Source: the human T2T-CHM13v2.0 reference genome, Homo sapiens. From it: a DNA stretch of 64,000 nt. Position 1 is the first letter of the stretch; each line of letters opens with the position of its first letter. Both the position numbers and the translations under genes were made by a program. Under the pieces are notes generated by a model, which searched no databases, was not told where the DNA came from, and saw nothing but the letters and a program-made list of their open reading frames with translations. The DNA lies in the NCBI RefSeq assembly GCF_009914755.1, contig NC_060930.1; one strand, written 5' to 3'. Shown here one piece after another: positions 1 through 64,000 of this stretch.

Positions 1-150
1 AAATTTACCAGTTGTTAACTTTTTATGTGTACCTCATGTGCATATATACACATACATATATGTTATATATTATATGTATATTATATATATTCCCCCCTAA
101 GTTATTTGAGGATTACAGACATACCTTGATACCCCTTAATACTTCAGTCT

Positions 151-216
151 TGTGTATACCTATGTAACAAACCTGCATATTCTGCACATGTATCCCAGAA
201 CTTAAAGTAAAATTAA
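151..216 (+). mobile_element. Extreme 3' end of an L1PA element
   Basis: tatacctatgtaacaaacctgca...tgcacatgtatcccagaacttaaagta. Confidence 0.8.
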
Positions 217-527
217 GGCCAGGAGCAGTGACTCACGCCTGTAATCCCAGCGCTCTGGGAGGCTGAGGCGGGCAGATCACCTGAGGTCGGTAGTTCGAGA
301 CCAGCCTGACCAACATGGAGAAACCCTGTCTGTACTAAAAATACAAAATTAGCTGGGCGTGGTTGCACGCGCCTATAATCCCAGCTACTCGGGAGGCTGA
401 GGCAGGAGAATTGCTTGAACCCAGGAGGCAGAGGTTGCGGTGAGCAAGATCACGCCACTGCACTCCAGCCTGGGCAACAAGAGCAAAACTCCGTCTCGAC
501 AACAACAACAACAACAAAAACAAAAAA
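217..527 (+). mobile_element. AluS with (AAC)n tail
   Basis: Full dimeric Alu. Confidence 0.93.
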
Positions 528-2546
528 ACTTCAGTCTGTAGTTCCTAACAGGAGCAGAATCCCACCTAATGAGAGTACAACTATCAAAAAATTAACATTG
601 ATACATTACCAATTAATTCACAGACGCCCATTGGCTTTGCCTATTGTTCCAATATTGTCTTTTATAGGCAAAGGAGCCAACCCAGGAGTATTATGTCATA
701 TTAGATCTTATGTTGTTGTTGTTGCTGAAGTCACTTTTGATCTGGAAATGTCTGTCTTTCTTTACCTTGCATAGCTTTAACATTTTTGAAGAGTACACGC
801 CTGTTACTTTATAAAATGCTCTTTACTTTGGGATTGTCTGATGTCTCCTTGTCATCAAATTCAGGTTATGCATTTTTGGCAGGAACACCAAAATGCCATG
901 ATTTCTCAGTGTATTGTATGAGGAGGCACACGTGTGTCTTTGTCCCATGACTAGGACTAGGGTTAACATTTATCCATTGGTTAAAATGATATTTGCCAGA
1001 TTCCTCTACTTTAAAGTTAATTGATAAGTATTTTGTACTTTTTGAATAAATACTTTAAAGTTAATTGAAAAGTATTTTGTACTTTTTGAATAAATAAAGG
1101 TTAGGTATCTTGTGGAAAGGTACTGTAAGACAACATACACATGCTGTTTCTCATCAGATTTTCACTCACTCATTTGTGGAATTCATTGATGATTATTGCC
1201 TGAATCAATTATTAGTGTAATTGCAAAATGTAGTTTTAAAACTCCATCATTCTTTCTGTCTTTATTACCTGGAATTTAATTGTGAATTACATCTTTTCCT
1301 TCTTTTTAATTCATGTATTAATTTATATCAGTATGGCCTCAAAGATTGTCTTTTATTCAATGAGTCACAATCTATGACTATCAATATTATTTTGGTGCTC
1401 AATTTGTCCTAGATTTAGCCATTAGAAGGCCTTTTAGACTGGTTCCTTTGTCATTTTGGCAGGTTTTCGTAATTTTGGGGGCATATTCTTACTTTCTGGG
1501 ACATAAGATGTACCAAATCAATCTTATACTTTCCCTGCTCCCAGCCTATCATCAGCCATTTCTCCAAAGAGCCCTGGTTCCTTTAGTGGAGGATGATATT
1601 CAGTAACCAATATCTAGGCCCTAGGTATGTTCATTACGAGGGATTGTCATTGCTTCTAGGCCCTCTCAGTGGACAGAGCTTAGAGATAAATGCTTGCATA
1701 CACATATGTACACACATAAATCTGTTAGAAACTGTGCATTCACATCAATACCTGCAAAGCCAGTTCAACACTATGGGGTTTATTTTAGCCTTTCCTCTTT
1801 CCATATTTGTAACTACACTGCCTGAGAATGAGAAACCTGACTCCAATTATCTCCAATATATTTGCTTATTTGTTCAGTTTCTCTGTGTTTAATTAAAACT
1901 GCCGGCTCCTTTTTTTGCAAGAATTGACTGTTAAACTAAAGCAATAATTCTCTTCACATGCAGCAGAGCACATGGATTTCAGTGAACTCATTTTGGAGGA
2001 CACATCACAGATGGAGCAGTGGTTGTAAGCTTGGGCTCTGGAGGCAGACAGACCTGGGCTGTAGCCCTGGCCATGTACTCAGGAGCTGTGCAACATTCAC
2101 AGAATTCTTTCCTTCTCTCGGTCTCAGAGGATAATAACCACAATAGGATTAAAGGAGCTATGCATATACAGCTACAGTGCCCAGCACATAGTAAACACAA
2201 CGAATGATAGCTATTATAATTGTATCTCTATTGAATATAGGAAATTTTTTAGAACTCCCTAGGCCAGGATAAAAATTTGCAAAGGCAGTTACCACTAAGC
2301 TTCAAAATTCATCAAAGCTTAGAGATAAAATAAATCTTAACAACATTCTTATTAGTCGTATCTCCACATAAGAGAAAGAAACTGATTTACATTAAAAACC
2401 TAACTATTCAAAAGTTTTACATGCATTTTTTGGGTCTCTGTTTAATATGAAAAAAAAGTGTTAGACGTTAGGTAATATTTTCCTTTTCCTTTTTTTAGGT
2501 CACAAGTATTCATCTACCTTGAGTCAAAATCGGTTGATGGATCTCC

Positions 2547-2852
2547 GTTTTTGTTGTTTGTTTCCTTTGTTTTGTTTTGTTTTTGAGACGGAGTCTCACT
2601 CTGGAGTGCAGTGGTGTGATCTTGGCTCTCTGAAACCTCCGACTCCCTGGTTCAAGCGATTCTCCTGCCTCAGCCTCCTGAGTAGCTGGGATTACAGGCA
2701 TGTGCCACCATGCCCAGCTAATTTTTGTATTTTCAGTAGAGACGGGGTTTCACCATGTTGACCAGGATGGCCTCGATCTCCTGACCTTGTGATCCGCCCG
2801 CATCGGTTTCCCCAAGTGTTGGGATTACAGGCGTGAGCCACTGCACCTGACC
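2547..2852 (-). mobile_element. AluS (Sc-like) with small deletion
   Basis: Alu consensus; degenerate TSD gatg(g/a)atctcc. Confidence 0.9.
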
Positions 2853-2952
2853 GATGAATCTCCTTTTAAAGGCCTCCATGAGCTGAAAGCTATGGGGAAA
2901 CAACAAAAGGTTTTGAGCAGGGTCCATGCATTAGATGGTAAGAGTTAGATCA

Positions 2953-3100
2953 GACTGTGTGTGGTGACTCATGCCTGTAATCCCAGCACTTTGGGAGACA
3001 GAGGCAGGAGGATTGTTTGAGGCCAGGAGTTCAAGGCTGCAGTGAGCTGATTGCAGCACTGCACTCCAGCCTGAGCAACAGAGCGAGACACCGTCTCAAA
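2953..3100 (+). mobile_element. Alu monomer (FRAM-like or recombined AluJ)
   Basis: Single-arm Alu sequence. Confidence 0.8.
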
Positions 3101-3125
3101 ATATATTTCATAAGAAGTGGCTAGC

Positions 3126-3403
3126 AGCTGGATGCAGTGGCTCATGTCTGTAATCCCAGCAGTTTGGGTGGCCAACGTGGGTGAATTGCTTGAGTTCAGA
3201 AGTTTGAGAACAACTTGGGCAACATGGTGAAACTTCATCTCTACAAAAATTACAAAAAATTAGGTGTGTGTGGTGGAGCAAAGCCCGTAGTCCCAGCTAC
3301 CCATGAGGCTGAGGTGGGAGGATCACCTGAGCCCAGGAGGTCAAGGCTGCAGTGAGCTGTGATTATGCACTGCACTCCAGTCTGGGTGACAGAGTGAGAC
3401 CCA
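3126..3403 (+). mobile_element. AluJ
   Basis: Diverged dimeric Alu. Confidence 0.85.
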
Positions 3404-3745
3404 ACATATGAGTATGTATTTGTTCAGGCTTCCAGATGTCTCTGTCCCATATTTCTGATATTCTCCCATTGATATAGAGAAAGATAGGTGGCAGAAGGGA
3501 GATAACAGGAAAACTATAATCAGGAAAACTTCCAGGTAGAACTGGGAGTTTGGGGGTGGATCTTTCTCATGTCTTGAGGATTTGAGTGGGGATCACTCAT
3601 GCATGATCCTATAACAGGAAAACTCAGGAATTAGGCAGAGGAAAGCTCAAAGTCTAAGTGACACTGTTGCTTTCCTTACATGATGGCCTGTGTGGCGTTT
3701 GAATTGAGTGAGCCTTCAAAGCAAGAAGGCAACTGAGGCTGAGTA

Positions 3746-4341
<596 letters not shown>

Positions 4342-4909
4342 GAGACTGTTTCAACCCTCTGAAGCAAGAGGTGTTTCAGCTGTGGTGTGCTGCTGCAAGG
4401 AGCAGCAGAAAACAGGCTAGAATCAGTTCAGAAGAAGCTTCCTCACCATGAAACTTGGATACTGCATGTGCAATAGAAAATTTAAAAAAGAATGATTGCT
4501 GTTGTTTTAAGCATGGATGAGTGAAATGGTGGTGGGATGAAAGATGGGGATGTCAAAAGGTAGAGTTGATTTTGGGGGTGTAAATGATAAGGTGAATCTC
4601 AGATTGAGTGGGAAGTGCTAGCAGGGTGTGCCCATTGCTACACCTGACAGGCAGGTGGACCAACAGAACCACCTTAACCTGAGCAGGGAGGTCAGGCAGG
4701 GCTGGGAATTAGGATTCATGATTATCTGCATTGGAGTAGGAGATCATTCGCTGTGCAAGGCTGTTTAGGGGGAAAGAGAAGTTGGTTAAGGGCCAAATTA
4801 TATTGGATGGAGTAGAGTGCTAGAAAGAGAAGGGAGGCTCAAGTGAAGAAGACAGAATTGAGGCAAGGAGAGGACAGGACAGCAGCAGGACCCAGGAGCT
4901 GTGAAGTAC

Positions 4910-5524
4910 TGTGCAATGACTTGCTCAATATCCATTCCACCTGCGTCTGGAATGTCTTTCTGTACTATAGAGGCTGGAGAGCTGAAAACTATATTCCCTG
5001 GATTCCTTTGCAGCTGGAGAGTGTGGACGTGGTTTAGACTCTGTGAATCACATGCTTTTGAATGAGACTCGAGAGAAGATGTAGATAGCACTTCTGGTCA
5101 CTTCTGCTGGCAACTAAGGTCATGGAGTTGTTGGACTTTGGGAAGAGAGGTTCTGCATCCAGGCATTAGCTTCATGGGGAACAAGAGGAGCAGGGGTGGA
5201 AATCCATGTTTAGCTTGTGTGGCTCTAGCACAAGGTTCAGTTGCGGTAGCTTCCTGACCTCTGGATCTCAGTTAAGGCAAAGATGTTGCTGAAGTCAGGG
5301 GTTCCAGCCAGGGGAAGCCTCCTGAATTCTCATCTTCCTGATGTATGAGCAGTAGCAGCTCCCCTGGTGGGTCAGATCTGCTGTGATCTTGGAGTCATTC
5401 CTGAAGGCCCATCTAGAGCAAGCTCTTTCAGCACTTTCAACAATTTAAAAAGCATTTAAAACCTCCTCTGCTTGAAAACACTGTGCTGGTTTCTATTTTT
5501 TGCCACTGAGCTTTGACTGATACA
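4910..5524 (+). mobile_element. ERVL-class LTR (LTR33-like)
   Basis: Ends ...ctgcttgaaa...ggtttcta...tgactgataca, typical of LTR33. Confidence 0.55.
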
Positions 5525-6349
5525 GAATCCAATGGAGAAAAAGATATTTAAGAATAAAGGGTTAATCATTAATTTGAAAGCTGCCAAAAGTTGAGAATTT
5601 CATTTATTCAATTCATTAAAAACAATTATCAAGTTCCTAATATATATCAGGCACCATGATGGACATTTGGGAATATTATATGGAGATGAGTAAAACAGTC
5701 TTTCCCTCAATGAATTCAGTCTAGTAGGGAATCATGAATACAAATGTGATAGACTGTGGCAAGTACAGTGATAGAGACATATTCGAGAAGTTAGTATGAG
5801 AAAAGAGGAAGGGTACTTAACCTAGCTTGGCACTCTGGGGAGGAAGGTTGGCTTCTTGAAGGTACATGAATTGAGTATTGGAAGATTAATATTTTTATTT
5901 AGCTAATAAATACCAAATACTTACTATAAGGTAAGCATGGTGCTAAGATCTTTACATTCAAGATCTCATTTGGCTCTCCAAACATTCTATGAGGTAGAGT
6001 ATTATCACCACTTTACAAATACAACTGAGGTTCAGATCTGACTATCTGAAGGATTCCATGCAGAAGGAACAGCATCAGCAAAGAAGGGCGAGAAACATAC
6101 GGCATGAGCTACAAGCAGTTAGGTTGGGTTGGAGCAAAGACCCGAGACTGAATGGGTATAGAGCATGCAATAAGTCAGAGGAGTGAACTGGGGCCACATC
6201 ATGTGGGGTCGCAAAGATCACGTAAATATGGAAACTGTCTGCAATGGGGAACCCGTGATGGAAAATGATAGAAAACTCGCCTGGTAGAAGGTTGTGTGGA
6301 AAATGGATTCGAGGGTAGATGGAGGCAGAGAGTCTAGCTTCAAAGTTGT

Positions 6350-7609
6350 TGCTTTAGTTTCCTAGAGATGATGTAACAATGCACCACAAACTGCTTGGCT
6401 GAAAACAGAAGTTTATTGTCTCACAGTTCTGGAGGCTGACAGTCCAGACTCATGGTGTTGGTGATAAGGAAGGCGGGCAGGGAGGTGCTGGGAGGAGAAG
6501 GGCAGGTCCCTGGCGAGGTCTCCACCCCTGGGCCTGTGCCCATGGACCTAGGTGAAGACAGGCACTCCTGCCTTCGCACCCAAATGTTGCATTTCCTAAG
6601 ACCATCCTGGCCGACCACGCCCCCATCCTTTGCCTATAAAAACCCTGAGACCCTAGCAAGCAGGCACACAAGCGGCTGGACATCCAGAGGAGCACATCAG
6701 CGGAAGAAGACACAAGTGGCTGGACGTCGAGGAGCCATCAAGGGGAGCACACCGGCATAAGAGCACACGACAGAGGCCAGCACACCAGCGGGCCATCGAC
6801 TTGTGGAATGACACGGAGTTTGGCTGGGGTGGTTGGAGGAGAGCCCAGGCTGCTAAGCAGCCTAACTCCAGGGGAAAACCATCTCCCTTCTGGCTTCCCA
6901 ATCTGCTGAGAGCTACTTCCACTCAGTAAAACCTTGCACTCATTCTCCAAGCCCACGTGTGATCCGATTCCTCTGGTACACCAAGGCAAGAACCCAGGAT
7001 ACAGAAAGCCCTCTGTCCTTGCCATAAGGCAGGGGCGTCTAATTGAGCTAACACAAGCCGCCAAACTGAAAGAGCACCCTGTAGCACATGCCCACTGCGG
7101 CTTCAGCTGTAAACATTCACCCCTAGACACTGCCGTGGGGTCGGAGCCCCACAACCTGCCTGTCTGCCTGCTCCCCCTAGGGGTTTTGAGCAGCGGGGCA
7201 CCGAAGAAGCGAGCCACACTCCCATCACACACCCTGCAAGGGGGACAAGGGGACATTTCCTGTTTCATTGGTAGGGCCCTGCTCCCTCTGAGGCTCTGGG
7301 TAGAACCCTTGCTTGCCACTTCTCAGCTTCTGGTGGTGGCCGTGGATCCCTGGCATTCCTTGGCTTGCAACTGCATCCCTCCAGCCTCTGAATCTGTCAC
7401 CCAATGATGCTCTCCTTGTCTCTGTCCACTTTTCTTATAAAAGTACCAATTGTATAATTAGACCCAACCTAATGACCTCATCTTGACTCAGTTACATCTG
7501 CAGAAACCTTATTTCCAAATGCAGTCAACATTCACAGGTACCCGGGTTTAGGACTTCAACATATCTTTCCGAGGCAGGTTCGGGTGAGGTCACAATTCAA
7601 CCCCTAACA
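6350..7609 (-). mobile_element. MLT1 (MaLR) LTR split by the ERV1 LTR
   Basis: tctcacagttctggaggct...ggtgttgg resumes after 7271 as tagggcc...aatgacctcatctt...cacaattcaaccc. Confidence 0.75.
6462..7267 (+). mobile_element. Solo ERV1-class LTR (LTR27/LTR28/LTR1-related)
   Basis: TG...CA termini, 4-bp TSD ttgg on both sides, tataaaaa box near 6635, agtaaa PAS near 6925. Confidence 0.8.
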
Positions 7610-10287
7610 GAACAGGTAAAAGATGGGCACAGCTGGGATGGGCACAGTGGCAGGGGGGCTGAGCAGAATGGGCAGATTTTGGGGAAATGTTTAGAAAACA
7701 AGACCACCAGGGTTTGATGATTTGAGTCCCGAGTTGGGGCAGGGCAGCATACAAGCATTTTAGGCAGTTTTTAGGGATTGAATCCTAAACCAAATGTCAG
7801 ACTTCCCTTTCTCTCTCCCTGGTGCCAAAAAACAGACTAACTCAGGATTCCTTTGTAAGAAGGATTTATTAGATTATATGGAAATGGACACGGTACAGAA
7901 GGTCTGTGGCACAGTCAGGGTTCTGCAGGACCCCAGAGCATCAGTAGAAATGCTGGTGTTCCACCTTCCCCAGGGCCGCCTTTGCCTGGGCTTCAGAGAT
8001 GCAGCTGAGGCCTGGCCTCCAAATGCTGTGGGCAGTCCTGCAGGCCATCCTCTGGGCAGACTGGCCTGACTCACGGTGACTATTGTAGTTTCTGTGAACC
8101 TCTGGGTTTTGGTCCCACTGTTGTCGAGAGCCTTGACCAAGTGTAAACGAATCCATTACGGATGAAAGTTGCAGCCTTGGAGGGTGTCACAGCAGAGAAG
8201 AAAGAGCGGGAGCGGAGTTTGGCAGGCGAACATAAGCGTGGACCAGCAGCTGCAAGCTGGGAACTGTCAGGACAGCATCTTAGTTTGGACAGCAGGTTTC
8301 CTTCTAAACTGGAGGCCAGGAGCTCACAGCAGTGGCTTGGCTATGACAAGCAGGTTTTCTAGACTGAGTGAAGCACAGATGTCCCTAGATATGCTCCTGA
8401 CCTAGAGGAGAGACCTGAAGGAAACATGAGCCTTCTCTCGACAGAGTCAAAAAGTTAAGGAGAGAGTGGTAACACGCATTATTTGCAGGAAGCCTGGAAG
8501 TTAACAGTAATGCTGATGCCTTTAGTAAAGAATACAGCTTCCATCTCTAGTACATTTCTAGTTTTGAAACTCTGCTACATTTCCATTTCATTCCCTCCTG
8601 TTGAGAAAACCTGAGCAAGAGATTATTTTTCCATGAGAAAGTGGGCCTTTAAGATTTTTTGGCCTTGTATTTCCTATATCTCCACTCCTAAAAACATTAC
8701 CTTAATAAATATCAATATCATAGACTTAAATATTTAAATTTGGAGTACTTAAAATATTATAAAAGAGATAACTTGTGAGTCATCTTTGTGTTTATAATAG
8801 TGCTCCAAATTTTTAAAAATTAGCTACAAAATACTATTTTGAAATAATCGTTCATGTCAGTTTTTGTTTTGTAATGGAAATTTCTCTTCCAATGTAAATA
8901 AAGCATTTTGATATGAAAATTACAACATGCAAAGAGCTGCTGAGTACATTTTAGGCATCTCAAGTGGATTTTAATGTAACATTTTAATAGCTTTTACATT
9001 TCTTTTTACAAAACACAGCTATTTCATTAGCTATTCAGATTTCCTTACCACTTCCATTTGAACCCTATGAAAATATATGAAAAAATATATCCCCCACCCC
9101 CAACCAGCAATTTGTATAAGAATAGCAATTATTTTTAAAAGAACTTGCATAGTATTCTGAATTTATCATGTTGTTAGAAAGGCTGCCTATTGGATTTTTT
9201 TGAGATTTTCAGAAAATGCTGCAAACTGGACACTCCAGTTCTTCCAGATATTGGTAGCCGCGGCGCAGAGGCAATGCTGTGTGGTTAGGAGTGATTACAC
9301 CACCAGAGACTTCAGGACTATGAAGAGGAAAAAGTAGTGTTTTTAAAAAATAAGGAGATCTTACTAAAAAGGATCTGGGACAGAGGCATGAAGGAAGCGA
9401 ACAGGATTCAACAGCTGAGAACCATCAGCCAGAACATAAAGGATAGGGAAGAAAATAGATGATAACAGGCTTATGGCCATGTGGAAGTGAACACACACTC
9501 ACCAGTGTTAATTTACATCCAAGACTAACTGAAATTATGCTGAAAACATTATTCACTGGCTGGTGCATATCTGTGACAAAATGACAGAACACTAAGAGTT
9601 CTTCCAGTTAAATTTATTCATTTTTTAAAAATTCTGAGCTATGTTATTGTTAACAGATAAAATACCACTTGTTTTATAAAACTACACTGATAGTCCTCAG
9701 TTCAGGTTTTCCTGGAAGCTGACCTTATGATGATGATGTGAGTACAAGTAGTTTATCTGGGAGGCAAAGGGAACCCCAGTAAGAAAATGTAGCCAAAAAA
9801 TTAAGGGTTACAAAGCCAGCTACCACTGTGACGGACAGATGCTTGATCTGGTGAAGAAGCTCTAGGCAAAGTGTAAGTATACATGTAAGAGTTGGCACAC
9901 CCCAGGCAGGAGCGGGGACCATATTTACAGACTCTGTGTGTCACTGATTGAAAGCTGCTTCCCAGGTCTTAACTTCCTGGCACTTCTGGCTGCCACATAC
10001 TGGGGCAGGGCTGGCTTTTGACAAGAGCCCTCAGATATGTCAATGTGGGATGTACAGTCTCGGGGAACAAGTTACCAAGAGTGGCCTTTTATTTCCACTG
10101 TTCCTACCATGGCAAAATCATGTCAGTCATTGATGTTGGGTTCCCACTTACTTTCCAACCCTCCCCAAACCCAAAAGCCTGGGACACTGATACTCCACCA
10201 GCCAGAGGTCATGTCAGTTGATGACATGAATGACAGTATAGGGCAGGTGCAGCTCAGAGTGAGACAAATTCTTGCCAATCATTCTGA

Positions 10288-10693
<406 letters not shown>

Positions 10694-11285
10694 CCATCTC
10701 TTTTTTGATAACACCTTCTGGTAAGGCGGCTCCACTTATGGAGGAGAAGGAATCATTACACACAGCTGGAACGAGATGTGCTTCACAGTCCTCTTGGAAA
10801 CTGCTTTAGAAACTTCTCACTGCCCCAGCTTCCTGTAGCACCTCCTGGAGGCTGGCCAGTGTCAACTAACTTCTGGAAAAGCAGTTAACCATCCCTATAT
10901 TTGCAGCCAACAAGGTAACTCTAATTGTGTCAAAGGATGTCAAAAAAGCCTCCAAATATGTGAAAATAAAAATAAAATTCTTTTTGGAAAGAAAACATTT
11001 TGGGAGAGATGGAAAGGGAAGTGATTGTGAAATGGTAATATGGTAGCAACTCAATGATTAAAAATTCTAAACTTGCAATACTGCCCTGAAGAAAACAGTT
11101 CATATCCATTTAGCTTGCTTGGTATACTACTACCTAGAATGGGCATCTTAAAAAAAAAAAGAAAGACTAATGACATTTAAGGCCACTATTAGAGTGAAGA
11201 TCCCACTTACAGGGGCAGATACCTGCCACTCTTTGGACTTTCAGAGACCCTGTCTTCCACAAGTATCTCAAACTAAACGCAAAAG

Positions 11286-11580
<295 letters not shown>

Positions 11581-11673
11581 TAAACACAAAAGTTTTAACA
11601 TTTATTGAAAAATTACTGAGAAACTTTATACTCATTTAATTCAACCTTAATAATTAAGACACGCCGGCATGAG

Positions 11674-12044
<371 letters not shown>

Positions 12045-12259
12045 TTAACTTACCAAGCTTCCTATGGTTAATTACTGGCAAACCTGATACTTAACCACCT
12101 AAGTGTAACTCCAGATGCTGGCTCTTCATTTTTCTATTGCTTCTAACATTAGCACCTTGCCTTCTGACCCTCTCCCTTTACTCTTCCACAAGGTATTTAG
12201 AGATCCAGTAATTCAAAAGTGATTGTCAGTCCTTTTTTAGTGTATACTTTAATTTTTAG

Positions 12260-13048
<789 letters not shown>

Positions 13049-13429
13049 TTTTTAGTTTCTAAAATTACTTTTGATCTCTAAAATTGTAATCAAACCTACT
13101 AATATAAAAACCCAATTGAGATTCACCAACGAACTAGTCGCAAAATGTTTTATTTGTAATAAACTTAAAATCGTCCCTTCTGTTCACACGCTGGTCCTTT
13201 TCTCTCCCACTTCTTGCAAGGCCTTCAGAGCTCCTCCCCAAAACTAAGGAGGTGCTAAAGGATGTGAGAAAATGACAATCCAGAACATTTCTGAGTGGGC
13301 TTAGGTGTTCACTGAGTAAAAACAGGATTTTGGGGGAGGCAGTATAGGCAAAATGATGTTTCTTAGATGTTAGCTTATTTTTAAAAATTGTTTTTTGTAA
13401 CCTGATCCAATAGCTATTCCATCACGCTT

Positions 13430-13576
13430 TTTTTTTTCTTTTGACAGTAGAGATGGGCACGGGGGAGGGTCTTGCGATGCTGCCCAAGCTGGTCTTGAAC
13501 TGCTGGCCTTGAGTGATCCTCCTGCCTTGGCCTCTCAAAGTGCTCGGATTACAGTGTAAGCCACGGAACCCAGCCC
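13430..13576 (-). mobile_element. FLAM / Alu left monomer
   Basis: Alu left-arm consensus. Confidence 0.75.
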
Positions 13577-14276
13577 CATCATGCCTTTAAGTGTTCAATG
13601 CACAGAATAGATAGAGGCCAATAGTCCATTTCAATCAGATTTTAAAAAAAGTAATGCAAAAGATGGGAGAATTTATTGCTGACTGTTACTTATTATGCAA
13701 TAATTTACTTTAAAATACTTCAAATATAAACTGTGTAATGGATGTGTGCTGTGTAATTTAACTTCAATCTTGTTCTGGGGGTAAGTTAGTATTTGAAGCA
13801 CCTCAATCAGGTGGCTAGGAAGATGCTTTAAACACTTATCTAAATATACGCCAGAGTGTTCATCAGCATAAGGGATATTAGTAATTTTTCACTGATGAAT
13901 GCAGCCTGAAAAGTAGGTGGTTGTCTAGACTTTTAGAGGCAAAATGCATGAAATGAGGTGTAAGAATCTGGCAGATCCTGCAAAATAATGACTTTTTATA
14001 GTACCTCAGGTCTAGAGATCTCCTTGCCCCTGTACCTTCCCCCTCCAGCACTCCACACACGTTTATGACTGTGGCCTGATCCAACCAAGCAATTAGGTTT
14101 CTTAATTCTGCTTTCAGAATATCACTGCTTCTGCTTCACTGTGAACTTTTTAGTCAAGGTGTTTGTGGGGTTACTTAGGAGCAGAGAAAGAACTTCTCCA
14201 AGCTTTCCAGAAGCCCTGCTTGCTAATAAACTTGTCATATAGATAACTGTTTTAGATTTGCTTTTATAGTAACACA

Positions 14277-14290
14277 CCACGAGGTGGTGC
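14277..14290 (+). promoter_or_regulatory. Candidate CTCF motif
   Basis: CCACGAGGTGGTGC resembles the CTCF core CCASYAGRKGGCRS; motif match only. Confidence 0.4.
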
Positions 14291-14866
14291 GGTTATGTAG
14301 GAGGACACATATAGCCTTACTTTCCTGTAATAGCTAGAGGTACCACCAAATGGACCTGTGATTGGTGACTAAATTGGCCTAGATAGTTTGCAATGGTGTA
14401 GGAAGGAAACTAAAAGCCCATTCACTCTCATTTCATACTGAGGGCCATATTTGATTCCTGAGCGCTCCCCTTAATGTAGGGTGAATACTGAAGACCTCCT
14501 TAAGGTCTGCAAGTAAATATAGATTTTTCCAGTGCTGGCCAAAAAGCAAGCCAGCCATTGTAAAGGTCAGGGTCATTCTCTGGCAGCGCTGCTCTTTAAC
14601 ACAATATAATTAAGAATTTTGCACCACTTCTAATTAAAACTTGATTACTTAGAAGGCTTTCCGTTTGCTAATGATGAATAAGTTTAAAAACACACATGAA
14701 AAAGAAAAACAGCCAAAATACACCTACTGCTCTAAATTTTAAATAAGGCTATCCTATATGCTTAATCAACAGGAGGCTAGGAAAATGTCACTGAGTTAAA
14801 TGAAGGACAATCTGAAGACTCAAGAATCAATCTGAGTGAAGTTATAACATATGAGAAAGCTAAAAG

Positions 14867-16360
14867 TAAAACTATGTCAAACATTTTATTTGGTGTTTCA
14901 TGCTATGTTGATTTAAACAAATTAAACAAGTTTGTTGAACAGCTTTCTTTTCTAATATAATGACTATGTGTACATGGACAACTGAAAACAGGGAAAACCC
15001 CCAAATTAATGTTTTCACAAATTACAAGCCATTACTAAAGACCATATGCCTGGATTAAAAAAAATAGTCCAATAGATGAAGTCTCTCATTCAACCTAGCA
15101 GTTCAACCAATTTCTCTTTTAATAAAAGCTGCACATTACAGTGGTATAAATTTATCTTTTAAACACTCCACATAAAAACATGTGCACCCTCTCCTTCTAC
15201 ATTTAATCATTAGTAGTCTCTAAAATGGTAAAATAAAACTGAATTTATATTAGCAAATGAAAGTGCAAGTTTGTACAGCTAGGCTCAGCAGCAAAAGTGA
15301 AGAATAAGAATGAAAGGTGAAAAGCTGACAGATGCCACGCAGAGCAAGGACTTCCATGAAGGTCCGTGTCCTGTGTGCCAAACACAGTCAACATTCCATC
15401 ATTTTCTCATTGCTCTTAAACGAGCAAAACCAAATTCTTTTTCTATTTAAAGAAATATTAAATCTTTATTTTCCCCAACATAATTTGTGATCAGGTAAGG
15501 CAAAGATAAGTCCACCATCACTGGGGACAGCAGCAACATACAGACTTCAGAAATAGCCCTGAATCATCAGTAACATTCTATCGTGGTAACATCAGAAGGA
15601 ATGCAGCTAACAAATTAAATTTGTAATGTTGTCACATTATTCTAATTTATTTGATTAGTTTATCTGGAAAAACTTTATAAATACATTATGTAAGAGGGCA
15701 GTAAATTATTTTCTTGCTTTGAAAAAATAATGTTTTTTCACATTTTAAAACATTTTAGTCTGCTTTTGCAAAAGGAGTTGCAAGAAAAATGTGACAGCTG
15801 GGTTTGCAGAATGTCCATGTACAAGCTGTATTTATAAGAACCTGGTAATCTGCCTATAATTTGCTTCTACAAATAGAGCTCTTTGCAATAATATTTTAAA
15901 AAAACAGGCTTAAACTCTTCTCCTATTCATTCTACTTGTAGAACAAAGAGGTACTTATTTTTCAAGTATTATAAAAGGTAAAAAATTTTTTTTGCCAATT
16001 TTACATGTTAAGCTTTTAAGACCAAAAAAATCATGCCTAGTCAGCCCATTTCTTTTATAACCAAATTCTCTTGTCTTTTAAAGAATGCAGAAAAATATTG
16101 ATTGCTAAGAAGGAGCACACTGGAAAAAGCCATTTTAAAGTATTGAAGAATGAGACGTATTTCTTTTTTCCTATTGATGAAAATTATTAGAAAAGCTATC
16201 CAGTCTGTTGTCTTTAGCTAGTTTTAATAAATCTTTTCAAAATGATGGTCAAGAACTCTAGAAAACGGGTGGAGGGGATGCTCCTTTATAGCAGGAAAGG
16301 AATTCCATTAATTGTAGAAATTCTCATTAAATTTCAGCTTTGGTTCTTCAGAAGAAACAC
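14867..16360 (-). other. MAP7: MAP7 3' UTR (3' end approximate)
   Basis: Repeat-free, AU-rich sequence running from the stop codon to an AATAAA at 14885-14890. Confidence 0.8.
14885..14890 (-). terminator. Polyadenylation signal AATAAA (likely main MAP7 PAS)
   Basis: Plus-strand tttatt with T-rich sequence downstream on the minus strand; additional AATAAA hexamers at 15465-15470 and 15646-15651. Confidence 0.75.
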
Positions 16361-16371
16361 TCATATAACTT
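16361..16371 (-). CDS. MAP7: MAP7 last exon, coding part (EVI-stop)
   Basis: tgtag|AAGTTATATGA completes ...TAEVI*; in-window exon lengths sum to 2006 nt, in frame. Confidence 0.95.
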
Positions 16372-17988
16372 CTACATGAAGAGACAGAAAAAGAACAAGA
16401 TTAATATGACATTTATCTAAAATCTTATTTCAAGAATACCATAGTAATACCTTAAATTTCTAAAACTTACTATACTGTTATATACACTTATATAAGAATA
16501 GGCAATTCTGTTAGGATTCACAGTCTTATATTTAAGTGAATTCTGTTACTCATAGGAAACATATGTTCTTTTCTTTACATCAGCTTAGGCCACAGCCTTC
16601 ATTTTTCCAAGTGGCATACACAGATTGTACTTTTCTCGGTTAGGGGTTTAAACATTCATTTCTCTTGTATCCTCAGTATCTGATGCTTAGGGTTCTAAAC
16701 ATATGTTGGAGGTTAAATAAATGTTGATAAATCATCTGGAAGTTCTTTCCCTTCCTGTAAATCTGTAACATGAGTAGGAAGCTGCACTGGGCATGTTTCC
16801 ATCAACATACCATTAGTCGGATTGTTCCCAAAGGCTTAAGAATCAGAAAGTCAGACAGGGGAGGGCCCTTACAACCTCCCTTCAAATCCTAGAAAAGTGG
16901 AGTTCACTAAAGTGAGGTTCCACTTCCAAGGTCAGTACACTAGAGGAGAAAAGAAGAGTAGCTTCATTTGGATGGGTGGCTCACATTGGTTATCACACCG
17001 AATTAAAAGTTGATTTATTACAGATTCACTGATTGAATCTAGAAGGCAAAACAATTTGCCCACAAATAATTCTGTATTGTCTCCATTTAGTTATCCTGAA
17101 TTTGGCCAGTTCTTTTTGTAGAAATATAAAGAGATGCTGGTCAATACATGACAGTCATCTTCAGGGAAGAGAAGTCAACAAAATTGAAACAGGTTTGAAG
17201 AGACAGGGAGCACAGATTATCTTGCTAATTCCTGAGACTGATGGGATTGCGTTGCTGAGCTGCTATGACCACTGAGTTAGTAATATTTGATATTATGTCT
17301 TCTTTCTTTGGGTCCTGATTGTTCTTTTTGCACAAAGACTTCAGGTCAAGTGTGGGTCAAAGAGACATTGTATAAGAAAGTCACAGGCAGTTTCAACAGC
17401 AACAAAATCATTTAACAAGTTAAGATCTTTAGACTCAGTGTGAGTACTGGTTTCATCACCTAAATCGTAACTATCCATCATGTCACATTTTGAAAGGACA
17501 ATAATTTATTACCCAGGTTGCCAAACCCAAATAAGAGAAAAATGGTGGGAGAACATGATGGCAGTCTTCAAATACATGAAGACCTCAGAAAGATGGAAAA
17601 AACTCAGATCTTTCTCTAGTGGGCAGCACTAGGCCGGATGGTCCAAAATTATGGGGAGACAGCCCTGTCTTTCTACAAAGCATATTCTGAGCATGCATGA
17701 TGTCGGGTAATGGGTGCTGCTCTGTGCAGAGAGGCTGACAGACACCCACTGGGTGCTGCGGACTGGACTTCTGCACTGACTGAGAGAATAGGAGAGGCCT
17801 TAGAAGTTGTCCAATCCAACTCAAAATTCAATTTCTATGAGCCAGGCACAATCTCTTCCACTGTGGCTTACTTGGTCCTTTGAAGAACAAAGTGTTACCA
17901 CAATCATACTGTAGAAGGCAGCAGTTCGTGTCCTCCTGGGTGTCAGATATTTCTGATGACTACAGAAGGGAGTTGGAGGCAAGCTTAC

Positions 17989-18212
17989 CTGCAGTCTGCT
18001 GTGTCTGAACACCATCTACCTGAGGCAGGGGCCCAAGTGTCCCTTCATCATCAAAGGCCAAAATTGGATTCAAAGGAATTTCTGGGCTCTCACTGTTGGT
18101 GACATCTAATCTGGATGGTTTAGATCCAATGGGTAAGTTTATAATTTCTTCAAAATTTTCATTCTGAACAGATACACCATTTTCATTTGGTTGTTTTTCC
18201 AAATCGGGAGTG
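17989..18212 (-). CDS. MAP7: MAP7 exon 17 (224 nt)
   Basis: ttag|CACTC ... GCAG|gtaag; TPDLEKQPNENGVSVQNENFEEIINLPIGSKPSRLDV...GVQTQQTA. Confidence 0.97.
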
Positions 18213-18413
18213 CTAAGGAATTTGAAAAATAAAAATAGAAATAAGTTAGTCTTAAAACTGGAAAACACATTATTAGGAAAACCAAAATGTTTTATAATGA
18301 ATAATTTTATAAATCTACAATTAAAAAAATCAGACTGGTGAGTCACATCATTACTAACAAAAATAATAAATTGTGGTGTATTTGTACCTTAAATTCTTAT
18401 TTTAAAAAATCTA

Positions 18414-18712
18414 GGTCAGGCACAGTGGCTCATGCCTGTAATCCTAGCGCTTTGGGAGGCCGAGATGGGAGGACTGCTCAAGGCCAGGAGTTCAAGACTA
18501 GCCTGGTAAACATAGCAAGACCCCCGTCTCTACAAAAGAAAAAAATTAGCTGTGTGTGGTGGCACGCACCAGTAGTCCAAGCTACTCTGGCAGTCGAGGT
18601 GGGAGGATCACTTGAGCTCAGGAGTTTGAGGCTTCAGTGAGCTATGATGGCACCACTGCATTCCAGCCTGGGCTATGGAGTAAGACCCTGTCTCTAAACA
18701 ACAACAAAAAAA
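18414..18712 (+). mobile_element. AluJ
   Basis: Alu consensus. Confidence 0.88.
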
Positions 18713-19544
18713 TTTTAAATCTGTCATTTTGTTATGAAAATTATCAAATAGAACAATTTATCAATTACAACAGATCATCATTAATAGAAATAAATCATCA
18801 GCAGCAGCAGTTCTACACATTTAATGATTTCTGCTGCAGGCATTTTTATATTCATCTGATAAAGAGTACCACTTATGAGGACCTTTGCCTCAAAGATGAG
18901 GGGATTATAATTTGGAGGGGGGAGTAAATGATTTGCACAAAGTCACACAACTACTGAGAGATAGTTGAGGCTAAATGCACGATCTCTTAATCTCTGGTCC
19001 TGTGTTTTTCTCATTAAGCCATTTCGCACACTTTCTAGATATTCCAGCCTCCTAAAGCCCTTGCATAATTTCATATGTAAATTTTTGAAGACCGATCTTC
19101 TTATCTTTGCCCCTTAAATCTGCCTCTGACCTCATCTTGATCCTTATGAATTCATGCTTAATATCTTGGATTTATTTTTGAGATATACTTAATTGGCCCC
19201 AAATACTTAATCTTCTATGGTTTGTCTTAGATTACCACTCTCTGTTATAGGCTTATTATTATGCTTTACAATGTAGCCAAATAATGCCTATGCATCAAAT
19301 GAGTGCTAAACTAATTTTACCATTCATTTTATTTCATTGCAGCATATACATATGTGTGCAAGCTTCAAAACTTGTTCAATGCTCAACAAATTAACCTTAG
19401 TCTCAGTAATACCAACTGCTTGAACATTGTTAGCAAGTCAGTTTGTCTTCTCAAATTGTAAAACAATGCTAATGTAAATCCAACCTTTCTATTGCTTTTT
19501 AACACTTTGCTTTTTTTTTGCCTGATTGAATAAATAGTTTACTT

Positions 19545-19840
<296 letters not shown>

Positions 19841-21476
19841 AAAATAGTTTACTTTCTCTACTGAGTGAGAAGTATTGACTTTGGAACACATACTAAAGCA
19901 TTTCTGATTTGAATATTTGTGTATTTTTAAAATTATTAAACCTTCCTTTTTTACGGAAAAAATGAAGATGCCTGTCCTAAGTGTCTCACAAGGCATTGCA
20001 GAATACACTGAAAACATTATTTGTAAAATAATCTGAAATATTATACAGTGTGATGATGCTTTTCTGCTATTTTACTAAGAAGGGAAGGGAATGCCACTAG
20101 GCATTATAAGTCTCCACAAGAGTACAGTCACACACATGTGCACATGCCCCCCCCCCCAAGTCACGTGTGCACACACATGCCTAACATCTACTGTTCTAAG
20201 TGCCTGGGCTGCCACACCCATCTTCCTGTTCTTGCCTAACACCAACAGCCTTTCTGTAACTAGGGAAACAATTTTGGTTCTTAATACAGAGAGAATTTAA
20301 GTAGAAGTCCTGGCAAAGGATAAAGAACAGGAACGTATCTCCAGAGCCCCCTTTCCTTGGCAACCTTAACCTGTCACCTTCCAGGCCTGCATGTACTAAC
20401 AAGTCATAATGGCAATGGCTAACCCCAGACTTGAGCCAGTATCAGATTTCATTTCCCCTCCACCTGCCCATTCTACCTGCTGGCAATCAGAGGGATAATT
20501 GTGCCATATGCATTGGATGACAAGTCATGAAATGTTCAGGGGACATCGGGACTGGTAGAAACTATAAAACTGAAACTGAAGTACTGGGGTTAAGGAGTAT
20601 GGATCCGTGTGTCCACTCAGAATAAGAGCACCAGCTTCTGAATTCCCTGCCTTCAGTTACCTTCTGAAGTTTGAAGACTGATGTAAGACTTTTGAAGACC
20701 GCACGCTTTGCTCCAGTCCAAAATGTGTACAGGCAGGGGTTGGGACCTTGGCAAGAATCTGCAGTCCACACAGCTTATGGAAGCCAGAACCTTATTTTCT
20801 CTTGATATTTATTAATTATGTTAAAACAAGTAACTTTTAAATTAAAAGGGATACATCTCTTCCTGTGTGAACAATAGGGGCCTGGGAATGTTACTTTTCC
20901 TTCAGGCCAAACTAAGAGCAATGATGAACTCAAGATTTGGAGGGAAAATGAATGGGTCAAACACCAAAATTACCAAAAACTTCTTATTTAAAAAAAAAGA
21001 CGAACATTCTACGAAAAGACAGCTCCCCTACGGCAATGAACAAACATGAAATGTCTTCTGGAGTATTAGGAGGGTAAGGCAGTATCTGTATAGGCAGCAG
21101 AGCTTCTTAGCCTCTGGACTAGAGATTCTCAGCTAGGGGTAGAAGAACATCTCAGAATGACCTGAGAAACTGCAGATAACTTCCTCTGTTCCCATTCTGA
21201 TATTCACCCCTGTCCTCCCCGACTTGTATTCATATGGATCCGTATCCTTTGTTTCCTGTTCCAAAGCAAGTTTCCTATCCATGGACAAATATTTTCCTCA
21301 ATTCCTGTGGAACATCCCTCCACAAGTACTCTCTCTTAAGAACCAAACATGGCTTTTGAGTAAGAATGATCAGCTCAAGGGCATATATAATATTCATATA
21401 TTTCATAAAGATATATTTCAAGTATTTTATAAACGTCGTATATCTTACATAGGAAAATGTATATATTCATTTATAA

Positions 21477-21805
<329 letters not shown>

Positions 21806-22698
21806 ATATTCACATATTTCTGTATACCTTTAAAATCTGGCCAGAATTGTGATAACTCAAACCCTCTTCCATTCTAACTAATGTCAGTGGGGAACCTGTC
21901 AGGGGGAAAAGAGATGGGCAAGAAAAATGGCTTTGGGGCAAAGGGGCCAGGCGTCTCACTCAGGAGTAAGGTGAGGAGTAGGGTTCAGGATACTTCTGGT
22001 ACAGAGTTGTTCTATAACAAAGGGTCTCAGTCCTAGCTGCTAGGAAAAGTAATGTTAGGGGGTCGCCATCCTCCTGGGGTGCTGCTAGACAGTTTGCTGA
22101 AATATCTCAAGGTGGGGAGGAGCAAATGTAATTTAGTTCACAGCATTCATTTATTTACGAATATATTAGGTACTAAAGACATTAGGAAAAGTGATACTTC
22201 TCTCTCAATTTGAATGAAAAGATAGTCATTCTGAGCAGTGGAGTTTTCTAGCAAAAATAAATTCTACCACTATACTTGCATGATCTGTCATGATGGATTT
22301 TCATGGAGTATCAGGCACACCATGTTCTTTGGCAGGGACCCCGAGCATTTCCATTAATCAGTGATTTAATTCACAGTGGGCAAGCTGGAGGGATCTATAA
22401 CTCTACTTGAGGTGCAAAGTAGGGTATTTAATAAAGATACTGACTGATCACAAGGATCATGGAATGCCTCACTAAAAATAATGCACTGAGATGAAAACCA
22501 AAGATTTTATAAGCATTTTAAGGTTGATTTGAAACTAGGAGTGAAAGGAAATATTTATGGATGTGATTTGTCATTTAAAGTTTTTAACAGAATTTCAGAT
22601 GTAAAACTGTTTAAAAACCTGAGTTTCCACTGCATCAAAGGGAATGTTTATTCATGAATGGGAAGCTGTTTTGGGGATGGATTTTAAAGACAAGAATA

Positions 22699-23018
22699 GG
22701 CTGGGCGTGGTGACTCACGCCTGTAATCCCAACACTTCAGGAGGCCAAGGTGGGATGACTGCTTAAGGCCAGAGGCCAAGAGTTTGAGACTAGCCTGGGC
22801 AACACAGGGAGACCTAATCTCTATAAAAATATATATGTTTTAAATTAGCTGGGTGTGGTGGCTCGCACCTGTAGTCCCAGCTACTCAGGAGGCTGGGGTG
22901 GGAGGATCATTTGAGCCAGGAGGTAGAGGCTGCAGTGAGCCATGCTCGTACCACTGCACTCCAGGCTTGGTGACAGAGCAAGACTCTGTTTTATAAAATA
23001 AAAATAAAACAAAATAAA
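22699..23018 (+). mobile_element. AluJ
   Basis: Alu consensus; TSD-like aagaca(a/g)gaata. Confidence 0.88.
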
Positions 23019-23844
23019 GACAGGAATAAGCAAGCCCTTCTCTAGATGGAAGAGTTTAAGTGGCAGAGAGCCCCAGGGATCAGTGCTAGGTTTAGTTTTA
23101 TAATAATCGGAAGACAAGCAGGATAAAATTTAAGTATGCAGATAATGTTTATTCTTGGAAATGCAAGTCATAAAAATAGCCCCTCGAGAAAACAGGGAAA
23201 ATCATGAAATGAGTGACAAGGCAGGCAGTCTGTAAAAGCAGTGGGTTTAGAAAACTGTCAGCTGAGCTATCCTTAAAAGACAGTGAATGATCAGTCACAA
23301 TGGAGGTTAAGACATCTTGGGATCACTGCAAACTGTTCCTTGGTGATACTGACTCCTTGTGTTTTGATGGTAAAAAAAAAAAACAAAACGAAAAAACAAA
23401 AAAAAGCCAATAAAATGCTAGGCAGGAGAAGATGGGATACCAGGAACAAACCAAAAGCATTATTTTACATCACACTGCAGCTACACCTAGTGTACTGTGT
23501 GTTTTCTGGACACTGCATTCATTTTAGGAGGATAAAGATAATGATATGTAACATTCATATAGTACAACAGTTTTTGGAACTCCTTCACAGATAGCATTTC
23601 ACTGAACCTCCCAATACTTTGTGTGGAAAGTATCTCCATGTCCAGATGAGAAAACTAAGGTTTAATTAAGTAGGTTAACCCCACAGTTGCTGAACTTCTC
23701 AAAGGTAAAACTAGGGATCCAGCCTGGAACTTTTGGTTCTGAAGCTCTTTTTCCTCAACCCCATATTCATGCTGAAGAATCTCTGAAGAAATATGAATAA
23801 AATATTCAAACAGCTGAAGGAGTCTTTTAGAGATAAGGTAAATA

Positions 23845-24818
<974 letters not shown>

Positions 24819-25639
24819 GTAAACATAATAGGAGGATTCAGCTTATAAAATAAGTGTAGACAGGGAATAGAAATAAGACCCATAAAACTATGAAGGGTAT
24901 GGAAACTACAAACAATGACATTCTCTAAAACCTAGTTTATGATAACTATGGGTCCTAACCTTGAAACTGCAAAGAGCAGCTATAAGATAAATAAAAGTAC
25001 TTCTTTATGCCCTTCTTTTCTTGTACTTGTTGCTATAAGAGGTAATACAAGGCAAAAATACAGATTGTTTCAAGATCGATCTGGATGAATTCAAGGATGA
25101 CAAATTTCAAAATAATTAAGGGAAGCAGAATTTCTTAGGCTACATATCACAAACTGTGTGTCATATAATGGGGACCAAACTTAACATCACATTAAACATT
25201 TCCTACAGGTCAGTGTCATTCAGAAATGCACTGTTTCTCAAACTGGGGTCCTGTTCTTTACATGATTTTTAAAAATTTATGTTTTCACCCAGGTAACTTA
25301 AAAAAATAATGTACAGTCTGATCATCTGTCTGACTGATTATCACAAAGCTGAGTTTTGCTACATAATTTCAGTGCTCCATTTTCAGGTGTATTTCAAAGC
25401 ATACTGATATCAGGTAGCACCAGCTTATTTGACAAGGGCTAATGACATGAACCAGCTGAACTGCTAAATAAATATGCTAGTGCCATGTAAAAGCCAAGTA
25501 TCATCATGGCACTCTGTATTAAAAAGAGGTTAGGGGTTTTAAAGCAGTTCAAACAGAGAGAAGCAGTGAGTGAAATGAATCATGGTTATCCCTAATGCAA
25601 AAGGGATCAATCAGTACCATATGTATATTACCCACTTAA

Positions 25640-26001
<362 letters not shown>

Positions 26002-26237
26002 TGAGGGGCAAAAGCATTTAGGTGGCTACTGCAAACATCCAGGGACTTGGTCAGTGGGGGTGCCCTAGAAATGGAAATCAAGGGATAGAAGGGTAACACT
26101 GTGGGGGAAGGTTGAAAGTAGTTTTATTATTTATGTAAATTTGTGATCTGCTGTTTTGGCTTTATAAATGAACAAGGGCTATAGAAATTTTAAACCTAAA
26201 TTTATATTTGTAAAAATAATACAAGTAACTCTGGGAA

Positions 26238-26646
26238 TCTACTATATATATATATATATTATATATATATAAAATATATACATCTACTATATATAAAAAT
26301 ATGTATCTACTATATATAAAAATATATATATCTACTATATATAAATTTCCTTTATATAAATTCTTTTAAATTCCTATAAATATATATAAATTTCCTTTAA
26401 AGGAAATATATATCTACTATATATAAAAATAAATTTCCTTTATATAAATTCCTTTAAATTCCTATAAATATATATTTCCTTTAAAGGAAATATATATATA
26501 GTAGATATATATAAAAATATATATAGTAGATATATATATATAGTAGATATATATAAAAATATATATAGTAGATATATATATATAGTAGATATATATAAAA
26601 ATATATATAGTAGATATATATACATATATATATTTCCTTTAAAGGA
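26238..26646. repeat. AT-rich quasi-palindromic minisatellite
   Basis: tctactatata units on the left, tatatagtaga (reverse complement) units on the right; perfect 30-bp palindrome at 26468-26497. Confidence 0.9.
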
Positions 26647-27066
26647 GAGACACTGGAGTAGATGGCCAATGGATTTCATATTAGGCTTATTCTTATATTC
26701 TGATGTTTATGTCTGATGCTCATCTGGACCTGCCTGTATTGTCAGGTGAAAGTAGAAAAAGGCTATGCTTATGTTTCTTCTAATGGTTTGACAGGGATTA
26801 TCTTACATATATGACAAAGGATAATTTATTTGTTGGGTAAAGATGGATGACACCAGTAAGTTCATTTTGGTTTCATTACAAATTGTTGCTTTTCTGTGTG
26901 TGGAAAAGGCTAAAATATAACAGAATTTTATTATCTGTATCAAATATAGTAAAATTATTTTTCAGGTTCTTATATAATGATTAATTGCTTGGTGATATTA
27001 CTACTGAAGAGAGTCAAATTATGCATAAATTAACTTTATAGATCAGATAACATAATCAGTGGCTTA

Positions 27067-27330
<264 letters not shown>

Positions 27331-27680
27331 GAAACTATGGTAGGCATTGTCTGTTCCCCATAATAATGGGATTCTCTCTGTGGTATCTTTTATTCTTTTT
27401 TTTTTTAAAAAGAAATCTCTGAAGTCAATGAATTGAACATAATAAGTTTTAGGGAATGAATTTAAAAAATCTAATTAAAACTAAGAAAAAAATACCATTT
27501 AATATAGATCTTAGGTAATTACAACAATAAAGTTATTCAACATAATTGGAAATGAATTATTAAGATCTCTCAGGGTATTCTCTTTGGTATTATAGTAGGC
27601 AAAAAATAAATAAATAAAAATTCCACAGTCTCAGAAAGATATCAACACAATAGTAGGGACTTACCTTTTAACTGCTGCCC

Positions 27681-27740
27681 ATTACATTATAAAATGTTAC
27701 ATTACATTATAAAATTACATTATAAAATTACATTATAAAA
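27681..27740. repeat. Short tandem repeat, ~13-bp unit attacattataaa
   Basis: About four copies visible. Confidence 0.85.
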
Positions 27741-28301
27741 TGTAGTGTCTGTGTGTCTGTACTTATCCTGGCCAAAAGCCGAGAAACAATTATGTGTTTT
27801 TAGATTAAGAAAATAATTTGAGGACTTTCAGATGTCTGTTGGTAGCAAAGACTGGCATTAAAGACAGGAAGACTCATACATTAAGTAGATTTCCCAAATT
27901 TAAAAAGTCATAGCTAAATTTTTTTGAACATTATTAAAAATATTTCTGCAAGTTCTCTATGATTGGATTTTTAGGCATAGGCTATGATTACCCTTATTTT
28001 TCGTTTTTGAAAATGTTCATATGATGCTGTTGATATAATTACAAGAAAAGAGAAAGGCAATCTTTCTGAAATCCAGACTGTTTTCTAGGCTGTTGTTAGC
28101 AACTGTCTGGTTCTTCAATAAGAAGCCCTGTTATTAATAATATAAGAAATACTGACATCTACATGACTTTTATATGGAACAAACATGTAAGTCACTGTAA
28201 TATTATGCATGGCTAAAATGCAATTGTTATATACCATTAAAGAATGTGGATATGGTCCATATCAGGCTAAATATACACAAAGAAAACTAACAGATTATCA
28301 C

Positions 28302-28603
28302 TTGTTTTTTGTTTTGTTTTTTGAGACAGGGTCTCACTCTGTCACCCAGGCTGGACTGCAGTGGCAGGAGTTTGGCTCACTGCATCCTTGACCTCCTGGG
28401 CTCATGCAATCTTCCTACCTCAGCCTCCCAAGGTGGGACTACAAGCACACACTATCACGTCTGCTAGTTTTGCTATTTTTTTTTGTAGAGATGGTGCTTT
28501 GCTATGTTGCCCAGGCTGGTCTAGAACTCTCAGCCTTAAGTAATCCTCCCTCCTCAGCCTCCCAAAGTGTTGGGATTACAGGAGTGAGCCCTGCACTTGG
28601 CCA
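28302..28603 (-). mobile_element. AluJ
   Basis: Alu consensus. Confidence 0.85.
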
Positions 28604-28829
28604 CTTGTAATATTCTTGGAACAGTCACACTAAATCCTCACCATTACATTTAATGACTTGAGAAAAAAGATATTTCCACTTTCTTGGAGTACAGAATTAC
28701 TAGCTCAACCAAAAATCAATGAGGCCCCCCCCAAATAATAAATCCTAATGTTAAGACTTTGAAATTCTGGTGGAGCTGGTGGGTAAAAACAGTAATGTTT
28801 TACTTTAATGAATGTCAGTGAAAACTCAC

Positions 28830-28932
28830 CTCTCCACTGTCACTTTTGACTGGTGTGAGGTAACCACATGTGGGCTGCCAACTGGCTTTCCATTTCCCGG
28901 AGCGTTTGTTGTACATGGAAGTGCAGACACCT
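28830..28932 (-). CDS. MAP7: MAP7 exon 16 (103 nt)
   Basis: cccag|AGGTG ... GAGAG|gtgag; EVSALPCTTNAPGNGKPVGSPHVVTSHQSKVTVES. Confidence 0.96.
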
Positions 28933-28994
28933 CTGGGCATAGTAAAGGAGACAGAACACAGGGTTACTAATATTCTTTTCTTAGACCTAACCTC

Positions 28995-29190
28995 CAAGAG
29001 CCAGAATGCCTTGATTTATGTGCTGGTTCTGCTACTTAAGTGATGTGAGACCTTGGGCACATCACCTAAACTCTCTGTGCCTTAGTTTCCTCATTAGTAA
29101 TAGTACCTACTTCATAGATTGTTAGAATTAAATGTATTAATATTAATACATGTAAAGGACTTAGAACAGTGTTTGGCATGTTGGAAGGGC
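28995..29190 (+). mobile_element. MIR
   Basis: tgtgagaccttgggca...ctctctgtgccttagtttcctcat...taaaggacttagaacagtg. Confidence 0.7.
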
Positions 29191-29608
29191 AAAGTATTAT
29201 TATTTTTCCTTGCACTAAAGTTACATGAAGTATATAATATTGAAACCAAAGCAACTGATAAAGATAGCAGTAAGCTGACTTGATCAAGCTGACACTGAAT
29301 ATCTTTACAAAGGATTCAGAGCAAATCACCAAGGAACACCATAAGTATTAAAAATATTTTTGAAAACTCAGTTTAGTCCTATGCACACTTAGAACAATGA
29401 GGATTTCACGAATGGAAAGCAGTGTACTGTACCTCACCATTCCACCTCATTATTCAAAGCTCAATGTTGCAGCCCACTTTAAGCTGACAATATTGATGAC
29501 TGCCTCTAAAATACAGGACAGGGTTACTTATAAACCTTTATACAGGCCGGAGTTTCAGATATATCTGTGGTAGATTATGGTTTCAGCTTGATGTGAGAGA
29601 ATAACTGA

Positions 29609-29929
<321 letters not shown>

Positions 29930-31957
29930 CTGAAATAATTTCAAGACAATGTTATTTTACAACCTGGCACAAATTCAATAAAGCTGCCAGAGGTACAAGA
30001 GATCTGATAACTAAGGCAGAAAGGTAAGTGATAATTTCAAATCTGCCCAAATTTGCAAAGCTGGTGACAGGCAGCCCCTGAGAAAACATATGATAGGTCT
30101 GTAAACTCGCCTGCCTGCATACCCACCTTAGAATTCTCTTTGTAGCACTGGTAACACCAGTCAGCCCGCAATCAGATGTGGGACTGGGAGAAGGGGAATA
30201 TTTGTTAGGCACAGCTAATCCTCAAGCCTCCTTTTAGCAGTTTTAACTCAAATCAAATTTACATGAGTGTTGATAAACACAGCTATGCCAAACAGCAAGT
30301 TTCACCTTCCCTCTTGCCTTTGTTCATTCTTGGATTGATTTATAAAGAATACTGAAAGAACAGATAAGGAAAGGGCAGGAAGGGGGAAAATGCAAACAAA
30401 CCAACAAGGAGACTGGACAGGCACAAACTACAGCATTAGCCCCTCAAATAATCTTGAGCTGGTGCAATTTACAGCCTAAATTGATCACTCTGACAACTCA
30501 CTGGGTACTATGCCTACTTACAGCCTGTGTCTATTACAATATTCTTGAAGACAGTATGCTAAAAATGCAATGGGGTTATAATATACAACCATTAAGACTA
30601 TTCTCCAAACATACACATACATACATTAGAGCATCTTTAAAAGAGCATGAAAACTCCACTATAAAGGAATTATGACATACAGAAACCAAAATAGCTTCTA
30701 TGGAAATAAAACCAAGTCCCAAAATACCAATAATACTTTACATTTGAAAACCCTTAATGTTTATAGGCAATGTTCTGTCACATAAACCGTTGGATTTGAT
30801 CTTTGAGCAAAAGGTATTCCAGCCTTTGCTTTTGTTTGTAAACAGAAAAAGAAAACTGCAGTACCTCTGGTCTTTTCTTTTCATATTGATATCACACATG
30901 AGGAAAGAGGAAGACAATGATGAGCTATCTACTAACCACCTGCATGTACAATCATGAAGACCACGAAGGATCACTGAAGGAGCAGAATCAGGAGCTGGGG
31001 GACCGGGGCCCCAGCTGCGTAAGCCTGGCCTGTCATTGGACCTGAGTGCCCCTGTGGGTAGAGGGACTTTGCCTATTTGTTCACACTGAATCCCAGCCCT
31101 ATAACACGGCCTGGCACATAGAAGAGCTTCAAAAATGCTTGTTGACTCAAAGACAAAGCAAACCACTTCACAAGGCAGCAGTAGGAATTATGTATGAAAG
31201 ATGTACCTGATACAAAAAGGGCACTTAATATTAATTTAATCTGAGTATTAAGGCTAATTTCACTTTTATTTTAAATACATTTGACTTATAATCTCCAAAA
31301 AAAAATCAATAATCTCTTTCCAAAGCCGATGGCATATCAGTAACTCTAATGAAATTTCAAGATCACTGTACATTATATGTATGGAAATATCACTCTGGAC
31401 CCCAAGAATATGTACAACTATTATTTGTCAATTAAAAAAATAAGAATTTCAACAAATTTTTAACTTTATTTTGAAGTCAGATCTAAGATAAATAACATTT
31501 AAATCATTTTTCTGAGAACTTCTATAATACAAGTTGTCCAATGTGTAAATTTAAAGTCCTTTCTTAAGAGGAAATATAAATATACACTACTTGAGCAGAC
31601 AGTATGTGATAAATGAAATTTAGTTTTATAAACTCAAAAGAAATTCTTCTAAAAGTATATGTATACACATATATGTATAAGTATATATACATATATGCAT
31701 AAATACATATTACATAAGATGATTTAAAATATCAAGCAACCCATTAGAGTATAAACAAACGTGAAAAGTAACTGGTAGAAACACTAGACAGTTTTACATA
31801 AGAGGAAGGAAGGACTCGATGACAGACCCCTAAGCTTCTGTGAGTCTGTAAGCACTGGATCTTTTTTCCCTCCATCAATTCCTGAATATCTTCACCCCTG
31901 GAGAGTCAATTTAAACATTTTATATATAAATTGGTTTGAGTTCATTGACAGAAATAC

Positions 31958-32015
31958 CTGTTCCTCCAGTGAGAGCTCCCTTGGCTATATCACCGTTTCT
32001 CTGATCACTGGTTTT
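31958..32015 (-). CDS. MAP7: MAP7 exon 15 (58 nt)
   Basis: cgtag|AAAACC ... ACAG|gtatt; KTSDQRNGDIAKGALTGGT. Confidence 0.96.
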
Positions 32016-32118
32016 CTACGAAGAAGAAAAAAAGAGGACTTTTAAAAATTAGAGTTACAAGTGAAAATGAAAAAGATAAAAGCATACAAAAGTAGTTAGA
32101 AAACGGCCATGTCAATAC

Positions 32119-32169
32119 CTTATCTGTAGCTTCTGTTCTCCTGGTTCTTTTCATAATCTCCTCAAGTCG
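32119..32169 (-). CDS. MAP7: MAP7 exon 14 (51 nt)
   Basis: tatag|CGACTT ... AAG|gtatt; RLEEIMKRTRRTEATDK (conserved MAP7-family motif). Confidence 0.97.
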
Positions 32170-32291
32170 CTATAGGAAAGGAAGAATTGAGCAAGAAGAT
32201 TAGACACAGAAAAAAAGCCAGCCTGGCATATTTAACTGATGAAATAGATTATTTAAAATGGTCTGTTATTTTGGAAAAATACAATATGCAC

Positions 32292-32579
32292 TTTTTTTTT
32301 TTTTTTTGAGATGGAGTCTTGCCCTGTCACGCAGGCTGGAGTGCCGTGTGGCAAGCTCTCAGTTCACTGTAGCCTCTGCCTCCTGGGCGCAAGCTGCCTC
32401 AGTCTCCCAGGTAGCTGGGATTACAGGCGCCCGCCACCACGCCCAGCTAATTTTTACATTTTTAGTAAAGACAGGGTTTCACCATGTTGGCCAGGCTGGT
32501 CTCGAACTCCTGACTTCGGTGATCTACCTGCCGTGGCCTCCCAAAGTGCTGGGATTACAGGCATGAGCCACCCGGCCCA
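32292..32579 (-). mobile_element. AluS
   Basis: Alu consensus with poly-T. Confidence 0.9.
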
Positions 32580-32834
32580 GCAGTGCTGCTTTGTCTTAAC
32601 TGGGGTTATTCAAGAAAGTTGGAACTGCCTTAAGCTACATGAAGTGGAAGTAAGTGTTTTTTGGTGACGGCTAAAACACCGAGAGAGATTTCTTTGCAGG
32701 AGATTGTTATCACTGAGGGGGCTACTAGTTTATGTGGCAAGGGTAGAACACGCGTTTTCTGACGGCCAGGGCTAGTCTCTGGGTCTTAGAGGTGCAAGTT
32801 CGCGTCCCGGGCCTCTCTACTAAGACGCAGCTAC

Positions 32835-32936
32835 CTTCTTTCTCTCCAGGCGCTCTTGCTCTTCTCTCTGGAAATGCTTCTCTCGTTCCTGCCGGACCCT
32901 CTCTGCTTCTTCACGAACGCGAGCTTCTTCTTCTTT
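32835..32936 (-). CDS. MAP7: MAP7 exon 13 (102 nt)
   Basis: ttcag|AAAGAA ... AAG|gtag; KEEEARVREEAERVRQEREKHFQREEQERLERKK. Confidence 0.97.
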
Positions 32937-33142
32937 CTGAAAACAGAAGGTCGGCGTCTGCCTCTGACAAACAGGCGGGCTGCCCGGGTCTCCCAGGGGG
33001 TGCCCAGAGGTGGGGGCGAGGTGGCGGATGGAGAAGGTGTGGAAAGCGGGAGCACCAGCAGTCCAGTCCGCACCCTCCTCTGCTGGGCTGGGGCGTCTCC
33101 CTGCGGGACTGGGGCCGGGGCCAGGGTGGGGTGCGGCCGCAC

Positions 33143-33317
33143 CTGCCTCTGGGCGCGCTCTGCCTCCTCCCACTCGCGCAGCGCCCGCTCCTCCGCCTGC
33201 CGCTGCAGCTGCTCCTCCTTCTCCCGGGCCTGCTCGGCTTCCAGCCTGCGCGACTCCTCCTCACGGCGAGTCGTCCTCTCTTCAGCCACACGTTGAGCCA
33301 ATTCCTCTCTCTTTTGT
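33143..33317 (-). CDS. MAP7: MAP7 exon 12 (175 nt)
   Basis: ttccag|ACAAA ... GCAG|gtgcg; QKREELAQRVAEERTTRREEESRRLEAEQAREKEEQLQRQAEERALREWEEAERAQRQ. Confidence 0.97.
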
Positions 33318-34276
33318 CTGGAAAAAGACAGAACAAAACCAAAACCAAAGACACCTGAGGAGAAATCTTTGAAGAGAGGCCTCCGTCGGTGGTTCTGTAG
33401 GGCGGTTCCTTTAGGCGTCCAGTAGAAAAATCCCCACTGGATGCCTTCACCACTGCTAAGGGACAAAGCGCGAAGCCACCCTTAGACTTCCTCCCGCCTT
33501 GCCAGCTGCATTGCTGTCCGTGCTAAATAGAAGCAACGTGTAACCACCAATATCTTGGGGAGAGCTGGCTTTTTGGAAGGAATTTAACTATTTTTTAAAG
33601 GCTCTGACTTGTTTAATTCAAATAATGTGACTTCTTAGTAATGAATTTGAAGCACCCCAGCCAAAGGGAATCTTTGTAAATAAATAAGGGTCACAGTGTT
33701 CTGTCACAGGACAGGAGGAAGACAGCCATGTAAGCTCCCTGTTGGAGCCAAGGGCAAGGCATGGCCAAGATGGCGGTCCAGCGAGTGCATGAGATCCTTC
33801 CCCAGGGTACAGTTGTGTTCGTTTGAAGAACAATTATATTGACATTCGTCTTATTAGGCCCAGAAGATGACCAATTAAACAAACTGTTTCTGGAATACTG
33901 CCTGGCAGGCAATCATGGGGCATGTAAAGATCCCACCTGGCTACCCTCCGAGAGGAGTTTTATCTGGAAAGGAGAAAACATGAACCCTTATTATGCAGCC
34001 TTAATGTGATAATTACAAAGATAAAACGGAAACCTGGAGATTGGAGATGTGTTAAGTAAAAAAGCAGACTGTACAATTGTACCTCTGCTGTGGTTATAAT
34101 TATGTAAATATGTATATGTATGTATATATACACACACACTCCCATACTGTTGAGAGACTAGAAAGGACCACCCAAAATGTACACTATTACTGAAAATTGG
34201 TATGATTATGGATTTTTTTTTTCTTTAAAGCTTTCTCCATCAATGTTGTTGCACTGTCATTAAAATAAGAAAACAT

Positions 34277-34405
34277 GGCTGGGCATGGTGGCTCATGTCT
34301 GCAATCTCAACACTTTGGGAGGTTCAGGTGGGAGGATCCCTTGAGCCCAAGAGTTTGAGACCAGCCTGGGCAATATAGTGAGACCCCATTTCTATTTAAA
34401 AAAAA
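34277..34405 (+). mobile_element. FLAM monomer
   Basis: Left-arm-only Alu with A tail. Confidence 0.8.
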
Positions 34406-34587
34406 GAAGAAGATGTGATTTAAAAAACAAACTGCTTAGTAGTCATAGGAAAATTAGGTAAGAGTAATCCTGAAAGAACTAATCCATTCACTTTCATCAG
34501 TATTATCACCTCCTCCCTCTCAGAGGGGTGATGAGTTAATCCAAAGTATCACTGACACCATGGTGTGGAGCAATGTCTCCCATTTAC

Positions 34588-34840
34588 CTTTCAAGCTCTT
34601 CCTGCTCCCTCCTCTCCCTTTCTTCCTTTTCTCTCTGCTCTCGGGCCAGCCGCCTCTTCTCAGCTAGAAGCCTTGTGGCCTCCTCTGGGTCGGTGGTGCC
34701 TGCAGAAGTCTTAACAGAAGCACTGGCATTCACAGTGGATGACGGGGCTGAGACCATGGCTGGGGTGGGGACCGGGGCTGGAGCTGGGGCCGAGGCTGGA
34801 GCTGGGGCCGAGGCTGGAGCTGGGGCCATGGCTGGAGCAG
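34588..34840 (-). CDS. MAP7: MAP7 exon 11 (253 nt), Pro-Ala repeat and start of the C-terminal MAP7 (kinesin-1-binding) domain
   Basis: gtgcag|CTGCT ... GAAAG|gtaa; AAPAMAPAPASAPAPAS...SAGTTDPEEATRLLAEKRRLAREQREKEERERREQEELER. Confidence 0.97.
34776..34838. repeat. Coding 18-bp tandem repeat (about 3.5 copies) encoding APAPAS
   Basis: ggctggagctggggccga units at 34776, 34794, 34812 and a partial copy at 34830. Confidence 0.9.
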
Positions 34841-35586
34841 CTGCACAAATAGGTACAAGGAGAAAACCAGTTGGAAACAAAATCCAAAGAACAAAACCAA
34901 AACTAGCATTCCCCACATCCAAGGCCTAGAATTTACCATTATGAAAGAAAAGGGAATGTTTATTACTGTGTGTTCTCACGGTTTCACTATGTTCTATCTG
35001 TAACCAAGCAACAGATAAAAAAAATCAGTATGTGTAAGTAAGACATCCAACAAAGCTGACACTCTGTCACCAAGTCTTATTTTTATACCAGTTAAATCAG
35101 TTAACATATATTGAATGTGTACAAAGCCTCATGTTAGAGTCTGTGGGGAGTTATACACTGAGCAAAAAGAAGATGAGATCATCCATTTGTCTTTTATTGC
35201 ATTTGAAAATTCCTACTCTTCGGTAACCATTCATTACTAGAGCAGCATCCTCAGCATCCATGCCATGAGTCCAGATTCAGCCTGGGAAGATGATACCCTA
35301 TGAAGAGGACCCTTTTGTCTCCCCAGAGCTGTCTCTAGGTCTGAGATGGGAGGAGCTCGGGGCCTCTTTGGGAGCTGGTGCTCATTCTGCTTATATATCC
35401 CAAGCTGCCAAGATGCAAGATGGGAGCAGAAGTTCTCTGGCCTTACTCGGATTTAGGAAGATGACCTAGAGAGCTGGTGCCCCAGAAGCCCCACACTGAT
35501 GCTCACAATTCTGCACCACAGTGAGCAAGGCACCAGCAAGTGCAAGCTCTGGCCCCTGGCTGCTCCAGCCCCTCCTTTTGAGAGTC

Positions 35587-35956
35587 ACATTTCTACTTCT
35601 GCTTCCACAGACTTTTCTCGGCCATCATGATGCTCTAGCCCTTCTTTCCTTCCTTTTTCCATGGAAACAAATACTGGACTCCTCCTTTTTCTAACATTTT
35701 AACCTGTTTTGAATCATCTCTTCTTTCTTTGCCCCACCCTCTATCTTCAAATTAAGTCTTTTGAATGAAGACAATTCTCAACTAGAAATATTGAATTCAC
35801 AGCTCCAGGTGGTTTTAAATTTCTAAATAGCATCTGGCTAGCCTGGCAGAGGTGAGAACCAGTGGGCCTTCTGGAAAAAAATTCTGACTTCTATCAAGCA
35901 CACAGGCTATACCAGGGGTCCTTAAACTCCAGTATGCACAGGAATAGCATTGCCAG
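35587..35956 (+). repeat. Local direct duplication, copy 1
   Basis: Colinear with 37273-37661, e.g. ccccaccctctatcttcaaattaagtctt and attctgacttctatcaagcacacaggcta. Confidence 0.95.
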
Positions 35957-36111
35957 ATTTAACTGGCCACCCTGTGTTCTATCTGGCAACCATGTTTAGG
36001 AATCAACTGACAAGCTTAGTATCTTTCAGAGTCCTCATATCCACCACTACATATTCTGACTTAGTAAGTCTGAGGTAAAAACCAAGGGTCTGTATGTCAA
36101 AACATTATAGA

Positions 36112-37136
36112 TGTGGTGGTTTAAAAATATTTCCAGTTTTCCTCAGCTGCTGCCAAGCTGCACTCGGTCCCTCTGAGGAATGTAGGGCCACATTGAAGTG
36201 GAACCCTCACTTCATCTGGCAACTAGCACCTTGCCTGGCAGTGCCAGCCCCACACTTGCTCACACCATGGCCTCTGTTTCTGAGCTCGCCTGCATTCTGC
36301 ATAAGGCTCGGCCCTCATTCTGCATGAGGGTGAGGTGACCGTCAAGGAGGATAAGATCAATGCCCTCATTAAAGCAGCTGGTGTAAATGTTGAACCTTTT
36401 TGGACTGGCTTGTTTGCAAAAGCCTTGGCCAATGTTGACATGGGGAGCCTCATCTGCAATGGAGGAGCTCGTGGCCCTGCACCAGCAGAAGGTCCTGCCC
36501 CCTCCACCAATGCTGTTCCAGCTGAGGAGAAGAAATAGAAGCAAAGAAAAGAGAGTCTGAGGAGTCCAAGGAGGATATGGGCTTTGGTCTTTTTGACTAA
36601 ACCTCTTTTGTAACAAGTTCAATAAAAAGCTGAACTCTTAAAAAAAATTCTTTGAAAACTCTCTCTTCAAAAGGTGGAGACTATGTTTCTCCTTGAGTGT
36701 GAGTTCCACCTAGTGACTTGCTTCTACTTAACAGAATGTGGCAGAAACATTGGTGTGCGACTTCTGAGACTGGGTCATAAAATACATTGTACATTCCTCC
36801 TCATTCTCTCTTCCAGGTCACTCACTCTGGCAGAAGCCAGCAGAGCAAGCAGATAGATGAGGACATTCAGCAATAATATGGAGCGGTCCATGTGTGGAGA
36901 AGCTGAGGCCACCCGCCCCCGGCCTTGTATGTAAGCCACCTTTCAGATCTGGTTGAGTCTTGAGATGACTGGAGCTCTAGTGGACAGCTTGACTGCAATC
37001 TCATGAGCGGTCCTGAGCAGGGACCACCCAGCTGTGCTGCTGCCAAATTCCTGACCCAAGAATCCATGTGATATGATAAATGTTTGTTGTTGTTTCATGC
37101 TGCTAATTCATTATGCAGCAATAGATAATGAATACA
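36112..37136 (+). mobile_element. MLT1 (F/G-like) MaLR LTR hosting the RPLP1 retrocopy
   Basis: tgtggtggtttaaaaatat start resumes after the pseudogene as aaattctttga...aggtggag...; ends gcagcaatagataatgaataca. Confidence 0.7.
36137..36647 (+). pseudogene. Processed pseudogene of RPLP1 (60S acidic ribosomal protein P1)
   Basis: 5' TOP-like ttttcctcagc start; ATG at 36267 MASVSELACI; TVKEDKINALIKAAGVNVEPFW..GLFAKAL; DMGFGLFD-TAA at 36598-36600; AATAAA at 36621; short A tail; intronless; frameshift and premature TAG. Confidence 0.95.
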
Positions 37137-37272
37137 ACAGGTGATTTTGATGCAGGTGCTCTGAACACATTTTGTGAAATGGACTCAGCCAATAAAAGCA
37201 CTGAGAACCTACACCTGAATTCACGTGTTTGTGGCTCTATCAATAGGCTTTTGGATGTATGATTTGAGATTT

Positions 37273-37661
37273 ACATTTCTACTTCTGCTTCCACAGATTT
37301 TTTTCATGGCTATTATGATGTTCTATGACCCTCCTTTCCTTTCTTTCTTTTTCCATGGAAGCAAACACTGGACTCCTCCTTTCTCTACCATTTTCACCTG
37401 TCTTGAATCATCTCCTCTTTCTTGCCCCACCCTCTATCTTCAAATTAAGTCTTAAGTAGAAAACTTTGGAATGAAGACAGTTTTCAACTAGAGATATTGA
37501 ACTTCAAGCTCCAGGTGGTTTTACATTTCTAAGTAGCATCTGGTTACCCTGGCAGAGGTGAAAACCAGTGGGTCTTCTGGAAAAAATTCTGACTTCTATC
37601 AAGCACACAGGCTACGCCAGGGGTCCTTAAACTCCAGTATGCACAGGAATAGTGTTGCCAG
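37273..37661 (+). repeat. Local direct duplication, copy 2
   Basis: Colinear with 35587-35956, with scattered substitutions and small indels. Confidence 0.95.
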
Positions 37662-37872
37662 GTAATTTTTTACTTAGCGTTGCTAAGTAAAAAACTATTT
37701 TTAAGCAATGCGAAGTTAAAATATTATACTTAAGGAAAGGTATTAAACTTAACCTTAGAGTAAAATTTCCAAGTCTCCAATAAAAGAAGAAAAGGAAAAC
37801 AAAAAAAGCTTCATCAAAACAGTGCGGGAGAAAAAGAGAGAGCACCCAGACCACAGGTGAGTTTGCTCTTAC

Positions 37873-38156
37873 CAGGGCCAACTTCTGGTTCAGCAGGTGT
37901 CCGCTCTTCAACTGTGGCTTCTTCTACCTTCACTAAAGGTGCTCTGCCCTTTAGTGAGGGCTCATTGGCAACTTTCTGAGGTTCCTTCTCAGGATCTTTC
38001 TTCTCAGGCTCCACTTTGACTTCCCTCTTGACAGGGCGGATGTTGCCGGGGGATGGGGGCCGGACCTGAGCAGGAGCAGCTTTGACTGAGCCGGGTGGCA
38101 AGGAGGATGTCGGTCTGGGTGTGCCAGGCAAATGAGGAAGAGACTTGGACGGAAGC
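37873..38156 (-). CDS. MAP7: MAP7 exon 10 (284 nt), Pro-rich linker
   Basis: ccag|GCTTCC ... CCTG|gtaag; WLPSKSLPHLPGTPRPTSS...EERTPAEPEVGP. Confidence 0.97.
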
Positions 38157-38464
38157 CTGGGCCACAAACAAACAAGGCAGACAAAAGGGGACACATGAGA
38201 ACAGGCTTGCCAGAACCTAGAACACGACTCGATGGAAGAGAATGCAGATATTTAGCTCCGTGTATTTGTTTTTTATGTGGTAGATACAGAAATAGAGTTG
38301 CTTTAGGGAACCATTCCAATTTCTCTTTTTTCTTTCCTTTTGGGAAGAATGCTATTCCCTAAGTCAAAGCCAAACAGCATGAGAAGAACAGTTCACTTTC
38401 AGAGGAGAGAGCTACTAATTCTCTAACATGAAACAACCCAGCCAGCCACTTATATTTCACTTAC

Positions 38465-38577
38465 CAAAGTCGGGAGCGAGCTGGTTGTCTTGCTTTGGGA
38501 TTAGATGGAGATACAGCCCTTCGGGTGCCAGATGTGAGGAAGAGTACATTTTCTCTCTCTCTTTCTTTTTTATAGCT
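38465..38577 (-). CDS. MAP7: MAP7 exon 9 (113 nt)
   Basis: ttag|AGCTAT ... CTTTG|gtaag; SYKKERERENVLFLTSGTRRAVSPSNPKARQPARSRL. Confidence 0.96.
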
Positions 38578-40754
38578 CTAAGTTCAGAGAAACTCAATAG
38601 TTAGATTTTTCCACAAGCGAGGCAAACACACTCACAATACTCAACAGTGGAGCTAGAAACCATTGAATGACTTTTAAGAAATTTTCTTAGCTATGTCACA
38701 TATACCCATTCCATCTCAACAAAAGGCCCTTGTTAGCTTAACACTGAACAGTATAACTGAATTAACACAATGTGACACTAATAAGGTGATTCCGGATGTG
38801 TTGGAGTCATATTTGTCAAAAAGCATATGTGTGTACATACTTTTAGAAAGCACCTATACTTTGTGTCTAAAATTAATTACCTGAAGCAAAACGTCCCATT
38901 CTGGTTTATCCCCCACAAATGTCAAATGTTACTTTCATTTTTTAAAAAATTTTAATTAAAACACATCTTTTTCTTTTTAATTCTTTAAATTTTCCCCCCA
39001 AACACACTATATCTCAGTCTTTAAAAAAATTATATGCCTGCTATATTAGACATAAACTCATTTTTTTCTTTTATATTGATGTTGTATAATGGAATCAAGT
39101 CCTTCTTCACCTACTGTCCTCTTGCAGCAATAGATAACTGATACAATAGGTGATTTTGAAGAAAAGTCAGGTTTAAAGTGAGGAATTTCAGCTATTTATT
39201 TTTTTGCTCTTCCTTACCAGGAATAAACTGAAATCTGAAGGTGGGCCAAAACATCACCCCTCCCTGATTGCCAACTAGGAATTCAGCTTGAGAGATGACA
39301 CTTTCCTAAGTCAAAATGGGCAAAGGGAAGCCCAGAGAAGTGTTCCACTACTCTAAAGTCAATGAAGACCAAAACAAACAAACAAAAATTGTACAGAGCA
39401 AAACAGACCCATTCCAAGTATCTGAAACCTGACAATGCCCTCAGGTGGGAGGGGCACGTGCTGGAGGCACCTATGTGAACACCTGTCAGGAGGGCAGACT
39501 GCAAGCGTACATGGGAAGGGGCAGAGTATTATCTAGCCCCAGGTCACATGAACTAGTACTGTACCTTTTCTTCTCTCCTTTTCTGCCTGGCTCAAGCATC
39601 GACTCCTCTTTTCCTTCCTTTCCCTTTTGTTCCCCTCAGTGTCCCTTTTAATTGCTTCCCTCCATTTTCCTTAGCAGCATCCTAGTTGATGGTCTGGGTT
39701 ATCAGAGGAGCAAAAACATTTAAGTGTCAAATAATGCTCATTGTCTCCCTGGGATTTCTAAACAGAAAAAATGAAGAAAGAGGCAGAGAAGAGCTTCACA
39801 AGGTGTGTGCCAGCTCTGCATCATTTCCAGCTGCTCAACCACCATTTCTCCCATTTTAGGTCCCCAAAAGTAGGAGGTGGGGCCTCACAGAGCTGCTGTG
39901 GGCTTTGGGTATCAAAAGCTGCAGCCACCATATGGGGCACTCCTGGCTGGTGTACAGGGTGGCATGCCCAGGTCTTTTCCCAGGGGAGACTGGGGTTAAG
40001 TACCTCAAGTAGCCCTTCTTTTTTTTTTCTTTTTCTCAAAACATTTTGATTTGGCTGAAATCAGATCAATGGGTGATGTAAATGGGAAAAAGACTCAAGA
40101 GGGACAATTTTTGATGTGGCGTGGGGGTGGTTGGGGATTATTATTATCTGTGCCTTGATAATACAGGGATCAGGGAATGAACCTATATAAAGGTATATAA
40201 TCCTAGAATTACAGTACCTTTGAGCCAATTCTTTCTTTTTTAAAAGTTATCTCCTTTAATCACCTAGGGGTAGGTGAGCAGAGGAGGAATGGTTTGGAAA
40301 AACACTCGATACTTAACACCCTCCCAACCAGGGAGTTTTTTTTTTTCTTTCTTTTTTAACCCTTTCAGTCCTTTTGTTACTCTTATATCCAACCACCCAT
40401 TTGGGTACCACACATGTAAAGGCACTCCCGATTCTCATCCTGATCTGAGTTAATAGCCCACCATCTATACAATCATCTTTCCTATTAATAGTTTCCACAA
40501 TGCTGAGGGGGAACACATACTCAGCAAGTCAATGGTCTGGGCAACATATCAGCAGGAAAAGGACTTTAATTTTATAATTAAGGTAGGTTTAGAATACAGT
40601 ATAAATATCCTCCAACAGAGACGATTCACTGACAGATACTTTAACGCAGTGCTGTTTAATAGAACTTTCTGATATGATGAAGATGTTCTAAATTTAGCCA
40701 CTAACCACATTTGCCTATTTGAATTTAAATCTAAATTAATTCAAATTAAGTAAA

Positions 40755-43075
40755 ATAGAAAAGGAAATTTGAAAAACAACTCTATTTCCTATAGCATCCA
40801 AAGGAATAAAGTACTTAGGAATGAACTTAACAAAGGAGGCTAAAGATCTGCATACTGAAAACTAGAAGATAGTGCTGAAAGAAATTAAAGGCAACACAAA
40901 TAAATGGAAGGAAGTCCTGTGTGCAGGGATTAGAAGATTTAATACTGTTAGGATGTCACTACTACCAAAAGGGATCCACAGATTCCATGCATTCCCTATT
41001 GAAATCCCAATATAATTTTTTATTTTTGCAGAAATATAAAAATTCAACCCAAAATTCACAGAAAATTTCAAAGGATCCTGAAGAACCAAAATAATCTTGA
41101 AAAAGAACAAAGTTGGAATTCTTACATTTCCTGATTTCACAACATATTACAGGTTGAGTATCCCTTATCCAAAATGATTGGGATTACAGTGTGCAGATTT
41201 CAGATTCTGGAATACTTGCATTAACACTTACTGCTTTAGCAGCCTTAATCCATATAACTGGAAATGTGAAATGCTCCAATGAGCATCTCCTTTGAGTGTC
41301 ATGTTGGTATTCAAAAAGTTTCACATTTTGGAGCATTCTGTATTTTTGAATTAGAGATACTCAATTGGTGAAAAGCTACAGTGATCAGTACTGTGTGGTA
41401 ATGGTATCAAGACAGATATAGATATATGGGGCTGGGCACTACGACTCATGTCTGCAATCCCAGCATTTGGGGAGGCCGAGATGGGTGGATCGCTTGAGGT
41501 CAGGAGTTCAAGACCAGCCTGGCCTACATGGCGAAACCCTCTCTCTACTAAAAATACAAAAATTAGATGGGCGTGGTAGCACATGCCTGTATTCCCAGCT
41601 ACTCAGAAGGCTGGACATGAGAATTGCTTGAGCCTGGGAGGCAGAGGTTGCAGTGAGCTGAGATTGTGCCATTGTACTCCAGCATGGGTGACAGAGTGAG
41701 ACTGTCTCAAAAAAAAAAAAAGATATATAGACCAATGGAATAGAATCCAGAGCCCAGAAACAAACCCTTGTGTATATGGTCAAAAGCTAACACCACTCAA
41801 TGAAACAAGGACATTCTCTTCAACAAATGATGCAGGGAAAACTGGATATCCAAATGCAAAAGAATGAAGTTGGACTCTTACCTTCTAAAATATACAAAAG
41901 TTAACTCAAAATGGATTAAAGACTTAAATGTAAGACTTAACACTATAAAACCTCTAGAAGAAAACATAAGTGAAAAGCTTCATGACACTGTGTTTGGTAC
42001 TGATTTCTTGGATATAACACTAAAAGCGTAGGCAATAAAGTGTCAATAAATTAACAATAAACAAATGGGACAACATCAAACTTAAACACTTCTATATATC
42101 AAAGGAAACAATCAGTAGAGTAAAAAGGCAACCTATGGAATAGAAGAAAGTATCTGTAAGTCATATATTTAATAAGGGGTTACTACTAGAATATATAAAT
42201 AACTCTACAATTCAACAAAAACAAAATAACCCCATTAAAAAGTGAGCAAAGACTGGAATTGCCATTTTTCTAACGATGACACATGAAAAGCCAACAAGCA
42301 TATGAAAATATGTTCACCATCACTGATCATTAAAGAAACGCAAACCAAAACTACAAGACATCACCTCACATTCCTTAAGGTGGCTGTTATCAAAAAACAA
42401 GATCACGATTGTTGGCGAGAATGTGGAGATACAGAAATCTTTGTGCACTGTTAGTGGGAATGTAAAATGGTACAGCTGCTGTGGAAAATGGCATGGAGGC
42501 TCCTCAAAAAATTGAAAATAGGATTACTATATGATCCAGCAATCCCTATATATCAAGTGAAATTGAAAGAACAATCTCTAGAGATATCTATATTCCCATG
42601 TTCATAGCAGCGTTATTCACAATAGCCACGAGGTGAAAGCAACCCAAATGTTCACCAACACATGAACTGATAAACAAAATGTGGTATACAAATATAATGG
42701 AATATAATTCAGCCCTAAAAAGGAAGGAAATTCTGACATATGCTATAATAAGAATGAACCTTGAGGACATTATGCTAAGTGAAATAAGCCAGGCACAAAA
42801 ATTCAAACACTGCATGATTTCACTTTTATGTGGTCTATAAAGTAGCTAAATTCATAGGAACAGAAATTAAAACAGTGGCTGCCAGGGCCTGGGGGGAGGG
42901 GGAAATGGGGAGTTGTTTAATGGGTATAGAGTTTGAGTTTTGCAGGACTTAAAAAGTTCTGGGCATTGGTTGCACTTCAATATGAATATACTTAACACTG
43001 CTGAACTTTAGAATGATTAAAATGGTAAATTTTACGTTACATGCTTTTTTTTTTTTAACACAACTAAATATTTTT
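40755..43075 (+). mobile_element. L1MB-type LINE 3' fragment, interrupted by a Tigger4/Zombi-like element (~41148-41370) and an AluS (41429-41721)
   Basis: Decayed ORF2 3' end and 3' UTR motifs (gacattatgctaagtgaaataagccaggcacaaaa); flanked by the two halves of a MER3-like element (~40647-40755, ~43085-43165). Confidence 0.8.
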
Positions 43076-44637
43076 TAAAAACTTAAAATTTAGCTTGTCA
43101 GTTTCAGTAGCCACTTTCCAAGTGCTCACTGTGGCCAGTCACTACTGAATTCCACAGTGCAGCTCCAGGGTATAAATGACTCTGAGTCGTTTTCTGTTAG
43201 TATTTGCCTAAATACTTGGTTGTAAAGAGGTAAAAAGACAGCTATGTGATTAAATAGAGAAAGAGGAAGGTAATAAAAACAAAACAAAACAAGGCTCTGG
43301 ATCATGTGATGACAAATCTCTCATTTAACCTGTCAGCCACAGGTGGCCCTCAACCTTCTCTCAAGGAGTGTTAATTTTTGTTTTTACCCAGAACAAGATA
43401 GTTTTTCCATGGTAAATGCTCTTTTCCCCTGCCCAGTGAGTACCCAACTTTGGGGCCAAGCTGTTCTGTTTAACTACGGCTTTCTGTCTACAGCTAAGGA
43501 GGATCTCTGAAACACCAACACTCTAATAAATTAAAACTTTCCAGACATCAAAGATTGTTTCACCTGTGGCTTAGAGGGTTGGAGGCCTGACTCAATCATG
43601 AATCAAACACTGATTCCAGAAAGGCCGATGGAGCTTGAAAGAAAAACAGGCTGTAGGCAAAGCCATCAAGCTCTCACAACCCTGAATTATCCTTTAAGCA
43701 AAATCCTTTTAAGTGTCCATCAGGTTTATAAATCTGAATTGCTCTGGGAAGTTACGATTTTAAGAAACTGTTTCAGCCTTTCATCAAAAGGGTCATACTG
43801 TTATCCTGGAGAGAGGCAATGAGATCTTCTAGTTCACTGGTGAGTCCTTTAAGACTAAAGTACAATGTCTAAAGACCACAGAACAAGGTTTATATCTTTC
43901 AACTGACACCAAATAAACACAAGATTTAAAACAAAGAAGAAGATTCCTGGAGACATACAAATTACCTCATTGCATTTATAGCATGGTGAAAATTAACATT
44001 ACCTCAGCCCGTAATAATAAGTACAAATTATATTTTTCACTTACAAAATCAGAATTTATAGCACAGCCTAACAGCCTTTTACGAATTAGTGATATAGCAA
44101 ATGACTAATGTTTTCAAAATACTTTTTTGACTAAATTTTAAGATCCCTTGACAGGGCCTTGACAGGGATTAGCCAAGCAGGATAAAAATTCTTTATCTTG
44201 CTTTTGAGTGAACCACATTTAGAGTTCAGCCAGCTTCTGGATATGGTTGAAATAAAATGCCAAGGCAGCAGTCCAAGCCCACTTCCCCTTCAAAGGCCAT
44301 TTGGTTTTCCTACTTTCAAAAATGAAAGTATTCTGGCATTGTACTTATGTGTATGGACGCTCCAGGAGGGTAGGGCGTCCACTCATACATGCTTGAACAA
44401 AGAACAGCTTTCATCTTCAAATTCAAATGTTTAGGGAGAGCAAAATCCCCAAGTGAAGAGGAAGTGAGGGGACACTACTGCCCAGCTAGCCAGATTCATG
44501 ATCAATGGGAAAGATGGGATGGTGGATGTCACGGTCTCCCCCTCTTACGCCCACACCACAGCTCAGGGTCATGTACAGTCTGCACAGGAACAGCACTGGC
44601 TCCCAGACTTGCCCAGCTGCTCCCAACAGCTACTCAC

Positions 44638-44762
44638 CGCTGTGCCATGAATGATCCTCCTGCGAGAAGAGCCCTCAGGTGGTGTTACAAAGAGTTTTGG
44701 TCGATCCATCGAATTTCTAGAGTGTGCAGCTTTGTAGGGCATGATGATGGGGCTGCAAGATG
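44638..44762 (-). CDS. MAP7: MAP7 exon 8 (125 nt; alternative upstream acceptor at 44786 adds VIPICPRS)
   Basis: ttcag|CATCT ... GCG|gtgagt; ASCSPIIMPYKAAHSRNSMDRPKLFVTPPEGSSRRRIIHGTA. Confidence 0.96.
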
Positions 44763-47700
44763 CTGAACGAGGACAAATGGGGATAACTAGGGTGCAGGTG
44801 ATTGGTTTTACACACAAGAGTGCCAGAGGAGCAGTTGAAGAAAGCCAAAAGCAGGTTCAGGAAAAGGAGCAAAGCAGAGATAGAGAGAAAAGTAGGAAGA
44901 AGATGTTATTACCTAAAGGTGCCCAGAACCATCATACTCAACTGTCCTTACAGTCCTATGAATTTATGATGAGTCCAAAAGGAAGGCATGTCCACGTAAA
45001 AAATCTGGAATATATTGTTAGCTCTTTGGCTCTTTAAATACTAATGAAAGATGTAGAAGTAATCCAGTAATTATGGAGAGCAATGGTCTTATATTCCTAT
45101 TAGCTGATGGTTCTGGAAAAAAAACTACATTAGTGATAAAAGATAATTTTTATATAAAGACTAGTTTATAACCAGACTTTTCCTAAATTAGCTTTAAGAT
45201 GGAACAAAAGGTGGAAAGAGAGGAAGCGTGCAAGCAGGCAAGCAAGATATACTACAACTGTTTCAGGATTCAAATTCAACAGCCAGCAGGGGAAAAAAGC
45301 AACCAAACTTAAAAAATGTTAAGTGAACAAGTCTTACCAGGTGTTAAGACTTGTCACGAGGATAAGTAATACTTTTCCAGGAAAATATTCTGTACATGTC
45401 TTATTTATTTATAGGCAAACCAAATGCATGCTTCCGGGTTTTCCCAAAAGCCAAGGCATTTGATAGTTCATAAGAAGCAGCATTAGAGCATATGGGGAGA
45501 TTAGCTATATCTATTTAAAATGTTGAATAGAACAGAAATATGTTAGATCTGCCAAATGTAAGGTTGAACCGTGAAGAACCTTTACAGTTTTACTCAAGAT
45601 GGAATATTTTATGAAAAACTACATAGCTTCTGACCATTACCTTCCAAGGAACACTGTCATGAATCAACTTATTGCAAACAACAGTGGGTTTAAGGAAATT
45701 CATATAACACTGCATAGGTATCAAAAGTGTGAGTATTCAGGTTCTAAGGTCCATTTTCAGATCTCATTCAGAAATTTTATTTCCTAGCAAAAATAAGACA
45801 ATTAAACACAAGTATAGAGAATACTATGTATTTGGACATGGTTATAAAAGGACTTCTCAACTGTAGTCTTTGTAGCAACCCTTTAAAGAAACCACTATGC
45901 CAGCTGAATGTAAGAGGATTAATAACTTAACTCAAAAGTTCACAAGACAAACTTGGGGTGATCTTAACTTCAGGATTATAGAGTTGAAAAAAGATTTGCT
46001 ATTTGGGTTTAATTTACAGACAGAAAGTCAATCAGATTGCATCTTTATTAATGCACTCTTTCATTAAATGCCTGGCAGTATCTTCTGGCTATCACTGCAT
46101 GGTTTTGTTCTGCTTTGAGACAGGATCTCACTCTGTTGCCCAGGCTGAGGTGCAGTGGCACGATCTCATCTCGGCTCACTGCAGCCTTGACAGTGAATAG
46201 ATTGGAAACCGGTCTCTTTTCCCATCATTTGAAAACAGAATTCTGTTTCTTCAGGACAAACTAAAACACTTTTTCATTTCTTCAGTTTTCCTTAAAATAA
46301 TATATGTACGTCTTAATTGGAAACTGACATAAAGCTTTACTTCCAACCTTAATGGAGAAGGAAGGATTTGTATTGTGAAGGAAGGGAATCTCTTTGTCAT
46401 TTTGCCTGGGATCACAGGAAAAACTCTTTGAAAATAATCTTTTCTCAAGCGCCACAACAAGGCATTTGCATTTTCTAGACAAGAGTTCACTAATGCAAAA
46501 TTCTTCCAAGCCAATCAAATGCATTTAAGAAATAACATCCTGGCACAAGGCACTTCTGGGGATTAATAACCGGGGGCAGAGGCACGCACTGCTCAGGGCA
46601 CAGCCGGAGGCCATTCACCTTGCTCAAGGATCAAGAAACCCTAGAAAACAGCTCTGCTTGGAGGCCATGGGTCTGACACTGAAAAAGGAATGAAGTACAG
46701 AAATATGATTTTTCTCTCAAGTGGAAAATAACAATTTCATGAAGTATCTATGGAGCATTTCCTGAAGCTATCATGGATGTAAGCCAATATCACCAGGCCT
46801 CTGGTTTATTCTTTATTTTAATGTTGACATGATACTAAATATGGGTTGAAAATATCCTTAAACCTAGCTAGTATAGTCCATAGAAAAACATCCTCAAATT
46901 TAGTCCAAAGAACATCTTTTGGCTAAAATAAACCTAAGTTTCTTGTAAGGATATTAGATTTCATGGAATTCATTGCTGCACTGAATAGCAAGTACTGAAA
47001 AACCTGAAATCTTCAAATCAATTATTTGAATAATCTTGCCCTTCTTAAGAAATAATAACAATATATAGTTATTTTTTCCCAGAGTACACTTCATATCCCA
47101 AATAGTTAATTAAACATGAACACTGTCTCACGAAAATGTCTTTAAGAAAGTCTCCCACAATATATGTATTTGATCCTACTCTTGGTGGTAAGTATGCATT
47201 AATTGAACTCGTTCAGGATTTTCTATACGAAATAATGGGTGCAGAGAAAAGATAATGCAGGTCAAGTAGTTGAAATGTAGCATAGCAAAAAGAAAAATGG
47301 CATAATATGGTAATACGGTACTAGCATTTACTGAGGGCCTACTATGTGCAGGTACTAGTCTAAGCATTGCATATACATTATTTAATCCTGAGCTCTAATA
47401 ATCACTTGTATTTTGAATGTCCCGGGGAAAAAAAGTATAGAAAAGTCAACCCAAAGCAGTGGCTGCAAATGAGAGGTGTGAGACTGGGAGTTCCAGTTCT
47501 CAACTACTGTATTGTTTGTGCAGGGAGTTTGCAATCACTCTACATCCCAGGGCTAAAAGTAGCTGTTTAATCTGCTGATGTAACCCAGTACAGGACATAT
47601 TATAGGTTACCTTCTTGCCAATGGCAATTAGGAATATGATGAGGTTGAGGGACAACACTAAAATGGGAAAACATGAAAGAATAATCAAGGACAATAGATG

Positions 47701-48221
47701 AAAAATAAAAATGATGGAAAATGTGGTTTTGACAAGATAATCGGAAGAGATGTTTGCATATATACTTCTAAATGAAAATTTTAAAAAACCCCAGGAATTT
47801 TGGTTCATTAAACATAAGCTGTATCGATGAAACTGGTGACAATGAAGCAGGCAATGTATTGACAAAACAGGCAGCTCAAGTAAAGGCTATGCACTCTTTC
47901 ACACTAAAATAAATTACAGAAACATATCAACTTGTGAAAAGGAGAATGGAAATGTGTCAAAATAAAGAGCCGGTTTGCAGATAAAAAAGCACCTTGGTTG
48001 AGCATAACAACAAAGAAGGGGAGAAGATGGGCAAGTAGAATGGGTGGAAAATGAGGAAACAGTATTGGAAAAGACTAGAGGGAGAGTGAAAGAAGTGACA
48101 AGAGTTAGTGATGACAAAAATAGTAAAGACAATTTCCCAGCTGTGAGGCAGTCCTTTAGCACAACACAGCATACAAGGGGAGATTCAGAAGCATGACAGC
48201 CATAAACCAGCTAAATGCTAG

Positions 48222-48535
<314 letters not shown>

Positions 48536-49169
48536 TGAAAAGTGGTTTAAAAGCTTTTCAATTAGCTAAAGAAAAACTCATGACTTGTAGAAAAGTGTGA
48601 AATTCATAGGCATAAGAAAAAATATTGAAATAAGCTGTACTTTCTCCTCCTCCAGGAAAACCTCAGATGCAATGTGATGGCTCTGACAGGAGTGTGACTT
48701 TACAGAGAACACAGAACACTGTGGTTCAGCTAGTTGACTGCACATTTGCACATAAAGCATCATTCAGGGCATTGAGGATGGAGGGGAAAGCACATTTATG
48801 ATCCTGTCTGCCCATTTTCTAAGTGGCTTTGGTGTAAGTCACTTATTGTCGCTGCACTTGGTTTTCATAAGAAGGTTGTGGGAATGCCCACGCTTGCCTT
48901 CGTGACTGTCTCCCAGGGGTACTATGAGATTTAGGACTGAGATTTATTCGCTCATTGGGCACTGCAGATGAAAGACACCATAAAACCACCAACAATTATT
49001 ACTTAAAAGCAGGCTAATGAACATGGAGAGGCTTGCAAGGGCAAAGCACTTTTAAAGTGCCAAAGATGAGGGCTAGTAGACTGTTTATATAAATACACCA
49101 ATTGTCCCCAAAGATATTTGGGAAAACCTAAATCAACTCACCAGGAGAGATCCGTTACCCAAAGCCTTT

Positions 49170-49228
49170 CTTACCAACTGGATGTAGGCTTACCGACTAG
49201 ATGTAGGCTTACCGACTAGATGTAGGCT
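49170..49228. repeat. 19-bp tandem repeat, three copies (cttaccgactagatgtagg)
   Basis: Directly visible; two identical copies and one with two differences. Confidence 0.9.
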
Positions 49229-49862
49229 CCACACTAACTTCTCATTAAATTAACTGGCTAATTCAGGTATGTTTTGCATTTCAAAAAAGTAGGAGTTATA
49301 ACCAATCATCATAACTGGTACTAAGCATGTTTCATATAATTTCAAAGAATGTAACAAATAAGCATATTACAATTAGCCTACTCCACAACTCTGAGAGTTC
49401 TGGAAGGGTACAATTCCTAGATTACATATAAAAGAATGGCACAGGGAGAAGTAGTAGCTATGCCACAGCCACATTATGAAACTATATGCTGAAATAACAG
49501 ACTTGTGCTTTGATTTTATTCCCAAGTCCATATATTAGCATTAAATGTTAAATTATTTCTACCTTGGATTATCTGCTCAGAGACAGAGGCAGAAGGAAAG
49601 GCAGGGAAGGAATACTTTCTTCGGGTAATGTTATGAACAGACAGAAGCCTCTGAAGCCATCGGAGCCCGGGGAGAGGCTTCATCAGCCTGCCTGGAGTCT
49701 GGTGTCCAGATAAGATGCTAAGGCAGATGCCCAGAGGAAACAATGACAGGGGTATGAAACCAACACCGACAGACATTTCCACCGGGGGAAGAGAGAAGCG
49801 CATTTTAGGAAAAAGTGAGATGTGATTAGACGAATATGCTTCAAAGGGAGGACTTGACCTCA

Positions 49863-50012
<150 letters not shown>

Positions 50013-53000
50013 TCACCACATAAGCAAGATGTTAGAAGCATTCTTTTCAGAGTCAAGAGGGCATAATACATCGTACCTATTGCTTCCATACGCTGGGCCT
50101 TCACAGGACCAGGCTCTGCAGGGAGGATGGTTGGCCAAGAGTCAGGGCAACAGGACCCCTGTCCAGAGGGAGCAGTTATTCCACCAGGTTGCTTTTCTTC
50201 AAGATGTTAAGTTTGTAGCAAGCTCTAAATTAGTTTTACAGATGCAAATTTTGCTAACCACCCTCTTTTACTAGTCAACTAGCAATAAACAAAAAATACC
50301 ATTTCAGCTATTGTTTTGGTGTATATCTATAACTCCAGAGTGGTACTGTCTGATGGGCATTGGGATGGGCAGTAGACTGATGGCACATACCTTAGTCAAA
50401 AGGCTTCCTAAGTACCTTGAATAATAAACCCCAATAGAGGCACTGGCAGGTTAATGAAAGACGAGTTAAATAAAAGACAGAAAGGGGACCCAATAAATTA
50501 TGCTAGATCTCCATGAATTGCTACTTGGGCAATGGGAGTATGTGTGTGGGAATTAGATATAATAAAATGAAAGAAGATTCGTGCAAAGTTCTGTATGGGA
50601 ATCCTTTTGACCTTTTCACTTGGCAAGCCAAGTTCTTTCAGGTCCCTTTTTGGCAACAATATAAAAAATTTGGCCAAGGACAAGGCTAAGGCTGAAGCAA
50701 GATAAAATTAAACAGAAAAGCCAAAATCCAATATAAACATAATCCTAGAGATTGCTAGTGGATGCCTAAGAAGTCTAGAAAACAAATTTAAAATAACGCA
50801 ATGATGTATGGTCCCAAATTATATTGGAGCTTAGCAAGGCCATAGTCAGGACATGTATGCCAATTATAAATTAATTACTTTGCTTATATGGTTAGTTTCC
50901 AGTGATGGCTCATGAAAAGATAGAAGCTATTTTCCAAAAATATCAGTAAAGCTTGCAAAATTCTACAAATATCACTGAAGTGATTACATATCTTTGTTTT
51001 AGAACACATTCCTGTCACTTTTAAAAGTTTTGTTTGTGTTTTTGTTTAAGACAGGGATCTTGCCATGTTGCTCAGGCTGATTTTGAACTCCTGGGCTCAA
51101 GCAATCCTTCCTCAGCCTCCCAAGTAGCTGGGTTTACAGGTGCATGCCACTGTGACTGGATTAAAAGTCTTTAAAACTGTCTACACCTGAAAAGGCTGCT
51201 TCTGTTCCACTCCACAAACAGCAGGTGGCAAAGTCTCCTTTGCCTCTGGAGCAGTGTTCTATATAACTATCTTAAATATATCATATTTTAAGTGAATGGC
51301 ATTTAAATGCTAGGAAATTAGTTTTAATTAATAAAAGCCATATACTGCTAAACATTGTCTTAAAAATAGTTGCTTCCATTTGGAATGAAGTATCAATTTC
51401 CAATAAGTACCTTAACTATGTGACTAATTTAAAAGAGTAAATATTTTGATCAGGCTCTGGTGAATTTAAGAATTAGTGAATTGTTTGTTAGAGTCTGTTT
51501 ACTAGAAGAGTCTTCATGGTTAAATTAAATATTATCTGACATTAAGATTAATTAAAAAGATGTTATAAAAACTACTGCAATAGTTACAATTAGAAAGCAC
51601 CACGGGCTAAGTACTATCATAAGCTATGTGCAGCAGTGTAACAACAGAATAGAATACAATCTAAAATTAGAATACATGTACAGGGTAAAATCAGTGGGGA
51701 AAAGGTGATTAGGACTAACTGAAAATCTTCCACAGAACTATTTTCAAGAGATGAGAAAGGGAAGAAAGTTAAACTCTTCCTTTTCTTAGAAAAACTGTAC
51801 GATGACTGTGGCTTACAACTGCAGAGATGGGTTGTCATGGAAAAGATAAGTCTCCTTTCTCCATTAAGAAGTTCAGTTACTTTATTTCCATGAGTCTGAA
51901 GGCATCGACCAAAAAATTTATCTCAAATGATTAAAAACCCATTGTAACCTGTGGTAAAGCAAATCCAGAGAGATCTGTTTCATATCTCCTGATACTCTGA
52001 ACTAAACATATTGCTAGGAGAAACATGTTTCCACTTCCACCACATTCATAACTATGCCTTGACCAAGATGGAGACAGAGCGTCCGTAAGATAACTTTTTA
52101 GTAAAGGTTAATAAAGGAGAATTGGTGCATTGTTGTTGTTGTTGTTTTTTGTTTTGTTAGTTTGTTTTTTTCCCCTAGAGGGGCCTGATTTTAAGATTAC
52201 CAAACCGAAGGGAGAGATATTAACTCTCATGGAACAACGCTATGGCATCGATCCTATTTAAGCACTTAAAATTGAGATATTGACAATTTCCATTATAGGC
52301 CACCCAGATGAAGAGAGGCAAACTCAAAGGCCTCTGGGGGCCATGCAAGTTAACATAAATAAATGATCGGGGCTAAACAAACTTTATGGATACCTGCCTT
52401 ACCACTTCCTCCCATAAGCGTGACATCACTATTCCATTTCAGGTAATAGGTGCCAGGAAGAAATTAGACACATGTTGCCAGGTCCTGATTTTTTCTTTAG
52501 AAGTAGAAAACTGAAATGTTACATGAAGTATTCTATATTTTAAGTGTTGGCAATTAATTCTAATTAAAACAAGAACAAACAACACTGCTCAGGTAAAACA
52601 GAACAAGCCTGTGAGCAGAATTTATTTCGAGGTCTACCTCTGAGTCCTATGATGAAGATTCTGGGGAAAAAATGTATTGATGGATTTTAAGCAAAAAGTA
52701 GGCAATTTTTCTTACTCTTTTCCAACTTCCTAATATTCTTTCTTGAGAAAAAGTTGGTTAAGCAGATAGCTTAAAGATAATAATATATACTTTTAATGTA
52801 AAAATTTCCAGTGGCAACATTCTGTTCCAGCAATTACAGAAACCTTTCATAATCAGAGGTTTCTTTTAACCAAAGTAATCTTATCAGTCCATGTAACACC
52901 ATATTCAGGTGTAATAATTAAAATATTTAAAAACTGACAAGGCACAGACACTACACTAATGACTGGCTTCCCTTGGCTTTGGAGGGCCCGGGGAAGCACA

Positions 53001-53303
53001 TCTTGGAAAAGTGATATGGAAATATTTCAGTATTTTTAATAACTAGTAGAGCTCTTTGGATATATTACAGCAGAACATGAGCCCTGATGGTATCGGAGCC
53101 TCAATTTAATCTCAGCTTTAAGGCCTATGCCTTAGGACTGAGAAAGCTCAAACAATCTAATAATGATGTATATACCTGCTTGACCCATTTGTCTATAAGG
53201 TCCTCTAATTTAACAATCTGGTAAGAATGCTTTCTAATGAGATAATAAAGTATAACTAACTTTTAAAAATAGCAGGAAAGAACTAATGGAATTACTTAAA
53301 TTT

Positions 53304-53615
53304 CTTTTATTTATTTTTAATTATTTTCTTTTTGAGATACGATCTCACTCTATTGCCCAGGCTGGAGTACAGTGGTACAATCATAGCTCACCACAGTCTT
53401 GACCTCCCAAGGCTTAGGTGATCCCCCTGCCTCAGCCCCCGAGTAACTAGGACTACAGGTGCACACCATCACGCTTGGCTAATTTTTGTATTTTTAGTAG
53501 AGATGGGGTTTCGCGATGGTGCCCAGGCTGGTCTCAAATTCCTGGGGCTCAAATGATTCACCCACTTTGGCCTCCCAAAGTGCTGGAAATACAGGTGTGA
53601 GCCACTGTGCCTGGC
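53304..53615 (-). mobile_element. AluJ
   Basis: Alu consensus; TSD cttaaatttct. Confidence 0.87.
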
Positions 53616-54012
53616 CTTAAATTTCTAAATTAGAGAAATTTAAATTCAGAAGAAGTTTTAAAATTCTCACTATAATAAAAGGCCTAAGCCTTTCAGGGTT
53701 CTACTGAGGGCTTTGCTTAAGTTAAAAAGAAAAAAATTCCTTCCTAGACAATATATGGGAGCCCCTTCAGGCTGACCTGGCCTGCTAGACCAGGAACTGA
53801 TTGACAGTTCTTTGGTAAGGAGGCAGAGAAGCAGAACTCTCAAATCTAGCGTTCTCCCTCTTGTCCTATTATTTCTGCTTAGTATTCTATTTTCTGGGCC
53901 TCTACCATGATTCATAGGGCAGTTTTCTGGCCCCCTCTATGAACTGGTTATTGAACTTCCCTTAACGCTGATGTCCTATGTCCTAATTCTCTACTCCTTA
54001 CCACTTCTAACC

Positions 54013-54014
<2 letters not shown>

Positions 54015-54089
<75 letters not shown>
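54015..54089. repeat. (CA)n(GA)n compound dinucleotide microsatellite
   Basis: Long pure AC run followed by an AG run. Confidence 0.97.
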
Positions 54090-55823
54090 ATGCATGGAGT
54101 CAGAGTCAATCTAAGAAAGGACACCCATGAAGGTGAGAACTGAGGATGCAGTGTGGCGGTCACACGGGTGAGGAGTCACCCTTCTGCAATAATTAGCCTG
54201 TAGGACATTAAAGAGAGGCTCGCAACCTCTTAGGGACTCTATCACCCCAACTAGAGTAGGTGATCTATCCAGTAGATCTTTTTCAGTTCCAAGATTCTAC
54301 TGCCTTAAGAAGGTCTATTGTGCAGAGAGTCTAGAATACATCTTTCTAATTGATACAGACAATTCAATGTCATTCCACAGCATGGACAGGATATTGCCAA
54401 GTTTGTTGTCTAGCTCCCTACTCCCACCCTTACCCTAATTTCAGCTATGGGATTGTAGAAGATAATAAAGTTTTAAAGAAGTGTAAAATACTAATTGTAG
54501 TTTGTCTCAGATCCAGGTTCACAAAAGTATGAAACTAAAGTGCTAAGTGACCAACTGCAAAGAAAAGATGAATAGACAACTGTAAGAGTAACATTCACAT
54601 GCTATATTTTGTCTTATATTTAGGGAATAGGTTTGAAAATAAAGAATATGAAAGAAATTTAAATTCACAATATTTATGAAAGGCCCCTAATTTGACTACA
54701 AGTCTAATATTGATGGTTTAGGCAAATTAGGTTAAAAAAACAAAAGGAAAGAGTTTTGGCTAAAAGACAAGAATGGAAAGTTGTTCAAACATTTACTATT
54801 TTAAGAGATTAGTTATAAAATAACACCAACAGTCACAGAATATTGTACATTACAATGACACCATAACTTTTATACAATACAAAATATATAAATATACATA
54901 CACACATACAGAACATGCACACATTACATTTTTTAAAGATTATAAACACTGAAACTTTCCCAATCAGTTTCTTAATAAAGCACTCAAAGTAACCACAATT
55001 TTTTACTTTTAAAGAGTATGGGCTTCATATTGCACAACAATTCTTTGGTTTTATTTAAAATCATCTTAGTTATGTAAAAACAAGCAGCTTATCTTAAAAG
55101 CTTGATTTTTTTCATTCTATGATCTATGTAAAACAAAACTTTTGCTTTATAAATAACTCAACATTCATGTACTGTAAATCCATGGGATGAATAAAACTCA
55201 AAATTCAAACAAGATGTTAATAAAGGACTATGAATATTAAATGTTTCAGGAGGCTGTAATTATGATGATTTCTTGAAGTTAGGCCAGATCCCTCAAGAGT
55301 TAATGAATGGACACCAAAAAACCAACAGCACACATAAGAAATGCAGTAAGAAATAATTTGGTTAAATGAGAAGTAAATTGGCAAAATAAAATCTACCAAT
55401 CTGAATCATTTAAAAAGTTTTTAAAGAAAGTCAGAGCCTGGAATTCCCAAAGTACAGATAGATGAAAAGCCAAAGACAGTATGATTGAAGTAAAAGAAAT
55501 GTTCATAACAAAGATTATTTGCATTTTGGTGGATAAGTGGGTGATTTCTGGAGCTGTAAACTCATTTACTAAAAAGTTGAGAGAAGCACCGCTTTCGTCA
55601 CTGCTAAATGCAATCACTCAGCCAAGTTCTAAAATGAGAAATGTTCTTGTCGCAAGGAAAATGCTGCTCAGCCGTTTATTGCTTTTTTACTCTGAAGTTT
55701 TTTTCTTCCTATTTAAGAAACGTAGGGAAAGCAACTTCAGATGCTTATTTTTATCTGTAAACATCCAGAAAAAAAAGCATTAAGTAAATAACAGACACTT
55801 TTTTGTTTTCCTTTGGACTGTAC

Positions 55824-55934
55824 CTCTATCTGGAGAATTTAGTAAAGTTGCAGATGAAGAGGAGAGCCGCTTGCTAATGACGGGATCAACATATTTCGAA
55901 AGATTCATGGTGGAAACTGACCGCCTGTCTGGAT
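55824..55934 (-). CDS. MAP7: MAP7 exon 6 (111 nt, phase-symmetric)
   Basis: ttttag|ATCCA ... AGAG|gtac; DPDRRSVSTMNLSKYVDPVISKRLSSSSATLLNSPDR. Confidence 0.96.
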
Positions 55935-56642
55935 CTAAAACAAATGGAGATAATGCTAATTGACAGCCAACATGTAGGATTGCAATTTCCTAGTTCACTG
56001 ATGGAAGGAAAAACTAGGATTGGATGCTTTCTGCTCTATTTCTAGATCTGTCATAATAACACAGTTTTCTAAGTGGACATTTTAAAGGTAACTTAAAGGC
56101 TTAGAAATAAAATTCATTTCTCTTAAAGGATAAAATAAATATTTATTTCACCAGCTTGTCAGCCATGGAAATTCAAGGATACAAGTGGATGAAGACAAAA
56201 GGAAGGCCAGTGAAGGGCTTCTAAAATAGTGGAGGCACACTATGAAGCAAAAGAGGACCATAAAAGCGAATGCCTTTGAAATCTCCAAAAGAAGGAACAA
56301 TGGAGTGGTAACATGCTGGTAACATAGAACGCAAACACTGGGATAAAAAGAACACCAGGTTCTGTGTAATTGCTGATAACTTTGCTTACAGAGTCATTTT
56401 ACCCAGGGCATTAAAGTTCATTATAGAAGAAGGCTCGTTGTTGTTGTTGTTGTTTAAATAAAAAAAAAGAAAAAGTAAAAGAAACATTCTAAGTGTGGAA
56501 AGGATTTTTAAGAAACGTTCCTTTATTAAAAATCTAAGAGCCACAGCTCTGTGCTTATGAGTTAGTGTGGCTACAAATGTAGAATTAGCACACACATTCA
56601 TGAACAATAGCATTGTTCATCCTATAGTCAAGTAATTTTAAA

Positions 56643-56936
56643 ATTTCTTTTTTTTTTTTTTGGGGAGACAGGGTATTGCTCTGTTGGCCAGGCTGGCATG
56701 ATCATAGCTCACTGCAGCCTCGATCTCCTGGGCTCAAGTGATCCTCCCACCTCAGCCTCCCAAGTAGCTAAGACTCTAGGCAGGCATCACTACGCCCAGC
56801 TAATATTTTAATTTTTTTGTAGAGGTGGGGTTCTCATTACGTTGCCCAGGCTGGTCTCAAATTCCTGGCCTCAAGTGATACTCCACCTTGACTTCCCAAA
56901 GTGTTGGGATTACAGGCATGAGCCACTGTGCCTGGC
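56643..56936 (-). mobile_element. AluJ
   Basis: Alu consensus. Confidence 0.87.
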
Positions 56937-57854
56937 ATAATTTTAGAATTCTTAAGTTCAAATCAGAAGGGAAATAAGCATACAAAAGGCAAGAATTAGC
57001 AGCCTGCTGTTGGTATAGTAGACCCAGGTTATAATCATGCTCATTAGGATAAACGGTGTTCCTCAAATAACACTGCATGTAATGAAAGTCTAAAAAGTCT
57101 TATTCCTAATTTATCCAGGAGGCAGGTGGATGTTCTGATCTACAGTAGCCAAAGTGAAAGGGGTTTTTGCTGTATTTTGTTTTATTTTTCTGTTGTTACC
57201 TGCTTCTAAAACTAAAACAAAAATACTCCTTGTGGGAGATGCTTCCAAAACTCAGTACCCGTTGGTCTAACCTTGGCAGTAAGAAAAAATTGCTGCAAAC
57301 TTTTCCCTGTGTATTTTTGACTACCATTTATAGCACACTGGTAATAAGCAAGTCTTTGATTAACATCAGTCATTTCTATCTTCAGCTGGGATTCATTTTA
57401 ATGGCTGAAGCAATTTTATTATTAAAAAAAAACCACTTCTGTGCCTCAAATTTATACTTAGCTGATGGACTCTTAGGGCAATCCAAACATAAAGAAAGGA
57501 TTTAGGGTCAAACATCAAAAGGAACATCCTAGTGATGACATGTGAGGTACAGGGTAGGAAGAGGAATACGAAAGTCATTTCCAGGTGATTTTATAGCAGT
57601 ACATTTTCTGATATTGCTTTATATGTTATGCTTTAGTTGGGGGAAAATTGTGTCCACACGCAGGCCTATCCTCAGGCAGATTCTCAACAGGTTATTAAAA
57701 ACATTTAATTCTGCTTCAGAGTAAGTGGAAAAAATGAGTTACAGTGGATCCTTGTATCCTAAAAAGTATCATTAGTAGTAAAGCATCTAAATCTGCCATA
57801 AATTGTTAAAATTATGGAGGCACACCATGAATTTGTTTATTACTTAATATATAA

Positions 57855-58221
<367 letters not shown>

Positions 58222-58974
58222 TGATCGTATCAAGTTTTACAGACCAGTGCTAGTCGATGGCCAGCAGCTGGCCAAGACAGGAATTTTAATGTAGACAGTT
58301 TCTATGATGTGTTTGTTGGTCAGCAAACCATGATAGAGTACCCATCATACATCAGGTATTGTTGTCAAGTAAAGGGTATTCAAAATGAATAAGACCTGGT
58401 TGCTGTTCTCAAGATCATAGCAAATCATTTTCTGGTCTTTGAGAACTTGGCAAATCCCATTTATTTTCTGGCAAACTTCTCTGTTCCAGTATAGGAACAA
58501 TTTATTATAATTCACAACCCGTATTAAAATGAATTTTACCCAACAGCTTGCGAATGCAACACTGGTTTCTCTTGTTCTGAGTGGCAGAAATAAATGTCAT
58601 ATATTAAGCTTTGAGTGTGGAGGCAAAAAATTAAGCTAGGCAGCTTACCATCTCCTCAAAAATGTCTGATGATCTAACAGTGTATATCTGCCATATACAT
58701 GTAAAGCAGGAAGTCAGGTAAAACAAATATATGATTATAAAAATATATACCCTGCCAGGTTTACTGTATGAAAGGTATATAAAAAATATCCCATCAACAA
58801 AATCTCATATGTAAATGATCTGTATAACAGATTTAATATGTATCCCACCAGCTACTGCTGGGTCATGAACAACCAAGAAAACAGAAGTGCTTTCATATTT
58901 GGTTCACTGTCATAAGAAAGTAAGTTGTGGTGATATTCCTTGGACTTAAACAAATTTTTAATTTTTTAAATTAC

Positions 58975-59262
58975 ATTTCTGAATCAGGTTCTCACTCTGT
59001 CCTCTAGGCTGGAGTGCAAAGGCAGACTCTTAGCTCACTGTATCCTCAAATTCCTGGCCTCAAGTGATCCTCCTGCCTCAGCCTCCTAAGTAGGTGGGAT
59101 TATAGGAACATGCCACCATGCCTGTCTAATTTTTTAAAAGAATTTTTTGTAGAGATGGGGTCTATGTTGCCCAGGCTGGTCTTGAACTCCTGGCCTCAAG
59201 GGATCCTCCTGCCTTGGCCTCCCAAAGCACTAGGATTACAGGCGTGAGGTACTGCACCTGAT
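58975..59262 (-). mobile_element. AluJ
   Basis: Diverged Alu consensus. Confidence 0.83.
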
Positions 59263-59770
59263 CCTAGATTTTTAATTTTAATAAAGCAGTTATAAGAGAT
59301 CTATAGAATGTTAACAATGAAAGAGAACAGAATAAGCAAACAAAAAGAGGTCCACAGTTATTTAGCTTAAAACTAAAAGTGGCAACAGCAGTAATGATTG
59401 ACGGGGAAAAAAGCTAAACTGGAAGTACTTTGATCCCAGGTAATTTTTTTAGCTAAAAAACATTTTTTAAAGGTTTAATCCTGACATTGAAAAAAGAAAT
59501 AAAAAACATAAATAGAAAACCAAAATGATTGTTTAAAGGGAAAGCAAACATTCCACATGTAATTACTTTATTTCAACACCTTTAAGTCACCTGAGTCATA
59601 TTATCACACTTAAGAAACACTGTTCCAATCCCAGATCTACGTCTATGCGCTAGGGTATTAGGCATGCGTTGATGACTAAGGTGGTGATGCTTCAGCTATT
59701 GATGCATCGGCCCTAGGTCTGAGGTGCTAGCTACAGGTCAGGCAATTGGCAATCACAGGGATGTCTGTAC

Positions 59771-59857
59771 CAGCTTTTCTAGTACCACCAAAAGTTATGA
59801 AGTGGTGGTCCAGGCCTGCTAAATCCAGAGAGGAGAATGATGATTCAACAAAACCAC
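59771..59857 (-). CDS. MAP7: Candidate 87-nt in-frame MAP7 cassette exon in intron 5
   Basis: Acceptor ttttacattctgtctccag|, donor GCTG|gtacag, phase 1-1, no stop: GGFVESSFSSLDLAGLDHHFITFGGTRKA; not in the canonical 749-aa protein as recalled. Confidence 0.6.
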
Positions 59858-60544
59858 CTGGAGACAGAATGTAAAACAATGATTTTTCAAAGCAAATTTA
59901 AAAAAAAAAGGTTATCAGATTCACACAAATAAAAAAATAAAAACTGACACACTATGTAAAATTCCAGGGGTATTGAATTTACAGTACAAAAATAAAGCCT
60001 TTCAGTAAATCCAAATTTCAATATGATTTTATGTCCATTCAGAAAGGAGGAAATAGCTTAGTCATTTACTATTTCTAGCTCAATAAACCTATATATTTTC
60101 TTACAGAGCATTAGTGTTGCATATACTTTAGGGTCAGAATACATAAGCTCATAGTATTGATTCTGGTCAGTCAATATAACTATAATCCTTCCAGAGAAAA
60201 AGATAAAACTAGTTAACTTATTCCATAATCCTGAAACCCTAATGCAAATAGAAGACTAAAATAATGTAGTGTTGAAGCTAGCATGTTTATTTAGAAACAC
60301 TACATAGATTTCTCCCTTTAAGGAATTTTGTAACATGAGAAAATTGGCCTGTGTTAAGGGAAAGAGGCCCTTACTTCTTATCTCCATCACCCTCTTATCC
60401 TCAAATAGTGAAAGATTCATTTCATTGTTGTTTAATTATTTCAGCAGGATTTTTGTTTCGCAAACATAGATTTAGAAGAAAGAAGGAAACACCCTGTTAC
60501 TTTCAGGAAAATAAAGACTAATTTTCAAAGTGGTCACTGTTTAC

Positions 60545-60662
60545 CTGCACTGTGGATGCTAGGGCTCCCATGGAGAGAGCCTCCCCACGACCAACGGTTA
60601 TGCTTCTGTTTTGGCTTCTGGCTCCTTTCCATTGTGCGCCGTACAACAGCTTCGTGGCGTTC
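60545..60662 (-). CDS. MAP7: MAP7 exon 5 (118 nt)
   Basis: ctaag|GAACGC ... GCAG|gtaa; ERHEAVVRRTMERSQKPKQKHNRWSWGGSLHGSPSIHSA. Confidence 0.97.
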
Positions 60663-61481
60663 CTTAGATGGAATAGAAGAGCTGAGGATTAGATTCCAGC
60701 TGGTTGTTTGAAGCTTCTTCAATTTAAGGCAGAATGGAGTGAGGAGTACTACTTCAATTCCCACTCTACTATTCTTGATCTCTAGCTGAACTTCTATACC
60801 ATAAGGTGAGACTAGTGTCAATCTGGGAGGGTCACTTTAGTCATTAGGTCCCAGTTCATAAAGCCCTTGGCGAACAACAGGCATTCAAATAAACGACCCT
60901 TACTACTAGGGTGTGCGTGATGCTTTCATGAACACACGTAAGCATGGTAGTGCAGATCTTAGCTTCAACTGATGCTTATACGATACCATATTTACCATAC
61001 GATACCATATTTAAAAAACAGTTCAGAATCTGAGAACATGGGTAACCCTGACCCCATGACTTATTGAGTTGTATGACCTTGTGTACCTTACCCACTCTGA
61101 GTCTAAATTTCTATTTTTATACAAACTGACATATAATGCATGCTAAAGGATTGAGTAAGGGTTAAATGAGATAATCTATGTGTAAATGTTTGCAAATGGT
61201 AAAGACTACAGAAACTCAATTACTTGGAGTGGTCTTAATACTCAGTACAGATGAATTGCACTTCAATAAGTTATAGGTTTGGACCAGAGAAATGGGCTTT
61301 TAAACTTTCTGTGGCAATAATAATCATCAGCCCATTCGCTACCTCTCATACCCTGAACTCCCTAGAAACTGTAGCCATCTGTAAAGCTGATCACTCTGAA
61401 ACCATTTTGCTTTGCACCCTGCACCTGACTGCAAAGTTTCACAGAAAGTTTGCTGCATGTCTGAACTAGAGGAGCCACTCA

Positions 61482-61706
<225 letters not shown>

Positions 61707-62503
61707 TCAAATATAGGCAGGTTGCAAACTTGAATAGTTAGGGCTGTATTAAGTGGTCTACAATGAACAAATATGGGTTCTTTAGTTTTGTATTAACCAA
61801 GCATGGCCTTTGCTTCCCTCAAATTTCCAAGAAAAATGTATTACTGTTAATTTTTAGCATAATTTAATATGTTAGCAATGAGGTTGAAAATGTACTGAAT
61901 TCCACTCTTTGGGAACGCAAGCAGCCCTCTAGTTTGTAGGTAGAATAAGGCATTATTAACCACATGCTCTAGTCTCAATCCTGAAAATCAATAGTACCAT
62001 CTGTCTCTTTTTTTTATTATAAAACAATGTGATATCCTCCAGTCTATGACTACATTTTTTCCAACATGGCATTGGTTCTGAGTATTAAAAGGATTTGGGA
62101 GAAAATAATTAGTTGATGAAAGATGTCTGAAGTGCCTTACAGGTCTATCACATTGAGTCAGCTCAGGGATGGGAAGGACCGAACAAGCAGGTGGCCTTGT
62201 GTCTGAGGAGCTCACAATTTAGTTAGATAAGAGTTAACCATATCAAAAGCTGGATGAAAAATACAATCCAAAATTATCGTTCAACAATAGGATGCATTTT
62301 TTCTTCTTTATATAATACAGGTTCTTTCCTCATTTTAGGAAAAGATATGCCCCCTCAAAGCTATTTCAATATGCTGCTTCCTTCAGCGGTAATAACTAAA
62401 AATATCTATGAGTTATTAATACTGTAGGCAAAAGGAAAAAATTCAAACAACATTCAAAGAGTAAATCTTGAGGACACTACATGGCATACAAATTAAAATG
62501 TTA

Positions 62504-62840
<337 letters not shown>

Positions 62841-63234
62841 AACATAAATTTAGAAATATTTTGGTTTCCTCTAAATGTTTAATATTAAAGAATGCATTTC
62901 TGATACCATTAAATCTTTCCAAAGTTAGTCATTTGAGGACTAAATCTACTGAAAGTGATCGGAACTGACTTTATTTTAGGTGAAGAAAAGGAGAAGGACA
63001 AATTCAAGGTGAGTTTGTTCTCCTGGCATCATTCAGGGTGGTTTGTGGAGTGAACTGGGACTGGTTCTCCTAGCAGCTAGGCTACTAACTGGTGCTGAGA
63101 TCTCAGACATGTTCATTTGGATTTTAGCTTTCTTTTGCTTAAAATGAGGACACTGGTCTTCAAGGTTCCTACCAATTTTCAAAGCTCATTGTTCTAAGGA
63201 AATTCTCAAGCTCAAGTTAAAAATTCACTTCAAT

Positions 63235-63706
63235 AAAAAGCATATAGTATCATTGTTGGACATTTGGGTTGGTTCCAAGTCTTTGCTATTGTGAATAGTG
63301 CCGCAATAAACAACAATGATAGACTGGATTAAGAAAATGTGGCACATATACACCATGGAATACTATGCAGCCATAAAAAATGATGAGTTCATATCCTTTG
63401 TAGGGACATGGATGAAATTGGAAACCATCATTCTCAGTAAACTATCGCAAGAACAAAAAACCAAACACTGCATATTCTCACTCATAGGTGGGAATTGAAC
63501 AATGAGATCACATGGACACAGGAAGGGGAATATCACACTCTGGGGACTGTGGTGGGGTCGGGGGAGGGGGGAGGGATAGCATTGGGAGATATACCTAATG
63601 CTAGATGACACATTAGTGGGTGCAGCGCACCAGCATGGCACATGTATACATATGTAACTAACCTGCACAATGTGCACATGTACCCTAAAACTTAGAGTAT
63701 AATAAA

Positions 63707-63739
<33 letters not shown>

Positions 63740-63852
63740 CCAAACCACATGTCAGGCACTGTTTAAAATGCTTTATATGCATTAAATCATATAATCTCTC
63801 AAAAAATAAAAAATAAAAACTATTATTCAAAAAAAAAAAAAGCATATAGTAT
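63235..63852 (+). mobile_element. L1HS-Ta, 5'-truncated, 5'-inverted, with 3' transduction (span includes both TSD copies)
   Basis: Ta diagnostics ACA (63610-63612) and G (63695); inverted L1 piece 63248-63312; forward L1 63311-63706; TSD aaaaagcatatagtat at 63235-63250 and 63837-63852. Confidence 0.93.
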
Positions 63853-64000
63853 ACACAATAAGTATTTACTGAATGACTGAAAAAATAAATACCACTGTGA
63901 GAACACACTTTAAAAGTTAAGAGAAGTAGAACATAATTCTGATACTTTCTTAAGATGCACTTACTTTGCTCACGCACACTCGTGCACATAATATCTTTTG

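What the first reader, a model, noticed from the sequence alone, without database searches (positions are those of the whole stretch)
59771..59857. 87-nt frame-preserving candidate MAP7 cassette exon missed by the ORF track
Seen: polypyrimidine acceptor (ttttacattctgtctccag), donor CTG|gtacag (same intronic gtacag as exon 6), length 29 codons, phase 1-1 matching exons 5 and 6, no stop, and non-repetitive sequence. It would insert GGFVESSFSSLDLAGLDHHFITFGGTRKA just after the microtubule-binding coiled coil. I recall a similar 'GFVES..LDLAGL' segment in non-mammalian Map7 proteins but cannot verify this here. Inference: a conserved, tissue-restricted exon that could modulate microtubule binding or provide a short linear motif.
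Basis: partly seen in the sequence, partly recalled or inferred. Interest (0 to 1): 0.7.

Follow-up and report, generated by a model that had tools for sequence, protein, structure and literature searches.

The report
Hidden MAP7 exon with two exits
The human MAP7 gene, which helps kinesin motors haul cargo along microtubules, holds an exon that is absent from the RefSeq table but present in the gene models of other mammals, birds and reptiles; an old spliced copy of the gene shows that this exon could also end the message early, which would give a short MAP7 predicted to block motors rather than help them.

Summary
The 87-nt exon (59857-59771, minus strand) is real. It has AG/GT ends, phase 1-1 and an open frame. 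The same 29-aa insert sits at the same place in MAP7 models of 40 named amniote species, with 10 of 29 positions invariant.

An intronless MAP7 retrocopy on contig C18 joins exons 3, 4 and 5 to this acceptor. It then reads past the weak donor and ends 12-17 nt after an AATAAA at 59572, followed by a short A-run. So an ancestral primate germline mRNA used this as a 303-nt last exon. That would encode about 218 aa: the microtubule-binding helix without the P region or the kinesin-binding domain. Similar fragments inhibit kinesin-1 in vitro (PMC8985661).

Not shown: present-day human junction or 3'-end reads, tissue pattern, protein, or function. No spliced short protein was among 13 hits, and the read-through tail is not conserved.

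Verdict: a composite internal/terminal exon. It is already modelled as a cassette in other species; its terminal use was not found in 10 literature searches.

The parts
59771..59857 (-). 87-nt cassette form of the exon (29 codons, phase 1-1) between MAP7 exons 5 and 6
   Evidence: same insert in models of 40 named amniote species
59858..59880 (-). 3' splice site and pyrimidine tract (15 of 20 pyrimidines; the 14 annotated acceptors have 12-19)
   Evidence: used exactly in the C18 retrocopy
59765..59773 (-). weak 5' splice site CTG|gtacag, lowest score of 15 donors
   Evidence: approximate matrix, values recalled; boundary matches orthologue models
59555..59857 (-). 303-nt alternative last-exon form (read-through of the donor to the poly(A) site)
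   Evidence: retrocopy aligns continuously from 59857 to 59555, then diverges into an A-run
59727..59770 (-). read-through coding tail of 14 aa and TAG stop (59729-59727)
   Evidence: tail length is 14 aa in 4 of 10 unspliced orthologous ORFs and 8, 39, 49 or 137 aa in the others
59567..59572 (-). AATAAA poly(A) signal, first of 9 in the intron below the donor
59505..59554 (-). U/GU-rich downstream element (52% T, at most 6 A per 20 nt, so no internal-priming A-stretch)
59555..59619 (-). 65-nt block identical in gene and retrocopy; contains a strong GT site CAG|gtgact at 59590, 18 nt before the AATAAA
   Evidence: permutation P 0.0016, block noticed after the fact; donor score; recognisable in two unnamed orthologous ORFs
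59858..60084 (-). upstream intron that still aligns to unspliced ORFs from other species
   Evidence: no clean control: intron beside exon 5 also aligns in some records
60545..60662 (-). MAP7 exon 5 (end of MTBD), spliced to the candidate in the retrocopy
   Evidence: hub table
61506..61669 (-). MAP7 exon 4 (MTBD helix), present in the retrocopy
   Evidence: hub table
55824..55934 (-). MAP7 exon 6, downstream partner of the cassette form
   Evidence: hub table

Best explanation
This is a genuine, amniote-wide MAP7 exon with one acceptor and two exits: a weak donor that gives an in-frame 29-aa cassette in other species' gene models and likely in human, and an intronic poly(A) site that ended an ancestral primate germline mRNA and would give a short, microtubule-binding-only MAP7 predicted to hinder kinesin-1 and dynein. 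Shown: the acceptor, the splice from exon 5, read-through of the donor and a 3' end just after AATAAA (retrocopy); the cassette boundaries and peptide conservation (orthologue models). Inferred: U1 recognition of the weak donor competes with cleavage at the poly(A) site about 200 nt downstream. Donor use inserts a predicted-disordered, hydrophobic 29-aa segment between the two microtubule-binding regions (MTBD and P region), most likely a docking motif for a partner not identified here. Poly(A) use gives about 218 aa lacking the P region and the kinesin-binding helix. Germ cells are the likeliest site of the short form, because heritable retrocopies arise in the germline or early embryo and MAP7 decorates the spermatid manchette.
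For: Retrocopy G000:C18:71810170-71810788 has lost three introns, 536 of 617 aligned bases identical. It ends 12-17 nt after the first AATAAA with 10 A in 11 nt; the gene there is T-rich, not A-rich. A random end would fall 10-30 nt after any AATAAA of the intron 4.9% of the time, and after the first one 0.55%. The donor is the weakest of 15. 67 of 68 hits carry the full insert before exon 6 (hits selected by similarity, so not an inclusion rate). Human identity in this exon is 66-72% to dunnart, crocodile, turtle, anole, quail and emu, above that of the annotated exons ending at 44762, 38577, 38156 and 34840 in the five sauropsids. Exon-skipped forms exist too (6 of 13 hits; chain 7sgs_A). 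MAP7-N and MAP7-MTBD inhibited kinesin in vitro (PMC8985661, passages). MAP7-EGFP decorates manchette microtubules (10.1101/2025.09.16.676497, passages).
Against: No human RNA evidence was obtained. The hub's RefSeq table lists no such exon among 39 transcripts. None of 13 short hits is a spliced short isoform. The read-through tail differs in length between species, and one unnamed orthologous ORF (P0009) seems to lack the AATAAA. The retrocopy has no target-site duplication and records one ancient event. The N domain alone binds microtubules only transiently (t1/2 2.6 s) and had no branching or growth effect in neurons (PMC6133550, passages), so a short form may be a weak inhibitor in cells. 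The manchette signal does not distinguish isoforms. Primates have drifted in the motif core: human has S,S where 38 of 40 species have T and 36 of 40 have F, and macaque also has L13S. None of 10 MAP7 circle junctions in a human brain data set uses this donor.
Confidence: 0.62

Rival explanations
1. Only the 87-nt cassette is selected; the retrocopy caught a rare premature-polyadenylation product with no function.
For: Protein conservation stops at the donor. No short spliced protein among 13 hits. The hexamer seems lost in P0009.
Against: Canonical AATAAA with a U-rich downstream element; 65 identical bases up to the cleavage site in gene and retrocopy. Rare RNAs are less likely to be retrocopied (established knowledge, not tested here).
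Confidence: 0.22
2. The element mainly turns MAP7 down at the RNA level: the strong donor at 59590 gives a 267-nt exon with a stop codon that would trigger nonsense-mediated decay, and early polyadenylation diverts transcripts from the full-length form.
For: The 59590 donor scores 8.4 against 2.1 for the cassette donor and lies in the conserved block; the block is recognisable in two other species.
Against: No transcript using 59590 was seen. Peptide-level conservation over amniotes needs a translated, stable product.
Confidence: 0.08
3. The exon is real in other amniotes but is decaying in the human lineage and is hardly used now.
For: Absent from the hub's human RefSeq table; primate changes in the motif core; weakest donor.
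Against: Both splice sites and the frame are intact; macaque models include it with 28 of 29 identical residues; exon 6 has the same weak intronic donor bases and is used.
Confidence: 0.08

Closest known systems
MAP7/ensconsin isoform models of other amniotes (e.g. Macaca fascicularis X1, 807 aa; rabbit, horse, dunnart, quail, crocodile)
   Same: Identical exon boundaries and a homologous 29-aa insert between exons 5 and 6.
   Different: Not in the hub's human RefSeq table; none of the orthologue proteins retrieved shows the last-exon form.
Composite internal/terminal exons with intronic polyadenylation (IgM secreted/membrane switch is the textbook case; recalled)
   Same: Weak donor followed within about 200 nt by AATAAA and a U-rich element; read-through adds a short tail and a stop.
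   Different: Here the exon itself is also skippable, and the evidence for the 3' end is a retrocopy, not RNA reads; regulation untested.
Engineered MAP7-MTBD / MAP7-N fragments (PMC8985661; N domain in PMC6133550)
   Same: The predicted short product keeps the MTBD (60-170) and lacks the kinesin-binding domain.
   Different: It would be natural, ends 43 aa after A175, and lacks the P region (175-316) altogether; its existence as protein is not shown.
Processed pseudogenes (L1-mediated retrocopies)
   Same: Intronless, 5'-truncated, A-run at the 3' end, neutral decay (39 non-synonymous and 13 synonymous codon changes, one internal stop, indels).
   Different: No target-site duplication; about 20 nt of the host repeat seem to be missing instead (by eye).

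Membership tests
conserved cassette exon | canonical AG/GT sites, symmetric phase, open frame | tested here: met
conserved cassette exon | coding conservation in orthologues at the same position | tested here: met
   40 named species, 18-28 of 29 identical, 10 invariant positions
conserved cassette exon | both included and skipped forms exist | tested here: met
   included: 67 of 68 hits; skipped: 6 of 13 hits and 7sgs_A; mostly predicted models, from different species
conserved cassette exon | both junctions seen in human RNA | not testable with these tools
   no RNA-seq access; upstream junction seen only in the retrocopy
composite terminal exon / intronic polyadenylation | weak donor with downstream AATAAA and U/GU-rich element | tested here: met
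   (donor matrix approximate)
composite terminal exon / intronic polyadenylation | spliced transcript ending 10-30 nt after the hexamer, not at a genomic A-run | tested here: met
   retrocopy end 12-17 nt after AATAAA; at most 6 A per 20 nt in the gene; ancestral transcript only
composite terminal exon / intronic polyadenylation | poly(A) signal conserved beyond primates | tested here: inconclusive
   seen only through translated ORFs: the upstream block is kept in P0088 and P0009, the hexamer seems altered in P0009
composite terminal exon / intronic polyadenylation | 3'-end sequencing peak in living tissue | not testable with these tools
   no such data on hand
processed pseudogene (C18 copy) | precise loss of introns | tested here: met
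   three junctions contiguous
processed pseudogene (C18 copy) | 3' A-tail remnant | tested here: met
   10 A in 11 nt, short
processed pseudogene (C18 copy) | target-site duplication | tested here: not met
   best shared word 7 nt with 1 mismatch
neural microexon | length of at most 27-51 nt (definition recalled) | tested here: not met
   87 nt
known short linear motif (CRM1 NES or LIR) | pattern beyond chance and kept in orthologues | tested here: inconclusive
   patterns present but found in 31% and 37% of shuffles; macaque L13S breaks the NES pattern
known protein domain | match to Pfam, PDB or Atlas cluster | tested here: not met
   0 Pfam families, 0 PDB sequences, no usable Atlas hit; pLDDT under 50 in both models

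The most novel reading that the evidence does not exclude
Human germ cells still make a 218-aa MTBD-only MAP7 by intronic polyadenylation at this exon. It acts as a natural motor roadblock or dominant-negative on spermatocyte and manchette microtubules, so one exon switches MAP7 from kinesin-1 activator to inhibitor.
Probability: 0.3. Interest if true: 0.78.

Novelty: new member of a known kind. Interest (0 to 1): 0.56.

Why it matters
MAP7 is a required kinesin-1 cofactor. Its microtubule-binding helix blocks motors and its C-terminal part rescues them (PMC8985661), and male mice lacking it are infertile (10.1101/2025.09.16.676497). A natural isoform with only the blocking half would give cells a built-in switch, and C-terminal tags and many antibodies would miss it. 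The cassette adds a conserved 29-aa segment that the 749-aa chain used for the solved structure lacks. An exon missing from the RefSeq table also means that variants in it are scored as deep intronic.

Tried and rejected
Reading P0001-P0004, P0009 and P0087-P0090 as short spliced isoforms: rejected, they begin with translated intron and are unspliced ORFs.

Internal priming as the cause of the retrocopy's end: rejected.

Equivalent exon in paralogues: a profile of 40 exon peptides found nothing in the full corresponding introns of the two paralogue loci on C1 and C23 (taken as MAP7D1 and MAP7D2, names recalled). The matching intron of the third paralogue was not examined.

Structured RNA: z -0.72; Rfam gave one chance match, E 0.33. 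Fold: disordered in both models; no fold search was run. The second MAP7 retrocopy on C1 covers only 3' exons and is uninformative.

Literature: 10 full-text searches, including 'MAP7' with 'intronic polyadenylation' (0 papers) and approximate hg19/hg38 coordinates (2 irrelevant hits), found no description of this exon or of a short MAP7 isoform. Term look-ups in PMC10932545, PMC11791180, PMC6092797 and 10.64898/2026.08.06.743133 concerned MAP7D1 or MAP7D2; PMC11245308 had no hit; PMC7804943 gave false hits; PMC2780955 lists a brain cDNA without structure; PMC12123824, PMC8812575 and PMC2551623 only mention E-MAP-115 in passing. Supplement searches of four papers showed no event at this exon; two files of PMC10932545 and one of PMC7804943 were not searched. 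Komada 2000 and Penttila 2003 are not held.

Full report
Observation. The stretch 59857-59771 on the minus strand is 87 nt, starts after ...ctgtctccag and ends at CTG|gtacag. Inserted between MAP7 exons 5 (60662-60545) and 6 (55934-55824) it keeps the frame to the normal stop. The sites alone prove little: 3 stretches in this intron pass the same crude filter, the candidate included. The donor is the weakest of 15 under an approximate matrix whose values I recalled (2.1 against 3.2-11.5).

Cassette use in other species. A search with the 43-aa read-through frame gave 25 hits among 34 candidates, 20 of them full-length ensconsin models with the insert at exactly this place. A second search with the dunnart region gave 68 hits among 177 candidates; 67 carry the full 29 aa and one squirrel model uses an inner donor. 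The 109 candidates that did not pass were not seen, and the hits were chosen by similarity, so this is no inclusion rate. One protein for each of 40 named species (12 mammals, 28 birds and reptiles; further isoforms of the same species left out) is 20-28 of 29 identical to human in mammals and 18-20 of 29 in sauropsids, with G1, F3, F8, L11, D12, A14, G15, L16, H19 and G25 invariant. No amphibian or fish appeared, which does not show absence. These are mostly predicted models; their RNA support was not seen. Exon-skipped forms exist as well (6 of 13 hits, read; chain 7sgs_A).

The retrocopy. A DNA search of the own genome found one other copy, on C18. It is intronless: the end of exon 3 (locus L039), exon 4, exon 5 and the candidate follow each other without gaps at the three junctions, 536 of 617 aligned bases identical. 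It does not leave at the proposed donor but continues 216 nt to window 59555, 12 nt after the first AATAAA of the intron (59572-59567), then reads five unmatched bases and 10 A in 11 nt. The gene is T-rich there (52% T, at most 6 A per 20 nt), so internal priming is unlikely. A random end would fall 10-30 nt after one of the 9 AATAAA in 4.9% of cases and after the first in 0.55%. The copy lies inside a multi-copy repeat (24 of 28 matches are to the flank; I recognise it as L1 from memory). It has no target-site duplication and has decayed neutrally (39 non-synonymous and 13 synonymous codon changes, one internal stop). It keeps L at a site where human, macaque, snub-nosed monkey and tamarin have Q, and T where human and macaque have I. 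Two sites suggest, weakly, insertion before the simian radiation. It shows that a germline or early-embryo mRNA of a primate ancestor used this acceptor as a 303-nt last exon.

Mechanism. One acceptor has two, perhaps three, exits. (a) The weak donor gives a 29-aa insert at A175|D176 of the 749-aa chain, the border between the MTBD (60-170) and the P region (175-316; both ranges from PMC8985661, abstract and passages). The insert has no Pfam, PDB or Atlas match and is below pLDDT 50 with and without an alignment. A conserved hydrophobic core in a disordered linker most likely docks a partner (inference); NES-like and LIR-like patterns are present but arise in 31% and 37% of shuffles. (b) Read-through adds 14 aa and a stop and ends at the poly(A) site, giving about 218 aa without the P region and the kinesin-binding helix (Pfam MAP7 domain at 527-675 of the macaque protein). 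In vitro MAP7-N and MAP7-MTBD inhibited kinesin, and the C-terminal half added in trans did not rescue (PMC8985661); the short form is therefore predicted to be a roadblock. (c) A stronger GT at 59590, 18 nt before the AATAAA, would give a 267-nt stop-containing exon or bind U1 and silence the poly(A) site. It lies in 65 bases identical in gene and retrocopy (permutation P 0.0016, noticed after the fact). No transcript for (c) was seen. MAP7 is expressed in germ cells and decorates the manchette (10.1101/2025.09.16.676497, passages), which fits but does not show germ-cell use of (b). I recall a germ-cell E-MAP-115 mRNA of about 1 kb, close to the length expected for (b); the papers are not held and this is recall only.

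Against. No present-day human RNA was available. The hub's RefSeq table has no such exon, and GENCODE was not checked. None of 13 short hits among 14 candidates is the spliced short form, though clustering at 90% could hide one. In 10 unnamed ORFs that run past the donor the tail is 14 aa in 4, 8 aa in 3, and 39, 49 or 137 aa in the rest. In P0009 the residues over the hexamer differ from human, so the signal seems not universal. The N domain alone exchanges fast (t1/2 2.6 s) and did not promote branching or axon growth (PMC6133550, passages). The paper on MAP7 family rescue (PMC6446838, passages and section 6) says nothing on this exon in what I read. Human has S9,S10 where 38 of 40 and 36 of 40 species have T and F, and macaque has L13S, so constraint may be looser in primates. 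None of the 10 MAP7 circles in one human brain data set uses this donor (PMC10231643, passages and supplements). A profile of the exon found nothing in the corresponding introns of two paralogues.

Novelty and verdict. The cassette is already in gene models of many species, so it is new only to the human RefSeq table given here. The last-exon form and its retrocopy were not found in 10 searches of a library that lacks most subscription papers. Composite exons with intronic polyadenylation are a known kind; this is a new member with an unusually direct functional prediction. Interest 0.56; probability 0.3 that the short inhibitor form is made and used in human germ cells.

Noticed in passing
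G000:C18:71810170-71810788 (L002:1189-1807): Processed MAP7 retrocopy of the short transcript; the frame over exon 4 to the candidate still matches as a 133-aa open stretch although the copy is decayed. Whether it is annotated was not checked.
   Followed up: yes
G000:C1:42682347-42685764 (L022, L023): Second processed MAP7 copy covering only the last five exons and the 3' UTR (87-97% identical), from the full-length mRNA.
   Followed up: partly
window 59555-59619: 65-nt block identical in gene and retrocopy, with a strong GT site and a TGACTCA element; why the retrocopy kept it unchanged is unexplained.
   Followed up: partly
P0025 (ground squirrel model): Uses an inner donor, giving a 24-aa insert; human has GT dinucleotides at the equivalent place.
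   Followed up: partly
window 60545-61669 and 55824-61669: Two abundant brain circular RNAs of MAP7 (PMC10231643) use exons 4-5 and 4-6; the second spans the candidate exon and could include it.
   Followed up: partly
G000:C3:78366114-78366713 (L036): Decayed, stop-containing match (34%) to the MAP7 C-terminal region, possibly an old retrocopy of a family member.
   Followed up: no
window 33143-33317: The window translates ...RALREWEEAER... where the 749-aa PDB chain has ...RALREREEAER...: a coding difference (R/W) in this assembly.
   Followed up: no

What the first reader, a model, noticed from the sequence alone, without database searches (positions are those of the whole stretch)
63235..63852. 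Young L1HS-Ta insertion in MAP7 intron 3 carrying a 3' transduction that barcodes its source element
Seen: the L1 3' UTR has ACA (gatgacACAttagt, 63610-63612) and G (cttaGagtat, 63695). The L1 ends near 63706, but the right TSD copy (aaaaagcatatagtat, matching 63235-63250) does not appear until 63837-63852. The interval holds an (AAC)n tract (~63708-63740), ~88 bp of non-L1 sequence (63741-63828, MIR-like) with its own AATAAA hexamers (63805, 63812), and a second poly(A) starting at 63829. The left junction fits the L1 endonuclease TTTT/A site. Established: ACA+G defines the currently active human-specific Ta subfamily, and read-through of the weak L1 PAS carries flanking DNA to new sites. Inference: the 88 bp come from downstream of a full-length, recently active source L1 elsewhere, and this insertion may be presence/absence polymorphic.
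Basis: partly seen in the sequence, partly recalled or inferred. Interest (0 to 1): 0.85.

Follow-up and report, generated by a model that had tools for sequence, protein, structure and literature searches.

The report
Truncated young L1 with borrowed tail
This is an ordinary, dead, 5'-truncated and partly inverted copy of the young human L1 retrotransposon in a MAP7 intron, carrying a short piece of chromosome 12 DNA at its tail, which hints at a parent L1 that this genome assembly lacks.

Summary
A 16-bp target-site duplication (63235-63250 = 63837-63852) brackets about 586 bp of inserted DNA. The L1 part carries ACA (63610-12) and G (63695) and is 398/398 identical to other young L1 copies.

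- The first 61 bp (63251-63311) are an inverted L1 ORF2 piece, the mark of twin priming.
- Only (AAC)n plus 62 of the "88 bp" have a parent: G000:C12:104346843-104346904 (minus strand). There they lie directly 3' of an old Alu whose tail is (AAC)n, inside a repeat that continues further.

That chr12 place has no young L1 in this assembly. A 94%-identical full-length older L1 ends 3.3 kb upstream. The last 26 nt (63803-63828: an A-rich run with two AATAAA, then CTATTATTC) have no other copy in the genome.

Best reading (about 0.7): a partnered 3' transduction from a non-reference L1 sitting in the chr12 Alu tail, perhaps passed through a second, unseen L1 copy (serial transduction). The main rival is a reverse-transcriptase template-switch chimera. 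Polymorphism and the empty site could not be tested, because only one human assembly was available and paper supplements were closed.

Every mechanism involved is textbook. Interest is low.

The parts
63235..63250 (+). Left copy of the target-site duplication (aaaaagcatatagtat). It is preceded by caat, so the bottom strand reads TTTTT/A. The last 3 nt (tat) could equally be L1 (microhomology).
63251..63311 (-). Inverted L1 ORF2 segment (61 nt). Its reverse complement is found exactly in 25 of 29 other young L1 copies and ends 7 nt inside the start of the sense part. The minus strand translates to [21 protein letters not shown].
63312..63709 (+). Sense L1 3' end: the last 61 codons of ORF2 (TMIDW...SLIGGN*, stop at 63496-63498), the 3' UTR, AATAAA at 63701-63706 and only 3 further A. 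Identical over 398/398 to 3 other copies, and at most about 1 mismatch to 36 more of the 40 scored.
63610..63612 (+). ACA, the Ta-diagnostic trinucleotide. The exact 34-nt context occurs 432 times in the genome, against 3561 times with the three bases left open.
63695..63695 (+). Its diagnostic value is recalled, not taken from a call. An older GAG-type copy (L008) has A here.
63708..63740 (+). (AAC)11. It is continuous with the chr12-derived sequence. The chr12 Alu tail has (AAAC)2(AAC)6 at the same place.
63741..63802 (+). 62 nt, 100% identical to G000:C12:104346843-104346904 (minus strand). It is a piece of an old dispersed repeat (MIR-like by recall; 4 other loci at 82-87%). It contains ATTAAA at 63781-63786 and ends in CA about 15 nt after it.
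63803..63819 (+). A-rich run A4-T-A6-T-A5 holding AATAAA at 63805 and 63812. Read as the first poly(A) tail. Not present at chr12.
63820..63828 (+). CTATTATTC, an orphan piece. With the A before it, 9 nt match chr12 18 bp beyond the end of the tag. Absent from two full-length L1 copies. The 26-nt context is unique in the genome.
63829..63836 (+). Terminal A-run (8 A, continuous with the 5 A of the right TSD copy). It begins at a CA 11 nt after the second AATAAA.
63837..63852 (+). Right copy of the target-site duplication.

Best explanation
One L1 retrotransposition event by target-primed reverse transcription placed about 586 bp into MAP7 intron 3, antisense to the gene.

Steps shown or read directly from the sequence:
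- The L1 endonuclease nicked the bottom strand at TTTTT/A.
- Reverse transcription started on the poly(A) of an L1-Ta transcript. That transcript had read through the L1's own AATAAA into flanking DNA of chr12: an Alu tail turned (AAC)n, plus 62 nt of an old repeat. It was cleaved at a CA about 15 nt after an ATTAAA.
- The second strand primed internally on the same RNA (twin priming). The result is a 61-nt inverted ORF2 piece, a 7-nt overlap with the sense part, and 2-3 nt microhomologies at both joints.
- Staggered nicks made the 13-16-bp duplication.

Inferred:
- The transcript came from a full-length L1-Ta sitting in the tail of that chr12 Alu, in the Alu's orientation. That element is absent from this assembly, i.e. 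polymorphic or lost.
- The last 26 nt are best read as the poly(A) of a first offspring copy (A4TA6TA5, whose T's create two AATAAA) plus 9-10 nt of that copy's own flank, cleaved at a CA 11 nt after the second AATAAA. This would be a second, very short transduction from an intermediate L1 that is also absent here. I hold the sub-claim at about 0.35.

The inserted copy itself is dead: it keeps 61 codons of ORF2 and has no promoter.
For: - TSD pair and endonuclease site.
- L1 part identical to other young copies: 398/398 to 3 copies, 714 bits to 36 more of the 40 scored out of 1403 candidates.
- Inverted piece exact in 25 of 29 copies, contiguous in L1 coordinates with a 7-nt overlap. The translations join up as ...KCPTM / TMIDW....
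- ACA present, and its meaning is stated in passages of PMC7026601. The same paper describes the architecture TSD - inverted L1 - L1Hs - poly(A) - 3' transduction - second poly(A) - TSD.
- Of the 6 places that matched the tag, the only perfect match besides the window itself is chr12, over 62/62 nt; the other 4 are 82-87%.
- The identity extends back through the (AAC) units, giving 83 identical columns. At chr12 the old repeat continues past the point where chr6 turns into A's, so the direction is chr12 to chr6.
- The hexamer-to-CA distances are canonical at both A-runs.
- The tag lies on the minus strand, between landmark hits for two plus-strand genes. No protein-coding host transcript is therefore expected to supply it in sense (gene names and extents are recalled).
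- An A-rich Alu tail is a plausible endonuclease target (established knowledge).
Against: - No young L1 lies at the chr12 locus. No L1 carrying this tag exists anywhere else in this assembly, so the defining proof of a transduction, tag next to source, is missing.
- Only 3 A's separate the L1 AATAAA from (AAC)n. A source element should have its own poly(A) tail there.
- The Alu-tail bases gacaaacaaac seen at chr12 are not in the window, and the window has 11 AAC units against 7. This requires insertion inside the repeat, or a different allele or an expansion.
- For the serial sub-claim: two T's within a 17-nt young tail are unexpected. The 9-mer ACTATTATT also occurs at chr12 18 bp beyond the tag. 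The chance of that is 7e-4 for any window 9-mer (90 of 127,984) or 3 of 1219 for 9-mers starting at the end of an A-run, which hints at a link to chr12 that this model does not explain.
- No paper was found naming this insertion or a chr12 source, and supplementary tables could not be read.
Confidence: 0.7

Rival explanations
1. Template-switch chimera. Reverse transcription at the chr6 nick began on an unrelated polyadenylated RNA from the chr12 region. One candidate is a read-through transcript of the full-length older L1 that ends 3.3 kb upstream in the same orientation. Inside the (AAC)n, the enzyme jumped to the 3' end of an ordinary L1-Ta RNA. No L1 ever sat in the chr12 Alu tail.
For: - CHM13 has no L1 at the tag.
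- Only 3 A's lie between the L1 AATAAA and (AAC)n, which suits a jump better than a genomic L1 tail.
- A full-length older L1 (94% identical over 5246 nt) lies upstream in the right orientation and could supply a sense transcript.
- L1 reverse transcriptase is known to switch templates (established knowledge, recalled).
Against: - It needs two RNAs and trans-mobilisation of a non-L1 RNA, which is rarer than 3' transduction.
- The jump would have to land at the very start of the L1 poly(A).
- Transcription of the chr12 tag in sense is not shown here.
- It does not explain the last 26 nt any better.
Confidence: 0.17
2. Single-step transduction from a chr12 allele that differs from CHM13. In the source haplotype the 18 nt CAGTTGTCTCAAGTAGGT were already replaced by the A-rich 16-17 nt. 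The transcript ended after ACTATTATT, so all 88 nt come from chr12 in one step.
For: - The 9-mer ACTATTATT is shared at nearly the same offset (16 versus 18 nt), with a low chance expectation.
- AATAAA at 63812 lies 11 nt before the CA at 63828-63829.
Against: - The CHM13 chr12 version of those 18 nt looks to me like the ancestral form of the old repeat (recalled MIR consensus, not tested here).
- No ordinary mutation turns 18 mixed bases into an A/T run.
- The base after the 9-mer differs (C versus T).
- No such allele could be examined.
Confidence: 0.08
3. The non-L1 stretch is native chr6 flank and the 16-bp repeat is chance, or two independent insertions happen to lie side by side.
For: The region is A-rich, which inflates short repeats: 188 of 2000 resamplings gave an exact repeat of 11 nt or more.
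Against: - A 16-mer arose in 1 of 2000 resamplings.
- The stretch is a perfect copy of chr12, including the microsatellite junction, and stops in an A-run, while at chr12 the repeat continues.
- The L1 has no TSD of its own next to its AATAAA.
Confidence: 0.02

Closest known systems
L1HS-Ta insertions with a partnered 3' transduction (read-through of the weak L1 poly(A) signal)
   Same: Non-L1 DNA lies between the L1 AATAAA and a terminal A-run, all inside one TSD pair. There is a downstream poly(A) signal at the canonical distance. The tag maps uniquely to another chromosome. The same layout is described in PMC7026601 (passages).
   Different: The parent locus holds no young L1 in this assembly. 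The tag starts inside an Alu-tail microsatellite with almost no L1 tail before it. The last 26 nt have no parent.
Twin-primed (5'-inverted) L1 insertions
   Same: The inverted 5' piece and the sense 3' piece are adjacent in L1 coordinates, with a short overlap and 2-3 nt microhomologies, inside one TSD pair. [quoted passage not shown] The mechanism itself is recalled.
   Different: Nothing unusual. The inverted arm is simply very short (61 nt).
Serial (multi-part) transduction lineages of L1
   Same: Two successive units, each of the form [borrowed DNA + A-run], and each with its own hexamer and CA cleavage site.
   Different: The second unit is only 9-10 nt and its origin cannot be mapped. 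No intermediate element was seen. That such lineages are documented is recalled; I read no paper on them here.
Chimeric retrocopies made by L1 reverse-transcriptase template switching
   Same: Two unrelated RNAs would be joined within one TSD pair.
   Different: In the chimeras I recall, the L1 or another polyadenylated RNA is the 3' partner. Here L1 is the 5' partner and is joined exactly at its 3' end. No call tested this.

Membership tests
L1HS Ta subfamily | ACA trinucleotide in the 3' UTR (ACG = pre-Ta, GAG = L1PA2 or older) | tested here: met
   ACA at 63610-63612. The definition comes from passages of PMC7026601. The ACA context occurs 432 times, against 3561 with any triplet.
L1HS Ta subfamily | G at the second 3' UTR site (cttaGagta) | tested here: met
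G at 63695. An older GAG copy has A there.
L1HS Ta subfamily | Near-identity to other young copies | tested here: met
   398/398 to 3 other copies and 714 bits to 36 more of the 40 scored. The inverted 61 nt are exact in 25 of 29 copies. The Ta-0/Ta-1 sites lie outside the retained part (recalled), so no finer assignment is possible.
L1 insertion by target-primed reverse transcription | Target-site duplication, TTTT/A-type nick site, terminal A-run | tested here: met
   16-bp TSD, caat|aaaaag junction, and A13 of which 5 fall in the TSD.
L1 3' transduction | Non-L1 sequence between the L1 poly(A) signal and the terminal poly(A), inside the TSDs, with its own poly(A) signal | tested here: met
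   63708-63828, with ATTAAA at 63781 and AATAAA at 63805 and 63812.
L1 3' transduction | The same sequence lies directly 3' of a full-length source L1 at the parent locus | tested here: not met
   The parent locus was found on chr12, but the tag follows an Alu tail. The only L1 nearby is a 94%-identical older one 3.3 kb upstream. This was tested in one haploid assembly only, so a non-reference source is not excluded.
L1 3' transduction | Empty allele or ape orthologue with a single TSD copy | not testable with these tools
   No other human or ape assembly was available.
Twin priming (5' inversion) | The inverted 5' segment is contiguous in L1 coordinates with the sense segment, with a small overlap or deletion and microhomology, within the same TSDs | tested here: met
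   7-nt overlap; 'tat' and 'ca' microhomologies; translations [21 protein letters not shown] and TMIDW....

The most novel reading that the evidence does not exclude
The tail records two generations of an L1-Ta lineage that the T2T-CHM13 assembly lacks entirely. The first is a full-length element in the (AAC)n tail of an Alu at chr12, about 104.35 Mb. The second is a full-length offspring at an unknown site, whose mutated A-tail (two AATAAA) forced a 9-10-nt second transduction. If both exist as polymorphic elements, the composite tag would serve as a barcode for a recently, and possibly still, active lineage.
Probability: 0.3. Interest if true: 0.3.

Novelty: already known. Interest (0 to 1): 0.14.

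Why it matters
It matters little beyond bookkeeping. The copy is a dead 0.46-kb L1 fragment, antisense in a MAP7 intron, about 1.6 kb from the nearest exon (61506-61669).

Its one useful feature is the tag. It points to chr12 at about 104.35 Mb (T2T coordinates) as the former or polymorphic home of a retrotransposition-competent L1-Ta. It also gives a sequence handle, (AAC)n plus 62 nt and perhaps plus the 26-nt second unit, for finding that element and any siblings in pangenome or tumour data. Such lineage tracing is routine in the L1 field.

Tried and rejected
- Sibling or source copies in the same genome: the 88-nt tag, the L1/(AAC)n junction with up to 1 mismatch, and the tag-end/A-rich/CTATTATTC junction with up to 3 mismatches each found only the window. 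The exceptions were the chr12 parent and one unrelated older L1 on C23 with its own (AAC)5 tail.
- Origin of the last 26 nt: the pattern with up to 2 mismatches gave 3 imperfect hits, against 5 for the reversed control. CTATTATT is absent from both strands of two full-length L1 copies. Its other window occurrences are far away, at 31418 and 53866.
- I considered a Pol III read-through transcript of the chr12 Alu, because the first TTTT after that Alu falls right at ACTATTATTTT. I dropped it because the window lacks the Alu body and the 18 nt in between.
- The old chr12 L1 as the source: rejected, since it is 91.4% identical to the window's L1 over 395 nt.
- Literature: no paper held MAP7 + LINE-1 + transduction + source element or MAP7 + L1HS. 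12q23.3 + LINE-1 + transduction gave one paper whose 12q23.3 entry is a different L1PA2. CHST11/TXNRD1 + L1 terms gave 2 irrelevant papers. Approximate chr12 coordinate prefixes gave none. The query was badly chosen and returned nothing relevant.
- Supplementary call tables and earlier findings of this scan were closed. A published listing of this insertion or of a chr12 non-reference L1 may therefore exist unseen.

Full report
**What is there**

- The 16-mer aaaaagcatatagtat stands at 63235-63250 and again at 63837-63852 (families D1 and D2).
- Between the two copies lie L1 sequence with ACA at 63610-63612 and G at 63695, and the L1 AATAAA at 63701-63706.
- A perfect (AAC)11 follows at 63708-63740.
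- Next come non-L1 sequence up to 63828 and an A-run from 63829.
- The left junction reads caat|aaaaag, which is TTTTT/A on the nicked strand.

In 2000 first-order resamplings of 63100-64000, an exact 16-mer repeated 400-800 nt apart arose once, a 13-mer 19 times and an 11-mer 168 times. The duplication is therefore not chance, and 11 of its bases are not homopolymer.

**The L1 part**

The stretch 63312-63709 is 398/398 identical to three other genomic copies. It scores 714 bits (about one mismatch) against 36 more. These are the 40 candidates scored out of 1403 found by the first look. It encodes the end of ORF2 (TMIDWIKKMW...SLIGGN*, stop at 63496-63498), followed by the 3' UTR.

- Its reverse complement occurs exactly in 25 of the 29 other copies I fetched. 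The 4 misses each differ by one or two bases.
- It always ends 7 nt inside the start of the sense part.
- Its minus strand translates to [21 protein letters not shown], the residues that directly precede TMIDW.
- An 11-nt perfect inverted repeat (63248-63258 / 63311-63321) shows that the last three TSD bases (tat) could equally be L1. Two bases (ca, 63311-63312) are shared at the inversion joint.

This is the standard picture of a twin-primed, 5'-truncated insertion.

**Subfamily**

Passages of Zhou et al. 2020 (PMC7026601) state that ACA in the 3' UTR defines L1Hs-Ta, ACG defines pre-Ta, and GAG marks L1PA2 or older. In this genome the window's exact 34-nt ACA context occurs 432 times. The same context with the triplet left open occurs 3561 times, and most of the listed others are GAG or ACG.

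The role of the G at 63695 is recalled, not drawn from a call. An older GAG-type copy has A there. With no difference from other young copies in 459 nt, the insertion is young, but this bounds its age only loosely.

**Where the extra DNA comes from**

A whole-genome search with 63741-63828 found 6 places:
- the window itself;
- one other perfect match, G000:C12:104346843-104346904 on the minus strand, covering bases 1-62 of the 88;
- four loci at 82-87% identity, which look like members of an old dispersed repeat (MIR-like by my recall).

At chr12 the identity runs back through the AAC units, giving 83 identical columns. Upstream of them is not an L1 but an old Alu, whose tail reads aaaaagacaaacaaac(aac)6.

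Downstream of ...ctctcaa, chr12 continues with the old repeat (cagttgtctcaagtaggtactattattttcctgattttacag...). The window instead turns into A4-T-A6-T-A5, then CTATTATTC, then A13. The copy direction is thus chr12 to chr6, and the (AAC)n belongs to the borrowed DNA.

The only L1 within 10 kb on either side of the chr12 tag is a full-length older element.
- It is 94.05% identical over 5246 nt to a young copy, and 87% over the first 760 nt.
- It lies in the same orientation and ends 3.3 kb upstream.
- It is 91.4% identical to the window's L1 over 395 nt, so it cannot be the source.

Landmark hits place a sulfotransferase exon at C12:104.72 Mb (+) and a pyridine-nucleotide-disulphide-oxidoreductase dimerisation exon at 104.30 Mb (+). 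By my recall these are CHST11 and TXNRD1. The tag would then be intergenic, on the opposite strand to both.

**No siblings, no source in this assembly**

The L1/(AAC)n junction, the tag-end junction and the 26-nt terminal unit are each unique.
- The single near-match to the first junction is an older GAG-type L1 on C23, with its own (AAC)5A9 tail and a different flank.
- The three 2-mismatch hits to the 26-mer are no more than the five hits of the reversed control.

**How it most likely arose**

Everything inside the TSDs is explained most simply by one RNA. An L1-Ta transcript ran through its own weak AATAAA into chr12 flank and was cleaved at a CA about 15 nt after ATTAAA (63781-63786). It was then inserted at chr6 by target-primed reverse transcription with twin priming.

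This requires a full-length L1-Ta in the tail of the chr12 Alu, in the Alu's orientation, that CHM13 does not carry. A-rich Alu tails are good endonuclease targets (established knowledge). I put this at about 0.7.

Three observations weigh against it:
- Only three A's lie between the L1 AATAAA and the first AAC, where a source element's own tail should be.
- The chr12 bases gacaaacaaac are missing from the window, and the AAC count differs (11 versus 7).
- The source itself is unseen.

**The last 26 nt**

They are not at chr12, not in L1 (CTATTATT is absent from both strands of two full-length copies that align over 6007 nt at 99.05%), and not elsewhere in the genome.

Their form is an A-run containing two AATAAA, then 9 nt, then a CA 11 nt after the second hexamer, then A's. 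That is what a second, very short transduction from an intermediate full-length offspring would leave. I hold this at about 0.35.

The awkward fact is that ACTATTATT also occurs at chr12, 18 bp beyond the tag. The post-hoc chance of this is 7e-4 (90 of 127,984 window 9-mers) or 3 of 1219 for 9-mers that start at the end of an A-run. A chr12 allele with the intervening 18 nt replaced would explain it, but I see no ordinary way to make such an allele. I leave this point unexplained.

**Rivals**

- A template-switch chimera (about 0.17) needs no L1 at chr12 and fits the near-absence of an L1 tail. The upstream old full-length L1 could even supply a sense transcript. But it needs two RNAs and a jump to the exact 3' end of the L1 RNA.
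- Native flank, or two separate insertions, is close to excluded.

**What could not be done**

Only one human assembly was available, so I did not test:
- presence/absence polymorphism of the chr6 insertion;
- the ape empty site;
- the filled chr12 allele.

Main-text literature searches found no mention of this insertion or of a chr12 source. One search was a poorly chosen query. 'Not in print' therefore means only 'not in the searched main texts'.

**Verdict**

This is a correct and careful observation of an ordinary object. It is a dead, twin-primed L1HS-Ta fragment, antisense in MAP7 intron 3 and about 1.6 kb from exon 61506-61669. It carries a partnered 3' transduction whose parent locus (an Alu-tail/old-repeat junction on chr12) lacks the presumed source L1 in T2T-CHM13. 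All mechanisms are textbook. The small residual value is the tag as a handle on a non-reference L1 lineage.

Noticed in passing
L041:3338-9445 (G000:C12:104350238-104356345, minus strand): Full-length older L1. It is 94% identical to a young copy over 5246 nt and 87% over the first 760 nt. It lies 3.3 kb upstream of the chr12 tag in the same orientation, and its 3' end reads ...cttaAagtataacaatttttaaaaaag, i.e. A at the second diagnostic site.
   Followed up: partly
L002:1895-2075 (minus-strand view; G000:C12, about 104347240-104347420): A minisatellite of about 180 bp made of GGTGAT/GGTGGT-type units lies just upstream of the Alu that precedes the chr12 tag.
   Followed up: no
L008:1480-1530 (G000:C23, about 65488760-65488810, minus strand): An older GAG-type L1 whose own tail is A6(CAA)5A9. 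This shows that an (AAC)n directly after the L1 AATAAA can also arise within an L1 tail, without any transduction.
   Followed up: yes
window 63223-63227 and 63825-63829: ATTCA occurs 7 nt before the A5 of both TSD copies, so the repeat finder reports a 28-nt repeat at 82% identity (D2). I take this as coincidence, because the 7 nt between are cttcaat on the left and aaaaaaa on the right.
   Followed up: partly
G000:C2:94009106-94309670: Six exact ACA-context L1 3' UTR matches fall in two clusters, all on the minus strand. Spacings within a cluster are about 12.3 and 6.2 kb in the first, and about 5.5 and 6.2 kb in the second. This suggests a tandemly duplicated block containing a young L1.
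   Followed up: no
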